Assembly: GCA_963692865.2 (NCBI GenBank) | Contig: OY843592.1 | Coordinates: forward strand, 1,952,001 to 2,016,000 | DNA length: 64,000 bases | Source of the DNA: a bacterium | GTDB lineage: Bacteria; UBA8248 | Direction of reading: 5' to 3' | Shown here: piece after piece, positions 1 to 64,000 of the stretch | Position numbering within the stretch: position 1 is the stretch's first letter | Layout of the letters: every line of letters begins with the position of its first letter | The notes under the pieces: generated by a model | The model's input: only the letters and a program-made list of their open reading frames with translations | Databases searched by the model: none | Told to the model about the DNA's origin: nothing | Program-made: the position numbers and the translations under genes

Positions 1-80
1 GGGGTCAATTTCGAGCGATGAGCGAGAAATTGCGGGCCGATGTGTTTCTCATCCATGGCTTATGCAAACGCTCGTTCCTC

Positions 81-529
81 GGGGCTGTTGAAAAACCCTG
101 TTCCGGGGTCGGGCGGACACACGGGTCCGCCCCTACGTTTCGTTTCGCAGAGGTTGGCAGGTGGCGGCTCCTCCCTCTTTGGTCGGAACCGACTCCTCGG
201 GAGCGCCCCACGCATATCATGCGACCCGTATTGTGAAGGCGAAAAGGCAGGGCCGCATGATATGTCAGACATATATGTCTGACATACGGTGAGATCCCGA
301 CCGGCCCGCAAGGGCTTTTTCAACAGCCCCTCCTCACTCGCGTTTGACCCCTGACGAGGGGGATAGGGGGGGGCGCCTTTACGGGGCGGCGCTCCGGATA
401 AGACCACCGCGCAACCCGCCGGACGCCCCCTGCGAAACAAGGCTTTTCAACGACCCCCTCAAGGGGGGAGTGAAATTCAAAAGTGTGCGCGCAACCCAAA
501 ATCGCTTCCTGGACTTTTTCAACAACCCC
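81..529. repeat. Intergenic repeat mosaic (TIR-like ends, GTAG-type palindromes, CCCTCAAGGG palindrome)
   Basis: GGGGCTGTTGAAAAA at 81-95, inverse TTTTTCAACAGCCCC at 316-330, further inverse copies at 444-457 and 515-529; GTCAGACATATATGTCTGAC palindrome near 265. Confidence 0.85.
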
Positions 530-644
530 TCCTTAATCGAGATTGATCCCGAGAATTTGCTTCCCCGCTCCGGATGGGTTACATGATGAAAAACCGGCTC
601 GGCGGTCGAGCCGGCTTCGCGTCCGTTTCATTCGGGAATCTCCG

Positions 645-1154
645 ATGGCCGTCCTGGAAATCCTCAAGTATCCGGCCCCCGCCCTTCGCCGGAAGTGCCC
701 GCCCGTCGAGCGCGTCACGGAGCGGACCGGGGAACTCGCGCGCGCGATGCTCGCCACCCTGCACGATGCGCCCGGCGTCGGCCTCGCCGCCCCCCAGGTG
801 GGGGAGAGCGTCCGGCTCATCGTGGTGGACGTCTCGGTCGGAAAAGACCCCAAGCAGGTCCATTTCCTCGTCAACCCCGAGATCGAGAGCGCGGACGGCG
901 AGCGGGTCGTGGAGGAGGCCTGCCTCTCGCTGCCGGGCGTGAGCGAGAAAATCCGCCGCCACGAGTCGGTGCGCGTGCGCGCGCTGAACCTGGAGGGCGA
1001 GGAAGTAATTCTCGACGCGCGCGAGGTTCTCGCCTTCGTCCTCCAGCATGAAATCGACCATCTGGACGGAAAACTCATCCTGGACCGCCTCAACAAGACG
1101 AAGCGCGAGCTCGTGAAGCGCCGCCTCAAGAAACAGGCCAGGGCCGCCTCTTAG
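645..1154 (+). CDS. def: Peptide deformylase
   Basis: GVGLAAPQVG, EEACLS and QHEIDHLDG motifs; ATG at 645; upstream of fmt. Confidence 0.97.
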   Translation: MAVLEILKYPAPALRRKCPPVERVTERTGELARAMLATLHDAPGVGLAAPQVGESVRLIVVDVSVGKDPKQVHFLVNPEIESADGERVVEEACLSLPGVSEKIRRHESVRVRALNLEGEEVILDAREVLAFVLQHEIDHLDGKLILDRLNKTKRELVKRRLKKQARAAS

Positions 1155-1244
1155 AAAACCCCGTTTCGCCCGTGCTATATTTTCACGGCTGGTTCTCGCG
1201 CGGTCTCAAGAGTGGTCGATGCGCGTTTTTCCCGGGAGGAATCC

Positions 1245-2192
1245 ATGCGGGCGGTCTTTTTCGGCACATCCGAATTCGCCGTGCCTGCGCTTCGGGCGCT
1301 GATCGCCTCGCCGGTCGAGGTGGCGGCCGTCTTCACGCAGCCGGACAGGCCCGCGGGCAGGGGCCGCAGGCTCACGCCGTCGCCCGTCAAGGCGTGCGCG
1401 CTCGAGGCGGGCCTTCCCGTGCTGCAGCCCGAGCGAATCCGCTCGACCGACGTCGCGGAATTCCGGCCCGACTTAGGGATAGTGGCGGCCTACGGGCAGA
1501 TATTAAGCGCAAAGCTGCTGGGCGTCCCCCGGCTGGGACTGGTGAACCTGCACCCCTCGCTTCTTCCGCGCTGGCGGGGCGCGGCGCCGATACAGCGCGC
1601 CCTCCTGGAGGGAGACGCCGAAACGGGTGTCTGCGTGATGCGGGTCACGCCCGAACTGGATGCGGGCGCGGTGCTCGCGCGGCGTTCGCTTCCCATCGGG
1701 TCGCGGGACACTTCCGCCGATCTGCACGACAAGCTGGCGGAACTCGGAGCCGGGCAGGTGGTGGCGACGCTGCTCGCGCTCGAAAGAGGCGAGGTCGCCG
1801 AAGAACCGCAGGATGAATCCCTGGTCACCTACGCCGAAAAACTCCGCAAAGATGAAGCGAAACTCGATTGGCGTCTGACCGCCGGCCGCCTCGACAGGCT
1901 GATCCGGGGCCTCAACCCCTGGCCGGTGGCGGAGACCGCCTGGCCGGACATAACCGGCGGCCCGGTGCGGATTTGGCGCGCGTGGCCGGTGGCGGAGGGC
2001 TCGGGCGGGGCGGCGGGCGAGATTCTGGGGTCTGCAGATTCGCCCGAGGGTGCGGGAATCCGCGTGGCGACGGGCGAGGGGGATCTGGTGCTCCTCGAAA
2101 TTCAGCCGCCCGGCAAGAAGAAGATGGACGGGGGCGCGTTCGCCAGGGGATATCCTTGCCGGCCCGGCCTCGTCATCGGAGAGGGCGCGTGA
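1245..2192 (+). CDS. fmt: Methionyl-tRNA formyltransferase
   Basis: MRAVFFGTSEFA start, TQPDRPAGRG, NLHPSLLPRWRGAAPIQ; GGAGG RBS. Confidence 0.97.
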   Translation: MRAVFFGTSEFAVPALRALIASPVEVAAVFTQPDRPAGRGRRLTPSPVKACALEAGLPVLQPERIRSTDVAEFRPDLGIVAAYGQILSAKLLGVPRLGLVNLHPSLLPRWRGAAPIQRALLEGDAETGVCVMRVTPELDAGAVLARRSLPIGSRDTSADLHDKLAELGAGQVVATLLALERGEVAEEPQDESLVTYAEKLRKDEAKLDWRLTAGRLDRLIRGLNPWPVAETAWPDITGGPVRIWRAWPVAEGSGGAAGEILGSADSPEGAGIRVATGEGDLVLLEIQPPGKKKMDGGAFARGYPCRPGLVIGEGA

Positions 2193-3559
2193 GCCGGAAC
2201 CTCGCGGTGAGCGGGAAAAGCGCGCGCTCCGCCGACCTCGTTCGCCGGGCGGCGCACGCCGCTCTCCTTTCTTTCGGAAAAACCCCCGTCGCGGCGGATA
2301 TTCTGGTCGAGCGGTTCGCCTCAAAGGACTTCGACGCGCGCGACCGCGCGTTTTTGCGCGAACTGGTCTATGGCGTCCTCAGGCGGCGGGGGCGTCTCGA
2401 TTTCGTTTTCGGCCATTTTCTCAAAAAACCGAAACTTGCCCCTCCCGTGCGCGAAGCGCTGCGGCTGGGCGCATATCAGCTCTTGTTCATGGATCGCGTG
2501 CCCGCGCACGGCGCGGTGGACGGCGCGGTTTCCTTGCTGGATCGCAAGAATCTGGATTGGGCGAGGGGCCTGGTGAACGCGGTGCTGCGCAAGGTGGCGG
2601 CGCATGACGTAGCGCCGCCCGATGAGATCGAGGATTACCTCACGATTTGGGAGTCCCACCCGCGTTGGCTCGTGAAGCGCTGGATGCGCGCGCTCGGCGA
2701 TGAGGAGGCGCTCAGAAGGTGCCGGGCGAACAACGAGGAGGCCCCCGTCGTGTTCCGCGTGAACACTCGGGCGTCGGACGCCCGGAGTCTGGCGGCCGAA
2801 CTTGAGAGCGAGGGCGTTGCGACGCGGCCCGGATGCGCCGACCCCGATTGTCTGGTGTTCCTGCCGGATGACAGCGCGGCAGGCGCGCGCTTCAGCGATA
2901 CGGCGGCCTGGCGCGAGGGTAAATTCATCGTCATGGACGAGAGTTCGAGCCTGGTGTCGCGCTTCGCCGGCGCCGCTCCCGGCGAGAGCGTTCTCGACGC
3001 CTGCGCGGCGCCCGGCGGGAAAACGGCCTGCCTCTCCTGGGCGGCGGGAGAGGGCGGGAGCGTCTTCGCCGGCGATACGTCGCCTCGCCGCCTCGCTCGC
3101 CTTGAGCGCAATTGTGTTAGGATTCGGGCGGACGCGCGGCTCTTGCGGATGGATGCGATGAGGCCGCCTTTTCATGAAGCATTCGACCTCGTCCTCGTGG
3201 ATGCGCCGTGCAGCGGGACCGGCGTGTTCCGGCGGCATCCCGATGCGAGGTGGCGACTGAGAGAGGAAGACCTGGGGGCGCAGGCGAAGCGGCAGAAGGC
3301 GCTCCTGCGCGGCGCGGCCTGCGCGGTGCGCCCCGGCGGCAGGCTGGTCTATTCGGTTTGCGCGAACGAGCCCGAGGAGACCGAAGAGGTGGCGGCTTCG
3401 TTTCAAGTTCCCGGCTTCGTTCCCATTCGCGGTGGAGGCGCGCTGCCCGAGTGCGCAAGGGATTTTCTTGAGCCGGACGGGAGCTTGCGGATCACGCCGG
3501 GAGACGGGCTTGACGGCTTTTTCGCCATGAGTTGGCGCAAAGAGGGCGGAAGATGCTGA
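2189..3559 (+). CDS. rsmB: 16S rRNA m5C967 methyltransferase RsmB/Sun
   Basis: NusB-like N-terminus, DACAAPGGKT, DAPCSGTG, LVYSVC; GTG start overlaps fmt stop. Confidence 0.95.
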   Translation: MSRNLAVSGKSARSADLVRRAAHAALLSFGKTPVAADILVERFASKDFDARDRAFLRELVYGVLRRRGRLDFVFGHFLKKPKLAPPVREALRLGAYQLLFMDRVPAHGAVDGAVSLLDRKNLDWARGLVNAVLRKVAAHDVAPPDEIEDYLTIWESHPRWLVKRWMRALGDEEALRRCRANNEEAPVVFRVNTRASDARSLAAELESEGVATRPGCADPDCLVFLPDDSAAGARFSDTAAWREGKFIVMDESSSLVSRFAGAAPGESVLDACAAPGGKTACLSWAAGEGGSVFAGDTSPRRLARLERNCVRIRADARLLRMDAMRPPFHEAFDLVLVDAPCSGTGVFRRHPDARWRLREEDLGAQAKRQKALLRGAACAVRPGGRLVYSVCANEPEETEEVAASFQVPGFVPIRGGGALPECARDFLEPDGSLRITPGDGLDGFFAMSWRKEGGRC

Positions 3560-4491
3560 AAGGGATATTGAAGGGCGTTTTCTGGTTTGCGCTCCTGATG
3601 GCGCTCGGCGGCGCCGGGGGCGCCGTGGGCCTCTACGTCTTCAGGGGGGGAGAGGGCGTCTTCCTGCCCCAAGTGGCGGGCCTCGACGTGGTTCGCGCGC
3701 TGGAGCTGCTTGGAGAGAAGGGGATTCCCATGCAGGTCTCCGGGCGCGAGTTCAGCAATGAAGTGTCCATGAACCACGTCGTGAGCCAGAATCCTCCGGG
3801 AGGGCGCCGGATCCGCAAGGGGAGGATCGTGTCGCTCGTTCTCAGCAACGGCCCGCGCGACGTGGCGGTGCCCGCGGTGGTGGGGGAGAACCTCAGCCGC
3901 GCGGAGTCGCTCATCCGCCTGGAGGGTCTTCGCGTCCGTCTGGTGGAGCGGTTGTACGACCCCGGTCGGCCCATCGGCCAGGTTCTGGGCGTCTGGCCGG
4001 GGGAAGGTGAAAACGTCAGGCGCGGCGAAGGCGTGGTTCTCGTCGTCAGCCAGGGCGCCCGCGAACGGGCGTACGTCATGCCCGCCCTGATCGGGGAACC
4101 CGTCAACGACGCTCTCGACAAGGTTCGCGCGCTCGGCCTGACGGTCGGGCGCGTGCGCTACGTGGACCGCCCGGGCTCGCTCAGGGGCTCCGTCGTTTCT
4201 CAACTGCCGTCCCACGGGCGGCGTGTTCTGGCGGGCCACCACGTGCACGTTGACGTGGCGCGCGGCGCGGACCAGATGGCGGGGAACTTCATCGTCCTGC
4301 GCTACCGCGTGCCGGGTGGGAAACCCCGGCGCGCGCTCCGCGTGGAACTCGAATCGGACGGCGTGACGCGCGAGGAACTCTCCCGCGAGGTGAGCGCGGG
4401 CGAGGAGATTCACCTGCTGGTGCGGGTGAAGGGCGTGGCGCGCGCGCGTATTTTCCTGGACGGCCTTCTGGTCGAAGAACAGACGCATTAG
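3553..4491 (+). CDS. Membrane-anchored PASTA-repeat protein without kinase domain
   Basis: N-terminal hydrophobic helix; three PASTA-like repeats (LPQVAG, VPAVVG, MPALIG ... VVSQNPPGG, VVSQLPSHG). Confidence 0.88.
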   Translation: MLKGILKGVFWFALLMALGGAGGAVGLYVFRGGEGVFLPQVAGLDVVRALELLGEKGIPMQVSGREFSNEVSMNHVVSQNPPGGRRIRKGRIVSLVLSNGPRDVAVPAVVGENLSRAESLIRLEGLRVRLVERLYDPGRPIGQVLGVWPGEGENVRRGEGVVLVVSQGARERAYVMPALIGEPVNDALDKVRALGLTVGRVRYVDRPGSLRGSVVSQLPSHGRRVLAGHHVHVDVARGADQMAGNFIVLRYRVPGGKPRRALRVELESDGVTREELSREVSAGEEIHLLVRVKGVARARIFLDGLLVEEQTH

Positions 4492-4504
4492 GGAAGGAAT
4501 CGAC

Positions 4505-5182
4505 ATGCCGAAGCCCGATATGGCGCCCGGCGAAATCCGGGTCGCACCCTCTTTGCTCTCGTGTTCTTTCGAGAGAATGGGCGAGGAGATAGCGGCGGTG
4601 CGCGAAGCCGGGGCGGACTGGCTGCATTTCGACGTGATGGACGGGCATTTCGTGCCGAACATATCCGTGGGGCCTCTGGGCGTCGAGGCGGCCAGGCGGG
4701 CCGCGCCGGGCATGGCGCTCGACGTGCACCTGATGATCGCGGATCCGGATCGCTACGTCGAGGCGTTCGCCGATGCGGGCGCGGACATCCTGACGGTGCA
4801 CGTGGAGGCGCCGACGCACGTCCACCGGACTCTCCAGAGCATACGCGCGCGCGGTTTGGGCGTCGGGCTGACGCTGAACCCCGGAACGCCGCTTTCGGCG
4901 GTGGAGGGCCTGCTCCCGGAGGTGGACATGGTCCTCGTCATGAGCGTCAATCCGGGCTTCGGGGGCCAGAAGTTCATACCGGCTTCGCTGGAGCGGATTC
5001 GCCGTCTGAGAGGGATGATCGAGGCGGGAGGACTGTCGGTTCTGATAGAGGTCGACGGCGGCGTCACGCCGCGCAACGCGGCGGAGATACGCGCGGCGGG
5101 CGCGGAAGTACTGGTGGCCGGTTCCGCCGTGTTCGGCGCGCAAGACTACGCCGAGGCCGTACGCGGCATCAGGGGCGGATGA
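4505..5182 (+). CDS. rpe: Ribulose-phosphate 3-epimerase
   Basis: HFDVMDGHFVPN, DVHLM, MSVNPGFGGQKF, EVDGG motifs. Confidence 0.98.
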   Translation: MPKPDMAPGEIRVAPSLLSCSFERMGEEIAAVREAGADWLHFDVMDGHFVPNISVGPLGVEAARRAAPGMALDVHLMIADPDRYVEAFADAGADILTVHVEAPTHVHRTLQSIRARGLGVGLTLNPGTPLSAVEGLLPEVDMVLVMSVNPGFGGQKFIPASLERIRRLRGMIEAGGLSVLIEVDGGVTPRNAAEIRAAGAEVLVAGSAVFGAQDYAEAVRGIRGG

Positions 5183-5192
5183 GGCTTGATTC

Positions 5193-5424
5193 GGGCTGTT
5201 GAAAAAGTCCTCATGAATGAGGGTTTGACGCATCCGATGAAAGAGCAAGAAACACTCCCCCCTTGAGGGTCGGGCTTCCCGAGGGGAAAGCCCAACGGTG
5301 AAGCCGAGCGTTTTTTGCGAAGGCTAAACCGGTGGGGGGAGATTTACTCTGTGGCATGTCCCCCCACCAACTCGCCTGCGGGCTTCGCCCTTGCCTCATC
5401 GTCGGCCTTCCCGAGGAGGAAAGA
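5193..5424. repeat. Left part of the host palindromic repeat interrupted by the IS, preceded by a TIR-like end
   Basis: GGGCTGTTGAAAAA at 5193-5206; ACTCCCCCCTTGAGGGTCGG... is similar to the reverse complement of 19617-19785. Confidence 0.85.
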
Positions 5425-5538
5425 TGGGGTAATCGGGTTGGTCTGCGAACTACCGCGTGTGGCGGATGTTCCTCTGCCTTATGATTCGAGGCGAGGCCGG
5501 GATGGTCCGGTCTCTACGCGCCCGCAGGAGGAGCAGTC

Positions 5539-6579
5539 ATGAACTACTTTGCAGGACTCGACGTGTCGTTGGAGTGGACGAGTGTGTGCGTGGTGGACGC
5601 GGAGGGCGGGATCGTCCGGGAGGCGAAGGTCGCGAGCGAACCCGCGGCCCTCGTGGCGTTCTTCACCGGACTGGCCTTCGGCGTAACGCGCATCTGCCTG
5701 GAGGCGGGGCCGCTGTCACAGTGGCTCCATGACGGTCTGGCCGAGGCCGGGTTCCCGGTGGTTTGCGCCGAGACGCGGCAACTGAAGGCGGTGCTCTCGG
5801 CGACGGTGAACAAGAGCGACCGCGACGACGCGCGCGGCATCGCCCAGTTGGTTCGCGCGAACCTGATTCGCCCGGTGCACGTGAAGACGGTGTCGAGCCA
5901 GGAAAAACGCATGCTCCTCGCCAACCGCAGGTTCATGCTGAAGCAGTTGTGCGACGCCGAGGCCCACATCCGGGGCACGCTGCGCAACTTCGGGCTGAAG
6001 ATGGGCAAGGTCACCCGTCGCGGTTTGGAGGCGCGTGTAGGGTGTCTGGTCGCGGAGCGCCCGGAGTTGGCGCGCCTGGTGGCGCCGATGCTGCGGGCTC
6101 GCTCTGCGCTGCTGGCGGAATACGTCCGGCTGCACAGGATGATGCTGGAGGCGGCGCGAGCCGATCCGGTCTGCCGGCGCCTGATGACGGTTCCCGGCGT
6201 GGGTCCGGTGACGGCGCTCACCTTCCGGGCGAGCGTCGACGTGCCATCGCGTTTTGCGCGCTCGCGCTCGGTGGGCGCGCACTTCGGGCTTGTGCCTCGC
6301 AAATGGCAATCCGGAGAGGTCGACCGCACGGGAAGCATCTCCAAATGCGGCGACGCGATGATGCGCGCGGCGCTCTACGAAGCCGCCAACGTCTTGCTCG
6401 GGCGCACGACGCGGTGGTCATGGCTGAAAGCCTGGGCGATGGGTGTGGCGAAGCGTCGCGGCAAGTCGCGCGCGAAGGTTGCGCTCGCCCGCCGGCTCGG
6501 CGTCATCATGCACCGCATGTGGATGGATGGCAGTGAGTTCCGCTGGAAGCGCGACGGCGCGGATGCTTCGGCTGCCTGA
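5539..6579 (+). CDS. IS110-family DEDD transposase/recombinase
   Basis: GLDVS, LEAG, KSDRDDA (DEDD tetrad); VPGVGPVTA; QSG serine motif; ISKCGD; KVALARRL; GGAGG RBS. Confidence 0.97.
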   Translation: MNYFAGLDVSLEWTSVCVVDAEGGIVREAKVASEPAALVAFFTGLAFGVTRICLEAGPLSQWLHDGLAEAGFPVVCAETRQLKAVLSATVNKSDRDDARGIAQLVRANLIRPVHVKTVSSQEKRMLLANRRFMLKQLCDAEAHIRGTLRNFGLKMGKVTRRGLEARVGCLVAERPELARLVAPMLRARSALLAEYVRLHRMMLEAARADPVCRRLMTVPGVGPVTALTFRASVDVPSRFARSRSVGAHFGLVPRKWQSGEVDRTGSISKCGDAMMRAALYEAANVLLGRTTRWSWLKAWAMGVAKRRGKSRAKVALARRLGVIMHRMWMDGSEFRWKRDGADASAA

Positions 6580-6639
6580 GGTCGAGACACTGAAGAAGGA
6601 GGACCACAGACAAACCCTGTAGCTTCCGCCTCGGCGGGG

Positions 6640-6816
6640 GATGCTCCCGTGGGGACGAGGGACGAAGTGAGTACGCTGTCGGCCTAGCCCCGCTGCGTCG
6701 GTGACGATGCGAGGGCGCAGGAAAGATTGTTCCACTTCGTTCTCCGATCCCATCCTGTTGACGGCCCCCGGCTCGGGAGTCGATCACGAAGAGAAGCGAG
6801 ACCCCCATGGAGCGTC
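6640..6816 (+). ncRNA. Predicted bridge RNA/seekRNA of the IS
   Basis: Closing stem 6640-6654/6803-6816; two internal-loop arms carrying matches to the target (6678-6682, 6719-6726) and to the donor junction (6749-6754, 6790-6796); boundaries approximate. Confidence 0.78.
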
Positions 6817-6893
6817 ATCTGCAGCCAAAGGCGGAACAGGTCTGACAGAACCAGGGGAGAGGAACTTGACTTGCCCTACCCGATTAGAGAAGA

Positions 6894-7464
6894 CCGACCC
6901 TCAAAGGGGGAGTGGTTCCATACTGCGTGTTAATCGGTATTGCTCGCGAGGAGGGAGTGAACCTCAAGACCATCGAGGTCGAACGCGGGCGGTGTAGGGG
7001 CCGCATATCATGCGGCCCGCCGCCGGAGGGGCGAAAAGGCCGGGCCGCATGATATGTCGGACATATATGTCTGGCCTACAAAACCGTATTCCCTGCATGA
7101 CGACCGTGGGGGCGCTTCACGAAGGCCCCCACGGGAACATCCCTTTGAGAGATCAAAGTGCCCGTCATTCCGGCGAAAGCCGGAATCCATTTTCGCCTTT
7201 GTCTTTGGCCCTTCGCTTAGACGTCCTCGTTCCCGGCCGGGGAAGATACGGACACCGCCATATGTATCCACCTTATCCGTTTCGGACTCGGGCGCGGCGC
7301 CCCCTCCCGCGAGTCGGAATCAAATGCAAAAACGAAGGTAAAAATCATAAAATGGATTCCGGCTTTCGCCGGAATGACGGTGGTTGTCCCGCATTGAGGG
7401 GGTTTTTCAACAACCCCGAGGAGGGAGCGTTCGCTGCCCTTGGCAGGGCTTTTTCAACAGCCCC
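6894..7464. repeat. Repeat mosaic: right part of the IS target repeat, GTAG doublet, inverted CGTC pair, two TIR-like ends
   Basis: 6894-7056 is nearly identical to the reverse complement of about 19450-19616; CGTCATTCCGGCGAAAGCCGGAATCCA at 7163-7189 and inverse at 7353-7379; TTTTTCAACARCCCC at 7403 and 7450. Confidence 0.9.
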
Positions 7465-7490
7465 GAGAGGGCGGCCCGCTCCATTCGCGG

Positions 7491-7520
7491 TTGACACCTT
7501 GCGCATAAAATCCTTATAAG
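7491..7520 (+). promoter_or_regulatory. Putative sigma70 promoter of the ffh operon
   Basis: TTGACA 7491-7496, 18 nt spacer, TATAAG 7515-7520. Confidence 0.5.
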
Positions 7521-7592
7521 TTTGGTTTCCTCACCCGGCGTTGCGGGTGGAAAATCGAAAACATATTGAATATCAATCAGTTGGGGTGCCCG

Positions 7593-8927
7593 ATGTTTGA
7601 CGGCTTGAAAGAGCGCCTGGGCGGAATCTTCAAGGATTTGAGAAGCCGGGGCGTTTTGGGTGAAAAAGAGGTCGATTCCGCGCTTCGCGAGATTCGCCTG
7701 GCCCTGCTCGAAGCCGACGTGAACTTCCGGGTCGCCAAGGATCTGGTGGCGAAAATCCGCGAAGATCTCCTCGGCGTCGAGCGCGTCGCGCACCTCGATC
7801 CCTCTCAACAGGTCATCAAGGCGGTCCAGGGGCGTCTCATCGAACTCATGGGGGCGAAGAACGCGCCGCTCGAGCGCGCCTCGAGCGGCGTCACCACCGT
7901 GATGCTCGTCGGTCTGCAGGGTTCGGGAAAGACGACGACGGCCGGCAAGATCGCCCTGAAATTAAAGAGCAAGGGACTGCGCGTTCTTCTCGTGCCCGCG
8001 GACGTGGCGCGGCCCGCCGCCATCGCCCAGCTCAAGCGGCTGGCCGAGCAGACGGGCGCGGAAGCGTTCGATTCAGAAGGAATGCCGGACCCCGTGGAGA
8101 TCGTCCGTCGGGCCGGCGAAAGAGCCCGGATCGAGCATTTCGATTACTGCATCGTGGACAGCGCGGGCAGGCTGCACGTCGACGACGCCCTGATGGACGA
8201 GTTGAAACGGATGAAAGAAGCGGCGCGGCCCGAGGAGGTGCTCCTGGTCGCGGACGCCATGACGGGCCAGGAAGCGGTGAACTTAGGCGCCGCGTTTTCC
8301 GAGCGCATCGGCATCACGGGCGTCGTGCTGACGAAGCTGGACGGCGACGCCAGGGGCGGCGGCGCCCTCTCGCTGCGCTCGGTGACGGGCGTGCCCGTCA
8401 AACTGGTCGGCGTGGGCGAGAAGCTCGACGCGATCGAGGAGTTTCACCCCGAGCGAATGGCTTCGCGGGTTCTGGGCATGGGAGACGTCATGTCCCTCAT
8501 CGAGAAGGCCGAGGCCGCCATCTCGGCGGATGACGCGAAGTCCATGGTGGAGTCCCTCGGCAAGGGTTCGTTCACCCTCGCGACGATGAAGGAGCAGATT
8601 CTCCAGATGCGGAAGATGGGTTCGATGGGCGACGTCTTGTCCATGATACCGGGGCTGGGAAGCCGGATGCCCGACGTGGATATCGACGAGACCGAACTCT
8701 CGCGCACGGTGGCCATCATCGATTCGATGACGCCCGCCGAGCGCGCGAAGCCCGAGATCATCAAGGGCAGCCGCAGGAAGCGCATCGCCGCCGGTAGCGG
8801 AACCCGGGTGCAGGACGTGAACCGGCTGCTCAAGCAGTTCGCGCAGACACAGAAACTGATGAGGCAATTTTCAAAGGGCGGGAAGAAAAAACAGATGCAG
8901 AGAATGCGTCAAATGCTTAATTTCTAG
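7593..8927 (+). CDS. ffh: Signal recognition particle protein
   Basis: [31 protein letters not shown]; Met-rich M domain with [11 protein letters not shown]. Confidence 0.98.
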
Positions 8928-8938
8928 GGAGACACGCT

Positions 8939-9184
8939 TTGGCCGTAAAAATCAGACTTGCCCGTGGAGGCATGAAAAAGGCGCCGCGCTACCGCGTCGT
9001 CGTGCAGGATGAGCGCATGCCGCGCGATGGACGCTTCATCGAGAGCATCGGCCGCTACGACCCGTCGGAGGACCCCGCGTTCGTCCATATCGACCTCGAG
9101 AAGGCGAAGGCCTGGATGGAGAAGGGCGCCATCCCGACCCGGACGGTCAGGAACCTTCTCGACAGGGCGGGCATCAACGATTAG
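8939..9184 (+). CDS. rpsP: 30S ribosomal protein S16
   Basis: [22 protein letters not shown]; TTG start. Confidence 0.97.
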
Positions 9185-9193
9185 GCAAACCCC

Positions 9194-9700
9194 GTGAGCG
9201 GCAGGGTGGCCGTGGGCGTCGCGGTCAGGCCCCACGGCGTCAGGGGAGCCGTCCGGGTGGAGCCCTGGCTCGACGATTTGGGCGTCTACGGGCGGATCGA
9301 GGAGGTTTTCTCCCGCGATGAACCCGGGAAGAGATTCGAGGTGGCGGCCTGCCACCGGGGCGGCAAGGGCGCCGTCGTCTGGAAGTTCGAGGGAATCGAC
9401 ACCCCCGAGGCCGCCGAGGCGCTGCGGGGGATCGTTTTTCTGGCGGACAGGAAATTCCTGGGCGGCCCCGAAGAGGGTGTTCTCTATTTCGAGGATTTCG
9501 AGGGCTGCGAAGTCATCGACGAGGCGGGCAGCCTCTTGGGGCGCGTGGTGGACATGTTGGGCGCCGGCGGCAACGACGTCATCGTCATCCGCACGCCCGA
9601 TGGTGAGGAGTTGCTCGCGCCCGCCACGCGCGAGGTCGTCCTGCGGCGCGAGGGGGAGCGCTGGATATTCCGAATGCCGAAATTCGATGACGAGGACTGA
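9194..9700 (+). CDS. rimM: Ribosome maturation factor RimM
   Basis: PHGVRG, GIDTPEAAEALRG, GGNDV; between rpsP and trmD. Confidence 0.93.
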   Translation: MSGRVAVGVAVRPHGVRGAVRVEPWLDDLGVYGRIEEVFSRDEPGKRFEVAACHRGGKGAVVWKFEGIDTPEAAEALRGIVFLADRKFLGGPEEGVLYFEDFEGCEVIDEAGSLLGRVVDMLGAGGNDVIVIRTPDGEELLAPATREVVLRREGERWIFRMPKFDDED

Positions 9701-9709
9701 GGAGGCGCC

Positions 9710-10438
9710 ATGCGCATCGACGTTCTATCCGTTTTGCCCCGCATGGTGGAAGAAGCGTTCCGGGAGGGCGTCGTGGGGCGCGCGATCGAGGCGGGCGTTA
9801 TCGAACTGAAAGTCTGGAGCCTGCGCGATTTCGCCGAGGGGAAATACCAGCAGACCGACGACGCTCCCTTCGGCGGCGGCGCGGGCATGGTCATGAAGCC
9901 CGAACCCATCTGGCGAGGTGTCCGGGCGATTCGAGAAGACGCCGAAGGCGAGCCGCTCAAGGCGCTGCTCACGCCCCAGGGGAGGCTGTTCGATCAGGCC
10001 GCCGCCCGGAGGTTCGCAGAAGCGCCCCGGCTGCTCTTGATCTGCGGGCGCTATGAGGGCGTGGACGAGCGCGTGAGCGAGTTGTGCGTGGACGAGGAGG
10101 TCTCGGTCGGCGATTACGTGCTCTCGGGGGGGGAGATTCCGGCCATGGCCGTGATCGACGCGGTCGGCAGGCTCGTTCCCGGCGTCCTGGGGAACGACGC
10201 TTCCGCCGCCCAGGAGAGCTTCACCGGCGGCCTTCTCGATCACCCCCACTACACGCGCCCGGCGGAGTTCGAGGGGGTCCGCGCGCCGGACGTGCTCCTC
10301 TCCGGCGACCACGAGGCGGTTCGCCTCTGGCGGAGGCGCCGGGCGCTCGAAAGAACGCGCGAGAGGCGGAAAGACTTGTTCGAGCGGGCCGAATTGAACG
10401 ATGAGGATTTGAGACTCCTGGAATCTTTCAGGAATTAG
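9710..10438 (+). CDS. trmD: tRNA (guanine-37-N1)-methyltransferase
   Basis: DDAPFGGGAGMVM, CGRYEGVDER, SVGDYVLSGGE, YTRP. Confidence 0.98.
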   Translation: MRIDVLSVLPRMVEEAFREGVVGRAIEAGVIELKVWSLRDFAEGKYQQTDDAPFGGGAGMVMKPEPIWRGVRAIREDAEGEPLKALLTPQGRLFDQAAARRFAEAPRLLLICGRYEGVDERVSELCVDEEVSVGDYVLSGGEIPAMAVIDAVGRLVPGVLGNDASAAQESFTGGLLDHPHYTRPAEFEGVRAPDVLLSGDHEAVRLWRRRRALERTRERRKDLFERAELNDEDLRLLESFRN

Positions 10439-10452
10439 AGGGGCCGGGGGTA

Positions 10453-11025
10453 TTGGGCAACGTCTATCTCGCGCTGATTCACCATCCGGTGCTCAACCGC
10501 GAGGGCGGCGTGGTGACCTCTTCGGTCACGAGCCTCGATTTGCACGATCTCGCCCGCGTGGGCCGCACCTATGGCGTCTCGGGCGTATTTGTGGTACATC
10601 CTTCTGCTCCGCAGCGGGCCTTCGTCGAGCGGGTGATTGGGCATTTCACGGAAGGTCCGGGCCGCGCGCTGCACCCGCAAAGAGGCGAGACGCTCGAGTT
10701 CCTGGAAGTGCTGCCCTCTCTGGATGCGCTCATCGAGGGGGTGGAGCGAAAGGAATCGAAAAGGCCGCGCCTCGCCGCCACGACGGCCAGGCGGGCGCCC
10801 GGCGCCGCAGGGTATGAAGCGCTGCGCCGCGAGGTGAGGGAGACGGACGCCCCGCTCGTCATCCTGTTCGGCACGAGCTGGGGTCTGGCGGATGAGGTTT
10901 TGGAGATGTCCGACGTTGTACTGTTGCCCGTGGAAGCGGAGGCCGATACGGGGTTCAACCACCTGTCGGTTCGCGGCGCTTCGGCGATAGTGGTGGATCG
11001 CATTTTCGGCAAAAGAGAGGTATAG
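10453..11025 (+). CDS. SPOUT-type RNA methyltransferase, TrmD-associated family
   Basis: [34 protein letters not shown] motifs; directly after trmD. Confidence 0.85.
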
Positions 11026-11056
11026 TGCCGGTTTTTTCAGGACAAGGAGCAGGCGG

Positions 11057-11404
11057 GTGAACATTATCGACAAGATCGAGCGCGAGGGCATGCGCAAGGA
11101 CGTTTCCGAATTCGAGCCGGGAGACACGGTGCGCGTTCACGTGAAAATCGTGGAGGGCGACAAGGAGCGCATCCAGGTCTTCGAGGGCGTCGTCATCGGC
11201 AGGCAGGGCGGCGGGCTTCGCGAGAGGTTCGTCGTTCGCAAACTCTCCTACGGAATCGGTGTGGAGCGCATATTCCCGGTGCATTCCCCCAGAGTCGACA
11301 AGATAGAAGTTACCCGCAAAGGCCGCGTTCGCCGCGCGAAGCTCTACTACCTGAGGGACCGCAAGGGCAAGGCCGCCCAGGTGAAGGAGAAGCGCTGGAG
11401 GTAG
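11057..11404 (+). CDS. rplS: 50S ribosomal protein L19
   Basis: [37 protein letters not shown]. Confidence 0.98.
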
Positions 11405-11423
11405 GGAGTTTTAGCTTCAAAAC

Positions 11424-11462
11424 AAAAAAGCCCCGGGGCAAAGTCCCGAGGCTTCTTTCTTG
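11424..11462. terminator. Bidirectional intrinsic terminator
   Basis: A-run, AAGCCCCGGG/CCCGAGGCTT stem, T-rich tail; between convergent genes. Confidence 0.75.
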
Positions 11463-11472
11463 TTCTCTCCGC

Positions 11473-12462
11473 TCAACCTTCCAGAAAATTCTGCACCTCG
11501 CTGTAGAGGGCCTCGCGGCACCATTCGTACTGGGCGAAGTGCGTGGCGTCTCCCAGCGTGATGGAGCGCTTCCCGCGGCTGTTCGCGAGCGCGCGGTAGA
11601 CGGCGGCGAAGACGGGGTCGGTCGAGCTTCTGTCGTGGTCTCCCCGGATGGTCAGGACCGGGCAGGTGATCCTGCCCGCGTCGTAGAGCGGCTTGTTGCG
11701 CGCGCGGTCGTAGCTGTCCGCCATGGCGCCGTTGGGCACGCGGACGGCGGGCGTTTTCCGCTTGGCGCCCTCGGGGTCGAACTTCTGCTGTTCGCTCCAG
11801 AAGCGCTTGATGGCCGCCTCCGTCCGCCACTTCGCGTGCCGGCCCTTCGGGATGCTCCCGTCCCAGCGCTCGCGCTGGTAGCTTTCAGTCACCCAGCGCC
11901 ATGCCCCCTTGCGGGGGTCCCAGCGTCCGGGCCGCGCGGGGTCCTCTTGGAGCGCCGCCGCCTGCGGGTTGTCGTAGGCGTAAAAAGGCGCGTAGAGCGC
12001 GAGGCGGCGGACTCTTGCCTGCTTCCCGGCGGTGAAGGCGGCCGTCGTCGTCGTGCCCCACGACCAGCCGAGGAGGTTGAGCTTCCCGATGTCGTTTTGC
12101 CCGCAGATGAACCTGACGGCGGCGTCGATGTCGCGCACCGCGGTGATTCCCCGCACGGCCGGCGGCCGGCCGGCCGGGCTTCTGAGCATCTCGGGCGGGC
12201 GCGTGGAGGGGCCGTAGCCCCGGATGCACAGCGCGTAGACGTGAAAGCCGCGGGAGGCGGCGAAGTCCATCCACGAGTAGCCGGGGAGCGGCAGGTCGAA
12301 GGCGACGGGCGCGGGCGTGCTTTGCCCGTGCGCCATGAGCAGCGTGCCGGCGGCTTCGGACTTCTCCATCCCGCGCGGTTTTTTCTCTCTCAGGTGCAGC
12401 TTGACGCCTTCGTCGTGCGAATCGATGAGGTGGTCTTTTCGGAACAGCTTGGGTTTGGCCAA
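11473..12462 (-). CDS. Alpha/beta-fold hydrolase
   Basis: MAHG oxyanion region, RGYGPS, GWSWG nucleophile elbow, GDHD and ATH catalytic positions. Confidence 0.88.
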   Translation of the reverse strand: MAKPKLFRKDHLIDSHDEGVKLHLREKKPRGMEKSEAAGTLLMAHGQSTPAPVAFDLPLPGYSWMDFAASRGFHVYALCIRGYGPSTRPPEMLRSPAGRPPAVRGITAVRDIDAAVRFICGQNDIGKLNLLGWSWGTTTTAAFTAGKQARVRRLALYAPFYAYDNPQAAALQEDPARPGRWDPRKGAWRWVTESYQRERWDGSIPKGRHAKWRTEAAIKRFWSEQQKFDPEGAKRKTPAVRVPNGAMADSYDRARNKPLYDAGRITCPVLTIRGDHDRSSTDPVFAAVYRALANSRGKRSITLGDATHFAQYEWCREALYSEVQNFLEG

Positions 12463-12544
12463 CGTATCTTCTCCAGTCGGTGTTTACTCGGGTTCGAGGA
12501 ATGTCCCCATATTCTCAGATTTTCAGGCCGCCCCCAAGCCCAAA

Positions 12545-12854
12545 GGTTGTTGAATAACCCCAATCAGTGAGGAACTACTCCCCCCTTGAGGGGGAGTCGA
12601 AGAGGCCGAGTCCTTCGGACGAAGGCCGATTCAGTGGGGGGAGCTTTTGACTTTGTTAGAATTGTCCCCCACCGATTCGGTTTCGGGTTTTCACCCTCAC
12701 CTCATCGACTCCCCCTCAAGGGGGGAGTGATTTTTAATGCCACAAGAGGGTAGCACACCCCTCTCCCCGGTCGGGTTCAACCCCCAACCCTCTTGTCCCC
12801 CCTTGTCGGGGGGTAGAAGCCATGACCCCCCGACGGGGGTTTGTCAACAATCCC
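12545..12854. repeat. TIR-bounded repeat mosaic containing a 152-bp palindromic element
   Basis: GGTTGTTGAATAA at 12545; ACTCCCCCCTTGAGGGGGAGTCGA at 12577 and its inverse ending at 12728; degenerate inverse TIR at 12841-12854. Confidence 0.85.
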
Positions 12855-12931
12855 GCGGATGGCGGGTTTGCCTTGAGAACTCTCCTGTTCACCGATATAT
12901 TGGGGCAATCCACCGCCCATAATGGTCTTTC

Positions 12932-13534
12932 ATGTATTCCATCGAACGCGAACTCGTGGGCGAAGGCGCCTCGCCCGTCGCAGGCGTGGACGAGGCCGGT
13001 CGCGGCCCCCTGGCGGGGCCGGTGGTGGCCGCCGCCGTGGTGCTGGACCCGGAGAATCCCGTCGACGGCCTTGCCGACAGCAAGAAACTGTCTGCGCGGC
13101 AGAGGGAGGCGCTCTTGCCCGAGATTCTCGCCAAGGCGCGCGCCGTCGCCCTGGCGGCGGCGGGGCCGCGCGAGATCGAGAGGATCAACATCCTGCAAGC
13201 CTCCCTTCGCGCCATGGCGACCGCCGTGGAGGGGCTTGGAGTAGCGCCCGCGCACGTCCTCGTGGACGGCAACAGGAAGATTCCCATAAATCTCCCGCAG
13301 ACCCCCCTCGTGAAGGGCGATTCGCGCTGCGCCTGCATCGCCGCGGCGAGCGTGGTCGCCAAGGTGTACCGGGACCGGGTGATGGCGCGCATGGAGGAGC
13401 GTTTTCCGGTCTATGGCTTCGGCAAACACAAGGGTTATCCCACGCGCGAGCATCTCGCCGCTCTGGAGCGGTTCGGCCCCTGCCGCATCCACAGGCGCAC
13501 TTTCCGGGGCGTTCCCGCCGTAGTCGGAGCGTGA
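12932..13534 (+). CDS. rnhB: Ribonuclease HII
   Basis: GVDEAGRGPLAGPV, DSKKL, VDGN, KGD, AAASVVAKV, HKGYPT. Confidence 0.98.
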   Translation: MYSIERELVGEGASPVAGVDEAGRGPLAGPVVAAAVVLDPENPVDGLADSKKLSARQREALLPEILAKARAVALAAAGPREIERINILQASLRAMATAVEGLGVAPAHVLVDGNRKIPINLPQTPLVKGDSRCACIAAASVVAKVYRDRVMARMEERFPVYGFGKHKGYPTREHLAALERFGPCRIHRRTFRGVPAVVGA

Positions 13535-13541
13535 GGACGCC

Positions 13542-13901
13542 ATGAGCCGCGAGAGCGGAAAGATCGGCGAAGACGCCGCCGTGAAGTTCCTGCGCCGCCA
13601 TGGGTATGAAATCATCGAGCGGAACTACCGGGGTACGCGCTACGAGGTGGACATCATCGCGCGCGAGGGCGGGGTGTTGTCGTTCATCGAGGTCAAGACC
13701 CGCGCGCCGGGCAAGTCGCTCAGCGGGGCCGAAGCCGTGGGCCGCGAGAAACAGCGCAGAATCGCGCAGGCCGCGCAGCACTACCTGATGACGCATCCCG
13801 GGGAGCAATCGTCCGTCTGCCGTTTCGACGTGGTGCTGCTCGAAGCCGAGCCTGGGAGAAAGCCGGAGGCGAAAGAGTTGATTCGGAATGCGTTCCAGTA
13901 G
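13542..13901 (+). CDS. yraN: YraN/UPF0102 family protein
   Basis: GEDAA..FL, ERNYR, EVDIIA, FIEVKTR, RFDVV; follows rnhB. Confidence 0.93.
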   Translation: MSRESGKIGEDAAVKFLRRHGYEIIERNYRGTRYEVDIIAREGGVLSFIEVKTRAPGKSLSGAEAVGREKQRRIAQAAQHYLMTHPGEQSSVCRFDVVLLEAEPGRKPEAKELIRNAFQ

Positions 13902-13926
13902 CGCTACTTTGCGGCCGCATCCCTTC

Positions 13927-14096
13927 GGGCTTGCTGAATAAGCCCCGAAAAACAGGGAATGGATTTCTCTTTAGACCATCCGCTTATGAAATGACTTCCC
14001 CTTTGAGGGGGTTGTTGCCCCCTCCAATCGAGGGTATTCACCGTCATGACGGCAGGGGTCGATTCCGATCGAAAAAGGGGGTTTTTCAACGGCCCC
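13927..14096. repeat. Degenerate TIR-bounded element between convergent genes
   Basis: GGGCTTGCTGAATAA near 13927, CCCCTTTGAGGGG inside, TTTTTCAACGGCCCC at 14082-14096. Confidence 0.65.
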
Positions 14097-14128
14097 CCTT
14101 CGACGGGACGGCCGCCTCTCGGTGCGGT

Positions 14129-14908
14129 TCAGGGATTTCGCTCGGCGATCAGGCGCAGGCCCAGAAGGGTCAGGTCGGGGTTGATCAGGTCGAAAACTCC
14201 GTTTTCCTCACCAAAGGCCAGGCTCTGCCCGCCCGTTGCGACGACCTTGGCGCCGCCGCCGAGTTCCGCTTTCATGCGCTCCACGATTTCCCGCACCAGG
14301 CCCCTGTACCCGTAGGCGATGCCGGACTGGATGCTGTGCACCGTGTTTTTCCCGATGACGGAGGGCGGCAGGGCGGTTTCGACCCGCGGGAGGCGGGCCG
14401 TTTTGTCGATGAGCGCCTCAAGAGCGATGCCCAGGCCGGGCGAAATGGCGCCGCCCAGGTATTCTCCCGCAGCGGAAATCGCGTCGAAGGTGATGGCGGT
14501 TCCGAAATCGACGATCACCAGGGGCCCGCCGTAGAGGTGGTGGCCCGCGACGGCGTTCACGATTCTGTCCGCCCCCACCTCGCGGGGGTTCTCGTACTTG
14601 ATGGAGATTCCCGTCCGTATGCCCGGGCCGACGACCAGCGGCTTCACGCCGAAATAGCGTATCGCCATCTCTTCGAGGTTCGGCCCCAGGGGGGGCACGA
14701 CGCTCGCGATGACCACGCGGCCCACGTCCGGCATCCGGTGCTCCCCGAGCCGGAACAGGCCCTCCATGAGGATGGCGAGTTCGTCCGTCGTGCGGCGGGC
14801 CACGGAGCCGAGCCGCCAGCTAGAGAGAAGTTCTTCGCCCTCGAAAAGCCCCACGACGGTCTGCGTGTTGCCCACGTCGATGGCCAGCAAACGGGAGCCC
14901 TGGTTCAT
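14129..14908 (-). CDS. coaX: Type III pantothenate kinase
   Basis: AIDVGNTQT, VGADRIVN, VDFGTAITFD, YLGGAISPG, VATGG. Confidence 0.96.
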   Translation of the reverse strand: MNQGSRLLAIDVGNTQTVVGLFEGEELLSSWRLGSVARRTTDELAILMEGLFRLGEHRMPDVGRVVIASVVPPLGPNLEEMAIRYFGVKPLVVGPGIRTGISIKYENPREVGADRIVNAVAGHHLYGGPLVIVDFGTAITFDAISAAGEYLGGAISPGLGIALEALIDKTARLPRVETALPPSVIGKNTVHSIQSGIAYGYRGLVREIVERMKAELGGGAKVVATGGQSLAFGEENGVFDLINPDLTLLGLRLIAERNP

Positions 14909-15672
14909 GGGAGTTCCACCTCGCCCGAAGTTATCCTCTCAATCGTGCCGTCCGCTTTTTCGAGCAGCAGGCGGCCCGCCTCGTCTATGCCCTTGTTCTT
15001 TCCAATCAGCGTTTCATCCGCCGCGCGGACGGAGACGCTCTCGCCCAGATTGTCGCACAACCCGAGCCACCGCTCCCGCACGGCGTCGAAACCGCCCGAT
15101 TCATATTCCTTGTACCAGAATGCGATGCGCTCAAGAAGGAGGCGGAGAAGACCCTCCGCGTCGGGAGTCTCTCCTCCCGAGAGAAGAACCGAGGACGCCG
15201 ACTCGCGCAGTTCGGGGGGAAAGTCGGTTTCCCGCGTCGCGAGGTTCACGCCCAACCCTGCGACGACGGCGGGTGGGTGATTCGGGGGTTCCAGGTATTC
15301 GCAGAGGATTCCGCCGATTTTTTTGCCCCTCACCCTCAGGTCGTTCGGCCATTTGAGCCCGACACGAAGCCCCGTCGCCCCGGAAAGTCCCTCCGCCGCG
15401 GCGACGCCGACCAGGAGCGTCAGGCGGGGCGAGGTTTCCGCTTCGCCGCCCGTGGGGAGCAGGACGGAGAAATAGAGTCCGCTCTCGGGTGGCGAGAACC
15501 ACGAACGCCCCCTTCTTCCTCGTCCTTTTGTCTGGGAAATGGCGCGTATCACGAGGCCGCAGGGTTCGCCCCCCCGCGCGCGGGCGGAGACCAGATCGTT
15601 GGTGGAGCCGGCTTCGTCAATCGTTTCGACGCGCCAGGAGAGCGTCTTCTCCTCGGCGCGGGCGGGGCCCAT
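14905..15672 (-). CDS. birA: Biotin-protein ligase without N-terminal HTH
   Basis: STND, QTKGRGRRGRSWFSP, LKWPND, KKIGGILCE, GVN. Confidence 0.95.
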   Translation of the reverse strand: MGPARAEEKTLSWRVETIDEAGSTNDLVSARARGGEPCGLVIRAISQTKGRGRRGRSWFSPPESGLYFSVLLPTGGEAETSPRLTLLVGVAAAEGLSGATGLRVGLKWPNDLRVRGKKIGGILCEYLEPPNHPPAVVAGLGVNLATRETDFPPELRESASSVLLSGGETPDAEGLLRLLLERIAFWYKEYESGGFDAVRERWLGLCDNLGESVSVRAADETLIGKNKGIDEAGRLLLEKADGTIERITSGEVELP

Positions 15673-18294
<2,622 letters not shown>

Positions 18295-18297
18295 AAC

Positions 18298-19071
18298 TTA
18301 TTCTCCGCGTTTGATTTTCTCGATTTCTCGAATGACGATTTGCTCTACGATATCGGGGAGTCGTTGCGCCACGACCTCTTCGATGTGGCTGAGCAACGTG
18401 GGGGCGATCTTTTCCGCCGCTTCTTCCAGATGTTTCTCGATGACGGGAGCGAGTGTTTCGCTATCGAGGACGGGCGGGGCGTCGGAAGAGGGTACTTGCT
18501 CCTCATCGTTCCTGGATTCCGCGTCTCCTGCCTCGGCGGGAGCCGCTTCCATTTCTCCGGGCGTTTCTTCCGCAGCCGTGGCGGAAGGAGTTTCAACGGA
18601 TTCCCCTGTGGGGTCTCCTGAAGAGGAGGGCGGTTCCGCCATCCCGGCTTCCGGGGAATCAGGTTCCACCTGCGCTTCGGACTCCGGCGTCGACGCGATA
18701 TGCCCGGGACCGATGATGCGCTCCACTTCGTCGGTAAATACCACCGGCTTGAACGGTTTTTCGATGTTTGCCGTCGCGCCCACTTCCTGGATTTCCTCAT
18801 CGCTGACGCTGTTGCGCGTGCTCGTTAAAACGAGGAGATGTACCTGGGATAAATCCGGTTGTTCGCGCAGGCGGCGGCAAAACCCCAGGCCGTCTGAATG
18901 CTCCATGTCCAGGCTGGCTACGACGATGTCCGGCGGCGCATTTTGCGCGATTTCAAGCGCTTCGTCCGCATTCTCCGCTATCTGGACGTCGACTCCTTTA
19001 TCCCTGTAGGCCAATTCCACGACGCGTTGCACCAGGAGGCTTTCATCGAGGAGAAGCAATTTGGTCGCCAT
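18298..19071 (-). CDS. RomR-like protein: atypical receiver domain, acidic/Pro-rich linker, C-terminal helical domain
   Basis: Receiver motifs (LLLLDES, PDIVV, EKPF); low-complexity E/P/S/A linker; LPDIVEQIVIREIEKIK tail; immediately upstream of valS. Confidence 0.75.
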   Translation of the reverse strand: MATKLLLLDESLLVQRVVELAYRDKGVDVQIAENADEALEIAQNAPPDIVVASLDMEHSDGLGFCRRLREQPDLSQVHLLVLTSTRNSVSDEEIQEVGATANIEKPFKPVVFTDEVERIIGPGHIASTPESEAQVEPDSPEAGMAEPPSSSGDPTGESVETPSATAAEETPGEMEAAPAEAGDAESRNDEEQVPSSDAPPVLDSETLAPVIEKHLEEAAEKIAPTLLSHIEEVVAQRLPDIVEQIVIREIEKIKRGE

Positions 19072-19234
19072 GTGTTCTGTTCCTCGTCCGGGCGTTCGCT
19101 GGATGAGCCGAGTGGAGGATAAGAATCAGGAGTCTGCGCTCAAATATCTTTAGAGTTATCACATTTTCTTGCGCCGGATCACCGATTGACAATCATGCCA
19201 CTACCATAATTCCGGGGTCAACCTGTCTCTATTT

Positions 19235-19991
19235 GGGGTTGTTGAAAAAGCCCCGTCGACATCGCCTTTACCCCTCTGACAAGGGGGGACGGGGGGGTTG
19301 CAGTGACAACTCCGAGGGGGTGTTGAAAAAGTCCTGATTTCTAGATTTATCGTATATAACCGACCGACGAGAGAGGAAAACCACTCCCCCCTTGAGGGGG
19401 TAGTTGAAAAACCTATCCCTCTCGCATCAACCACGTTTTACCCGTAGGGGTCGCATATCATGCGACCCGGCCTTTTCGCCTCTCCGGCGGCGGGCCGCAT
19501 GATATGCGGCCCCTACACCGCCCGTGTTCGACCTCGATGGTCTTGAAATTCACTCCCTCCTCGCGAGCAATACCGATTAACACGCAGTATGGAACCACTC
19601 CCCCCTTGAGGGTCGGTCTTTCCGCCTCGGGAAGACCGACGGCAAGACGAGGACGAAGCCCGAAGTCGCGCCGGTGGGGGGAGTTTTTTATTTTAGAATC
19701 GTTCCCCCCACCGAATCGGCCTTCGCACAAACCGCTCGGCCTCTTCGTCGGGCTTTCCCCTCGGGGAGCCCGACCCTCAAAGGGGCTGTTGAAAAACCCG
19801 GAGAGAGACAGTTTGTTTGTAGGGGCCGCATATCATGCGGCCCGCCTTGTGGAGGCGAAAATCAGGGCCGCATGATATGCGGCCCCTACAATGCCATCGC
19901 GTTTTGCGTAGCAGGACAGACACGGAGACCTGTCCCTACGGGATCATCACGTCGCCGACCGAGGGGATACATGGCCTTTTTCAACAATCCC
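19235..19991. repeat. Large repeat mosaic including the intact (empty) IS target repeat
   Basis: TIR-like ends near 19235, 19316, 19396, 19782 and inverse at 19977-19991; GTAG doublets 19444-19516 and 19819-19889; palindromic element 19597-19785. Confidence 0.9.
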
Positions 19992-21059
19992 CTATTTGCG
20001 CTGGTATTGGTTCACGGCGCGGCGGTGTTCGCGGTACGTGCGCGAAAATCGATGGCCGCCGTCCTTGGTGGCCACGAAGTACAGATATTTCACCTTGGCG
20101 GGATTCAGGGCCGATTTGATGGATTCCAGCCCCGGGCTGGCGATGGGCCCCGGGGGGAGACCCCGGTGTAGATAGGTGTTATAGGGCGAATCGTACCGCA
20201 AATCCTTTTTGGTGATGTTTCCATCGAAATGGGGCAGCCCGTATATGACGGTGGGGTCGCTCTGGAGGCGCATTCTTCGCTTGAGCCGGTTGATGAACAC
20301 GGCGGCGATGAGCGGACGCTCGCTGCCGAGGGAAGTTTCTTTTTCGATTATCGAGGCGAGAGTGAGCGTCTGGTGCATGGTGAATCCCATCGCTTTCGCC
20401 TGTTCTCTGAGAGCGGGCGAGAATTTCTTGCGCATCGTGCGAACCATGAACTCCAGGATTTTCTTCGACGAGGCGCCCACCGGGAAATGATACGTGTCGG
20501 GGAATGGATATCCCTCGATGGATGCCGCGGGAATATCGAGTTCTCGAAGAAAAGACGGCTCCCGGGAGAGTCTGAGAATTTCCGCTTCATCGGCGAGCTT
20601 GGCGCGCCGGATCGTTCGCGCGATTTCCCGGACGTTGTAGCCCTCGGGAATGGTGAACGTGCGCCGGGCGACCCGGCCCTCCGACAAACGCCGGTATATC
20701 TCTCGCGGCGGCATGGACGCTTTGAGCGCATAGACGCCGGCCTGAATGCTTTTGGCGCCGCCCCTGAGCCTGGCCTGGAGGTGGAAGGACCAGGGGTTTT
20801 GAATCAACCCCTTTTTCTCGAGCAATTCCAGGATTTGGACGAAGGACATACCCGATCGGATGTGGATGTGTTTTGTTTCACCTGCCTGCGGATTCGCGGG
20901 CCGATTGAATTCGGTTTCGAGATATTGATAGCCCATGAAAGCGGCCAGGACGATGGAGGAGAAAAGCGCGACGAGGATTTTCCCGAGCCGCCGCTTGCTG
21001 GAAGGAGGCGATGTTTCCGGCGCATCGGATTCTTCGGGGGGATTTTCTTTTTCAGTCAT
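19992..21059 (-). CDS. mltG: Endolytic transglycosylase MltG
   Basis: TM anchor, TIPEG, EGYPFPDTY, LASIIEKET, LQSDPTV, SPYNTY..GLPPGPI. Confidence 0.97.
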   Translation of the reverse strand: MTEKENPPEESDAPETSPPSSKRRLGKILVALFSSIVLAAFMGYQYLETEFNRPANPQAGETKHIHIRSGMSFVQILELLEKKGLIQNPWSFHLQARLRGGAKSIQAGVYALKASMPPREIYRRLSEGRVARRTFTIPEGYNVREIARTIRRAKLADEAEILRLSREPSFLRELDIPAASIEGYPFPDTYHFPVGASSKKILEFMVRTMRKKFSPALREQAKAMGFTMHQTLTLASIIEKETSLGSERPLIAAVFINRLKRRMRLQSDPTVIYGLPHFDGNITKKDLRYDSPYNTYLHRGLPPGPIASPGLESIKSALNPAKVKYLYFVATKDGGHRFSRTYREHRRAVNQYQRK

Positions 21060-21495
21060 GGGAAATCGGGCGTTTCATGTTCTGACGGTCGAGGTACGCC
21101 TGCAGTATGAGTTGCGCCGCGATGACGTCGCGCTTTTTCATCTTCCGGCTCCGCTTGACTTCCGTTTCGTTCATTACCCGGTCCGCCTGGGTCGTGCTGA
21201 GGCGCTCGTCCCATTTTTCGACGGGAATTTCGAGGTTGTTCCGCAAAAAATTAATGAGCTTTCTGGTGCGCTTCGCCCTCGACGTGTCCTGGTTCGAGAG
21301 GCCGATGGGGTGTCCCACGACCAGCAGACCGACGCCGCGTTCACGGATGATGCCGCTCATCTCGTCAAGCAGTTGCGCATCACTGCGCCTTTCGATGAGG
21401 CCGAGCGGCTGGGAGGTCAGGCCGAGTGAGTCGCTGATGGCGAGGCCTACCCGTTTCTCGCCGAAGTCCATTCCCAGGATTCGGGGGTGATTCAT
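21052..21495 (-). CDS. ruvX: YqgF/RuvX family nuclease
   Basis: LGMDFGEKRVGLAISD, WDERLST, D..AA.LILQ.YL; adjacent to mltG. Confidence 0.95.
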   Translation of the reverse strand: MNHPRILGMDFGEKRVGLAISDSLGLTSQPLGLIERRSDAQLLDEMSGIIRERGVGLLVVGHPIGLSNQDTSRAKRTRKLINFLRNNLEIPVEKWDERLSTTQADRVMNETEVKRSRKMKKRDVIAAQLILQAYLDRQNMKRPISHD

Positions 21496-23123
21496 TTTTG
21501 GGGTGTTTTGGCCTTGGCCTCGCCGGGGTAAGACATTTCGATCTGGAATCGATCCAGCGTGGAATGCGTCGCCCTATCCAATGAAGCGAGGGATTTTTGG
21601 TAGTCGATGAGCGCCCGGGTTTCCTGCGTCAGCGCGTTGGCCAGCCTTTCCTGGTCTTCAAGAATGTTTCTGCTCGTCGAGAGGCCGACCCTGAATTTCT
21701 TCTCCTGGGCGTCGAGGCGCTCTTCCGCCAGCCTTCTGGCCACGCGGGTGGCCTCGATTCTTTTTACGTTGACGCGAACCCTGCGCGCGTTGCGGCGCAC
21801 TTCCTCCATGATGGCTTGCTGCGTTTTATGGAAGGAGGCTACCGTTTGGGCGTGCCTGAGCCGCGCCTGGCGGTAGTCCGCCTTTCCTCGCCTGTTTCCG
21901 ATGGGGATGCGGAACGAGACCCCGCCGGAGAAGGTGTATCTCTCGTTTTTGAATTGCTCCTCGAAGGCCTCCCCCTGATCGTCCGCGAGAGCGTTGTTGG
22001 ACGCGGACGCGTTCAGATTGACTTCGGGCAGAAGGTTTTGTCTCGCCACCTTCATGTCGATTTTTCTTTTGTCGATTTCGATGCGGGCGCTTTCCAGCGC
22101 CGCATGCTTGCGCAGGGCGTCGAGCGTGAGTTGCATCTCGTCCACATGCGCCCCCTTGAACTCCGGTTTGTCGCTGGGCTGGATCCTGATGCCCCAGGAG
22201 GAGGGTTTGTCCGCGACGTTCAGCAGCATTTTCAAAGTGTCTTCCCTGTCCTTGACTTCGCGCTCCGCCACGAGAAGGGCTTCTTCGCGGGAGGCGACGG
22301 TGGCTTCCGCCTCCGTTATCTCTATCGGGGCGAGGGTGCCGACCTCTACCTGAATCTTGTTTCGGCGCAACAGGTCCTTCGCGAGATCGAGAGACTGTCG
22401 CCTGAACTCGAGATTCTGGATGGAGAAGACGAGATCCCAGTAGGCTTGCTCCACCGCGTCCACCGTCTGGATGACCTTGCTTCGGTAAGCGTGAAGCGTT
22501 TGTTCTTTCGTGGCCATGGCCACCTTGATTCTGGCCTGGTTGATGTCGATGCCGAAATTCTTGAGCAGGGGCTGTTCGATGGTGAAGGCGAGGCTGGTTT
22601 GATAGCTCGGGTCGAACGTGTTTTGCGGGGAATTCGTGGATTCCCGGATGTTACGCAAGATGAGCGAATACTCGGCGCCCGTGATGATTTTTTGGCGAAC
22701 GCCGGCCGCTATCCCGAGGGTATCGGTTTCGCGTATTCCCCCGGTTGCGTTGAACGCGCTGCTCGCCGATCCGAGTTTGGATTTGCCGACCTCCGTTTCC
22801 ACGAAGGCCTGGGGATCGAAGGCGGAGCGTTCCCTGACGACGTTGCTCTCCGCGATGCCCGGATCGAACCCGGCGATGGTGATGTCGAAATTGCGCGCAA
22901 GGGCGATGCTCACGGCCTCTCGTATGGAGAGCGCAAGGCGAGGCCCCTGGACGGCGGGCGGCGGCACGTTGCTTCGCGGGCGCTCGAAGGAGGTTTCCGC
23001 GGACATGCCGGATTGTGCGGCCGAGGCGGCGTCCGTGAGGCAGGAAGCGGACAGAAACAAGAAAAGCACACCAATGCAAAGAGAAAACGATCTGGGCGGT
23101 CTCATGAACAGTCTTTGCTCCAC
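21492..23123 (-). CDS. TolC-family outer membrane channel
   Basis: Signal-peptide-like N-terminus, ALARN, QPLLKNFG, AYWDL, LPEVNL, FRVGLST; start could be 23105. Confidence 0.9.
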   Translation of the reverse strand: MEQRLFMRPPRSFSLCIGVLFLFLSASCLTDAASAAQSGMSAETSFERPRSNVPPPAVQGPRLALSIREAVSIALARNFDITIAGFDPGIAESNVVRERSAFDPQAFVETEVGKSKLGSASSAFNATGGIRETDTLGIAAGVRQKIITGAEYSLILRNIRESTNSPQNTFDPSYQTSLAFTIEQPLLKNFGIDINQARIKVAMATKEQTLHAYRSKVIQTVDAVEQAYWDLVFSIQNLEFRRQSLDLAKDLLRRNKIQVEVGTLAPIEITEAEATVASREEALLVAEREVKDREDTLKMLLNVADKPSSWGIRIQPSDKPEFKGAHVDEMQLTLDALRKHAALESARIEIDKRKIDMKVARQNLLPEVNLNASASNNALADDQGEAFEEQFKNERYTFSGGVSFRIPIGNRRGKADYRQARLRHAQTVASFHKTQQAIMEEVRRNARRVRVNVKRIEATRVARRLAEERLDAQEKKFRVGLSTSRNILEDQERLANALTQETRALIDYQKSLASLDRATHSTLDRFQIEMSYPGEAKAKTPQK

Positions 23124-23403
23124 GTGACTGGCGGCTTGTGTCGCAAACCGGTTTTACCATGAATCTAAATTGCATTTTCGAAGTCAGGCGCCTGCAACTC
23201 GGGAGACATATTACTCGCATCAAGGCGAAAAGGGAAATGCGATTCTGCTTCTGCGGCGATAGCTCCTTGTAAATGAGGGGGATAGAGCGATTCCCTTTCA
23301 TTCTTGCGCAAGTGCGCGGCGCTCTGCTAGAAAGATTTCCGGTGGAAGCCTACGGTTCGAAGTCGCTACGCGCAAGGCGCGATTCTTTCGAGGTGAGCGA
23401 GCG

Positions 23404-24336
23404 GTGGAAGTCTTTGAGGGAGTGGACGCCTATGATTCTGAGGATTCTCCCTCGGTTTTGAGCATCGGGAATTTCGACGGCGTTCATCTCGCGCATCGGG
23501 AGATTTGCCGCTTCATCAATCAAGAGGCCGCCCGGCGCGGCGGCCGGAGCGTCATATTGACGTTCGAGCCGCACCCGCTCTCCGTGGTCGCCCCCGAAAG
23601 GCGGCCTCCTCTCATGACGACCCTGGAAGAGAAGCTGGCCCGCCTGGAAGACCAGAACGTCCACGCCGTGGTGGTACAGAAATTCACGCCCCGTCTCGCG
23701 CAAACCGGGGCGCGGGAGTTCGTGCGGCGGATTATCGGCGAGGGCTTGAAAGCCTCGCTGGTGGCGATCGGCTTCAACTTCCGTTTCGGAAAAGGCCGCA
23801 CGGGGAACGTCGAACTCTTGCAAGACGAAGGAGCGAACGCAGGCTTCGAAACGCACGTGCTGGAGCCGTACATGTTCGAGGGCAGGCGGGTCAGCAGCAC
23901 GGAAATACGAAAACTGCTGCTGGGCGGAGCGGTGGAGGAAGCCGCACGCCTGCTGGGGCAGCATCATATGATAGAAGGGCGTGTGGTTCGCGGCGACGGG
24001 CGGGGCCGCCGGATCGGAATCCCGACGGCCAACGTGGATTACCCGCCCGTCCTGATTCCCGAAAACGGGGTGTACGCCTGCCGGGTGCAGATAGACGGCA
24101 GGGAGGGTCTCCGTTATCCCGCCGTGACGAACATCGGAAACCGCCCCACGTTCGACAAGAAGGAAGTGACCCTCGAAACCCACCTGCTGGATTGGGATGG
24201 GGATTTGTATGAAAAATCCATCCGGGTGGAGTTCGTCTCCCGCCTGCGCGAGGAGAAGAAGTTCTCGGGTCCCGAAGAGCTCGTGCGGCAAATTCGCCTG
24301 GATATCGAAAACGGGCGGAAAAAGTTGAGCGTCTAG
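23404..24336 (+). CDS. ribF: Bifunctional riboflavin kinase/FAD synthetase
   Basis: IGNFDGVHLAH, TFEPHP, FRFG, SSTEIR, GIPTAN, NIGNRPTF, ETHLLD. Confidence 0.98.
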   Translation: MEVFEGVDAYDSEDSPSVLSIGNFDGVHLAHREICRFINQEAARRGGRSVILTFEPHPLSVVAPERRPPLMTTLEEKLARLEDQNVHAVVVQKFTPRLAQTGAREFVRRIIGEGLKASLVAIGFNFRFGKGRTGNVELLQDEGANAGFETHVLEPYMFEGRRVSSTEIRKLLLGGAVEEAARLLGQHHMIEGRVVRGDGRGRRIGIPTANVDYPPVLIPENGVYACRVQIDGREGLRYPAVTNIGNRPTFDKKEVTLETHLLDWDGDLYEKSIRVEFVSRLREEKKFSGPEELVRQIRLDIENGRKKLSV

Positions 24337-24959
24337 GCCAGAATCCCCGTCAGCCCGTCGTAGACGAAAAACACCCCGAAGCCCAGCATCACCCAGGCGC
24401 AGCCCTGCTCGATTCTCCTCCACCCGGTTTCGCCGATCATGCGGCTCCCCTGGTTCGACGACCACGTGACGAAAACGGCCCACACGGCGTCCGCCGAAAG
24501 GTGAACGACCGTCATGCCCACGAGACCGGCGAGCCACCCGAATTCGCTCGTTCGCGCGATGAGGCTCGCGCCGATGGTGAGCCACCACAACACCCAGTAG
24601 GGGTTCAGCAACGTGAGCAGGACGCCGCCGGTGATAGAGTTGCATTCCAGGACGCTCTTTTGTTCGGTATCTGAGGGCCGGAAATTCCGGAACACGCCGC
24701 TTCCCAGGTAAATCAGCACGCCCCCGCCCAGCAGGGAGACGCCCTCGCGTATTCCCTGGATCTCGAAGATAGGCTGAAGCCCGGCGTACAAGGCGATGAT
24801 GAGCGGGACTTCGGCCAGGGCGTGGCCGAGGGTCACCCAGGCGCCCGCCCAAGGGCTTTCCCTGCCGCGCGCGATGAGGAACGCCGTGAGCGGCCCGGGC
24901 GACATGACGCCGCTCAGGGAGATGACGGTGATGAATCCGTAAAAGGCGAGCAGGTTCAT
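24333..24959 (-). CDS. LysE-family translocator
   Basis: SGVMSPGP, LGHALAE, LLNPYWVLWW; about six hydrophobic helices. Confidence 0.9.
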   Translation of the reverse strand: MNLLAFYGFITVISLSGVMSPGPLTAFLIARGRESPWAGAWVTLGHALAEVPLIIALYAGLQPIFEIQGIREGVSLLGGGVLIYLGSGVFRNFRPSDTEQKSVLECNSITGGVLLTLLNPYWVLWWLTIGASLIARTSEFGWLAGLVGMTVVHLSADAVWAVFVTWSSNQGSRMIGETGWRRIEQGCAWVMLGFGVFFVYDGLTGILA

Positions 24960-25201
24960 GAGTTTGGTCGTGTTTCATCGAGCAGGCGGCGCAGCCGATC
25001 GACGTTCAGGTGATACTTGAATACCTTGGTTTTTCCCAGAAAACCGACGGGCGCCTCCTCGCCGTAGAGGCGGGCGAGTTCCGGGTCCGTATCCACGTCG
25101 ACCTCATCAATGGCGAGGTCCGGAAAATGGCGCATCATCGCCTCTTTCGCATCGTCGCATAAATGGCACTCGTTTCGCGTATAGAGCGTAATTTTGGGCA
25201 T
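24956..25201 (-). CDS. Glutaredoxin-like protein (DUF836 type)
   Basis: TLYTRNECHLCDDAK with CxxC; EVDVDTDPEL..LYG. Confidence 0.88.
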   Translation of the reverse strand: MPKITLYTRNECHLCDDAKEAMMRHFPDLAIDEVDVDTDPELARLYGEEAPVGFLGKTKVFKYHLNVDRLRRLLDETRPNS

Positions 25202-25298
25202 ATCTTCCTGCACTCTTGTCGGGTTCGGATTCTGGGTCGTTACGCCTTCTGCCAACTATATCAAATGACGAGATAGTTTGATTCATCGGCGCGAATCC

Positions 25299-25327
25299 TT
25301 GACAACGCATTCTCCCCCCGATATAGG
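25299..25327 (+). promoter_or_regulatory. Putative sigma70 promoter of tRNA-Leu
   Basis: TTGACA-17-TATAGG, about 20 nt upstream of the tRNA. Confidence 0.6.
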
Positions 25328-25347
25328 AAATGACTACCAATCTTCTC

Positions 25348-25434
25348 GCCGGAGTGGCGGAACTGGTAGACGCGCTAGATTCAGGTTCTAGTGGGCTTCG
25401 GCTCGTGGAGGTTCAAGTCCTCTCTCCGGCACCA
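25348..25434 (+). tRNA. tRNA-Leu (CAG)
   Basis: GCCGGAG/CTCCGGC acceptor stem, CTAGA-TTCAGGT-TCTAG anticodon arm, long variable arm, GGTTCAAGTCC T-loop, encoded CCA. Confidence 0.98.
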
Positions 25435-25489
25435 ATAAAAATCAAATCGTTCGGGGGAAGGCGCGCCCTTTCCCCGCTCGGGAGGCTTC

Positions 25490-26743
25490 ATGAAGATCGT
25501 CGAGGATAAACTTTCGAACGGGGTTCGCGTCGTGACGGCCGAACGCGCCGAATCGGCGGCCGTGGCGTTCCATATCTATTTCGGTTGCGGCGGCCGCCAT
25601 GAGCGCGACGAAGTGGTGGGCGTCTCCCATGCGCTGGAGCATATGGTCTTCAAGGGCACGCCTTCGAGAACGACGCTCGACATCGCGCGCGAGATGGAAG
25701 GCAACGGCGCGTCCATCAACGCGAACACCGCGCCCGAGCGCACTTGCTATCACTTCACGGCGCCGGCCGATGCGTTCGCCACCGTCCTGGAAGTCTATGC
25801 GGACGCGGTGAACAACTGCCTGCTGGACAAGGACGAGTGGCATCGGGAGCGGATGGTCATCCTCGAAGAATTGAAGATGTATGAGGACATGCCGCGGATC
25901 TGGGTGTCGGACATGCTGGAGACCACGGTCTACAACCTGCAGATGGGCGTCATCGGGGACCGCGATACCATCAACGCGATAGAGCCCGAAGACATGCGTG
26001 AACTGATCGAGAGATGGTACGTTCCCGGCAACACGGTGATCTCCGTGGCGGGCGGCGTGAAGCACGAAGAGGTGGTGGCGCTCTCCGAGCAGTACTTCGG
26101 GGAGCGAAGCGGAAGCCGAGAGAAGCCCCGGTCCCCGGGATTGCCGGGGGAGAGCAAGGCCAAAATCGTGGATCAGGCCCGCCAGACGGATCAGGTGAAC
26201 CTCGCGCTCGGCTTCCGCGCCTTCGGCCTGAATCACGAAGACGCGGCCCCCCTCCGGGTGATGTGCAACATACTGGGCGGAAAGATGAGCAGCAGGCTGT
26301 TCACCGAAGTGCGCGAGAAGCGGGGGCTCGCCTACAGCGTGGGCGCCGCGCCGCATCGCTACACCGATACCGGCATGGTGGAGCTCAAGGCGGGCGTGGC
26401 GCTCGAAAAGGCGGTGGAGGCGACCGAGGTGATGCTCTCCGAAACGGGAAAGTTCAAAAGCGAACCCGTTACAGAGGATGAACTCGCCGAAGCGAAACGA
26501 TACATCAAGGGAAATATCCAGATACGCGAGAGTTCGGAATATCACGCGGGCCGAAACGGCTCGAACCTCATGCTCAGGGGCAGGGTGTACTCCGTGGAGG
26601 AGGAATTGGCCGAAGTCGACTCCGTGGACGAGGAGGACATTCAGCGCGTGGCGGGCGCAGTCTTTCAGGAAGAGGGACTCACGGCCGCCGTCATCGCGGA
26701 GCGCGAACTCGGCTCCGAACTCGAAGCGGTCCTCAAGATTTAG
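25490..26743 (+). CDS. M16-family zinc peptidase
   Basis: HALEHMVFKGT (HxxEH), INANT, VILEEL, ILGGKMSSRLFTEVREKRGLAY. Confidence 0.95.
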   Translation: MKIVEDKLSNGVRVVTAERAESAAVAFHIYFGCGGRHERDEVVGVSHALEHMVFKGTPSRTTLDIAREMEGNGASINANTAPERTCYHFTAPADAFATVLEVYADAVNNCLLDKDEWHRERMVILEELKMYEDMPRIWVSDMLETTVYNLQMGVIGDRDTINAIEPEDMRELIERWYVPGNTVISVAGGVKHEEVVALSEQYFGERSGSREKPRSPGLPGESKAKIVDQARQTDQVNLALGFRAFGLNHEDAAPLRVMCNILGGKMSSRLFTEVREKRGLAYSVGAAPHRYTDTGMVELKAGVALEKAVEATEVMLSETGKFKSEPVTEDELAEAKRYIKGNIQIRESSEYHAGRNGSNLMLRGRVYSVEEELAEVDSVDEEDIQRVAGAVFQEEGLTAAVIAERELGSELEAVLKI

Positions 26744-26768
26744 TTTTCTGCGTCTTTTACCGGAAAAG

Positions 26769-28649
26769 CTAGCGAGCCGCCCCTTCCACCGCCGGTCGGG
26801 GGCTGCTGAGCAGGATGACGGTTCGCCTGTTCTTGGCGCGGCCTTCTTCGGAGTCGTTGCTCGCCACGGGACGGTAAAACGAATGTCCCGTCGCCGACAT
26901 GCGCGCGGGCGATATGTTTTTCGATTCCAGAAACTTGACGATGGCGACGGCGCGCGCGAACGAGAGTTCCCAGTTCGAGGGATAGAGGTCAAGCAGATTG
27001 TTTTTGATCGGCTGATCGTCGGTGTGCCCTTCGATGCGGATCATCTTGTCTTTTTGTTTCTGGAGAAAATCCGCGATGTTTGAAAGCGTCTCGAAACTTT
27101 TTTCCCTGAGCGTGGCGCTGCCGGAATCGAACAAGAGGCTGTTCACGATGGTCACGCGGAGTTGGTCCTTCGTCTGCTCCAGATTGACGGTCTGTTTTTT
27201 CAGTTGGGCGTCCAGCTGGCTCAGGTCCGCTTCCAGCCTTTTGGCCCGTTCGGCCTCCTCAAGCGCTCTTTTCTCCAGCACTTTCGAGCGCGCGATCGCC
27301 AGCGTGTGTTTTTTGATCGTTTCCGCCAGGCTCAGGTTCGTCTGATCCAGCTTGTTCTTGATGAGCTCGGCCACGGAAGTTTTCTCGGCGATGAGTTGGC
27401 TCATCTCCTGAATCTGCGCCTGTTGAAGCTCCCTGGATTTCGTAAGGCGTCCCACCTCTTCGGCTCTTATTCTCGCGAGTTCGGCGTTTCGCGCGCTTGC
27501 TTTTTCAGCCTTCGCCCGGTTTTTGCGCTCGTTATCGAGGGATGTGCGGATTTGATTGAGCGAGAGTTGGAGGTTTTGCGCTTTCGTTTTCTCGCGCGCC
27601 ATGCCGGCGTTTTTCTCCGCAATCAGCCGCCCCATTTCCTGAACCTGGGTTTTGAGGAGCGCTCTTGAATTTTGAAGGCGTTTCAATTCTTCGGCCTGGT
27701 TTCTCGCAAGCATTGCGTCTTGCGCATTCGCTTTTGCCGCCTTGGCGTTCGACTTTCGTGAGTTTGCTTTTTTCCGCGCGGAAGCGATAAGTTTGTCCAC
27801 CCTCTGAAGCTGGGCTTCAAGTGATCCCTGAAATCTTTCGAGGCGCTTTATCTCTTTGACTTGAGTCGCCGCGAGTTCGAGGCTTTGTTTGGTTAATTTT
27901 TCGACCAGCGACTGTGTTTTGCGGTCGCTCTTGAGGTTCGCCTGGATTTGTTTGAGGGTGGTTTCAAATTTTCGCGCCTTTGCTTTTTCCTGATCGATAG
28001 CGGCGTTTTTCTCCTCGATGAGCCGGCTCGTCTCTTTGGCCTGCGCTTCGAGGTTCTTTATCGCTTCGGCCCGGCCTGCGGCGAGTTCGATGTTTTGCGT
28101 ATTCGCTTTTTCCGCCTCGGCGCGCGCCTTGCGCTCGTTGTCGAGGGAGCCGCTGAGGATGTCGAGCGTAACCTTGAGATTTCGGACTTTGGCTTTTTCC
28201 TGCTTCATGCCGGCGTTTTTCTCTGTGATTAGTCGGCTCGCTTCTTTGGCCTGTGCTTCCAGGCGCTTTATCTCTTCGGCGCGCGCCTTGCGCTCGTTAT
28301 CGAGGGTAGTCTGGTTTTCTTCGAGAGCGGTCGCGAGGGCTAGAAGTTTGGTTTTTTCCTGCAGGATAGCCGCGTTTTTCTCCTCGACGAGCCGGCTCAA
28401 CTCTTCCATCCGCGTCTGCGCAGAGGAACTCACGTTTTTGAACCGCGACTCCAGGTCCTTCATCTTTTGATCCAGGTTTTTGAAACGGAGGATGTCGCTT
28501 TTGAGCTTTGCGGTGCTCTCTTTTTCCTTCGAGAGCTCGGTCTCTCGTTGTTGGAGCAGACTTTTCGTCGTTTGTGTTTGCTGGGCGAAGTATCCTGTTC
28601 CGGCGAGAAGGACTGCGATAATCGCCCCTATGGAGATCCGAAGACCCAA
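26769..28649 (-). CDS. Membrane-anchored long coiled-coil protein with C-terminal OmpA/MotB-like peptidoglycan-binding domain
   Basis: N-terminal TM; about 470 aa repetitive coiled coil; LLFDSGSA, IEGHTDD, NWELSFARA, NRR. Confidence 0.9.
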   Translation of the reverse strand: MGLRISIGAIIAVLLAGTGYFAQQTQTTKSLLQQRETELSKEKESTAKLKSDILRFKNLDQKMKDLESRFKNVSSSAQTRMEELSRLVEEKNAAILQEKTKLLALATALEENQTTLDNERKARAEEIKRLEAQAKEASRLITEKNAGMKQEKAKVRNLKVTLDILSGSLDNERKARAEAEKANTQNIELAAGRAEAIKNLEAQAKETSRLIEEKNAAIDQEKAKARKFETTLKQIQANLKSDRKTQSLVEKLTKQSLELAATQVKEIKRLERFQGSLEAQLQRVDKLIASARKKANSRKSNAKAAKANAQDAMLARNQAEELKRLQNSRALLKTQVQEMGRLIAEKNAGMAREKTKAQNLQLSLNQIRTSLDNERKNRAKAEKASARNAELARIRAEEVGRLTKSRELQQAQIQEMSQLIAEKTSVAELIKNKLDQTNLSLAETIKKHTLAIARSKVLEKRALEEAERAKRLEADLSQLDAQLKKQTVNLEQTKDQLRVTIVNSLLFDSGSATLREKSFETLSNIADFLQKQKDKMIRIEGHTDDQPIKNNLLDLYPSNWELSFARAVAIVKFLESKNISPARMSATGHSFYRPVASNDSEEGRAKNRRTVILLSSPRPAVEGAAR

Positions 28650-28760
28650 GGCTATTCTCCTGCGAGGGCGATGGTGGGTGTTGCGTCTTTCATAATTCCA
28701 ATTATATCACTCATTGCAGGGAAATTGAACAAGTGGACGCAATACGTTGCCACTATGACA

Positions 28761-28784
28761 AAGCCGGGGCCCGGGCCCCGGCTT
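28761..28784 (-). terminator. Putative terminator after the BI-1/YccA gene
   Basis: AAGCCGGGGC/GCCCCGGCTT perfect stem; short T tail on the minus strand. Confidence 0.55.
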
Positions 28785-28808
28785 CGTGGATGGATACGTT
28801 CGCCTTGC

Positions 28809-29519
28809 TCATTCGCGAGACGCGCCCAGCAGATGCGTGAGGTAGATGAACATCATGATGAAATCGAGATAGAGTTCGAGCGCCGCCATGATGGAGGCGC
28901 GCCTGCCCGTTTCGTTGTCCGTGTCCTGGGAGTAGGCGTATTCCTTCATCTTCTGGGTGTCATAGGCGGTCAGGCCCGCAAAGATGAGAACGCCCAGGAC
29001 GCTGATGGCGAAGTGGACGGCGGAACTGCCCACGAAGATGTTGACGACGCTGGCGAGGATGATGCCGATGAGACCCACCATGCAGAAGTTGCCCACGCCC
29101 GATAAATCTTTTTTCGTCACGAACGCGAAGAGGGTCAATCCGCCGAACGCGCCGCCGGTGACGAAAAACGCCTGGGCTACGGAGGTGAGCGTGTAGCGCA
29201 GGAGCAGGGTGGAAACGGTGACGCCCAGCGTGGCGCTGTAGAGCAGGAACAAGAGCGCGCCCGCTTGCCAGCCTTTGCTGCGCATCACGGGTCTGATCGA
29301 GAAAACCAGCGCGAGTTGAACGCCGATGACCAGAAATACCGAGATGGAGCTTCCAAAAATGAACTGGATGGCGGCGGGGCTGGATGCGACGTAGAGCGCG
29401 CTGAAACCCGTAATAAAAAGCCCGAGTGTCATCCATCCGTAGACGCGCTGCATGAACGCGGCGGCGTCTTGCGCGATGACGCGTTGCCCGGTCGAGCGGG
29501 TGAAGTCTTGAGAGCGCAT
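28809..29519 (-). CDS. Bax inhibitor-1/YccA family membrane protein
   Basis: FMQRVYGWM, TKKDLS, AYDTQKMK, ALELYLDF; about seven TM helices. Confidence 0.94.
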   Translation of the reverse strand: MRSQDFTRSTGQRVIAQDAAAFMQRVYGWMTLGLFITGFSALYVASSPAAIQFIFGSSISVFLVIGVQLALVFSIRPVMRSKGWQAGALLFLLYSATLGVTVSTLLLRYTLTSVAQAFFVTGGAFGGLTLFAFVTKKDLSGVGNFCMVGLIGIILASVVNIFVGSSAVHFAISVLGVLIFAGLTAYDTQKMKEYAYSQDTDNETGRRASIMAALELYLDFIMMFIYLTHLLGASRE

Positions 29520-29737
29520 TTGAGAAATCCTCCTGGATTGTCCAATCGTTCGTATCTTGGGCGAAGCGGCCAAAGTTTATTCAGGCTTCAGTAAATTCTC
29601 ATATCCTCTACTTTAGAGGATATCACCATACACTCGCTAATATATCCCATTTGATGAATGTTTCAAGACCCGAAAATGTGGTTTCTTGTGACGGCGCCAT
29701 ATACAGCCCTCGAGAAACATCCGTGCGGGCGCACTGG

Positions 29738-29777
29738 TTGACTTGGATTGTAAGGCTCCATATAATTAGGCCCCATA
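29738..29777 (+). promoter_or_regulatory. Sigma70 promoter overlapped by two candidate MarR operators
   Basis: TTGACT-17-TATAAT (29738-29766); TAAGGCTCCATA 29751-29762 and TTAGGCCCCATA 29766-29777. Confidence 0.7.
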
Positions 29778-29799
29778 GCATTTATTTTCGGAGAAATCC

Positions 29800-30342
29800 A
29801 TGTTCTACATGAAAGAACTGCCCAGCGAGGAAGATTTCAGGCCCCTCGTGCCGGAGTATTCCTCTCTGGATACTTCTTCGGTCATGCTTTTTTATCTTTT
29901 CTTGCAGGTCGGCAGCGACATGCTCACCGCCTTCGAGACTTATCTGGCCGATCACGGCGTATCGCAGGGCAGGTTTATCGTTTTATTGTTGCTGCTGCGC
30001 TCACAAATGAGAAACAACGACTCGGGCCTCAGTCCGTCGGAGTTGGCCGGGCAGGCCGGGGTCACCCGCGCGACGATGACCGGGTTGATGAAGGGCCTGC
30101 AACGCGACGGACTCATCGAGCGTTTCGGCAACAACGATGACGGTAGAAAGATCATCGTGCGTCTGACGCCCAGGGGAAAAGAGAGCCTGAACGCCATTTT
30201 CCCCGATTATTACTCGCGAATTGCGGAACTCATGAATGACTTGGAGGACGATGAAAGGGAGAAACTCTCCATGCTCCTCCATAAAGTGAAGAAAAAAATG
30301 AATTCATCGAAACAGGCGCCGGCCGCCGGCGCCCGAGGATGA
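29800..30342 (+). CDS. MarR-family transcriptional regulator
   Basis: SPSELA..AGVTRATMTGL..GL.RDGLIER, DGR...V.LT..G. Confidence 0.93.
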   Translation: MFYMKELPSEEDFRPLVPEYSSLDTSSVMLFYLFLQVGSDMLTAFETYLADHGVSQGRFIVLLLLLRSQMRNNDSGLSPSELAGQAGVTRATMTGLMKGLQRDGLIERFGNNDDGRKIIVRLTPRGKESLNAIFPDYYSRIAELMNDLEDDEREKLSMLLHKVKKKMNSSKQAPAAGARG

Positions 30343-30375
30343 AACAAACCTCTGTCGAGGAAGGAGAACAAGGCG

Positions 30376-31620
30376 ATGGCGAAACCCAAAGTGATCATCC
30401 AGCTATACCCCATGCTGCCGACGGAAAGCCGGGAGGAGCGAGAGCAGAAAAGGCCCCTGGCGAGGGACAAGGATCTGTATCATCACGTGCTTCACGAATG
30501 GGTTGACATCGTGAAAGCCGCCGACGAGATGGGCGTTTGGGGCATCAGCACCATCGAGCACCACCTGCATTCGGAGGGTTACGAGGTAGGCCCCAACCCG
30601 GGCGTTCTCAACTCGTGGTGGGCCGCTCATGTGAAAAACGCGCGGGTCGGCGCGCTCGGTTACGTCATGGCGACGCAAGATCCGATTCGCGTGGCCGAGG
30701 AGACGGCCATCCTCGACCACATCACCAAGGGCAAGTTCTTCTGTGGCCTGGCGCGCGGGTATCAGTCGAGATGGTCGAACGTCCTGGGGCAGTTCAGCGA
30801 CACCCGGGCCACCGTCTCCGACGCCCTCGGCGGGGCCGACGACGTGAAGAACCGCGACATCTTCGAAGAGCGCGTCGAGATGCTGCTGAAATTCTGGCAG
30901 GAAGATTCGGTGGAAGTGAAGGGGAATTACTACGAGATTCCCTACCCGTATGAGGACGGCATCGATTACCCGGCCTGGAAGAGCGCCCGGGACGCGGGCG
31001 CAATCGGCGAGATCGGCGACGACAATCGGGTGCGAAGGGTGAGCGTCGTGCCGAAACCCTATCAGGAGCCTTATCCGCCCGTGTTCCAGGCCGTGAGCGC
31101 GAGCCCGGATTCCATCAAATTCGCCGCGAGAAACGGGTTCCGGCCCGTGTATTTCACCAAGCTGGAAAAGATGGAGGAATTCTCGCACCTCTACGTTGAG
31201 GAAGCAGCAAAGGCGGGACACAACTTCGCGCATGGCGAGCGGCAGTGCGTCTGCCGGTGGATCCATGTGACGGACACCGAAGAGGAGTACGACGAGAAGC
31301 TCAGGAAATACGATCAGGACATCTACCAGAACTTCTACGTGCCATTCTTCCCCCAGTTCCCGGACGATACGGAGAGCATCGACTGGATTCAGAACATCAA
31401 GGAAAGCGGCATCTTCCTGGGCGGTCCGGTGGACAAGCTCAAGCGCGAGTGGGAGGAAACGTATGAGAAAGTGCCTTCGGAGTTCATCACTCTCATCTGG
31501 CACTACGCGCAATGCCCCAAGGAAGAGGTGATTTACGAGTTGGAGACGTTCATGACGAAGATATGGCCCGACCTCGAATGTCCGGTGTCGAACGGCGTCA
31601 CGGTGGGCGGCGTCGCCTGA
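30376..31620 (+). CDS. LLM-class (luciferase-like) flavin-dependent oxidoreductase
   Basis: IEHHLH, DPIRVAEETAILDH, GLARGYQ, VVPKPYQEPYPP, S..S..FAA. Confidence 0.92.
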   Translation: MAKPKVIIQLYPMLPTESREEREQKRPLARDKDLYHHVLHEWVDIVKAADEMGVWGISTIEHHLHSEGYEVGPNPGVLNSWWAAHVKNARVGALGYVMATQDPIRVAEETAILDHITKGKFFCGLARGYQSRWSNVLGQFSDTRATVSDALGGADDVKNRDIFEERVEMLLKFWQEDSVEVKGNYYEIPYPYEDGIDYPAWKSARDAGAIGEIGDDNRVRRVSVVPKPYQEPYPPVFQAVSASPDSIKFAARNGFRPVYFTKLEKMEEFSHLYVEEAAKAGHNFAHGERQCVCRWIHVTDTEEEYDEKLRKYDQDIYQNFYVPFFPQFPDDTESIDWIQNIKESGIFLGGPVDKLKREWEETYEKVPSEFITLIWHYAQCPKEEVIYELETFMTKIWPDLECPVSNGVTVGGVA

Positions 31621-31635
31621 TTTTTGTTTGCGATG

Positions 31636-31665
31636 AAGCCCCCGCATCCACGCGCGGGGGTTTTT
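31636..31665 (+). terminator. Intrinsic terminator-like hairpin
   Basis: AAGCCCCCGC/GCGGGGGTTT stem followed by a T run. Confidence 0.65.
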
Positions 31666-31690
31666 CGGATTGTTTTACGAGGAGACGAGC

Positions 31691-32404
31691 ATGTATGAGA
31701 TCATCGATCTGAGCCAGGAGATCTACACCGGCGCGCCCAGGTTTCCCGGGCATCCGGCCACCGAAATAGAGTACGTCGCCCGGCACGAGGACGCGGCCAA
31801 TGCGCCGATCAAACCCAAGGACATCACGTATGCGGCCATGATGCTCCACATGTGCGATCACGGGCCGACGCATACCGATTCGGTCAGCCACATCGACGAG
31901 CGCGAAACGGCGCCCAATATCGATCAGGCGCCGCTGGAGTGGTTCATCACCCGGGCGATTGCGCTCGATTTCACGGGCAAGGTGGAGCCGATGGAGGAGA
32001 TATCCCTGCAACTGCTCCAGGATGAGCTTTCGGCGGCGGAACTCACGCCTCCCAAAGACGGCACGTTTCTCTTCACGGGCGGGCATTTCAAGCGCACCTA
32101 TCCGACGGATGAGTATCTCAACACGTATCCGGGACTGGGCTATGACGCCGCGAACTTCCTCTACCGCGAATGCGGCGTGGTGAACATCGGCCAGGATGCG
32201 CCCAGCATCGACGCCGGCGTGAACACCATCGAACTGACGTTTCCCTGCCACGTGCTGTGCCGGGAGCTTCAGCGCCACAACACGGAAAATCTCGCGAACA
32301 TCGAAGCGGTGGCGGGAAAGGAATTCCTCTACGTGGGACTGCCGCTCAAGATTCGCGATGGCACGGGCTCTCCCATACGCGCCGTCGCCGTCATGAATCT
32401 TTGA
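31691..32404 (+). CDS. Cyclase/kynurenine formamidase-like metal hydrolase
   Basis: IIDLSQ, HGPTHTDSVSH (variant HxxTHxDxxxH), ENLAN, PLKIRDGTGSPIRAVA. Confidence 0.92.
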   Translation: MYEIIDLSQEIYTGAPRFPGHPATEIEYVARHEDAANAPIKPKDITYAAMMLHMCDHGPTHTDSVSHIDERETAPNIDQAPLEWFITRAIALDFTGKVEPMEEISLQLLQDELSAAELTPPKDGTFLFTGGHFKRTYPTDEYLNTYPGLGYDAANFLYRECGVVNIGQDAPSIDAGVNTIELTFPCHVLCRELQRHNTENLANIEAVAGKEFLYVGLPLKIRDGTGSPIRAVAVMNL

Positions 32405-32528
32405 GCAAGCGCGGGTATCCTCGCCTGCATCAAGAGTGAGTTGAAGGCGAGCGGCCTCCGGAATCGCTTTGCCGTCGCCGCGTTTCTTTGAACTGGAAGG
32501 TTTCTCGTTTCGTGAGGAGATTTGGGAC

Positions 32529-32879
32529 ATGTCGAAGACAGTGGATTGGTACTACCATCGCTCCGGCTGAAAGACCTGCGCCAAGACGCAAGCGTTTCTT
32601 GCGGAAAATGGTATCGAGGTTTCCGAGCAGGCCAACTCGAAAAAAGACGTGGTGGATGAGGGCAACGTCGATTCCGTACTGACCGGAGTGTCGGACGTGT
32701 ATTCGACCAAGAGCAGAAAAGTGATTCACCTGAACATCAAGAAAGAAAATCCTGCGCGCGAAGACGTGCTGGCCCTGTTGATGGGCCGCTCGGGCACGCT
32801 CAGGGCGCCGGTCGTCAAACGCGGGAAAGCCCTCATCGTCGGCTTCGATGAGGAAACCTACGCAAAGGTATTGAAATAA
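32529..32879 (+). CDS. ArsC/Spx-like thioredoxin-fold selenoprotein (UxxC)
   Basis: GAGGAG RBS, ATG 32529, MSKTVDWYYHRSG-TGA(32568-32570)-KTC, in frame with ORF 32649-32879 (GTLRAPVV..GK..IVGFDE). Confidence 0.85.
32587..32603 (+). promoter_or_regulatory. Candidate SECIS hairpin of the ArsC-like gene
   Basis: CGCAAG-CGTTT-CTTGCG; loop begins 22 nt after UGA, with G second in the loop followed by U. Confidence 0.6.
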
Positions 32880-32894
32880 GCCTTATCCGGTGGC

Positions 32895-34349
32895 TTAGAG
32901 GGCCAACTGGCCCTGGGTGGGTTCCGCTCAGCAGAACCACGATTCGGTGAGGCGGGGCGGGCGGATTCGGTCGGGCGCGAAGAAAGCCTTTGGATGCGCC
33001 TGCTCGGGGCGTTCGAGAACGTCGGCCGCCAATTCGCGAATCCTCGCAAAGGTCACGGCGGCGTCCTCCTGGCGCGCCGCCGCATCTTCTGCCAGCAGAA
33101 GCGCCTCCTCGTGCAGTTTGTCCATTCTCCCGTCCGGGTGTTCCCAGCGGTAGATGAAATTCTCGGGGTCGAGTTCGGTGACGTATCTCTCCATGTGGGG
33201 GGAGCGGAGCAGGTGGGAGCCCGGCGGAACGAGCAGGCGGATGGCCATCTGAATGGGGTCGACCTCGTCGATCAGGGCGTACTCTTCGATGAAATCCAGC
33301 AGATCGAAATAATCCTGCGCGCTCGTCCAGGGCGTGAATGCGACCAGAGACGGCCTGATGGAGACGCGCGCCTCTCTGGCGGCTTTCACGGCGCGAAAGA
33401 CGTCTTCCTTGTCGTGTCCCTTAACCAGATGACGAAGTACGGCGTCGCTCAGGGATTCGACCGCCGTTACGAAAAACGCGCATCCGTTTTCTCTGAACTC
33501 GGGCAAAAGCTCCTCGTGCTTGAGGAGGTGCTCCACCTTGGCCGTGAAGTCGAAGGTGAGAGCCGGAAACCGCTCGTGCATGGCGCGGGCGAGGCGCAGC
33601 GCGTGAGCGGGGCCGTTCAGGAAATCCGGGTCCGCGAAGGTGATGTGGCGCGCCCCTTGGGCCGCCAAATCTTCGATGTCCTCCAGAACCTTATCTTTCG
33701 GCACGATGAAGAAACGCCCGTCGTAGACCGGCGGAATGGGGCAATGGAGGCACAAATGCTTGCAGCCCCGGCTCGCCTCGACGGCTCCGGCGGGGTAGCG
33801 CTCCCCATCCTTCTCGAGATGGGCGTATGCCTGAAGCGCGGGCAACCCCTCTCGCTCGGGCTTTAGCAGGGGGAATTTTTCGAGATACGGGCCGGATGCG
33901 CGCTCTCTCGTGGCCGCACCCGGAGCGTCGATGTTATCAGAGGCTTGGGACAGCCCTTGAACGAGCTTCACGAGCGGCAGCTCGAACTCGCCGCCGATCG
34001 CCGAATCCCCCCCGTTTTCAAGTAGATAGTCCTTGTTGAGCAGGCCGTAGAGGCCATAGAAGCAGATATGGCACCCCGGGTTCGTCTCGCGTACTTTCGC
34101 GGCCACCTCCACGCCGAGCCTGAGCGCGGTGTGCATCGGCACGCTGATGCCGACGAATTTCGCCTTTTCGATTTTTTCCGGCGAGAAATCCTCCGCCGCA
34201 ACGTCCATCGCCCAGGGCCGGAAGCCCGCCTCGCGCAGAAAAGCCAGCGGCGAGGCGACGCCCAGAGGCTGGTGACCCAGCTCATAACAGGAGATGAGGA
34301 CGACGGCGCCGGGCGCTCGCCAATCAGATATCGTATCGGTTCGGTTCAC
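32895..34349 (-). CDS. CUAEP-tail radical SAM selenoprotein with B12-binding-like N-terminal domain
   Basis: SRGCKHLCLHC CxxxCxxC; TGA at 32928-32930 gives WFC-U-AEPTQGQLAL, ending at TAA 32895-32897. Confidence 0.88.
32899..32914 (-). promoter_or_regulatory. Candidate SECIS hairpin of the radical SAM gene
   Basis: mRNA AGGGCC-AGUU-GGCCCU; loop begins 19 nt after UGA, with G second followed by U. Confidence 0.65.
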
Positions 34350-34371
34350 GGCGAAATCTCTCGCGCGTCAT

Positions 34372-34405
34372 AAAAAAAGCCCCGGGCGCGTGGTGCCCGG
34401 GGCTT
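34372..34405 (-). terminator. Intrinsic terminator after the A-type carrier gene
   Basis: GCCCCGGGCGC/GTGCCCGGGGC stem with a 7-T tail on the minus strand. Confidence 0.8.
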
Positions 34406-34421
34406 GTAAGGCATTGTTTTA

Positions 34422-34805
34422 TCACGTAGTGAACGATTTGCCGCAGCCGCACATGCTCATGGCGTTGGGGTTGTTGACCTTGAAGCCCGAGCCCTGGAGG
34501 CTGTCGACAAAGTCGATTTCCGTGCCTGCGATGACGGGGTAGCTCTGGGGGTCCACGAATACGTCGAACCCGTCTGCGGAGAACACCTTATCGTCGGGGT
34601 TGGCGGATTCCTCGAAATACAGGCCGTAGTTGTAACCCGAGCACCCGCCCGCGGTGACGGCCAGACGCAGCCCGTGGCCGCTCTTGCCTTCCGCCTCGAG
34701 AATCTCCGCCACCTTCTGGTTGGCGATCGGCGTAACCGTAATGCCTTCAAGGGCTTGGGGTTTCTTTTGGGATTGATCGAACAACGTGACCGTTCCATCC
34801 GACAT
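34422..34805 (-). CDS. A-type Fe-S carrier (IscA/ErpA/HesB family)
   Basis: GGCSGYNY, IDFVDSLQGSGF..NNPNA, CGCGKSF. Confidence 0.96.
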   Translation of the reverse strand: MSDGTVTLFDQSQKKPQALEGITVTPIANQKVAEILEAEGKSGHGLRLAVTAGGCSGYNYGLYFEESANPDDKVFSADGFDVFVDPQSYPVIAGTEIDFVDSLQGSGFKVNNPNAMSMCGCGKSFTT

Positions 34806-35028
34806 CGGTTGTTTCTCCTTGACCTTGATGAGGGCTGTTGATTTCTACCGACTTAGCGTAATGACCACATCTCAAATATACCTCATTTCGCCTTTTTTGC
34901 AAAGGCCGATCCCCATATATCCTTGAAATTCCGGCATATTCAAGGACGAAGCCGGTTTTGTCCTCCCAGGCGGGTGAGGAATCAATGCGAAGTCATCTTG
35001 GAATTCTTATTTTATTCCTTAATAAAAC

Positions 35029-35057
35029 TTGACATTATATGACTAAGATATTATATT
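35029..35057 (+). promoter_or_regulatory. Sigma70 promoter of clpB
   Basis: TTGACA-17-TATATT with AT-rich upstream DNA. Confidence 0.7.
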
Positions 35058-35203
35058 TTCCTTGCGTCAGAAGCCTTGGCCGCCGCCGGTATACGGTATT
35101 GACGGGTTTTCAGGCGCTGAGAAATTTATCGAAAAACGGTGGAAATTTATCTGATTTTATCCAATTTTTCAGAAATTTTCACAAGAATTCGGAGCATGTT
35201 CTC

Positions 35204-37834
35204 ATGAATTTCGAGCAATTCACCCACAAGACGCAAGAGGCGCTCCAGCATGCCCAGGAGTCGGCCCGGACGCGGGGCCACCAGGGCGTCGCGCCCGCGC
35301 ACGTTCTCCTGTCGCTTCTGGATCAGCCCGAAGGCGTGCTCGCGCCGCTGGTCGAGAAGGCGGGGCTCAAAGTCCACGTCCTGAGCCGCGAACTCGAAGC
35401 CTCCCTGGAGAAGCTCCCGAAAATCACCGGAGGCGGCGCGCCCCAGTTTGTCACTCAGGAGTTGGCGGCGCTCTTTCAGGCGGCGGGGCGCGAGGCGAAG
35501 GCCATGGCGGATGAATACGTGAGCGGCGAGCATATTCTTCTGGCCGCGCTGGAAAGCGGCGGCGCGGATGTCGTGAAAATCCTGCGCGCGGCCGGTCTCG
35601 ACCGCGAGGCCGCCCTCGCGGCCTTGAAGGAGGTTCGCGGGAGCCAGAGGGTCTCCGATCAGAACGCGGAGAGCCGCTACCAGGCGCTCGAGCGTTTCGC
35701 GATCGATCTCACCGCGCAGGCCGGCGCCGGCAAGCTCGACCCCGTCGTGGGCCGCGAGGAGGAGATCAGGCGCGTCATGCAGGTGCTCTCCCGTCGCACG
35801 AAGAACAACCCGGTGCTCATCGGCGACCCCGGCGTGGGCAAGACGGCCATCGTCGAGGGCCTCGCCCGGCGGGTCGTGGAAGGCGACGTGCCCGAGGGCC
35901 TGAAACGCAAGCGCCTGCTCAGTCTCGACATCGGCTCGCTCATCGCGGGTTCCAAGTTCCGGGGCGAGTTCGAGGACAGGCTCAAGGCCGTGCTCAAGGA
36001 AGTGAGCGAATCGGACGGCGAAATCGTCTTGTTCATCGACGAGCTTCACACCGTCGTGGGCGCGGGAGCGGCGGAAGGGGCGGTGGACGCCTCGAACCTC
36101 CTGAAGCCCGCGCTCGCCCGTGGCGAACTCCACTGCGTGGGCGCCACCACGCTCGATGAATACCGGAAACACATCGAGAAGGACGCGGCGCTGGAGCGGC
36201 GCTTTCAGCCCGTGATGGTGGACGAGCCGGGCGCCGAGGACGCCGTATCCATCCTGCGCGGCTTGAAGGAGAAATACGAGATTCACCACGGCGTCCGCAT
36301 CCTGGACAACGCCCTGGTCGCCGCCGTCGCGCTCTCGCATCGCTACATCAGCGACCGCCATCTGCCGGACAAGGCCATCGACCTGATAGACGAGGCCGCG
36401 AGCGGCCTGCGCCTGGAACTGGACAGCCTTCCCCGGGAGATCGACCGGCAAGAGCGCGACCTTCTCAGGCTTCGAATCGAGGAGCGCGCCCTGGAGGGCG
36501 AACAGGACGAGGGAGGACGGGAGCGGCTGGCGCGGATACGCGAGCGAATCTCCTCTCTCGACGAGCAGAGCAAGGCGCAGCGGAACCGGTGGGCGGATGA
36601 GAAAAGCGCCATCTCCCGGGTGCGCGAACTCAAGGAGCGCGTCGAGGATTTGAAGGCGCAAGCCCAGCGCGCCGAGCGCGAGGGGGATTTGAGCCGGGCG
36701 GCGGAGCTTCGCTACGGCGAGATTATCGCGGCCGAGAAGGAAATGGCCGATTCGGAAGAAGAGCTCGAAAACAGAACCAACGGCCGCATGCTGAAAGAAG
36801 AGATTACCGAGGACGACGTGGCCGCCGTCGTGAGCCGCTGGACGGGCATCAACGTGAGCAGGCTCCTCGAGACGGAGCGTGAGAAGCTCCTGCGCATGGA
36901 GGAGAACATCCACAAGCGCGTCGTGGGCCAGGATAGGGCGGTGGAGGCCCTCGCAGAAGCCGTGCGCCGCGCCCGGGCGGGCATCATGGACGAGAACAGG
37001 CCCGTCGGTTCGTTCATCTTCCTGGGCCCCACCGGCGTGGGCAAGACCGAACTCGCCCGCGCGCTCGCCGAATTCCTCTTCGACGACGAGGCGGCGATGG
37101 TCCGCGTGGACATGAGCGAATACATGGAAAAACACGCCGTGGCCAGGCTCATCGGCGCTCCGCCGGGCTACGTCGGCTATGAAGAAGGCGGACAACTCAC
37201 CGAGGCCGTCCGGCGGAAGCCCTACTCGGTCGTGCTGCTGGATGAGATCGAAAAGGCGCACGCAGAGACCTTCAACCTGCTCCTGCAACTGCTCGACGAC
37301 GGGAGGCTCACGGACGGGCACGGCCGCACGGTCGATTTCCGAAACGCCGTCATCATCATGACGAGCAACGTGGGCACGGACGATCTTTCGAGAAACGAAA
37401 TCGGCTTCGTCGGAGGCGGGATACAGGAGGTCGACCAGTCCGAAGGGTTGCTCGCGTCGCTTCGCCGGGTGTTCCGGCCCGAGTTCCTGAACCGGGTGGA
37501 TGAGATCATCGTCTTCCGCCCGCTCACCAAGGAGCAGATCGGCGAGATCGTGGATATCCGGTTGCGCGACCTCGAAAGACGCCTGGAAGCGCAGAAGATC
37601 AGGCTGCGTCTCACGGACGCGGCAAAGAGCTTTCTGGCCGAGCGCGGCTACGACCCCGTCTACGGGGCGCGGCCGCTCAAGCGGGCGATTCAGACGTATG
37701 TCATGAACCCGCTCAGCAAGAAACTCCTCGCCGGGGAATTCGAGGCGGGAGAAACCGTGGAGGCCGACCACCCGGAGGGAGCGGATGCGCTCACTCTCGC
37801 CGTTCTCATGGAGGCCGAGGCGGTCAATACTTGA
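35204..37834 (+). CDS. clpB: ATP-dependent disaggregase ClpB
   Basis: GDPGVGKT and GPTGVGKT Walker A motifs, long coiled-coil M domain, [18 protein letters not shown]; ATG 35204. Confidence 0.98.
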
Positions 37835-37848
37835 GTGCCGCAGGATGC

Positions 37849-38350
37849 GGGGTTGTAGAAAAACCCGCGGAAAGAGGGTTCGGTTTTGTAGGGTCAGGCA
37901 TATGTGTCTGACATACGGGGTTGTTGAAAAAGTCCGAACAGGCCCCTGTAAATAAGGAGTTTGTAGGGACAGGCCCCTGTGCCTGTCCTTGGGGAGCGCG
38001 ATCACGGAGATGGATATATCCGATACGGGCGGCCACGGGGGGCCGCCCCTACGCGAGACGTGATGGTTCTGTAGGGACAGGTCGCGACCTGTCCCTACGG
38101 TCGCCATGCGAGGGATGTGTAGGGGCCGCCGGTCGGGATTGACCCACCGCGCGGCATCGGGTTTCGCAAAACGCTTTGACGCCCTCATCCCGGGCAAGCG
38201 TCCCAAACCCTCACCCTGAGTAGCCGCCGAAGGCGGCGTATCGAAGGGCGAAGGGAGTCGAACGCTTCGCGCCGGGGCGAGAAGGCATCCTTCGATACGC
38301 GGCTTCGCCGCTACTCAGGATGAGGCGGAGCGGCCTCAATGGGGGAGTGA
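37849..38350. repeat. Repeat mosaic between clpB and dnaK
   Basis: TIR-like ends at 37849 and 37917; GTAG palindromes at 37888, about 37963 and 38071; inverted pair CCCTCACCCTGAGTAG...CGAAGG at 38208-38248 / 38289-38325. Confidence 0.88.
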
Positions 38351-38527
38351 AAAAAACCAGGTATGAGGGAATAGTTTTGGAGAAGGAATGATGAATTGAC
38401 CGGCAAGGAGAAGTCGTCAACTCAAGTATGTAATTCCCGAAAAATTTTGGTTTTATTATCGACGGACAAACCGGATTTTCCAGGAGTGATAAATTCAAGT
38501 TTGGAGATAAGATAAGGAGAAAGATTG

Positions 38528-40444
38528 ATGTCGAAGGTAATCGGAATCGATTTGGGCACCACCAACTCGGTCGTCTCCGTCATGGAGGGTGGTCAGCCTA
38601 CGGTCATCGCCAACCAGGAGGGCAACCGCACGACGCCCAGCGTCGTGGCGTTCACGGACGACGGCGAGAAGCTCGTCGGCCTCGTGGCGAAGCGCCAGGC
38701 GGTGACCAACCCGACCAAGACCATCTATTCCGCAAAACGCTTCATGGGCCGGCGATTCGCCGAGGTGCCCGAGGAAGTCACCATCGTGCCGTATGAGGTC
38801 GTGAAGGCGGACAGCGGCGACGCGCGCATCAAGATCGACGGCAAGGAGCACGCCCCTCCCGAGATATCGGCCAGCGTGCTGCAAAAGCTCAAGCAGGCCG
38901 CGGAGGACTACCTGGGCGAGCAGGTGACGGAAGCGGTCGTCACGGTGCCCGCGTATTTCAACGACAGCCAGCGGCAGGCGACGAAAGACGCCGGCAAAAT
39001 CGCAGGGCTGAACGTCCAGCGCATCATCAACGAGCCCACGGCCGCCGCACTCGCCTACGGACTCGACAAGAAGGCGGATCAGACCATCGCCGTGTACGAC
39101 TTCGGCGGCGGCACGTTCGACATCTCCATCCTCGAGGTGGGGGACAACGTGGTCGAGGTGAAGGCCACGAACGGCGACACGCACCTGGGCGGCGACAACA
39201 TCGACCACCGGATCATCGAGTGGATGGCCGAGGAGTTCAAGAAGGATCAGGGAATCGACATCTCCGGCGACCCCATGGCGCTCCAGCGCCTGCGCGAGGA
39301 ATCCGAAAAAGCGAAGATCGAGCTTTCGAGCTCGATGGAAACGACCATCAACCTGCCCTTCATCACGGCGGACGCCTCGGGCCCCAAGCACCTGAACCTG
39401 AAGCTCACGCGCGCGAAGCTCGAGCAACTGACCGGCGACCTGGTGGAGAAGACGCTGGCGCCCTGCCGCCGCGCGCTGGATGACGCCAAGGTCCAGCCCG
39501 GCGACATCGACGAGGTGGTGCTGGTGGGCGGTTCGACGCGGATGCCGCTGGTGCAGGAGACGGTGGAGAAATTTTTCGGAAAAGAGCCCCACAAGGGCGT
39601 GAATCCCGACGAGGTCGTGGCGGTCGGCGCGGGCGTGCAGGGCGGCGTGCTCGCCGGAGACGTGAAGGACGTTCTGCTGCTCGACGTCACCCCCCTCTCT
39701 TTGGGCATCGAAACCCTGGGCGGCGTTTCCACCAGGCTCATCGAGCGCAACACGACGATTCCGGTCAAGAAGAGCGAGACCTTCTCGACTGCGGCGGACA
39801 ACCAGCCCTCCGTCGAGGTGCACGTGCTTCAAGGCGAGCGCGAGATGGCCTCGGGCAACCGATCGCTGGGCAAGTTCCACCTGGTCGGTATCCCCGCCGC
39901 GCCCCGGGGCGTTCCCCAGATCGAGGTGACGTTCGACATCGACGCCAACGGCATCGTGAACGTCTCCGCCAAGGACCTGGGCACCAGCAAGGAGCAGGCG
40001 ATCACCATCACGAGTTCGAGCGGCCTCTCCGAGGAGGAGATCAACAACATGGTCGCCGACGCGGACGAGCACGCGGAAGAGGACAAGAAACGCCGCGAGG
40101 CCGTCGAGGCGAGAAACACGGCCGACAGCATGGCCTACGGCACGGAGAAGATGCTCAAGGAGAACGAGGAGAAGGTTTCGGCCGAGGACAAGAAAGAAAT
40201 CGAAGACGCCATCGCCGCGCTCCGGGCGGTACTGGAGAAAGAGGACGCGACGGTGGATGAGATCAAGGAGGCGCAGGAGAAACTCGAGGCGGCCTCGCAC
40301 AAGCTCGCGCAGGCGATGTACGAGCAGGCGAGTCAGGCCGAAGGCGCCGCCGACGCGCCCGAGTCAGACGGCGGGGCGAACGGCGCGGCCGCGGGCGACG
40401 TCGTGGATGCGGAGTTCGAGGAAGTGGACAAGGACAAGTCCTGA
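38528..40444 (+). CDS. dnaK: Chaperone DnaK
   Basis: [43 protein letters not shown]. Confidence 0.99.
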
Positions 40445-40468
40445 GCGTCCTGCCCGGATGAGGATGGT

Positions 40469-41422
40469 ATGGCGAAGCGTGATTATTACGAAGTGCTGGA
40501 AATCGACCGAAGCGTTTCGGACGCGGAACTGAAGCGCGCCTTCAAGAAGCTGGCGCGCAAGTATCACCCCGACGTCAACCCGGGGGATGCGAAGGCGGAA
40601 GAGCGCTTCAAGGAGATCAGCGAGGCCTACGCCGTCCTCTCGGACCCGGAGAAGCGCAGAAAATACGACGCCATGGGGCATGCCGCCTTCGGCGGGGGCA
40701 GTCCCTGGGGCGATGGCGCCCCGCCCGGCATGGAGGACATTCTGCGCGAATTCGGCCTGGGCGATATTTTCGGCGGAATTTTCGGCGGTGCGCGCGGCGG
40801 CGCGGCGCATGGCGGCTTCCGCGCGGAGCCCCAGGCCCCCCGGCGGGGCCAGGACGTGAACTACTCGATGGAGATCGGTTTCGACGATTCCCTGAAGGGG
40901 CTCAACACCACCATCACCGTGCCCAAGACCACGCAGGAGAACGGGAAAATCCAGCACACCACCGAGCGCATCCAGGTGAAGATACCGCCCGGCGTCTCGA
41001 ACGGCTCGCGCATCCGCCTTGCGGGCAAGGGAGAAGCCTCCCTGAACGGCGGGCCGCAGGGGGACCTCTTCATCGTCACGAAGGTGCGGGAGCATCCTTT
41101 CTTCGAGCGCAAGGGGGACAATCTGTACCTCGATCTTCCCGTCAGCCTCGGCGAGGCGCTGCTGGGCGCGCGCGTGGAGATAAACACTTTCGATGGGGCG
41201 ACGAAGATGACGATTCCCCCATCGACCCAGAACGGCCAGGTGTTCCGCCTTACGGGAAAGGGGGCGCCGAAGCTCAAGGCCTCCGGCAAGGGCGATTTGT
41301 TCATCAGGGTCCAGGTGCTTCTGCCGGATAAGATGGACGAGGAGAGCAAGGAGATCGTCCGCGAACTCGAACGGCGCAACCCCACGTCGCCGCGGGCGAA
41401 CATGACGGGCGTGAGCATGTAG
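40469..41422 (+). CDS. Class II J-domain protein (CbpA-like, no zinc finger)
   Basis: DYYEVL, HPD, G/F region, DnaJ C-terminal domains, no CxxCxGxG repeats. Confidence 0.93.
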   Translation: MAKRDYYEVLEIDRSVSDAELKRAFKKLARKYHPDVNPGDAKAEERFKEISEAYAVLSDPEKRRKYDAMGHAAFGGGSPWGDGAPPGMEDILREFGLGDIFGGIFGGARGGAAHGGFRAEPQAPRRGQDVNYSMEIGFDDSLKGLNTTITVPKTTQENGKIQHTTERIQVKIPPGVSNGSRIRLAGKGEASLNGGPQGDLFIVTKVREHPFFERKGDNLYLDLPVSLGEALLGARVEINTFDGATKMTIPPSTQNGQVFRLTGKGAPKLKASGKGDLFIRVQVLLPDKMDEESKEIVRELERRNPTSPRANMTGVSM

Positions 41423-41453
41423 TGATGGATACGGGCGTACGCGGGAGAGGACT

Positions 41454-41861
41454 ATGGCGCGTAGAGGCGTAAGGAACGGGCGCTACACCATAAGTGCTGT
41501 GGCCGAGATGTTCGAGATTCACCAGCAGACGCTCAGGATGTATGAGCGCGAGGGCCTCATCGAGCCGAACCGCAGCAAGGGCGGCACGCGCTATTACTCC
41601 GAAGAAGACATCGATCAGCTCGAAGTCATCATGGCGCTCACGCGGGACATGGGCGTGAACCTGGCGGGCGTGCAGGTCATCATCGAGCTTCGCGAGAAGC
41701 TCATGAGCGCGCTCGAACGTCTGGGGGAACTCGAGGAGTTGATAGAGAGCCGGGCGTTCGAGGACTTGCGCGAGCGGATGAGCAGCGCAACGCCCGAGAT
41801 GCAGGCCATGATACCTTCGGTCGCCGCCAAACTCGTGCGCGTCAGGAGGAGGCGGTTGTGA
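41454..41861 (+). CDS. hspR: HspR-like MerR-family heat-shock repressor
   Basis: [39 protein letters not shown]; inside the dnaK operon. Confidence 0.88.
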
Positions 41862-42718
41862 GCACGAATTCCATCAAATCCTTTTTGCTGCTCGGTTTGT
41901 TGACGGGGCTGATTCTGCTGCTCGGCAATCTTCTCGGCGGAACGACCGGGCTGGTCATCGCCCTGGTGCTCGCGGTGGGCATAAACGGCTACAGCTATTG
42001 GTATTCGGACAAGATCGTTCTCGCCAGCACGGGCGCGAGCGAGGTGTTGCCCGAACACGCGCCGGAGCTCTACGGCATGGTGGCGGACCTGGCAAGGCGC
42101 GCGAACCTGCCCATGCCGCGCGTCTACGTGATTCCCGAGGACGCGCCGAACGCCTTCGCCACGGGCAGAAACCCCGAGAACGCCGCCGTCGCCTTCACCG
42201 AGGGGATTTTGCGCGATCTGAACCGCGAGGAACTCGAAGGCGTCGCCGCGCACGAACTCGCCCACATCAAGAACCGCGACATTCTTTTGAGCACCATCGC
42301 CGCATCCCTGGCGGGCGCCATCATGTATCTCGCGCAGATGGCGCAGTTCGCCGCGTTCTTCGGCGCCTACGGCAGGGACGACGACGAGGAGGGCGGCGGC
42401 GGAGGCCTGCTGGGCATCATCGTGGCCGCGATAGTCGCTCCCATCGCGGCCACGCTGCTCCAGATGGCGGTGAGCCGTTCGCGCGAATATCTCGCCGACG
42501 CCACGGGCGCGCAGATCGCGGGCACGCCGGTAGGCCTTGCGAACGCCCTGCATCGTCTGGACGAGGCCGCCCACCGCGAGGAGCTTCACTGCGCGAGCGA
42601 GGCGACGGCCCACATGTACATCGTCAACCCGCTCGCGGGCGGTGGTCTGGCGAATCTGTTCAGCACGCACCCGCCGATGGAGGAGCGGATTCGGCGGCTC
42701 ATGGAAATGAGATACTAG
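41858..42718 (+). CDS. htpX: Zinc metalloprotease HtpX
   Basis: [30 protein letters not shown]. Confidence 0.96.
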
Positions 42719-42739
42719 GATCCGGGAGGAAGTCGTTTC

Positions 42740-43447
42740 ATGAAAGCGAGGGATGCAGGCGCCGGGACGGATAACGGCGACGGCGTGAAGGCCGAAGCAG
42801 AAGCGAAGGCGGAGGGCCGCGCGGAAGAGGAAGCCAAAGAGAAGCCGCGCGTCGTGGACAGGCGGCGCGTCCGCGAAGACGGCGAGATGAGCGAGGACGG
42901 CGCCGAAGCGGCGGAGGAGACCCCTCGCGTGCCCGCCTACGTGGAGCAGCTCCAGGCGAAGGTCGCCGCCGCCGAGGAGAAGTTCAAGGAATATGTCGAG
43001 AAGATCGACAAGGATACGGCCGATTTCAGGGCGCGCCAGGAGCGCGAAATGGAGCGCAGGACCGAGGAGGTGAAAAAACAGGCGGTCTCGGGTTTTCTGG
43101 GCATCGCCGACGATCTGGCGCGCGCCACGGCGGCCGTGGACAGCGGAGTCTCTCAGGCGGATAAAGGAAGCGCGCTGGATACCCTCGTGCAGGGGGTGCG
43201 GATGATTCAGGGCCGGTTCTTTCAGGAACTCTCGAATCTGGGCGTGGAGCCCCTCTCGGCGATGGACGTCGCCTTCAATCCCGAGGAGCACGAGGCGGTG
43301 CGCATGGTCGAGGTGGACGACGAGGCGCAGGACGGCGTGGTGGTGGAGGAGTTGGCCTGCGGCTACAAGCTGGGCGATGCGGTATTGAGGCCCGCGCGCG
43401 TCTCGGTGGGCAAGTACGCCGGCCGGCAGCCGGACGCGCGCCCTTGA
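42740..43447 (+). CDS. grpE: Nucleotide exchange factor GrpE
   Basis: Coiled coil, DDLARA, FNPEEHEAV, GYKLGDAVLRPARVSV. Confidence 0.93.
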   Translation: MKARDAGAGTDNGDGVKAEAEAKAEGRAEEEAKEKPRVVDRRRVREDGEMSEDGAEAAEETPRVPAYVEQLQAKVAAAEEKFKEYVEKIDKDTADFRARQEREMERRTEEVKKQAVSGFLGIADDLARATAAVDSGVSQADKGSALDTLVQGVRMIQGRFFQELSNLGVEPLSAMDVAFNPEEHEAVRMVEVDDEAQDGVVVEELACGYKLGDAVLRPARVSVGKYAGRQPDARP

Positions 43448-43506
43448 ACCGGATGCGCCCTCATAGTATCTTCGCGTGTTTTCGATTTTAGGTGCGGAAG
43501 GAAAGC

Positions 43507-44655
43507 ATGAGCAAGCGTGACTACTACGAAGTGCTGGGCGTGGGCCGCGAAGCGGGCGACGCCGAGATCAAGAAGGCGTATCGCACGCTCGCGATGAAGC
43601 ATCACCCGGACCGCAACCCGGGCGATGCGAAGGCGGAGGCGTTGTTCAAGGAAGCCTCCGAGGCCTACCAGGTGCTGAGCGAACCCGAGAAGAGGAGCGC
43701 CTACGATCGCTTCGGCCACGACGGGCTTCGGGGGATGGGGCATCAGGGGTTTTCGAGTTTCGACGATATCTTCTCCTCGTTCGGGGATATTTTCGGGGAT
43801 TTGTTCGGCGGCGTGTTCGCTGGCTCTCGCGCGCGCCGCGACGGGCCGCGCCAGGGCCGGGACCTCGCCTACCAGATGGAGATGACGTTCGAGGAGGCGG
43901 CTGCGGGCGTCGAACGCGAGATCGAGTTCGAACGCCCCGTGGAATGCGTCTATTGCGGCGGCAGCGGGGCCAAGTCGCCCGATGCGATTCGCGAGTGCCC
44001 GTCCTGCGGCGGCAGCGGCCAGATGTCCTACCGCCAGGGTTTCATGACCTATTCCACCACCTGCTCGGATTGCGGCGGCGCGGGCCGTCGAATCACGGAG
44101 CATTGCGAGGAATGCAGTGGCGCCGGACGCCGCCTGGAGCAGAGGAAAGTGAAGGTGAAGATTCCCCCCGGCGTGGACGAGGACGCCCGGCTGCGCCTTC
44201 GCGAAGAGGGGGAGGGAGGCGCCAAAGGCGGGCCGGCGGGCGATTTGTTCGTCGTCGTCTCCCTGCTCGCGCATGAAGAGTTCGAGCGCAACGGGGCGGA
44301 CGTGGCGAGCCAGGTGTACGTTACGTTCTCGCAGGCGGCGCTGGGCGACACGGTGAAGGTGAGGACGCTCCATGGAGAATCCGAGCTCGATATTCCCAAA
44401 GGGGTGCAGTCCTCGGACGTTCTCAGGCTGAGGGGCGAGGGATTCCAGCGTCTCGGCAGGAAAGGGCGCGGCGATCACATGTTTTTGGTTCACGTCCGGA
44501 CGCCGACGAAATTGACGCCGGACGAAGAAAGGCTCTTTGGCGAATTGTCGGAAATCGAACGTGGAAAGGCGGAGAAGAACGGGGCCGGAGGAGTCAAGGA
44601 AAACGGCGCCGGGAAAAAAGGCATTCTCGATAAGTTGGGTTCCCTTTGGGGATGA
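43507..44655 (+). CDS. dnaJ: Chaperone DnaJ (class I)
   Basis: J domain with HPD, G/F region, four CxxCxGxG repeats. Confidence 0.97.
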   Translation: MSKRDYYEVLGVGREAGDAEIKKAYRTLAMKHHPDRNPGDAKAEALFKEASEAYQVLSEPEKRSAYDRFGHDGLRGMGHQGFSSFDDIFSSFGDIFGDLFGGVFAGSRARRDGPRQGRDLAYQMEMTFEEAAAGVEREIEFERPVECVYCGGSGAKSPDAIRECPSCGGSGQMSYRQGFMTYSTTCSDCGGAGRRITEHCEECSGAGRRLEQRKVKVKIPPGVDEDARLRLREEGEGGAKGGPAGDLFVVVSLLAHEEFERNGADVASQVYVTFSQAALGDTVKVRTLHGESELDIPKGVQSSDVLRLRGEGFQRLGRKGRGDHMFLVHVRTPTKLTPDEERLFGELSEIERGKAEKNGAGGVKENGAGKKGILDKLGSLWG

Positions 44656-44718
44656 GCGCCCATTCGGGCGAATCGGGAAGAGACGGCGCCGGATAGCACG
44701 GGCGCCGGAGGGGTAGCG

Positions 44719-45243
44719 ATGGAAGACGAAAACGTAGAGAACAAGGGATTCAAGGTTTCCGACCGGAGATTCTCCGTGCGGGGATACGTGGATGAAGAAT
44801 CGCCTGCTTCGGGAGGAGAGGAGCAGGCGCTCTCCCCTGAGCCGGCGGATGAAGACACAGCGCCGGAGTCCGGCGCGTTTTCCGCCGGGCCCGAAGCGGT
44901 GGAGACGTCTCCGCCCCCGCCCACTGAGGATCCGGAGCCTGTGGCCGAAATGCAGGCCGAGCCTTCGGGCGAGGAGACGGAAGAGGACGAGGGGGAAGAC
45001 AAGAGCTTCGAGATGCTCATCGCCATCGTTCAGCAAAACGCCCTGGCGGCGATGGGCATTCATCCGCAGACGGGTGAACGCATAGGGGCCGCGGATCCGC
45101 GAAGCTCCAAACTTTTCGTCGATTTGTTCGCCGCCCTCAAGGAGAAGACGGAAGGCAATCTCACTCAGGAGGAGGAGCATCTTCTGAGTCAGGTTCACTC
45201 CGATTTGCAAATGATATATGTTCGGGAGGTTGGGTTCGGGTAG
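44719..45243 (+). CDS. DUF1844-like protein with acidic N-terminal region
   Basis: ALAAMG..PQTGE, LKEKTEGNLTQEEE.LL..V..DLQM.YV. Confidence 0.8.
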   Translation: MEDENVENKGFKVSDRRFSVRGYVDEESPASGGEEQALSPEPADEDTAPESGAFSAGPEAVETSPPPPTEDPEPVAEMQAEPSGEETEEDEGEDKSFEMLIAIVQQNALAAMGIHPQTGERIGAADPRSSKLFVDLFAALKEKTEGNLTQEEEHLLSQVHSDLQMIYVREVGFG

Positions 45244-45324
45244 GTCCGAGGGGTCGGCGAGGCGCCCGATCTGGTGCGCGTCATCCCCAATCGCACTTTT
45301 TGTTTCCTTCATGCGGGAGATAAT

Positions 45325-45600
45325 ATGGCCGTGTCCACGTCTTATGACGAGATGTTCGAAGAAGCGCTCGGTGTCGTCAAGAATCGCTTTTTGCTTTCGG
45401 TGCTGCTCGCCAAGCGGGTGGCCCAGCTCAGACGGGGCGCGGAGCCTCTGGTCGCCTCACAGTCCAACGAGACGCCCGAGCAGATCGTGTTTCGCGAGAT
45501 TATCGAAGAAAAACTGGAGTGGCGAAAGACCGCGTCGGCTCTTGATTTGACCGATATCGATCAGGGGTTCATGGATGGCGGGTTCGACGACGAGGCGTAG
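45325..45600 (+). CDS. rpoZ: RNA polymerase omega subunit
   Basis: NRFLLSVLLAKRVAQLRRGAEPLV, FREI. Confidence 0.85.
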   Translation: MAVSTSYDEMFEEALGVVKNRFLLSVLLAKRVAQLRRGAEPLVASQSNETPEQIVFREIIEEKLEWRKTASALDLTDIDQGFMDGGFDDEA

Positions 45601-45623
45601 TTTCGCCTGAAGACTCACGCCGG

Positions 45624-45656
45624 CCGCTGCCCGAGCCATCGGGCAGCGGTTTTTTA
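45624..45656 (+). terminator. Intrinsic terminator
   Basis: CCGCTGCCCGA/TCGGGCAGCGG 11-bp stem plus T6. Confidence 0.85.
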
Positions 45657-46805
45657 TCGCTCCTTGAGGAACGCCCCCACTCTTTCGAGGCCGGCTTCGA
45701 TGTTTTCGACCGAGTTGCAGTAGGAGAACCGGAGGAACCCTTCTCCCCCGGGGCCGAAATCCGCTCCCGGCGCCACGGCCACGCCGGTGGCTTCCAGGAT
45801 CTCCCTGGCCAGTTCCAGACTGTCCGTCCCGTAGGCGCGCGCGTCGGCGAAGGCGTAGAACGCGCCCGTCGGTTCGTGGCGCATTTCGAGGCCGATATCC
45901 TCGAGGCGTGCGAGCATGATTTTGCGCCTTTCGTCATATATGCCGCGCATGCGCTCCGCCTCGGGCAGGCCTTCTTTCAGAGCGGCGATCGCCGCGTGCT
46001 GGACGAAGGAGTTGGGCGAGACGAAATAGTTCTGCTGCAGTATCTCCAGCGGGCGGACGTATTCGGGGGGCGCGATGAGATAGCCGACGCGCCAGCCCGT
46101 CATGGCGAAATACTTCGAGAAACCGTTGATGACGAAACAATCCTCCGTGAACTGGAGCGCCGTGTATTCCGCATCCTCGTAGCTGAGTCCGTGATAAATC
46201 TCGTCCGAGACGACGGGAACGCCCAGTTCGGCGAGCGCCGCCATGTCCCCTCGCGAGAGCAGAGCGCCCGTGGGATTGGACGGCGAGTTGACGAGGACGG
46301 CCCTGGTTTTCGGGGAAAGAAAGCCGCGAACGGCCTCGGCCTTGAGCGCGAAGCCCTCCTCGGCGCGGGTGGGAACCCGCACGGGTTTGCCGCAGGCGGA
46401 GAGGATGAAGGCCGGGTAGCAGGCGTAGTGGGGATCCGAGATGATGATTTCATCGCCCGCATCGACGAGAACGGAGAATAGCATCAGCAGGCCCGGGCTC
46501 GTGCCGTTCGTCACCACCACGCGCTCGGGCGATACGGAGACGCCGTATTTTTGGTCGTAAAAATCCGCTATCGCCTCGCGCAGTTCGGGAACGCCCAACG
46601 CCGCCGTGTAGTGGGTGTGGCCGGCGCGCAGGGCGGCTTCGGCGGCGCGGGTGATGACCCCGGGCGTGTCGAAATCGGGCTCCCCCACTTCCAGGTGGAT
46701 CACCTCGCGGCCCTGCGCCTCCAGTTGATGGGCGCGCTCCATGATGTCCATCACCAGGAAGGGCTCGATGCCCGATATGCGCGCCGGTATGGAGAATGGC
46801 TTCAT
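45654..46805 (-). CDS. PLP-dependent class I/II aminotransferase
   Basis: GEPDFDT, NSPSNPTG, SDEIY, GFSKYFAMTGWRVG. Confidence 0.95.
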   Translation of the reverse strand: MKPFSIPARISGIEPFLVMDIMERAHQLEAQGREVIHLEVGEPDFDTPGVITRAAEAALRAGHTHYTAALGVPELREAIADFYDQKYGVSVSPERVVVTNGTSPGLLMLFSVLVDAGDEIIISDPHYACYPAFILSACGKPVRVPTRAEEGFALKAEAVRGFLSPKTRAVLVNSPSNPTGALLSRGDMAALAELGVPVVSDEIYHGLSYEDAEYTALQFTEDCFVINGFSKYFAMTGWRVGYLIAPPEYVRPLEILQQNYFVSPNSFVQHAAIAALKEGLPEAERMRGIYDERRKIMLARLEDIGLEMRHEPTGAFYAFADARAYGTDSLELAREILEATGVAVAPGADFGPGGEGFLRFSYCNSVENIEAGLERVGAFLKER

Positions 46806-46970
46806 GTTTTTCGACCTTTCAGTTCCTGGATGCGTTCAGGGTGGTTGATCACCCGAAAGGCTAGTAGTAAACTTGCTCCAACTCAAGGCGCTACACGAAT
46901 TTCGCGAAGGGAAATTGCCATCTCGGCTTTTCGCTTCTGAGCGGGCGGTTCCGAGAGAAGGGGCAGGTCT

Positions 46971-47264
46971 TTGACGAAAATCGACATCATCAACCTCGTG
47001 TCGGACGATACGGGCCTCAGCAAAGTGAAGGCGGAAGAAGCGGTAGAGATGATTATCCACACCATCAAGGAATCGCTCCAGAACGGGGAGTCCGTCATTC
47101 TCAGGCGTTTCGGCTCCTTCCAGGTGAGGGCGAAGAGCGCCCGCGTGGGACGCAACCCCAAGACGGGCCGGGAAGCGCCCATCAGCGCGCGCCGGGTGGT
47201 GCGCTTCAAGGCGGGCAAGCACTTCAAGGAAGCGGTGAACGGCGCCGACGTGAAGTTTCATTGA
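46971..47264 (+). CDS. HU/IHF-family DNA-binding protein
   Basis: TKIDII, FGSF, GRNPKTG, V.FKAGK. Confidence 0.95.
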   Translation: MTKIDIINLVSDDTGLSKVKAEEAVEMIIHTIKESLQNGESVILRRFGSFQVRAKSARVGRNPKTGREAPISARRVVRFKAGKHFKEAVNGADVKFH

Positions 47265-47285
47265 TGCGGTGATTCTCCCGTTCGC

Positions 47286-48317
47286 CTAGCCTATCAGCAT
47301 GGCGTCCCCGTAGCTGTAGAACCGGTATCCCTCATCTATCGCCCGCGCGTATGCGCTCAATATTCTCTCCCTGCCCGCGAAGGCCGCCACGAGCATGAGC
47401 AGGGTCGATCGCGGCAGGTGGAAGTTGGTCAGCATCATGTCCACCATCTGAAACCGGAAGCCCGGCCGGATGAACAGGCGGGTGCTGGATTCCCCCGCCT
47501 GGAGCGTCCGGCCGCGCGCGGCCGCCTCGATATGTGCGGACTCCAGCGCCCGAACCACCGTTGTGCCCACGGCCAGGATGCGGCCGCCGCCCGCTTTGGC
47601 CTCGCGGATGGAGGCGACGGCCTCTTCGGGGAGAACGTAGCTTTCCGCGTCCATCTCGTGTTCTTCGACGTTTTCCGCCTGAACGGGCCGGAACGTGCCG
47701 GCACCCACGTGGAGGGTGAGTCTGGCGATGCGCGCGCCTGCGGCCGATACGTCTTCGAGCAGCGTTTCGCTCAGGTGGAGGCCCGCCGTGGGCGCGGCGA
47801 CGGCGCCGGGGTTCCGGGCGAAAACGGTCTGGTAGCGCTCCTTGTCGACCGCCTCTGCGCTCCTGCCCAGATAGGGCGGAATCGGCATCTCCCCGAAGGA
47901 TTCCAGCCATTCGAGAAGACCGTCCGGTGCGGAGAATTCGAGTTCTCTCTCAAGCCCCTGCGGCCCGAGCGTGGCGCGGTGCGCCTCGTCGAAGACGATA
48001 CTTTCGCCCTCGGGCAGGGGGCGGTTGGCGCGCGCCATGGCGCGGAATTTTCCGGGGGCGAGCTGTTTGAGCAGCAGGACCTCCACCCGGCCGCCGCTCT
48101 CCCGCCTGCCGTGAATCCGCCACGGGTTGACCTTCGTGTCGTTGATGACGAGCAGATCCCCCGGACTTAAGTAACGCGGCAGGTCGTTTATCTTGAGATG
48201 CGCGAGCGCCTCATTCTCCCTGGGCAGATGGAGAAGCCTCGCGTCCTCCCGGCTCGGCGGCGGATACCGGGCGATGAGGTTCCGGGGCAGGTGATAGTCG
48301 AAGTCGTCGAGTTTCAT
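47286..48317 (-). CDS. queA: SAM:tRNA ribosyltransferase-isomerase
   Basis: FDYHLP, NDTKV, PIPPY, YQTVFA, AAPTAGLH, TNFHLPRSTL, YRFYSYGDAM. Confidence 0.98.
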   Translation of the reverse strand: MKLDDFDYHLPRNLIARYPPPSREDARLLHLPRENEALAHLKINDLPRYLSPGDLLVINDTKVNPWRIHGRRESGGRVEVLLLKQLAPGKFRAMARANRPLPEGESIVFDEAHRATLGPQGLERELEFSAPDGLLEWLESFGEMPIPPYLGRSAEAVDKERYQTVFARNPGAVAAPTAGLHLSETLLEDVSAAGARIARLTLHVGAGTFRPVQAENVEEHEMDAESYVLPEEAVASIREAKAGGGRILAVGTTVVRALESAHIEAAARGRTLQAGESSTRLFIRPGFRFQMVDMMLTNFHLPRSTLLMLVAAFAGRERILSAYARAIDEGYRFYSYGDAMLIG

Positions 48318-48361
48318 GCGTCTCACGCTCTGCGCGGAATTCTTTCGGAACGGCGCCCGAA

Positions 48362-49198
48362 CTAGCCTTCTTCGTCCGCTCCGCCCGGGCGGGACGAGAC
48401 GGCGGACTCTTCTGCTCCGTCTTTTGCCCCCGGATGAAGGAGTTTCCATATCGCCTGGCGCAGAACGCCCCGCATCACCCGGACCTCCCTCTCGTCCGGC
48501 CCCAGCCTGTCGAGCATCTTCCGGAACGTGCGGGCCACGCGGTTCGGGTCGTTGTGGGGGGTGAAGCCTATCTGCTCCATGGATTCGAGCAGGTGATCCA
48601 CCAGTCCCTCGATTTCCTCGCGCGATGCGGGCTCATGTTCATTCGCGCGCTCGCGCTTCGCATCGGCCGCCCCGGTCGGGGCGGTGGACTGGTTCCGGCA
48701 GAACAACTCCCACAGGACGAGCAGCACCGCCTGGGAGAGGTTGAACGATTCGCCGCCCGGCAGCGCCGGGATGAGGAGCCTCTCCTGGCACAGGCTCAAC
48801 TCCTCGGTGAACAGGCCCTTGTCCTCCTGCCCGAACACGAGGCCGACCTTCACCCCCGATGCGCGCGCGAGCAGGGCGCCCGCATCCTCTCTCGGGCGCA
48901 TGGTGGGCTGTCGTTTCCTGCCGAGGCGCCTCGACGTGCCCACCAGCCAGCCGCAATCGTGAGAGGCCTCGCGGAGGCCGGCGAAATGCTTCGCGCCCGC
49001 CAGCAGGGGCTGCGCGTTCATGGCCATCGAGCGCGCCTCCACGCTCTTGACGTCGCACCGCGGCGAGACGAGGCGCAGGTCCGACAGGCCGAAGTGCGAC
49101 ATGACGCGCGCGATGGCGCCCACGTTGCGCGCGCCCCGAGGCCGCACGAGGATGACGGCGAAATCGGCGTTTTCTTCCAAAGAGACGGGTTCATCCAT
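48362..49198 (-). CDS. trmJ: TrmJ/LasT-family tRNA methyltransferase
   Basis: NVGAIARVM..FG, VFGQEDKGL..EEL, SFNLSQAV; start uncertain (49198 or 49213). Confidence 0.88.
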   Translation of the reverse strand: MDEPVSLEENADFAVILVRPRGARNVGAIARVMSHFGLSDLRLVSPRCDVKSVEARSMAMNAQPLLAGAKHFAGLREASHDCGWLVGTSRRLGRKRQPTMRPREDAGALLARASGVKVGLVFGQEDKGLFTEELSLCQERLLIPALPGGESFNLSQAVLLVLWELFCRNQSTAPTGAADAKRERANEHEPASREEIEGLVDHLLESMEQIGFTPHNDPNRVARTFRKMLDRLGPDEREVRVMRGVLRQAIWKLLHPGAKDGAEESAVSSRPGGADEEG

Positions 49199-49382
49199 GA
49201 GGTGCATCACCATCTTGCGGAAACATGAATTTGACGGCTCACCCGCTCAAGGGACAGCATTCGCCATGCACTCCGGCGCGGGCTTCGCTCTTTCCTCCTC
49301 ATAGCACGAAGAAGCCCGGCCTGTCATAAACGAATCGGGTGTGAGCGCCGGATTTCGGGCGAATCGGCACATCGGACCCCGC

Positions 49383-49808
49383 GGGGTTATTGAAAAACCC
49401 GATATTGGGAGCGGACGAGTTCCCTTCGTCTTGCCCCGCCGCCGTACCGGCCTCACCCTGAGTAGCCGCCGTAGGCGGCGTATCGAAGGGTGCTCACGGG
49501 TTCGCAAATCGCCCCTGCACCGCCTCGACCCGTAGGTTACCGTCATTCCGGCGAAAGCCGGAATCCATTTTGACTTTGCCTTTTCGTCTCTTTCGCGTTC
49601 TCACCCCGCACGTCGTTTTGGTCGTATGCCTGTTGTAGGTCGGACATATATGTCCGACATATATGCGGCCCATGACAGGCGGCGAAAAAGGCCGGGTCGC
49701 ATGTATGCGTGGGACAACCCCAAGGAGGGGTTGTCACCTACAAAATCAACTCCTTTCGCCATACCCTACGCGTCAAACGCGATCGCATCGGGATTTGCAA
49801 TAACCCCT
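49383..49808. repeat. TIR-bounded repeat mosaic
   Basis: GGGGTTATTGAAAAA at 49383; CCTCACCCTGAGTAG family 49451-49490; CGTC repeat 49541-49567; GTAG palindromes; degenerate inverse TIR near 49795. Confidence 0.85.
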
Positions 49809-49881
49809 TTGGCCGCCGGGTTCGCGCCGAGACCCGCTGGGCGGTGTCATCCGGTCCGTTTTGGCGTAATATGGACGCGCT

Positions 49882-50274
49882 ATGAGTTCCGACATCACGC
49901 GCACATTCGAACGAGGCAACCTGCACGAGCTGGCGGAATTTCTCGTGACGCCCGCCCGCTCGGGCATATTCCTGACGAGAAGCCGCATCCGCTCTCTTGC
50001 GGGGGAGATGGGCCTGCGCGCGGGCGTTCAGAACCGCGCCAGAATGCTGGAGAACCTCTTTCGAGAGGCCGGTTCGGACGGCCGGGTGCAGGAGTTGCTC
50101 GGGCGTATCGACGGGGTGGCGGCGGAGAACCTCGCCCGCTACCGCGCCTGGTCGAAGGCGTGCCCGCCCTCAAAAGCAGCGTGGCGCGAGTGGGGGAAGA
50201 AAACGCGGGAATTGAGGCGCCACCTCGCGCAGGCCCAGAAGTGGGCGCGCGCGATGAAAGAGGACGCCTCATAG
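49882..50274 (+). CDS. Hypothetical helical protein, 130 aa
   Basis: Only plausible ORF between two repeat mosaics; host-like codon usage; no recognised motif. Confidence 0.7.
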   Translation: MSSDITRTFERGNLHELAEFLVTPARSGIFLTRSRIRSLAGEMGLRAGVQNRARMLENLFREAGSDGRVQELLGRIDGVAAENLARYRAWSKACPPSKAAWREWGKKTRELRRHLAQAQKWARAMKEDAS

Positions 50275-50664
50275 GGCTGTTGAACAATTCCAATGCGGGA
50301 GGGTTTAACCCGACCGGCGCGGCGGCGAGTTTCGGGGACCCCCGAACCCTCATCCTGAGTAGGCGCGTAAGCGCCGTATCGAAGGTTTGACCCGACCGGA
50401 GAGGAAGGGTCAAAAGACGCATCTCTCCGGCGGGCGCGAAATTCGCCCTTCGATGCGCCGCCTTCGGCGGCTACTCAGGGTGAGGAAGGTGGGGAGGAGG
50501 CGGAGCCTGCCCCGAGCGAAGTCGAGGGAGCCTGTCCTGAGCCTGCCGAAGGGTCGCTACTCAGGGTGAGGCGGAGCGGCGGGCGACGCAGGGCGAGGAG
50601 GGGTATTGCGCCGCATTTGCCGCCTGCAATTGCAGGGGCCGCCTATGGGGTTTTCAACAACCCC
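50274..50664. repeat. TIR-bounded repeat mosaic between convergent genes
   Basis: GGGCTGTTGAACAA at 50274; inverted pair 50347-50385 / 50446-50485; TTTTCAACAACCCC at 50651-50664. Confidence 0.85.
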
Positions 50665-50727
50665 TTCATAGGCGGATTTTGGAGGGGCGGGAAAAATCCG
50701 CGCTGCCGGAATGGCCGCCCCTTTCCC

Positions 50728-51366
50728 CTAAAGTATCCCGGCGATGTATTTCCTGTCCGAGAAGGCGAATTCGCGTATCCATCCGGCGAGTTCGCGGTAG
50801 AGATGCGTTTCCGCGTCCTCTTCCATGCTCGAAGTGTAGACGGGCATCCAGCGCATGAGGTGCTCGTCCATGAACTTTGCGCTCGAACCCAGTTTCTCCC
50901 GCGCGAGGTCGGCGTCCCCATCCTCCCAGGCGTCCGCTTCTTCCGTGGCGAGCCGGGCCAGGAATTCGAGCTCCACGCTCAGGTGATCCATCGCCAGCAC
51001 GCTGGAATGGGCGAGGCCCTCGCTGCCCCGTCCGGGGTTGTAGCCGCATGCGCGGTAGAAATCGGCGACCGCATCGGTCCGCTTCGAGTTCAGGTGCCCG
51101 CTCTCGTCCGTCAGGGCGGCTTCGTAGGGAGGAGAGGAGAGCACGAACAGGTTCGTGAAATCGACCCTGAGTTTCCGGAGGGCTTCTTCGGTGGCCTCGA
51201 ATCCTTCGGGGAGGAGGAACGGGTAGTTCTCTCGCAGGAAACCGGCGAGTTCCGCGTCGAGCGGGTCGAGCATCGCCCGCGCCTGCACCCGGTAGAGTTG
51301 CGCGCGGAGCCTCGCCTGCTCGGCGTTTTCAGAGGGTGAGGCGCGGCGCTTCCAGCGGAGGCTCAT
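50728..51366 (-). CDS. TorD/DmsD-family molybdoenzyme chaperone
   Basis: LF....PPYE, DHLSVELEFL, F..EHL.RW.P; ATG overlaps the stop of the Mo subunit gene. Confidence 0.9.
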   Translation of the reverse strand: MSLRWKRRASPSENAEQARLRAQLYRVQARAMLDPLDAELAGFLRENYPFLLPEGFEATEEALRKLRVDFTNLFVLSSPPYEAALTDESGHLNSKRTDAVADFYRACGYNPGRGSEGLAHSSVLAMDHLSVELEFLARLATEEADAWEDGDADLAREKLGSSAKFMDEHLMRWMPVYTSSMEEDAETHLYRELAGWIREFAFSDRKYIAGIL

Positions 51367-54239
51367 TCGGAGATGGTGTAGGCCTCGGCCTGGGGCTTGT
51401 TGGGCCGGGCGAACCAAAGCGGACGCCTGAGGCCCTCGGGGCCGGGGGCGGGCTTCGTCATCTCGAGCCATTGCTTGTAGTGCTCGAAGCTCTTCTTCGT
51501 GTCGACGCTGATGTCGCCGTAGCGGTCCGCCGCCCCCGCCTTCGTCACCCGCACCTTCTGGTGCCAGCAGTGCATCCCGCTCACCGGGTCGGGGTTGACC
51601 GGGAAGGTGAGGTTCTGGTTCACGCCCACCTCGCGCCACCAGATGCGCTCCGTGTCCGGGTCGTCGCTCTTGAAGGGCTGCACGCCATGCACCTGGCGCA
51701 TGGTGTATTCGCCGTCGCCTTTTTCGTCGAGTCGAACGACGGCGGAGGCGATCTTGGGCGCGCCCTGCTCTTCGCTCAGTCGCCAGCGGCCCAGGTGATG
51801 CGCCATGGCGACGATGCCGGGCCGAAGGCCTTCCGTGACCCAGCACCTGGTGACGAAATGGCCTATCGCGGTCTCGACTTTCGCCAGATCGCCCGTTTTG
51901 AGTCCCAGGCGCGCGGCGTCGTCGGTGTGCAGCCACAGCGGGTTGTTGTGGGTGATCTCGTAGAGCCACTTCACGGCCGAGCGCGTGTGGATGAGGGTGG
52001 CGAGGCGGTAGTTGGGGAGCAGGTCGAACTCGTTGTTCTCGCGTTCCATGTCGCGCCAGTAGACGTGGGTCTTCATGTATTTGGGTATGGCCTCATCATT
52101 CCAGTTCCAGGCGGCCATGGTCGGGCTGTAGAATTCGAGTTTTTTGGACGGCGTGTGGAAGCCTTCCCTCGCTCTTCCCCGGCTCATGTTGCCGATGAGC
52201 GCGCCGTCCTTCCAGACCGAGCCCGTCGCCTCGTCCACGTGGGCGTCCTGCATGGCCTCATCCGAAAGCTCGTGCATGTGGGGTTCGTACACGTTTTCCT
52301 GCACGGCGAATACGCCGTATTTGCGCATGTATTCGAGAGGCGTCAGGTTTTCCTTCTCGGCGGCTTCGGGCAATCCCGGAACGCCGTTTTCGAACATCCA
52401 CTGGTAGTATTCGTTCACCGTGATTTTTTCGCCCGGCCTGTAGGGGCTCTCGAAATACTGCCGGATGCCGAGCGAGCCGTCCGGGTCGACGCGCCAGGAG
52501 AGTTCGATGTGGAGTTCGTCCTCCTCCCACACCTCGCCCGGGTTCGTCTCGCGCGAGGTCTCGAACGTCTCGCCCATCTTCTCGCGCAGCGCGCGGAGAA
52601 CGGGCTGGCGGAAGCCCACCCATTTCGTGGGGTGCGTCTCCTGGCTCTGGTTGTCGTGGCGCTCCGTGGCGTTGCCCATGGGGAGGATGTAGTCGGCGAA
52701 CCAGGCCGTCTCGCTCCAGGTGGGGGTGAGCGCCACGTGGCAACCGATCTTGTCGTGATCTTTCAGCATATCCACCCACATGAAGCCGTCCGGGTTCGTC
52801 CACACCGGGTTGTAGACCCGCGTGAAGTAGACGTCCACGCTGTGGCCCTTGTCCTTCACGAGATGCGGCATGAGGAAGCTCATCTCGAAAAACGCGAGAG
52901 GGTATTCCCGGGGGAAGAGAAGCTCGTTCCATTCCTTGGGGCCGGGAGCGGGGTTGGGGTGTTTGGGCACGAACTTGTGCGTGCTCGCCAGGTGGGTTCC
53001 GCCCACCGTGCCCACCGCGCCCGTCAGCGAGGGCAGGAAGTGCAGGCAGCGCGCCACCTGCCAGCCGTGGAGGTTGCCCGTGGCGGCCGCGCGCCAGACG
53101 TGGACGCAAAGCCTGCTCCCGGCGCGGGCGACCACCTGCGCGACTTCGGCGATCAAGTCAGCCGATACGCCCGTCTCATCCGCCGCGTACTCGAAGGTGA
53201 ACTCGGCGTATTCTTGTTTGAGCTTCTCGATGAAGTTCCCGAAACTCGCCTCCTCGTCGGGGTGGACGGTCCGCATGTATTCGGTCCAGTTCATCCACTC
53301 CTCGACGAACTGCGCGTCGAACTGCCCGGTGTCGAGCAGGTAGCGCGCGATGGCGAGCAGAATCGCGCTCTCGGTGCCGCTGTAGGCGGGCAGCCAGTAG
53401 TCGGCCTTCGCCGCCGTGTTGGAGAGCCTGGGATCGATGACGATGAGTTTCGCGCCGCTCGTCTGCGCCTCGATGATGCGCTGGGCCGAGGGGTTGTAGT
53501 AGTGGCCCGTATCGAGGTGGCTGCTGATGAGCAGGATGGCGTCGGCGTTGGTGAAATCGGGCGAGGGCCTGTCCGACCCGTTCCAGAGGAACTGGCCGAT
53601 GCGGGCGGAGGAGCTGCACACGTTCGTGTGGCTGTTGTGGCCGTCCACGCCCCAGCCGGCGAGCGTCTTGAACATGTAGCCGTCCTCGCCGGGGCGTCCC
53701 ACGTGGTAGATGACGCCGTTTCGCCGGTCGGCCAGGATCGCCTCGCGCATGCGGCCCGCGATGTCGTCGAGCGCCTCGTCCCAGCTCACGCGCTCCCACT
53801 TGCCCTCGCCGCGCTCACCCACGCGCTTTAAGGGATAGAAGATGCGGTCGGGGTCGTAGACCTGGTTGAGCGTCACCCAGCCCTTCGCGCAGTTGCGCCC
53901 GCGCGATGCGGGGTGGAGCGGGTTCCCCTCGATTTTCCTGATCTTCATGTCGTCCTTGTCGACGTAGGCCAGAAGGCCGCATCCCGCCTCGCAGTTGAAG
54001 CAGAGGGTCGGGACCAGCGCGTAGTTTCTCGCCACCTTCTGCGGCCATTTGGTGCTCTCGTATTCCGTCCAGTTGTCCCATTGGTCCGGGCTCGGGTAGG
54101 AGGTGAGGGCGCCGTTCGTGTTCGTGTAGTTGAGTTGGCCCGCAGGCGCCGCGGGCGGGGCCTTGGCCAGCAGGTCGGGGCGGCCCAGAGAGGCGACGTC
54201 GCGCGCGCCCTTGCCGACTTGTAGATGACTTGTGCTCAT
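51363..54239 (-). CDS. Bis-MGD molybdopterin oxidoreductase catalytic subunit (DMSO reductase superfamily), no TAT signal
   Basis: CFNCEAGC...NCAKG Fe-S motif, YPLKRVGERGEGKW, HTNVCSS, IDPRLSNTA, SETAWFADYILP. Confidence 0.95.
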   Translation of the reverse strand: MSTSHLQVGKGARDVASLGRPDLLAKAPPAAPAGQLNYTNTNGALTSYPSPDQWDNWTEYESTKWPQKVARNYALVPTLCFNCEAGCGLLAYVDKDDMKIRKIEGNPLHPASRGRNCAKGWVTLNQVYDPDRIFYPLKRVGERGEGKWERVSWDEALDDIAGRMREAILADRRNGVIYHVGRPGEDGYMFKTLAGWGVDGHNSHTNVCSSSARIGQFLWNGSDRPSPDFTNADAILLISSHLDTGHYYNPSAQRIIEAQTSGAKLIVIDPRLSNTAAKADYWLPAYSGTESAILLAIARYLLDTGQFDAQFVEEWMNWTEYMRTVHPDEEASFGNFIEKLKQEYAEFTFEYAADETGVSADLIAEVAQVVARAGSRLCVHVWRAAATGNLHGWQVARCLHFLPSLTGAVGTVGGTHLASTHKFVPKHPNPAPGPKEWNELLFPREYPLAFFEMSFLMPHLVKDKGHSVDVYFTRVYNPVWTNPDGFMWVDMLKDHDKIGCHVALTPTWSETAWFADYILPMGNATERHDNQSQETHPTKWVGFRQPVLRALREKMGETFETSRETNPGEVWEEDELHIELSWRVDPDGSLGIRQYFESPYRPGEKITVNEYYQWMFENGVPGLPEAAEKENLTPLEYMRKYGVFAVQENVYEPHMHELSDEAMQDAHVDEATGSVWKDGALIGNMSRGRAREGFHTPSKKLEFYSPTMAAWNWNDEAIPKYMKTHVYWRDMERENNEFDLLPNYRLATLIHTRSAVKWLYEITHNNPLWLHTDDAARLGLKTGDLAKVETAIGHFVTRCWVTEGLRPGIVAMAHHLGRWRLSEEQGAPKIASAVVRLDEKGDGEYTMRQVHGVQPFKSDDPDTERIWWREVGVNQNLTFPVNPDPVSGMHCWHQKVRVTKAGAADRYGDISVDTKKSFEHYKQWLEMTKPAPGPEGLRRPLWFARPNKPQAEAYTISE

Positions 54240-54257
54240 GCGCTTGAAACTCCCGGA

Positions 54258-55778
54258 TTACGAAAGGGGAACGGCCTGTCCGGCCTTCACCCAGATTTTG
54301 TCCCAAAGATACGCGCCCGCCATGGCCATGATTCCCGCCAGCACCGCGCCGAAGCCGCCGAAGCCTCCCGCCCAGAGAAGGAGCAGGGGAAGTACGCATC
54401 CCACGATGACGGCGCCGCCCCAGAAATCGTTCTTGAACGGCCCGCTCGTCAGCAGGTGGATCGCCCGCTCATGCGCCACGGAGCCGAAGCGGTGCACGAG
54501 AATCGAGAACACCAGGATGCTCAGGTGCAGCAGAATGAGAACGGCGAGCAGCCCGCCCAGGACGTTCAGGGCCGAGGCCTGGTTCGCTATCGGGAAGAGC
54601 GTGGCGAACAGAAGCAGGATGGCCGCGCCCTTCAGGCCCGATTGCACGCCGATGTCCAGCGTGTTCTCGCTTCCTTTCCACAAATCGCGCGCCGACGCCT
54701 GGGCGAAGAAAAAGCCCGTGTAGATGGAGGAAAGCACGCCCAGGAGGATGGTGGGCCACAGGATGAGGCCCATGAAGCCCTCTGCGCCGAACATGGCGCC
54801 GATCACCCAGAGGAGGGTGAAGACGCCGTCCAGCGCAATGAACCACGTGCCCCACGCCATCCAGCTTCCCCAGTTCGAGCGCAGCATGATGTAGTAGAAC
54901 CGCTCGGGCCGCTTGAGGTCGGTGATGAGCACGAACCCCGTGGCGGCGAGGAGGACGCCGCTCAGCGCGGGCATCCAGAAGGAGAACAGCGTGCTTTTAT
55001 AGCCGAACATCCACAGAAACAGGCTGATGACCAGAAGACCCGTGCTCGCGCCCTTGGTCAAGAGATACGTGATGATCTTCGTTTCCCAGGGAACCTCGTG
55101 GAAAGTGTCGTACACGGTGCGGCTTTCGCCGGGCTTGTTCTCCCACTCGGGCACGACGTCTTCCCGCTCCATGTCCATCTCGCCCTGCTTGTAGATGCCC
55201 GACTGGCCCGCCTCGGTGGGGTCGAGCAGCTGGCGGCTGCCCTCGAGATAATAGATGTTGGGCGCCGTGTTGTATTCGGGTTTCCGCACGTGGTAGGGGC
55301 GCTGCGTGGTGAGTTTCGATATCTTCGAATCCGCATCCTCCACGTCGCCGAACACGCGGCACTGCGTGGGGCAGACCACCACGCAGGCGGGCTCCAGATT
55401 CGCTTCCAGGCGGTTCGCGCAGAAATTGCATTTCTCCGCCGTCATCGTGTTGGGGTCGATGAAGAGCTGGTCGTAGGGACACGCCGCGATGCAGGACTTG
55501 CACCCGATGCACCAGTCGGGGTCCAGGTCCACGATTCCGTCCTTGCGCCGGAAGAGCGCCTTCGTCGGGCAGATGTTCTGGCAAGGGGCGTCGTCGCACT
55601 GGTTGCACAGGACGGGCAGGAATTCCCGCCTCGTGCTCGGGAAGGCGCCTTTTTCGACTTCCTTCACCCAGCATCGCCAGACGCCGATGGGGATGTCGTG
55701 TTCGGATTTGCAGGCGATCGTGCAGGCGTGGCACCCGATGCAGGATTCGAGGTCGATCGCCATCGCGTACTTGGTCAT
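54258..55778 (-). CDS. Fused 4x[4Fe-4S] ferredoxin-like and NrfD/PsrC membrane subunit
   Basis: CIGCHAC..AC, CNQCDDAPC..ICP, CIGCKSC..ACP, KCNFC; followed by about eight TM helices with DLKRPERF, SWMAWG, YTGFFF. Confidence 0.94.
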   Translation of the reverse strand: MTKYAMAIDLESCIGCHACTIACKSEHDIPIGVWRCWVKEVEKGAFPSTRREFLPVLCNQCDDAPCQNICPTKALFRRKDGIVDLDPDWCIGCKSCIAACPYDQLFIDPNTMTAEKCNFCANRLEANLEPACVVVCPTQCRVFGDVEDADSKISKLTTQRPYHVRKPEYNTAPNIYYLEGSRQLLDPTEAGQSGIYKQGEMDMEREDVVPEWENKPGESRTVYDTFHEVPWETKIITYLLTKGASTGLLVISLFLWMFGYKSTLFSFWMPALSGVLLAATGFVLITDLKRPERFYYIMLRSNWGSWMAWGTWFIALDGVFTLLWVIGAMFGAEGFMGLILWPTILLGVLSSIYTGFFFAQASARDLWKGSENTLDIGVQSGLKGAAILLLFATLFPIANQASALNVLGGLLAVLILLHLSILVFSILVHRFGSVAHERAIHLLTSGPFKNDFWGGAVIVGCVLPLLLLWAGGFGGFGAVLAGIMAMAGAYLWDKIWVKAGQAVPLS

Positions 55779-55903
55779 GAAGATTCCTCACTTGAGATGA
55801 TGCGCGTTTCTCGTATCTTGGCTTTGGTAGTCCAAAGCTAGAGCTTTGCGGCGGGCGTGTCAATTGAGGATGGAGCAAAAGGCCTCGGGGGGATGAGGAT
55901 TTT

Positions 55904-56520
55904 GCAGGGTCAGACATATATGTCTGACATACGGGGTTGTTGAACAAGCCTCGTCCGGGTCGGGGTTGCCGTATTCCTTGGCAGGGACAGGTCGCGACCT
56001 GTCCCTACGGTCGCCATTCGAGGGGGGGGGGATGTGTAGGGGTCGCCGATGGAGATTGATCCACCGCGCGGCATCGGGCTTCGCAGAACGCTTGACGCCC
56101 TCATTCCGAGCAAGCGCCCCAAACCCTCATCCTGAGTAGGCGCCGAAGGCGGCGTATCGAAGGATGGGGGGCGCGGCGGGCTGCGCAGGACGAGGAGGGG
56201 AATGGCGCCGCATCGGGCTTTTTCAACACTCCCCTCAAGGGCTTGTAAAAAAGTCGGAGAGGGAAAATTTGTTTGTGTGTAGGGGTCGCATACATGCGAC
56301 CCTCCCCGTTCAGGGCACGCGGGCCGCATAATATGCGGCCCCTACAAAAAACCGTCCCTTCCCGGTCGAGTCGAATCCTCGTTCATAAGGTCTTTTTTCA
56401 ACAACCCTCTCAAGGGGGGAGTGATTCCCGAGCGATGGCCGTCGATAAAACCAACTCCCTTTGGCCTTCTGGTTTGCAATGACACCCCCCCCTGTCCCCC
56501 CTCCTCAAAGGGGTAAAGGC
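55904..56520. repeat. Repeat mosaic, partly duplicating the clpB-dnaK mosaic
   Basis: 55981-56163 resembles 38071-38247; TIR-like ends near 55933, 56219, 56240, 56394; GTAG doublet 56279-56345. Confidence 0.88.
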
Positions 56521-56637
56521 GACGCCACGACGAGGCGGCTTTTTCCGCGGCTCCGATTGAGGCAGAGTGATCGTGGTTTTTCGCGCTTTCGCGCGCCTGG
56601 CCGCCGGGGAGGAAAGCAGGTGGATGGGAGAGGATCG

Positions 56638-57198
56638 ATGAAGCCGAGACTCGCGTATCTGGCAAGGGGTCTCACGCTCGCGCGGTTTTTGGCGATTCCC
56701 ATAGTTGTCTGGACGTTGCTCCGCATTGATTCTGCTCCCGACCTGATGTGGCGGGTCTTGCTCATCGCCGCTTACGCCTACGCGGTCCTGAGCGACCTGA
56801 TTGACGGCCCGCTGGCGAGGCGGGCGGGTGCGAGGAGTTATTTCTGGGGGCAGGTGGACGCCCTATCGGACGTGGCCTTCAACGCGGCGGCGCTTGCAGC
56901 CGCTTTCTGGGCGGGGCGGCTCGGCCCATGGGCCGCCCTGGGCGTATCGGCGCTTGGAGCGCAGTTCCTCTGGCGCTGCCGTGGAGGGGCCGGGGGCGCG
57001 GGCGAAGCGTTGCCCGAGGATGCGGCGGGAAAGTGGGCGGGGGTCTGTTTCTACGCCCTGGTGGGCGTCGTCGTCTGTGAGATGGGCTTTTCGTGGGACT
57101 GGCTCAGGCCCGTCCTGCCCTGGCTCGGCAACCTGGTGTTTCTCTACGCACTATATTTGTTCATCCGAAACGCGCTCGCGTCTTATAGAAGCCATTAG
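56638..57198 (+). CDS. CDP-alcohol phosphatidyltransferase family protein
   Basis: LTLAR, DLIDGPLARR.......GQVDALSD (DxxDGxxAR...GxxxDxxxD variant); hydrophobic. Confidence 0.88.
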   Translation: MKPRLAYLARGLTLARFLAIPIVVWTLLRIDSAPDLMWRVLLIAAYAYAVLSDLIDGPLARRAGARSYFWGQVDALSDVAFNAAALAAAFWAGRLGPWAALGVSALGAQFLWRCRGGAGGAGEALPEDAAGKWAGVCFYALVGVVVCEMGFSWDWLRPVLPWLGNLVFLYALYLFIRNALASYRSH

Positions 57199-57467
57199 GG
57201 ATGCTGTTGAAAGAGCCTGCAATGGCGGCGGCAATGGGAAACAGCCTTGGCGAAGGGAGTGTAGGTCGGACATATATGTCCGACATAGTATGCGGCCCGT
57301 GTTCCGATGCCGAAAAAGCAGGGACGCATGCTATGCGTCCCCTACATCAGGCTCACGACCGGAGCGACCCGCGAGAGAGAACACGTGTTCAGCCTCGACT
57401 GATGAAGGAGGAGTTGCCGCCTACCCACAAACAAATTTTCCCTCACCGGGCTTTTTCAACACCCCCC
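57199..57467. repeat. TIR-bounded element filling the gap between two convergent stop codons
   Basis: GGATGCTGTTGAAA right after TAG 57196-57198; GTAGGTCGGACATATATGTCCGAC inside; TTTTTCAACACCCCC ending just before TTA 57469. Confidence 0.8.
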
Positions 57468-57468
57468 T

Positions 57469-58410
57469 TTATGCGGCGCGCCCCTTCCCGAACAGATCCG
57501 AATACGCTTTCGGCATGAACAGCAAGCCGATGGTCCCGTTCGCCAGCATGAAGGTGAGGTGGGATACGAGGCTGTAGGCGAGGAGGTCCGCTTCCGCCGC
57601 GTAGCCCTTGAAGAAGAATATCCACGCGGCCTGGGATGTGCCCAGGTGCGCCACCGTCACCGGAAGCGCCCCTATCATGAAGACGAGCGGCAGGAACGTG
57701 AGAAGCTGCAGCAGCGGTATGTCCATTCCGAAGAGCGTCAGGGCGTATTTGTGCACGAAAAGCGAAAGCACGAATACGGAGCCCTTGAGCGCGAGGACCG
57801 TGACGCCCTGTCTGAACCGCACCGCCCGGAAGGTGTTGAGCAGGGTGTGGCCGCCGATCTTCTTGCCGATAGCGCCCAAGCCACCCCGCGCCACCTGGGT
57901 GATTAGCAGCCAGAAACAGGCGAGTCCGGCGGGCAGGGCGAAAAGAACGAGCGGCGCGCCGCCCGGGAAGGCGATGAGGCCGATAGTGGCGAAGGAGATC
58001 AGGTTCGTTACTTCGAGCAGGATGAGCATGGCGACCGTGCTCGTGATCTCGGCGAGCGGGGTCCGGAACCTGCGGTGAAAATAGAGCGCCAGCGCCACCT
58101 GGGCGAGTTGGGTGTTGATGATGGAGACGACGTAGGTGACGGCGCGCACGGGCAGCAGCGTCGGGAACGTCAGCGGGCCGTGGAACCAGCGGATCATCCG
58201 GCTCAGGACGAAGGTGTCCATCAGGAAAAAACAGATCGAAAAACACCCCATCACCAGGAGGAAGGGCGCGAGCCTCGCCTTCGATATGGCGAGGACGAAC
58301 TCGTCGAACGGGATCCGCCAGAAGATGACGGCGAAAATTACGACCGTGAGGGCGATGGGGATGAGCCGTCCGGCTTTGCCTGATTGATGCGTATTCTGGT
58401 TTTGCTCCAA
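57469..58410 (-). CDS. Lysylphosphatidylglycerol synthase TM/YbhN-like (flippase-like) membrane protein
   Basis: Multiple TM helices; LPVTVAHLGTSQAAW motif. Confidence 0.75.
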   Translation of the reverse strand: MEQNQNTHQSGKAGRLIPIALTVVIFAVIFWRIPFDEFVLAISKARLAPFLLVMGCFSICFFLMDTFVLSRMIRWFHGPLTFPTLLPVRAVTYVVSIINTQLAQVALALYFHRRFRTPLAEITSTVAMLILLEVTNLISFATIGLIAFPGGAPLVLFALPAGLACFWLLITQVARGGLGAIGKKIGGHTLLNTFRAVRFRQGVTVLALKGSVFVLSLFVHKYALTLFGMDIPLLQLLTFLPLVFMIGALPVTVAHLGTSQAAWIFFFKGYAAEADLLAYSLVSHLTFMLANGTIGLLFMPKAYSDLFGKGRAA

Positions 58411-58436
58411 AGCGAAACTCCTCGAAGGCGCAGCGG

Positions 58437-59390
58437 CTATTCCCGGCGCGGCAGCGAGAGGTCCAGAATCTCGTCGACGCCCGTGCGGGCGATGGGCGCG
58501 TCGCTTCCGGCTTCCTCATCGTCGCACAGATGCTCGTAGAAGATAACGTCGAACACGGTGCGGCTGATGGGGGAGGAGGGGGAGAACCGGCTGATGACGC
58601 TCGACGCGAGCCGGGCCGGCCCCCTCGGGATCGTCAGGATGCGGGGCCGCCTCCCGAGCCTGAGACCTGCGCGCAGGAGCAGTGCCCGGTAGAAGAGCGT
58701 TTCCGGCCCCGCGAGGTTCACCCGCCCAAGCGGCGCCTCCGGATGGCGAATCGCCCACTCTATCGCGCCGATGACGTCGCCCAGGTATATCGGCTGAATC
58801 CGCACCGCACCGCCCGCCACGAGGGGGACGGCCGAGGAGCGGAGCAGGCGTTTTATCTGGTTCATCGCCGGTGTGTCCGGCCCCAGGATCATGGGCACGC
58901 GGAAGATGGCGCCCGATGCGAAATTCTCCGCAATCACGTCCTCCGCCCGGCCTTTCGTCCTGATGTACTCGTTGTGAGAACTGGAATCCGCGCCCGGAAA
59001 GCTTAAGAAAACGAAAGACTTCACGCCGCAGTTCTTGCTCGCTTCGGCGACGTTCTTCGTGGTGAGCAGATTCGCCCCGAGGAGGGAATCCCCCGCCCTC
59101 GGAACCAGCGAACCCGCCAGGTGGGCCACGCAGTCGGCGCCGTCCACGGCGCGTTCAAGGCTTTGCGCGTCGTCGTAGTCCACTTCCATCAAATCGGCGG
59201 GGAGATCGCGCAGGTGCTCGCTTCGGCCCATGTCGCGCACGAGGGCGCGCAGGCGCACCGGCCCGATAGCCGTATTCCCGCCCAGGCGTTCGATGAGCGC
59301 TTTGCCGACGGCGCCGTTCGCGCCCGTGATGGCGATGTCGATGGGGCTTCTCCCGAGACCTCGAAAGGCGGTTGTGCGCACTGGGGCCAC
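58437..59390 (-). CDS. NAD(P)-binding atypical SDR/epimerase-like protein
   Basis: ITGANGAVG, RALVR, HLAG, YIRTK (YxxxK), QPIYLGDV, NLAGPE. Confidence 0.85.
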   Translation of the reverse strand: MAPVRTTAFRGLGRSPIDIAITGANGAVGKALIERLGGNTAIGPVRLRALVRDMGRSEHLRDLPADLMEVDYDDAQSLERAVDGADCVAHLAGSLVPRAGDSLLGANLLTTKNVAEASKNCGVKSFVFLSFPGADSSSHNEYIRTKGRAEDVIAENFASGAIFRVPMILGPDTPAMNQIKRLLRSSAVPLVAGGAVRIQPIYLGDVIGAIEWAIRHPEAPLGRVNLAGPETLFYRALLLRAGLRLGRRPRILTIPRGPARLASSVISRFSPSSPISRTVFDVIFYEHLCDDEEAGSDAPIARTGVDEILDLSLPRRE

Positions 59391-59426
59391 TCGCCTATAT
59401 GCGAGTCGCCCGTGCGGCGGCTTGGC

Positions 59427-60665
59427 CTATACCGTGAGCAGTTCGTGGGTCGGCGCGGTCATCTTCTCGATGGGCAGCCCGTGCGTGCAGGACCCGGCGC
59501 AGCTTTGGTGGCTGCAGTCGAGGCACGCCGATGCGCCCGCGCCCAGCATGGAGTACTCGGCCTTTGCGAATCGCACGTCCTCATAGTCGGTCGCATACAT
59601 GCGGGTGCGGAGCACGTCCGCGATGGGCACGTTCTCCGGACACGCGCCCGCGCAGTCGTTGCACGCATGGCGGCAGTAGGAGGTTCCGTTCAACCGCGCG
59701 TACTTCTTCAAGATCGGCACCTCGCGGCGCGATACCTTCTTCCAGCCCGAGGCGCCCACGAACTCGGTGATGTTGTCCTTGCTCGTCATCGAGATGATGA
59801 GCGAGTCCACGTTCGGGTTCGAGAGCACCCAGCGGAAGGCGGCCTGCGAGAAGGTGGCGCCCCCCTTCTCGTAGGGGCGCATGTCGTTCAGCCGCGCGCC
59901 CATGAGCGTCTTCATGGCGATGACGCCGACCCCCTTGGCTTTCGCCCGCGCGAGGGCGAGGGGCAGCTTCGGGAACCTGGCGATGAAGTCGAACCCGCGC
60001 GTGAACCGCTGATAGAAGGCCGGGTCCTGCCCGAAGTTGTAGGCGATGAGGAATACGTCCACAACGCTGTTGTCGATGCAGTAGTCGAGGCACGCGATCA
60101 GGTTGCCTGCGTGGCCCGACATGCCCGAATACCGGATTTTCCCCTGCTTTTTCGCAAGCGCCGTGAACTCGCTCCACTCGGGGTTCTTCATCCGGTCCAC
60201 GTCGTTCACCGCGTGGTTGAAATACACGTCCACGTAGTCTGTCTGGAGCTTTTTCAGGCTCGCTTCGAGAGAACTCATCATCGACTCTTTTTTGTCGCTC
60301 GGCCCCGCGTGCGTTTTCGACGCAATGTAGACCTTGTGGCGTTTGCCCTTGAGCGCGCGGCCGATGGTGGTCTCCGACTCCCCCCAGGAGTAGCTCTCGG
60401 CGGTGTCGAAATAGTTGATCCCCAGGTCGAGCGCGTGGAGAACGAGATGCTCCTCGTCCGAACCCAGACGGCTGCTGCCGAACGAGATGTCCGACATCCT
60501 GATGTCCGTCTTGCCGAGGGTGACGTAGCGGCGGACACGCTTCTGCGCGGCGTCCGCGCTCATGGCGCGCGCGAAGGGCAGGAGTCCCGCGCCCAGGCCG
60601 GCGAATGCGCCTTTTCGGATGAAATCGCGTCTTGCTAAAAAGTCGGTATGATGGGACATCGGCAT
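59427..60665 (-). CDS. TAT-signal aldo/keto reductase with C-terminal Fe-S motifs
   Basis: ARRDFIR twin-arginine signal; LGKT, GINYFDTAESY, SLKKLQTDYVD, IAMKTL; CRHACNDCAGACP and CLDCSHQSCAGSC. Confidence 0.9.
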   Translation of the reverse strand: MPMSHHTDFLARRDFIRKGAFAGLGAGLLPFARAMSADAAQKRVRRYVTLGKTDIRMSDISFGSSRLGSDEEHLVLHALDLGINYFDTAESYSWGESETTIGRALKGKRHKVYIASKTHAGPSDKKESMMSSLEASLKKLQTDYVDVYFNHAVNDVDRMKNPEWSEFTALAKKQGKIRYSGMSGHAGNLIACLDYCIDNSVVDVFLIAYNFGQDPAFYQRFTRGFDFIARFPKLPLALARAKAKGVGVIAMKTLMGARLNDMRPYEKGGATFSQAAFRWVLSNPNVDSLIISMTSKDNITEFVGASGWKKVSRREVPILKKYARLNGTSYCRHACNDCAGACPENVPIADVLRTRMYATDYEDVRFAKAEYSMLGAGASACLDCSHQSCAGSCTHGLPIEKMTAPTHELLTV

Positions 60666-60849
60666 TCTCCAGGATAGAGAAATGAGGCGACCCGCCTATC
60701 TCACCCTATTTTCCCGTTTTGGTCAATTCGGGGTTTTTGTGGCTCATTGAGCCTTTGCGCCGGCGGAGCCTTGATGTGAAAACGGTTTTCCCTCAATCCC
60801 GGTCCCCCTTGCAGGGATGCGTTTTTCCTCATCAACCGAAATAAACCAT

Positions 60850-61048
60850 CGTCATTCCGGTATTGCGGCCAAGCTTCGACGGATAGGTGTAGGGGCCGCA
60901 TATCATGCGGCCCGCATTGTGAAGAAAAAGCCGGGCCGCATGATATGCGGCCCCTACATAACTTCTTAGATAGAGTAGGGACAACCCCCCGTGGTTGTCC
61001 TTTTTCAGGATGGATGCAATCAGGACAGGCACGGGGGTCTGTCCCTAC
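60850..61048. repeat. GTAG-type palindrome doublets
   Basis: GTAGGGGCCGCATATCATGCGGCCC...inverse at 60889-60957; GTAGGGACAACC...TGTCCCTAC at about 60975-61048. Confidence 0.85.
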
Positions 61049-61186
61049 AATGAGCCGTTAATTGCCCTTGGTTGCCCCTATGTATGAAACCACTCCACGT
61101 CGGATGCGAGGGATTTAGGAGTCGCATACATTCGCCCCGCATTGTTAAGGGGCAAGATAAAACCGCCAATCCCCCCCGCATTCCAA

Positions 61187-62419
61187 TCACGCGTCGATGA
61201 CCCTGAAACTCCTGTCCTGGGGAATGAGCATCTCCCATCCGTTTTCCTTCACGACGACCGAGTATTCGATCTGGTAGCCCCCCAGGCCGAACGTGCCGAT
61301 GGGCGCCTCGATGTTGATCACCGAATCGACGGGCAGGGGGATCTCCGAAGTTTCCGGGTAGAATGGCTGGCTGTGTTTCGATTCGGGCCCCAGTATGAAG
61401 GGGAACTCCCGCGCTTCCAGCCCTATCGTGTGGCCTGCGAACGGGGCGTCGAACTCGGGGAAGCGCGACTGGATTCCCTTGACCAGCGCCTGGTATATCT
61501 GGTTGCCCGTGCAGCCCGCCTTTATGACCTCAAGACTTTCGTGGAATCCCTCCTCGACCCCCTTCCATTCGCGCTGCACGCGCGCGCTCGGCTCGCCGAT
61601 AGAGCCGCAGCTTCCCGTGTCGGCGTTGTAGTTCTTGTGAAAGAGACCCGCGTCGAACATGAAGCCGTCGCCCTTCTGGAGCTTTCTGTCGGTGGGCGGG
61701 AAGATGAAGACGCCCCTCGGGCCGGAGTTGAAGTGGAACCAGTGCCACATGCCGCCGGGCCGGGCCACCTCCTGCCGCCAGACCTCGGCCACCTCGCGCT
61801 CGCTCACGCCCTCGCGCAGAAACCCGAATACCTTCGTGATGGCGTCTTCGTTCACCCGGGCCGCCTCGCGGAGACGTTCGAGTTCATCCGCCGTCTTGAC
61901 GAGGCGCGTCATCAGGAACAGGCCCGATCCCGGAATGAATTCACAATTGGGGAGTTTCTCCTTCAAGGTGGCGAACAGGCTGTCCGGGCAGCCCTCCTCG
62001 TCCAGGGCGATTCTGCCGGAGGTGATGCCCCGGTCCCTGAGCGCGGCGAGGAGTCCGTCGAGCAGGGTCGCGTGTTTGGCCCCGCTCGCGTGGAGTTCGC
62101 GGTAGCGCCTCATTTCGTCGTCGTGCGGTTCGTAGCCCTCCGGCTCGATGTGGTTCGCCTGTCCGCCCCAGACGTAGACGTTCTCCGCGTGTCCGCCGTA
62201 GGCGGCGTAATAGGTGTTGTCCGCGCGGTTCATGACGAGGTCGGCGCCGGCGTCTGGATTGTTGGTGAGCACGCCGTAGCTTTTGCGCGCGCGGTAGACC
62301 CGCTGCGCCCAGCCGATATGGCCCGTCAGGTAGGTGACGTTCTCGAGCGTCGTGCCGATCATGGCCGCCACGTCGTGTTCCCGCATCAGTTCCAGCGCGC
62401 GTTCCCTGTTGTAGAGCAT
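61187..62419 (-). CDS. M24-family (Xaa-Pro peptidase/creatinase fold) protein
   Basis: ENVTYLTG, RLVKTADEL, FDAG...YNAD, GHTIGLEARE, IEAP, IEYSVVV. Confidence 0.9.
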   Translation of the reverse strand: MLYNRERALELMREHDVAAMIGTTLENVTYLTGHIGWAQRVYRARKSYGVLTNNPDAGADLVMNRADNTYYAAYGGHAENVYVWGGQANHIEPEGYEPHDDEMRRYRELHASGAKHATLLDGLLAALRDRGITSGRIALDEEGCPDSLFATLKEKLPNCEFIPGSGLFLMTRLVKTADELERLREAARVNEDAITKVFGFLREGVSEREVAEVWRQEVARPGGMWHWFHFNSGPRGVFIFPPTDRKLQKGDGFMFDAGLFHKNYNADTGSCGSIGEPSARVQREWKGVEEGFHESLEVIKAGCTGNQIYQALVKGIQSRFPEFDAPFAGHTIGLEAREFPFILGPESKHSQPFYPETSEIPLPVDSVINIEAPIGTFGLGGYQIEYSVVVKENGWEMLIPQDRSFRVIDA

Positions 62420-62624
62420 GTTTTTCTCCCTGAAAAAAATCCTTTTGCTGCACGGAATTTTGTTGGAAAATATCTCGGGTGGAATATGTATCACAACCAA
62501 AGCGCATCAAGCGAGGCTGCGCGCCTTGACAGATCCGGGCCGAAGCGCAAGGTTTAATGATGGCGACGGTGTTTGGTCGTCTCCATGATTGGCCAGATTC
62601 ATCATCGTGAAGGGGGAGTCGAGC

Positions 62625-63200
62625 GTGGAACTGGATCGCGCGAGCGCAGAGGCGCTCTTGTTCGAGTGGACGAAAAGCCCGGGCCTGAGAGCGCACGCCC
62701 GCGCCGTGGAGGCCGCCCTGCGCGCCTACGCGAGAAAATACGGAGAGGACGAGGCGCTTTGGGGGGCCACAGGCCTTTTGCACGACATGGATTACGAAAA
62801 GCATCCCTCCCCTGAGGAGCACCCCGAGACGGGCTGCGCCGTCCTGCGCGAGGCGGGCTATCCCGAGGAGATGATACAGGCCATTCTGGGCCACGCGCAG
62901 TATCTGAACGTCCCGCGGGAGACGCGGCTCGCCCAGGCGCTCTTCGCCGTGGATGAACTGGTGGGCCTCATCACCGCCGTCGCCCTGGTGAACCCGGCGA
63001 AGGACATCCGCCAGGTGAAGCCGCGAAGCATCCGGAAAAAATGGAAGGACAAGAATTTCGCCAAGGGCGTGAACCGCGCGGACGTGGAGCTGGGCGCCTC
63101 TGAACTGGGAGTGCCTTTGGAGGAGCACGTCGCCTTCACGCTGGAGGCCATGCAGGGCGCCGCCTCGGATTTGGGCCTCGACGGCTCCCGTGCGGGCTGA
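62625..63200 (+). CDS. HD-domain (HDIG-type) metal-dependent phosphohydrolase
   Basis: AHARAVE, GLLHDMDYE, HP..G, AILGH, AVDEL, KDKNFAKGVNR; GTG after GGGGAG. Confidence 0.9.
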   Translation: MELDRASAEALLFEWTKSPGLRAHARAVEAALRAYARKYGEDEALWGATGLLHDMDYEKHPSPEEHPETGCAVLREAGYPEEMIQAILGHAQYLNVPRETRLAQALFAVDELVGLITAVALVNPAKDIRQVKPRSIRKKWKDKNFAKGVNRADVELGASELGVPLEEHVAFTLEAMQGAASDLGLDGSRAG

Positions 63201-63237
63201 TGTATTTGATTTTTTTGTAAAAAAACCTTGATTTGCG

Positions 63238-63266
63238 TTGACGGCTATAATTGATTTCCGCATAAT
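63238..63266 (+). promoter_or_regulatory. Putative sigma70 promoter of the oxoacid oxidoreductase operon
   Basis: TTGACG-17-CATAAT in AT-rich DNA. Confidence 0.55.
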
Positions 63267-63419
63267 TCGCAGTCGGCTGCTTGGTCGATGAATCGCCACT
63301 CGGACTCAAAAAAGACATGCTTGAAAAAGACATGCGCGACATATGGTATCTCTCATTGAATAAAACCCTCCACGTATTTTCCGACACATCGTCAATACAA
63401 CTAAAGGACATTCAAACCA

Positions 63420-64000
63420 ATGGCTGAGTCTTCAGGTAAACACGGGGCCGAGAAGCAGCTTGTCGAACTCGAAACGGTGGCGATTCGCTTCGCCGGGGAT
63501 TCCGGCGACGGGATGCAGCTCACCGGAGACAGGTTCACGAACGCGGCGGCCATCGCCGGGAACGATCTGAGCACGTTCCCCGACTTTCCCGCCGAGATCC
63601 GCGCGCCCGTCGGAACCCTCGCCGGAGTGAGCGGATTCCAGATCAACTTCTCGAGCAGGGACATCCACACGCCCGGCGACGCTGTGGACGTTCTCGTGGC
63701 GATGAACCCCGCCGCGCTCAAGACGAGCATCGGCGATTTGAAGAGCGGGGGAATCGTCATCGCCAACGTCGACAACTTCGGCCAGAAGAACCTGGTCAAG
63801 GCCGGCTATGAGTCCAACCCCCTCGAGGACGAGGAGTTCAAGAGCAACTACCAGGTCCACGAGGTGAAGATCACCTCCATGACGCGCCAGGCCCTCGAAG
63901 ACATGGAGCTTCAGTCCAACCTGGCGGACCGGTGCAAGAACTTCTTCGCGCTGGGGCTCATGTACTGGATGTACTCTCGTCCGCTGGAGCCGACCAAGGA
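63420..64000 (+). CDS. korA: 2-oxoacid:ferredoxin oxidoreductase alpha subunit (partial, runs off the window)
   Basis: ATG 63420; IRFAGDSGDGMQLTG, PDFPAEIRAP.GT..GVSGFQ, VAMNPAAL, KNFFALG. Confidence 0.93.
   Translation, partial: MAESSGKHGAEKQLVELETVAIRFAGDSGDGMQLTGDRFTNAAAIAGNDLSTFPDFPAEIRAPVGTLAGVSGFQINFSSRDIHTPGDAVDVLVAMNPAALKTSIGDLKSGGIVIANVDNFGQKNLVKAGYESNPLEDEEFKSNYQVHEVKITSMTRQALEDMELQSNLADRCKNFFALGLMYWMYSRPLEPTK

What the first reader, a model, noticed from the sequence alone, without database searches (positions are those of the whole stretch)
5421..6893. Complete IS110/IS1111-type element with filled and empty target sites both in the window
Seen: the left junction reads GAGGAGGA-AAGA-TGGGG and the right junction TTAGAG-AAGA-CCGACCCTCAA. 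Joining the flanks rebuilds GTCGG.CTTCCCGAGG.GGAAAGACCGACCCTCAA, which occurs uninterrupted on the minus strand around 19611-19640. About 165 bp of downstream sequence is nearly identical at the two sites. Sub-terminal 12-bp IRs (11/12 match) and a non-coding region 3' of the transposase are present, and the DEDD and SG residues are intact. Known: these are hallmarks of the IS1111 subgroup, and some IS110-family members target REP-like palindromes. Inference: a probably active element that uses a host repeat hairpin as a safe harbour, with ends readable to within the AAGA core.
Basis: partly seen in the sequence, partly recalled or inferred. Interest (0 to 1): 0.8.

Follow-up and report, generated by a model that had tools for sequence, protein, structure and literature searches.

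The report
RNA-guided insertion sequence in repeat hairpin
This is an intact, probably active IS1111-type insertion sequence that lands in a host repeat hairpin and appears to choose that site with a guide RNA encoded behind its transposase gene; it is a new member of a well-known kind.

Summary
A 1,469-bp element (window 5424-6892, counting one AG core) sits between rpe and ffh. The genome holds six copies that are 100% identical. The 346-aa ORF is an IS110-family DEDD transposase. The sub-terminal inverted repeats match 11 of 12. The non-coding region is 311 nt downstream against 115 nt upstream. Five of six copies have the same repeat hairpin on their left and four have it on both sides. 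An uninterrupted paralogous hairpin lies at 19612-19640 on the minus strand. Orthologous rpe-ffh intervals in two congeners carry uninterrupted hairpins.

New here: the 3' non-coding region folds into a bridge/seekRNA-like structure with compensatory changes. The two strands of its internal loop match the right and left target flanks. Across 11 guide variants these loops change together with the flanks: 123 identities against 74.2±6.7 for shuffled pairings, 0 of 100,000 shuffles as high. The shared core is AG, not AAGA.

Unexplained: three copies share an exact 148-nt left flank that looks imported into two of them. Gene conversion or a non-canonical transfer could explain it.

Verdict: new member of a known kind, of moderate interest.

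The parts
5253..5421 (+). Left flank: the left part of a MITE-like repeat. It has a terminal inverted repeat, a left hairpin, an interior, and the 5' arm and loop of the right hairpin. The last 7 nt (5415-5421, GGAGGAA) are the left target half.
   Evidence: The 148 nt next to the element are identical in copies c1, c2 and c4. Other copies of the repeat in the genome are 75-92% alike.
5422..5423 (+). Core dinucleotide AG, left copy.
   Evidence: AG is the only sequence shared by both junctions in all variants.
5424..5538 (+). Left end (115 nt non-coding), including the sub-terminal inverted repeat at 5430-5441.
   Evidence: The same start, ATGGGG, is seen in variants from other genomes.
5539..6579 (+). 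Transposase/recombinase gene, 346 aa. DEDD residues are D8, E55, D94 and D97. S258-G259 lie in a GL-P----SG motif.
   Evidence: ORF; Pfam PF01548 and PF02371; NF033542, 237 bits; alignment to ISCro4 and IS621 transposases; positions.
6639..6820 (+). Predicted bridge/seek RNA core, about 182 nt. Stems: P1 6639-6643 with 6816-6820; P2 6651-6654 with 6803-6806; P3 6656-6671 with 6731-6746; P4 hairpin 6687-6716.
   Evidence: RNAalifold on 14 non-coding regions. Pair counts: 15 pairs with changes on both sides against 7.3±2.0 in shuffles (0 of 500 as high), and 89% of cells paired against 40-57% for slid partners. Coordinates.
6672..6686 (+). 5' strand of the target-binding internal loop. Positions 6678-6683 are complementary to right-flank positions 1-6 (GCCGAC) and 6684-6685 to the core.
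   Evidence: Own-flank identity averages 6.6 of 8 against 4.25 for other elements' flanks.
6717..6730 (+). 3' strand of the target-binding loop. Positions 6717-6723 have the same sense as the left target half, 6724-6725 are the core AG, and 6726-6727 (AT) equal the first two bases of the left end.
   Evidence: Own-flank identity averages 4.5 of 7 against 2.05 for other flanks. The AG-AT stretch never varies among the 7 close variants.
6747..6802 (+). Multiloop with candidate donor-binding segments. 6747-6755 is complementary to core G plus the start of the left end. 6790-6796 is identical to the last 7 nt of the right end plus core. A small hairpin lies between them.
   Evidence: Support is weak. 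One position shows C-G in L010, U-A in L009 and L011, and U-G in G000. The right-end match never varies.
6875..6886 (+). Right sub-terminal inverted repeat. The right end finishes at 6890.
   Evidence: 11 of 12 against 5430-5441.
6891..6892 (+). Core dinucleotide AG, right copy.
6893..6914 (+). Right flank: right target half ACCGAC (6893-6898), the 3' arm of the hairpin, and the terminal repeat of the MITE-like element.
   Evidence: It matches the guide at 5 of 6 positions.
6897..7056 (+). Downstream block shared with the paralogous empty site.
   Evidence: 154 of 160 positions identical to minus-strand 19613-19454.
19612..19640 (-). Uninterrupted paralogous hairpin (the 'empty site'), with AG at 19619-19618. 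It has 2 mismatches to the preferred 15-mer.

Best explanation
The finding is a complete IS1111-type member of the IS110 family. The relatives' records are labelled Nitrospinota MAGs. The element encodes a DEDD recombinase and, in its 311-nt 3' non-coding region, a structured RNA of about 180 nt of the bridge/seekRNA kind.

An internal loop of that RNA carries two short guides:
- The 5' strand (6678-6685) is complementary to the top strand of core plus right flank (AG-GCCGAC).
- The 3' strand (6717-6727) has the same sense as left flank plus core plus the first two bases of the element (GGAA-AG-AT), so it can pair with the bottom strand.

Together they specify the 15-mer GGAGGAA-AG-GCCGAC. In this genome that sequence exists only in the 3' arm of one hairpin variant of a MITE-like repeat.

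Shown here: the anatomy, the six identical copies, the flanks, the empty orthologous and paralogous sites, the conserved RNA fold, and the co-variation of loop sequences with flanks.

Inferred from the family (papers PMC11187229 and PMC11208160): the element excises as a circle joined RE-AG-LE and is inserted at the AG of the target by RNA-guided recombination without a target duplication. The donor-binding part is assigned to a multiloop at 6747-6802. That assignment is only tentative.
For: - Protein family: Pfam PF01548 and PF02371; NF033542 'IS110 family RNA-guided transposase' at 237 bits against a cut-off of 140; PDB matches to the ISCro4 and IS621 transposases at E about 1e-14.
- Copies: six copies 100% identical over 1,472 nt. 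They are the only six matches to that family in the genome.
- Guide-to-flank match per copy (left of 7, right of 6): c2, c3 and c4 score 6 and 6; c1 scores 6 and 5; c5, outside the repeat, scores 4 and 4; c6 scores 5 and 2.
- Empty sites: one paralogous site in the window. Orthologous rpe-ffh intervals in G020 and G008 carry uninterrupted hairpins. None of the 18 of 21 relatives' loci that hold both anchors has the element there.
- RNA structure: 37 consensus pairs, 15 with changes on both sides against 7.3±2.0 in shuffles (0 of 500 as high). 89% of cells are paired against 40-57% with slid partners.
- Guide and flank co-variation over 11 distinct guide sets: 123 identities to own flanks against 74.2±6.7 for shuffled pairings (maximum 111; 0 of 100,000 as high).
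- Loop variability among 7 variants that are 85-96% identical: 15 of 18 guide columns vary against 38 of 165 in the rest of the RNA. The core and the following AT never vary.
- Guide order: the top-strand match lies 5' of the bottom-strand match and the two overlap at the core. This is as reported for IS1111-type seekRNAs (PMC11187229 section 9). A donor-binding multiloop is as noted for IS1111 orthologues (PMC11208160 passages).
Against: - No RNA, circle junction or transposition event was observed. The only runs that hold the stretch are kept as contigs.
- The single-sequence fold is not better than shuffles (z = -1.15).
- No Rfam family matched the region at E up to 1, apart from a chance SAM-VI hit.
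- One of the 11 guide sets tested does not match its flanks (L009 = L034; 4 of 8 and 0 of 7). L033 carries the L008 guide set in unrelated flanks.
- The right-flank guide pairs one base out of register in L010 and L011 relative to the others (reading).
- Donor-loop support rests on one variable position.
- The guide blocks were noticed as variable before their variability was counted, so that count is partly circular.
Confidence: 0.88

Rival explanations
1. The recombinase recognises the repeat hairpin directly, by protein-DNA or DNA-structure recognition. The matches between the 3' non-coding region and the flanks are then incidental.
For: The target is a hairpin-forming repeat. In this genome alone, flank and guide cannot be separated because all six copies are identical.
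Against: Relatives with different loop sequences sit in different, mostly non-hairpin sequences that match their own loops. 0 of 100,000 shuffles reach the observed score. Copy c5 lies in a non-repeat site that keeps 4 of 7 and 4 of 6 guide matches.
Confidence: 0.04
2. The copies did not all arise by the element's own transposition. Some spread as passengers of the MITE-like repeat, mobilised by another transposase, or by homologous recombination between repeat copies.
For: Copies c1, c2 and c4 share an exact 148-149-nt left flank, while other repeat copies are at most 92% alike. At the c2 locus, 9 of 11 relatives have no repeat at all.
Against: - The outer left terminal repeat differs among c1, c2 and c4. 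The right flank of c1 differs from c2 and c4 from the first base after the core. So the shared unit ends exactly at the element's right end and not at the MITE end.
- c3, c5 and c6 have unrelated or diverged flanks with identical element ends.
Confidence: 0.1
3. The element is an inactive relic whose copies are kept identical by gene conversion.
For: No circle junction and no polymorphic empty site was seen. There is no perfect empty 15-mer target left in the genome.
Against: - All six ORFs are intact and identical.
- The catalytic residues and both ends are intact.
- The element is absent from the orthologous loci examined in congeners, so the insertions are recent.
Confidence: 0.07

Closest known systems
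ISPa11, ISEc11 and ISKpn4: IS1111-family elements with a demonstrated seekRNA (Siddiquee et al. 2024, PMC11187229; sections 6, 9 and 13 read)
   Same: - Transposase within the 330-350 aa range.
- GL-P----SG motif.
- Sub-terminal inverted repeats.
- Long non-coding region downstream of tnp.
- Two short guide segments, the top-strand match 5' of the bottom-strand match, overlapping at the core.
- That ISPa11 targets REP sequences is recalled; the sections read mention only its target logo.
   Different: - The host phylum and the target sequence differ.
- No RNA or transposition data exist for this element.
ISPpu9 and ISPpu10 of Pseudomonas putida KT2440 (PMC12288879; abstract and section 15 read)
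   Same: - IS110-family elements inserted in repetitive extragenic palindromes.
- Recombination occurs at an AG dinucleotide present at both boundaries.
- Several copies per genome.
- ISPpu9 moves adjacent DNA (ssr9) in alternative circles.
   Different: - In ISPpu9 the extra module lies downstream and has its own end-like boxes.
- Here the shared extra DNA lies upstream, has no end-like sequence, and is bounded by a hairpin that looks like the left target half.
IS621 with its bridge RNA (Durrant et al. 2024, PMC11208160, passages read; structures 8wt6 and others)
   Same: - DEDD plus Tnp-domain recombinase.
- A structured RNA of about 180 nt with an internal target-binding loop whose two strands read the two target halves on opposite DNA strands.
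- A core dinucleotide.
- That IS621 targets REP sequences is recalled.
   Different: - IS621 belongs to the IS110 group. Its RNA lies upstream of the gene, its inverted repeats are short, and its donor loop is a simple internal loop.
- Only the C-terminal domain aligns significantly (E 3e-14, residues 174-335).
IS110-family transposases on Azospirillum and Bradyrhizobium plasmids
   Same: These are the best full-length matches among cultured organisms: 58-61% amino-acid identity over 97-100% of the protein. Related alphaproteobacterial loci share the same 3' RNA architecture and the AGAGAAG right tip.
   Different: Identity is under 62%. The guides and targets differ.

Membership tests
IS110 family | DEDD (RuvC-like) N-terminal domain plus a C-terminal Transposase_20 domain | tested here: met
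   PF01548 at E 7e-13 and PF02371 at E 3e-21. NF033542 at 237 bits against a cut-off of 140. D8, E55, D94 and D97 align to the acidic residues of ISCro4.
IS110 family | Conserved S/T-G in a G--P----SG motif of the C-terminal domain | tested here: met
   GLVPRKWQSG, with S258 and G259. It aligns to RRYESG of ISCro4. The motif definition comes from PMC11187229 section 6.
IS110 family | Site-specific insertion with no target duplication beyond a short core shared by donor and target | tested here: met
   AG lies at both junctions. Flanks joined over one AG give the uninterrupted hairpin seen in paralogous and orthologous sites.
IS1111 group | Sub-terminal inverted repeats of 7-17 bp set back from the tips | tested here: met
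   5430-5441 against 6875-6886 match 11 of 12. They lie 6 nt and 4 nt inside the ends. The range is quoted from PMC11208160.
IS1111 group | Longer non-coding region downstream of tnp | tested here: met
   311 nt (6580-6890) downstream against 115 nt (5424-5538) upstream.
IS1111 group | Transposase of 330-350 aa that clusters with IS1111 relatives in a tree | tested here: inconclusive
   The length of 346 aa fits.
Bridge/seek-RNA-guided recombinases | Structured RNA in the long non-coding end, with loop strands complementary to both strands of the target | tested here: met
   Conserved fold with compensatory changes. Loop and flank co-vary, with 0 of 100,000 shuffles as high. The evidence is from sequence only.
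Bridge/seek-RNA-guided recombinases | Donor-binding loop complementary to the joined element ends | tested here: inconclusive
   Candidates lie at 6747-6755 and 6790-6796 in a multiloop. Only one informative variable position was found.
Bridge/seek-RNA-guided recombinases | The RNA is expressed and bound by the recombinase, and a circular RE-core-LE intermediate forms | not testable with these tools
   Only contigs of public runs were on hand, so no test of expression or of the circle was possible.

The most novel reading that the evidence does not exclude
Three of the six copies (c1, the window copy; c2; c4) carry the same 148 nt of left flank, and in two of them this flank appears imported together with the element.

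- Left joint: the left hairpin's 5' arm pairs perfectly with the start of the shared segment only in c4. In c1 and c2 the arm is of another variant and mismatched. This places the left joint in the hairpin loop, whose 3' end looks like a left target half followed by AG.
- Right joint: it falls exactly at the element's right end.

The boldest reading is that this is a natural footprint of a non-canonical, target-guide-directed transfer. An upstream sequence that looks like the left target half is taken as the left boundary, so the element carries host DNA into a new repeat copy. This would correspond to the TBL-RNA-driven 'direct transfer' of junctions proposed in vitro in a 2025 preprint (10.1101/2025.10.25.684509, section 8 read). 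If so, IS1111-type elements could transduce adjacent host sequence and remodel repeat families.

The ordinary alternative is normal insertion followed by gene conversion leftwards from the identical element into the roughly 40-nt conserved hairpin and terminal repeat.
Probability: 0.2. Interest if true: 0.65.

Novelty: new member of a known kind. Interest (0 to 1): 0.4.

Why it matters
- It adds an intact, multi-copy IS1111-type element from a little-studied, uncultured lineage.
- It comes with a natural reprogramming series. Within one genus, variants 85-96% identical carry six different guide pairs, and five of them sit in flanks that match their guides. This is ready-made comparative material for learning which loop positions set specificity and register in IS1111-type bridge RNAs, which are less studied than IS621.
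- It shows that the repeat 'safe harbour' is a consequence of a 15-nt guide match. No perfect empty site is left in the genome.
- The shared 148-nt flank is a concrete, testable case for asking whether these recombinases can move adjacent host DNA.

Tried and rejected
- Rfam: no family matched 5000-7600 at E up to 1, apart from a SAM-VI hit at 22 bits against a gathering score of 57.5. That hit lies on a palindromic repeat at 7004-7058 and was rejected as chance.
- Single-sequence fold of the 3' non-coding region: z = -1.15, uninformative. The comparative fold was used instead.
- CCCCAT at 6803-6808 as the guide for the left end: rejected, because its C run pairs with GGGG at 6651-6654 in the consensus structure.
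- Sigma-70 scan: no promoter-like site in 5300-7100. A conserved TTGAC lies 21 nt from the right tip (10 of 14 aligned sequences, read). It could be the -35 of a junction promoter, but the matching -10 would be poor, so this was left as a remark.
- Public runs: all 23 listed runs are kept as contigs. Four were laid. No contig joins the right end to the left end and none skips the element. Contigs drop rare forms, so this says nothing about circles. A 263-nt contig with 6 differences in one metatranscriptome run (X22) covers 6166-6419. It belongs to a relative and does not show expression of this copy.
- Model in which the flank plus the element inserted as one unit into a solo 52-nt hairpin: solo hairpins exist at 3 loci. 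However, the c2 left and right halves do not pair with each other, and the right halves of c2 and c4 are of the two-hairpin type. The model is not supported.
- Excision circle bounded by the left hairpin in direct orientation: rejected. It predicts repeat interior to the right of the element, and that is not seen.
- Orthologue of the c4 locus: the flank is repetitive and no orthologue was found.
- Metagenome scan with the 18-nt left-end tip: 11 loci. The dinucleotides in front of the tip vary. None of the loci matched the 3' non-coding-region profile at E up to 0.001. They are too distant to help.
- Similarity of the G017 flank to the G000 flank was first read as hitchhiking across species. 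That interior subfamily also occurs without the element in G000, so the reading was dropped.
- ISfinder cannot be searched with these tools.
- Supplements of the papers were not opened. Supplementary Table 5 of PMC11208160 and the supplementary figures of PMC11187229 may already list close relatives or their predicted RNAs.
Full report
OBSERVATION

The left junction reads ...GGAGGAA-AG-ATGGGG, with AG at 5422-5423. The right junction reads ...TTAGAGA-AG-ACCGAC, with AG at 6891-6892. Between them lies a 346-aa ORF at 5539-6579. It is preceded by 115 nt and followed by 311 nt of non-coding sequence. The sub-terminal repeats 5430-5441 and 6875-6886 match at 11 of 12 positions.

The uninterrupted hairpin is on the minus strand at 19640-19612. 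Downstream of it, 154 of 160 positions equal window 6897-7056. Upstream only 131 of 165 agree.

The ORF hits PF01548 and PF02371. It also hits NCBIfam NF033542, 'IS110 family RNA-guided transposase', at 237 bits against a cut-off of 140. Its D8, E55, D94 and D97 and its S258-G259 align with the corresponding residues of the ISCro4 transposase. The neighbours are rpe (TIGR01163) and ffh (TIGR00959).

COPIES AND FLANKS

The genome (4.15 Mb, 8 contigs) holds six copies that are 100% identical over 1,472 nt. These are its only six matches to the IS110 family model.

Flanks, oriented with the element:
- c2, c3 and c4 have GGAGGAA-AG on the left and GCCGAC followed by the repeat's terminal sequence on the right.
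- c1, the window copy, has ACCGAC on the right.
- c6 has the repeat on the left but an unrelated right flank.
- c5 lies outside the repeat in a near-cognate site (4 of 7 and 4 of 6 guide matches).

The 15-mer GGAGGAA-AG-GCCGAC has no perfect empty occurrence left in the genome. Four sites have one mismatch and 23 have two, and the window's empty site is one of the 23.

ORTHOLOGOUS EMPTY SITES

The rpe gene was found in 21 of 22 congeners. In 18 of the 21 fetched loci both rpe and ffh anchors are present. The interval between them is 90-1,428 bp, against 2,383 bp here. No relative has the element at this locus. The congeneric copies listed lie at other coordinates.

Two congeners carry the same repeat at the same spot with an uninterrupted right hairpin:
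- G020 reads GGAT-AG-ACCGAC.
- G008 reads GGAA-AG-GCCGAC, which is a perfect target.

At the c2 locus, 9 of 11 relatives have the two flanking conserved blocks about 20-50 bp apart, against 2,067 bp in this genome.

CORE

Variants of the element occur in five congeners (G005, G013, G014, G017, G018). They are 85-96% identical over about 1,450 nt or more. Five further genomes in that search gave only 28-57-nt chance-level matches. The G013 and G014 copies have GAG-ATGGG on the left. The sequence common to both junctions is therefore AG. The extra A in this genome is the last base of the left target half.

THE GUIDE RNA

I aligned the 3' non-coding regions of seven close variants. Two short hypervariable blocks stand in an otherwise conserved sequence. 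The same architecture is recognisable in more distant loci from alphaproteobacterial records (42-79% protein identity).

A 14-sequence alignment (A1) gives a consensus structure with these parts:
- a closing stem P1 (6639-6643 with 6816-6820);
- P2 (6651-6654 with 6803-6806);
- a long stem P3 (6656-6671 with 6731-6746);
- an internal loop;
- a terminal hairpin P4 (6687-6716).

Of 37 pairs, 15 show changes on both sides, against 7.3±2.0 in column shuffles (0 of 500 as high). 89% of cells pair, against 40-57% when partners are slid by 1-3 columns.

The two hypervariable blocks are the two strands of the internal loop. The 5' strand is complementary to core plus right flank. The 3' strand is identical to left flank plus core plus AT, and AT is the first two bases of the element.

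I tested 11 distinct guide sets. One row was kept per distinct guide pair. L007 and L048 were dropped as duplicates of L001 and L054. L075 was dropped because its left end was not found. Results:
- The right-flank guide matches its own flank at a mean of 6.6 of 8 positions, against 4.25 for other elements' flanks.
- The left-flank guide matches at a mean of 4.5 of 7, against 2.05.
- The summed own score is 123, against 74.2±6.7 for shuffled pairings (maximum 111; 0 of 100,000 as high).

One set (L009, the same element as L034) does not fit its flanks: 4 of 8 and 0 of 7. L033 carries the L008 guides in unrelated flanks. L010 and L011 pair one base out of register on the right side (reading).

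Among the seven close variants, 15 of 18 guide columns vary against 38 of 165 elsewhere in the RNA. The AG-AT that follows the left guide never varies. The blocks were noticed by their variability, so this last count is partly circular.

The order of the guides agrees with what Siddiquee et al. report for IS1111-type seekRNAs (PMC11187229 section 9). The top-strand match lies 5' of the bottom-strand match and the two overlap at the core. The P3-loop-P4 module of 91 nt is in the size range of their 82-96-nt seekRNAs.

DONOR SIDE

The stretch between P3 and P2 forms a multiloop. It contains ATCCCATCC (6747-6755), complementary to core G plus the start of the left end. It also contains AGAGAAG (6790-6796), identical to the right tip plus core. 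One position behaves as a pair would: C-G in L010, U-A in L009 and L011, and U-G here. Otherwise the ends hardly vary. The assignment is therefore an inference. It is consistent with the remark in PMC11208160 that many IS1111 orthologues hold donor-binding nucleotides in a multiloop.

WHAT WAS NOT SEEN

No RNA and no circle were seen. The runs that hold the stretch are available only as contigs. The element forms one 1,476-nt unitig, and no contig joins its ends or skips it. Rfam has no matching family.

THE SHARED LEFT FLANK

Copies c1, c2 and c4 share 148-149 nt of exactly identical left flank. The best other copies of that repeat are 75-92% alike.

The identity stops inside the left hairpin of the repeat. 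Beyond it the terminal repeat is of different variants, and the outer flanks are unrelated. On the right, c1 differs from c2 and c4 from the first base after the core. So the shared unit ends exactly at the element's right end.

The left hairpin's 5' arm pairs perfectly with the first bases of the shared segment only in c4. In c1 and c2 it is mismatched. The G020 orthologue of the c1 locus has a matched pair of the other type. In the same way, the imported 5' arm of c1's right hairpin is mismatched with its own 3' arm. I read this as the segment being native to c4 and imported into c1 and c2. The left joint would lie in the 16-nt hairpin loop, which ends in a sequence like the left target half plus AG.

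Two explanations remain:
1. Normal insertion, then gene conversion or gap repair from another copy. That repair would be anchored in the identical element on one side and in the roughly 40-nt conserved hairpin and terminal repeat on the other.
2. A transfer in which the upstream look-alike of the left target half served as the left boundary. This would be akin to the junction 'direct transfer' driven by target-loop RNA in a 2025 preprint (10.1101/2025.10.25.684509, abstract and section 8 read). It would also be loosely akin to the modular circles of ISPpu9 (PMC12288879 section 15).

I cannot separate the two and give the second about 0.2. The left half used to rebuild the target at the window copy is probably not the original left half of that site.

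COMPARISON AND VERDICT

In anatomy, and by inference in mechanism, this is an IS1111-type, RNA-guided IS110-family element. The best matches among cultured organisms are plasmid-borne IS110-family transposases of Azospirillum and Bradyrhizobium at 58-61% identity. It is therefore very likely an unnamed IS. ISfinder could not be consulted, and no tree with named references was built.

REP or MITE targeting, the AG core and the 3' guide RNA are all known for the family. The finding is real, well read by the first stage, and ordinary in kind. Its added value is the natural series of reprogrammed guides within one genus, and the unexplained flank sharing.

Noticed in passing
window 5253-5421, 6893-6914 and 19612-19800 (-); genome-wide: The host repeat is modular. 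A roughly 130-160-nt MITE-like family (201 strand-wise pairs of its two terminal 9-mers less than 400 nt apart) exists with or without a roughly 30-nt hairpin module at either end. The hairpin also occurs alone as a 52-nt palindromic element at 3 loci. In two-hairpin copies both hairpins are in the same orientation.
   Followed up: partly
window 6990-7075 and 19450-19560 (-), 19830-19900 (-): A second repeat family of long palindromes occurs around the element and at many genome sites. It causes the weak chance SAM-VI Rfam hit at 7004-7058 and very high contig depth.
   Followed up: no
rpe-ffh interval, loci L082-L101: The interval between rpe and ffh ranges from 90 to 1,428 bp among 18 congeners and is filled with different nested repeats. 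It is a hot spot for repeat insertion.
   Followed up: partly
L006:1050-3117 (copy c2 locus): About 2 kb of nested repeats plus the element sit where 9 of 11 relatives have about 20-50 bp. The cluster is bounded by a direct repeat CTTACG and by ends of a third repeat type with TTGAAAAA / TTTTTCAA termini.
   Followed up: no
L017 (G013:C2, right flank of an element copy): The right flank of one G013 copy is a tandem array of a 7-nt unit that resembles that variant's right target half. Its left flank is unrelated to the other three G013 copies.
   Followed up: no
L009 = L034 and L033: Two element copies sit in flanks that do not match their own guide loops. They may be immobilised copies, rearranged flanks, or guides that changed after insertion.
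   Followed up: no
genome C1:3895393-3896864 (copy c6): This copy has the repeat on its left, but its right end abuts the tip of the palindromic repeat family instead of the hairpin's 3' arm (2 of 6 guide matches). That suggests an adjacent deletion or rearrangement at the right junction.
   Followed up: no
L130-L140 (metagenome contigs): The 18-nt left tip of the element occurs unchanged in 11 metagenome contigs. The dinucleotides in front of it differ (AG, GC, CT, GA, TG, AT, CG), and there is no detectable similarity to this 3' non-coding region. The tip is conserved far beyond this lineage.
   Followed up: partly
window 6866-6870: A TTGAC motif 21 nt from the right tip is kept in 10 of 14 aligned elements. 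It could be the -35 of a promoter completed at the circle junction, but no good -10 follows.
   Followed up: no

Follow-up and report, generated by a model that had tools for sequence, protein, structure and literature searches.

We conclude that positions 5424–6892 of the window (the whole 64,000-nucleotide stretch of DNA analysed here) most probably constitute an active insertion sequence of the IS1111 type, and that an RNA encoded on its forward strand at 6636–6820 probably works as the seekRNA or bridge RNA of this element. Based on sequence comparisons, we give this reading a probability of close to nine in ten. If it is correct, the guides in the first arm of the RNA (arm 1) would direct insertion to a point within a hairpin close to one end of a MITE-like repeat, with GUCGGCCU (6678–6685) pairing to the top strand at AG-GCCGAC and AGGAAAG (6719–6725) pairing to the bottom strand. 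Two strings in a multiloop, CCCAUC (6749–6754) and AGAGAAG (6790–6796), would pair with the joined ends of the circular form (...AGAGA-AG-ATGGG...), and a DEDD/Ser recombinase would then exchange strands at the AG core. By analogy with published relatives, we infer that the RNA is transcribed, probably along with the transposase mRNA, that it is processed and bound by the protein, that the element passes through a circular intermediate, and that the chemistry and the capacity for reprogramming are as in those relatives.

The limits of the element are given by a comparison of six copies, which a DNA search of the same genome revealed to be 100% identical over all 1,469 bp. A unitig of 1,476 nt from a DNA run ends at window positions 5417 and 6892. 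The left end (5424–5438) is composed of the terminal extension ATGGGG (5424–5429) followed by a subterminal inverted repeat, TAATCGGGT (5430–5438). The right end (6866–6892) carries the sequence TTGACT (6866–6871), the second inverted repeat ACCCGATTA (6878–6886) and a terminal GAGAAG (6887–6892), whose last two bases (6891–6892) form the core. Both subterminal repeats are 9 bp long and are located 6 nt inside the element ends, and this length, together with the short terminal extensions, falls within the range that characterizes the IS1111 group (7–17 bp). Across homologues, the left and right repeats vary in concert. The six-copy comparison yields the junctions ...GGAAAG|ATGGGG on the left and ...AGAGAAG|GCCGAC on the right, and because AG is present at both, the core must be AG rather than the GA proposed when the sequence was first read. 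Both ends were located in 28 homologous loci, and every one of these has the same dinucleotide at its two junctions. Non-coding DNA amounts to 115 nt 5′ of the transposase gene (5424–5538) versus 313 nt 3′ of it (6580–6892). This asymmetry fits the IS1111 group, whose members have a short left and a long right non-coding end, with the longer one downstream of the transposase gene (PMC11187229).

The gene that lies between these regions (5539–6579, forward strand) encodes a transposase/recombinase of 346 amino acids and of the DEDD/Ser type. Its product matches the Pfam families PF01548 (DEDD_Tnp_IS110; E 7.3e-13) and PF02371 (Transposase_20; E 3.2e-21), and, with 237 bits, exceeds the cut-off of 140 for the NCBIfam model NF033542, ‘IS110 family RNA-guided transposase’. 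Among solved structures in the PDB, the nearest are the ISCro4 transposase (E 1.8e-14) and the IS621 transposase (8wt6; E 3e-14). By these matches, the gene adjoining the RNA encodes an IS110-family transposase, in line with the sequence-only reading. Candidate catalytic residues are D8, E55, D94, D97 and S258, the first four assigned from motifs and from an alignment with ISCro4 and the last residing within GLVPRKWQSG (residues 250–259). This motif and the length of the protein agree with the published description of IS1111 transposases, which calls for a GL-P----S(T)G motif and a length of 330–350 amino acids (PMC11187229).

The window copy of the element is inserted into a MITE-like repeat of approximately 195 nt with inverted ends CCCCCCTTGAGGGTCGG ... 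CCGACCCTCAAGGGGGG. The left 171 nt of the repeat (5253–5423, forward strand) begin with the terminal inverted repeat CCCCCCTTGAGGGTCGG and end with ...CCCGAGGAGGAA, which is the left target, followed by the core AG (5422–5423). The right target and the final 23 nt of the repeat, ACCGACCCTCAAAGGGGGAGTGG, follow the element at 6893–6915 (forward strand). Thus, the insertion point is located 23 nt from one end of the repeat, at the loop-stem junction of a hairpin of the form GTCGGCCT-loop-AGGCCGAC. The terminal 17-mer of the repeat has 121 matches in the genome at two or fewer mismatches, which bears out the earlier proposal that the element is aimed at a repeat family. Four of the six copies occupy the identical position and orientation within the repeat. 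The repeat is present on the left of five copies, one of which has it on the left side only, and the remaining copy resides at a non-repeat site that is nevertheless target-like (GGGAAG|GTCGAT). The six-copy comparison therefore indicates insertion that is both sequence-specific and orientation-specific, which is another defining feature of the IS1111 group. A vacant perfect 13-mer target has no exact match in the genome, where only near-matches occur.

The RNA is encoded in the long non-coding end. Its full match to the covariance model described below spans 6636–6820 on the forward strand, and it is closed by a stem in which GATGCTCCCGTGGGG (6640–6654) pairs with CCCCATGGAGCGTC (6803–6816). 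Arm 1, the putative target-binding arm, comprises 91 nt (6656–6746) and is formed by a basal stem (6656–6671/6732–6746), a 2-bp helix (6674–6675/6728–6729), an internal loop of 11+11 nt (6676–6686 and 6717–6727) and an inner hairpin (6687–6716). The remainder is a multiloop whose single strands (6747–6758 and 6787–6802) flank a hairpin at 6759–6786. The minimum-free-energy fold of 6640–6816 has a predicted stability of −79.5 kcal/mol (z = −2.67), which was equalled by 1 of 200 shuffled sequences, and it includes both the closing stem and the arm-1 stem drawn in the sequence-only reading. All eight strings quoted in that reading are found where it placed them, including ACGAAGTG (6662–6669), CACTTCGT (6733–6740) and AGGAAAGA (6719–6726). 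Its depiction of a second arm as a closed internal loop did not survive, as there is no basal stem and the strings CCCATC and AGAGAAG instead flank the hairpin 6759–6786 within the multiloop. A search of positions 5000–7300 against Rfam 15 (E ≤ 1) returned no family matching at the RNA. The sole match, a SAM-VI-like one at 7004–7058, was weak (22 bits, where the gathering score is 57.5), and we took this to be a palindromic repeat.

Homologous 3′ regions had been suggested as the place to look for a conserved fold by covariance modelling, and such a fold is indeed found there. A scan of one genome per species yielded 52 loci with relatives of the transposase, ranging from 97% down to approximately 42% identity. 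Those nearest to the window element come from MAGs labelled Nitrospinota, and the majority of the rest carry the label Alphaproteobacteria. The folded alignment of eight close RNAs (A1) served to build a covariance model (R1). It matches 43 loci at E ≤ 1e-3, every one of them on the transposase strand and directly 3′ of the gene, and antisense matches have E values of 0.016 or worse. In the resulting 43-locus alignment, which was fitted to the model and therefore favours its structure, standard pairs occupy 90.4% of the cells versus 34–47% when the partners are slid by 1–3 columns, and 45 of 56 pairs exhibit changes on both sides; the observed values were reached by none of 500 shuffles. Compensatory changes are present in 13 of the 14 pairs of the closing stem and in 9 of the 11 pairs of the hairpin between the donor-binding strands. 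The closing stem, the basal stem of arm 1 and the donor hairpin all reappeared in an independent, model-free analysis of 12 diverse members with MAFFT and RNAalifold, in which 12 of 21 pairs showed compensation. Because many of the pairs are G-U, the fold is specific to one strand.

Four short strings within this structure correspond to the target and to the ends of the element. The candidate right-target guide, GTCGGCCT (6678–6685), is complementary to the top strand AG|GCCGAC, that is, to the core plus the right target. The GTCGG string first proposed for this role does match the right target, but it is too short, since the match extends to these 8 nt. The first right-target base is A at the window copy and G at three sibling copies, which gives a C-A mismatch with the guide. 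The candidate left-target guide, AGGAAAG (6719–6725), equals the top-strand left target AGGAA plus the core AG, and its identity to the top strand means that it would pair with the bottom strand. The two bases that follow, AT (6726–6727), are those with which the left end begins. Thus, AGGAAAGA had been correctly recognized as left target plus core, but its composition is five target bases, AG and the first base of the left end. On the donor side, the candidate right-donor guide CCCATC (6749–6754) is complementary to G|ATGGG, the second core base plus the left end. Its complementarity to GATGGG had been noted previously, but the element starts with ATGGGG at 5424 and the leading G is the second core base. 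The candidate left-donor guide AGAGAAG (6790–6796) is identical to the right end AGAGA plus the core AG, exactly as first described. An apparent one-base imperfection in register next to the core is resolved by this assignment because every guide spans both core bases except the right-donor guide, which covers one. The order of the target guides, with the complement of the top strand (6678–6685) located 5′ of the string identical to it (6719–6725), is kept in all aligned homologues. A top-strand match 5′ of a bottom-strand match is also the order in IS1111 seekRNAs (PMC11187229).

It is important to consider whether matches of this length have any meaning. Another view of the region would hold that it is a structured 3′ untranslated region, a terminator or a protein-binding DNA site with no guide role, and that the four matches reflect chance or low sequence complexity. 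We therefore generated 3000 dinucleotide shuffles of the non-coding region and recorded the longest match for each guide. The observed lengths of 8, 7, 6 and 7 nt were reached by 163, 1353, 785 and 380 of the shuffles, respectively, such that each match alone is within chance, as the original caveat regarding short matches had anticipated. The second of these values concerns the left target, which is purine-rich. In contrast, no shuffle contained all four matches jointly (0 of 3000), and their summed length was reached by 55 of 3000. Moreover, terminator-like sites on the forward strand are absent from 6640–6816, and those that were found fall outside the RNA. Given that a single sequence leaves each match within chance, the decisive support must be taken from homologues.

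For this purpose, element ends were placed in homologous loci by using the terminal GAGAAG motif together with the 9-nt inverted repeat. This procedure superseded placement by the best inverted repeat alone, which had selected unrelated repeats in about one third of the loci. The resulting set comprises 28 loci with both ends placed and another 5 with a right end alone, and the left ends of L023 and L024 were set from flank comparison. Ten of the 43 loci had ends that could not be placed and so lie outside the flank tests (L034, L037, L038, L050, L051, L061, L062, L063, L064 and L068), including two, L062 and L038, that were left out because the motif search gave spurious ends. Identical guide pairs were collapsed to the first locus, and as a consequence L025, whose flanks do not match, is represented by L022 in the permutation test.

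On the target side, the 5′ loop strand, taken as its reverse complement, matches the right flank of its own element over a mean of 7.12 nt, versus 3.57 nt for non-own flanks (25 distinct guide pairs). For the 3′ loop strand, the match to the left flank of its own element averages 5.52 nt versus 3.43 nt (21 pairs). The observed match sum was reached in 0 of 20,000 permutations on the right side and on the left side alike, and controls using the wrong strand or the wrong side were flat at 3.0–3.4 nt. When all loci are counted, with L025 scored as a miss, 25 of 33 match their right flank over 6 nt or more, compared with 5.8% of non-own pairs. A left match of at least 5 nt is present in 20 of 28 loci (all loci) compared with 10.9% of non-own pairs. 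Individual cases illustrate the correspondence. In L024, the 3′ loop reads ATGAGAG next to a left flank of ...gatgagag, and the reverse complement of the 5′ loop, GAGCCGACAG, faces a right flank of ag|agccgacag. In L027, CGAAAG accompanies ...cacgaaag and AGGCTGGAT accompanies ag|gctggat, whereas in L028/29 the corresponding pairs are TCAAAAAG with ...ttcaaaaag and GGGGGGCC with ggggggg(c/t)cc. The 5′ loop of L047, as reverse complement AGACCGGTTA, goes with ag|accggtta. There are exceptions, in that the flanks of the close homologues L025 and L026 fail to match their own guides, and in L023/24 and in L059, L033, L048 and L056 the right-target guide is out of register with the core by 1–3 nt.

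The variable positions are concentrated in the two loop strands. Among eight RNAs whose transposases are 79–97% identical to that of the window, 10 of 11 columns vary in the 5′ loop strand and 6 of 6 columns vary in the segment 6718–6723. The donor strands are far less variable, at 2 of 12 and 4 of 16 columns. At least five target specificities are represented among loci in this range of transposase identity. By these comparisons, loop bases co-vary with the insertion-site flanks of each homologue, which is the guide-target covariation that had been called for. The natural guide variants imply that changed guides may redirect insertion. Given the own-versus-other flank tests, the flat controls, the joint occurrence of all four matches and the concentration of variable columns in both loop strands, we find it scarcely credible that the region lacks a guide role altogether.

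A related concern is that the correspondence might arise at the level of DNA. The sequence encoding the loop could be an internal copy of the junction, a recombination pseudo-site or the remnant of a past insertion. One homologous locus, L045, lends some weight to this suggestion. It is a single defective copy that was cut right after the left-target-guide string and fused to the right target, and from this truncation it follows that guide-coding DNA can act as a pseudo-junction. However, this is one defective copy only. The strand-specific G-U pairs and the compensatory changes in the helices are as expected of an RNA, and both guides are located in the loop of a conserved fold, where they agree with published seekRNAs in order and strand sense. 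We consequently view an action of this DNA that bypasses the RNA as very improbable.

A more substantial question is whether the whole RNA or only a portion of it serves as a guide. Perhaps only arm 1 (6656–6746) has this function, in the form of a short seekRNA, while the protein reads the element ends via the subterminal inverted repeats and the donor strings are kept for structure or processing. There is precedent for such an arrangement, as a short ISEc11 seekRNA that contains only the target matches was reported to suffice for transposition, in a study that did not settle what the long form does (PMC11187229). The element ends hardly vary and so neither do the donor strings, and this leaves little power for a test with nine distinct end pairs. 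Within that limit, the right-donor guide matches its own ends over 5.67 nt versus 4.06 nt for others (6 of 20,000 permutations), and the left-donor guide over 7.0 nt versus 6.15 nt (254 of 20,000 permutations). The donor segments thus appear to track altered element ends, but with a signal below that of the target side and with a left-donor test that is only moderately significant.

Specific loci help to weigh these possibilities, some of them (L053, L055 and L057) from a further seven that were inspected by eye. The right-donor guide follows the left end in L039 (end ATCCCG, RNA complement GATCC), L049 (ATGAGG, TGAGG), L047/L052 (ATGAAG, GATGA), L054 (starting CATGCG, GCATG-), L053 (starting CATCGG, GCATTGGT) and L055 (ATGCGG, GATGCG). 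Likewise, the left-donor guide follows changes in the right end or the core in L039 (ACAGAAG in both the right end and the RNA), in L049 (AAAGAAG in both) and in L057, where the core is AC and the same two bases occur in the left-target guide and in the left-donor guide. The donor guides do not follow the ends in L027 (left end ACGGGG) or in L048/L056 (RNA GAGATAAG). Additional weight comes from Durrant et al., who, in the available passages of their report, place the donor-binding bases of many IS1111 orthologues in a multiloop (PMC11208160). Given this balance, we think it unlikely that arm 1 is the only guiding portion, and we favour an RNA that reads both the target and the donor ends.

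Several features of the locus bear on how such an RNA might be expressed. A scan of the linear element found no sigma-70-like promoter. The TTGACT sequence (6866–6871) is conserved near the right end and is a possible −35 element of a promoter that would be formed at the circle junction. Two metatranscriptome runs contained 6–8% of the sampled words. The contigs of both RNA runs include pieces of the flanking repeat and parts of the transposase gene at 90–97% likeness and nothing in 6440–6895; being contigs, they are uninformative on transcription.

The bases that follow the core in the left-target guide raise a further possibility. In nearly all members they are identical to the two bases that open the left end, and in L054 they are CA where the left end starts with CA, which is the sole clean case of co-variation; in L053 and L057 they agree with the left end at one of two positions. 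A comparable extension was sought in the right-target, right-donor and left-donor guides of the aligned homologues, and none was seen. This pattern could be a handshake-like extension on the bottom-strand guide, and, when combined with the reversed guide order, could mean that IS1111-type recombinases run the IS621 reaction as its mirror image, with the bottom strand first. We regard this proposal as speculative and probably wrong. If true, guide-coding DNA would constitute a cuttable pseudo-junction, as might be glimpsed in the truncated L045, and this would impose a self-targeting cost on the evolution of guides. In the available passages of the literature on IS1111 and handshake pairing, handshake guides are treated for IS621 only.

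By every defining feature that could be tested on the sequence, the element belongs to the IS1111 group, with an RNA that classes as a seekRNA/bridge RNA of the IS1111 type. The closest parallels are ISEc11, ISPa11 and ISKpn4 (Siddiquee et al. 2024, PMC11187229), with which it shares a long non-coding region downstream of the transposase gene, subterminal inverted repeats, a transposase of approximately 340 amino acids with a GL-P----S/TG motif and, in the same order, two short matches to both target strands that overlap at the insertion point. Short forms of published seekRNAs are 82–96 nt in length (PMC11187229), compared with 91 nt for arm 1. Long forms of 145–172 nt, a range that reflects the available passages (PMC11187229; PMC13604230), are slightly exceeded by the 177–185 nt of the stem-closed structure. 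ISPa11 also targets a REP-type repeat (PMC11187229). Our element, known from sequence and set beside these three by description, differs from them in target, in core (AG) and in host. Furthermore, matches to the donor ends are evident in the present case, whereas the role of the long RNA was left open for the published elements.

The comparison with IS621 (Durrant et al. 2024, PMC11208160; Hiraizumi et al. 2024, PMC11208158) is based on the available passages of those reports. Both systems have a single RNA with target- and donor-binding units and a recombinase of the DEDD and Ser type. However, the IS621 RNA is located in the 5′ end of the element rather than the 3′ (right) end (PMC11208160), and the order of guides within each unit is the reverse of that found here (PMC11187229; PMC11208160). 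The donor strands of IS621 are in a closed internal loop instead of a multiloop, and our subterminal inverted repeats are long, unlike those of IS621 (PMC11208160). In these same passages, the IS621 core is CT rather than AG. The handshake-like extension here is present only on the bottom-strand (left-target) guide, with none on the top-strand guides. Two elements of Pseudomonas putida, ISPpu9 (PMC12288879) and ISPpu10 (bioRxiv 10.64898/2026.03.19.712850), also insert, according to the portions available, into hairpin-forming intergenic repeats and have an element-linked small RNA. The genome with our element has no solo RNA copies, and its six RNAs and six transposase genes are always paired.

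Given this body of work, the description of a ‘new’ recombinase/RNA pair in the sequence-only reading needs to be narrowed. The member is new, but RNA guidance from the 3′ end of IS1111 elements with this order of guides was published in 2024 (PMC11187229, PMC11208160). NCBI's own family name (NF033542) already terms such proteins RNA-guided, and Durrant et al., in the available passages, predicted bridge RNAs in 93.0% of IS1111 elements (PMC11208160). A full-text literature search for Nitrospinota together with IS110 found no paper. Thus, the element seems to be undescribed although its kind is known, and relatives may be listed in the supplementary tables of IS1111 bridge RNAs provided by Durrant et al.

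Our understanding of the mechanism is unchanged by this example. What it offers is a well-resolved natural recombinase of the IS1111 type, apparently RNA-guided, from a poorly studied lineage. The covariance model and alignment can be used to find and read other such RNAs. For this clade, the comparisons clarify that the core is AG, which loop bases would read which strand, and that the donor-binding bases probably reside in a multiloop. The practical value is likely to be in the transposases that are 79–97% identical to that of the window and have at least five guide pairs, each fitting its own site, which together would amount to a reprogramming experiment ready-made by nature.

The insertion sequence in the window, an IS1111-type element, divides a MITE-like target repeat of approximately 195 nt into two parts (5253-5423 and 6893-6915) that carry inverted ends CCCCCCTTGAGGGTCGG and CCGACCCTCAAGGGGGG. 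A hairpin module lies near either end of this repeat, and its terminal 17-mer has 121 matches with two or fewer mismatches across the genome. The module at the other end of the repeat holds a near-target, GGGAAAG/CCCGAC, that is used by none of the six copies of the element. In three of these copies (C1:11682, the window copy and C1:1781644, where C1 is the contig of the window), the left repeat parts are identical over 151-152 nt, and the spacer within this stretch differs among other copies of the repeat. Either identical repeats were hit in these three cases, or the repeat and the element moved together. The window also includes a copy of the target repeat that lacks the element (about 19590-19635, minus strand; C1:1971590-1971635), whose variant site reads CGGAAAG/ACCGAC; it has the same right flank, agtggttccatactg, as the window copy of the element.

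A second palindromic repeat, containing CATATCATGCGGCC and GGCCGCATGATATGTCGGACATATATGTC, is present at 7004-7058 and to the left of the copy at C1:11682. This stretch gives a weak SAM-VI-like match in Rfam (22 bits versus a gathering score of 57.5, with an E value of 0.35), and the same palindrome is found beside further copies of the MITE-like repeat. The palindrome is likely to be a repeat rather than a riboswitch. Separately, GATGTTCCCGTGGGG (7127-7141, minus strand) is one base removed from the 5' strand of the guide RNA closing stem, and sits in a distinct hairpin-like stretch about 235 nt past the element.

Outside the window, at C1:3606994-3607035, a repeat copy reads GTCGGCCTTCCCGATTAGAGAAG/GCCGACCC, such that its normal loop sequence is replaced by the last 14 bases of the right end of the element. 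The string CCCGA occurs both in the left target and in this right end, and deletion of an inserted element between these two strings would be expected to leave the sequence of this copy, which looks like a solo-right-end scar. At the homologous locus L045 (2535-2700), the element is truncated exactly at the end of GGTCGTG, the left-target-guide string within its RNA gene, and is joined to CTTCCAGAG, which is the right target of the subgroup to which this locus belongs (compare L042 and L043). At this locus, an excision-like deletion seems to have used the DNA coding for the guide as its pseudo left junction. Locus L050 (2780-2800) has a right end without AGAAG, five bases of the terminal GAGAAG, and its right junction reads CCCCGGTTAG/ACCGGTTAAC versus GGTTAGAGAAG/ACCGGTTAAC in L047 and L052. 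This is probably a decayed copy.

Two other homologues, L025 and L026, occupy insertion sites that do not correspond to their own guides, and the left flank of a third, L036 (aatcgagag), fits TCGAGAG, the L026 left-target guide. Sibling variants may have guided insertion in trans, or the guides may have been altered after insertion.

Downstream stretches of homologous loci reveal family-wide conservation of TTGAC 27-28 nt ahead of the right terminus. In a circle junction that joins window positions 6866-6892 to 5424-5425, this string would sit 17 nt upstream of GAAG+AT, which would make a weak -10 element whose second and sixth positions are A and T, respectively. This -10 is lost in the integrated copy. 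Together, TTGAC and GAAG+AT could form a junction promoter like those that have been reported for IS1111 elements.
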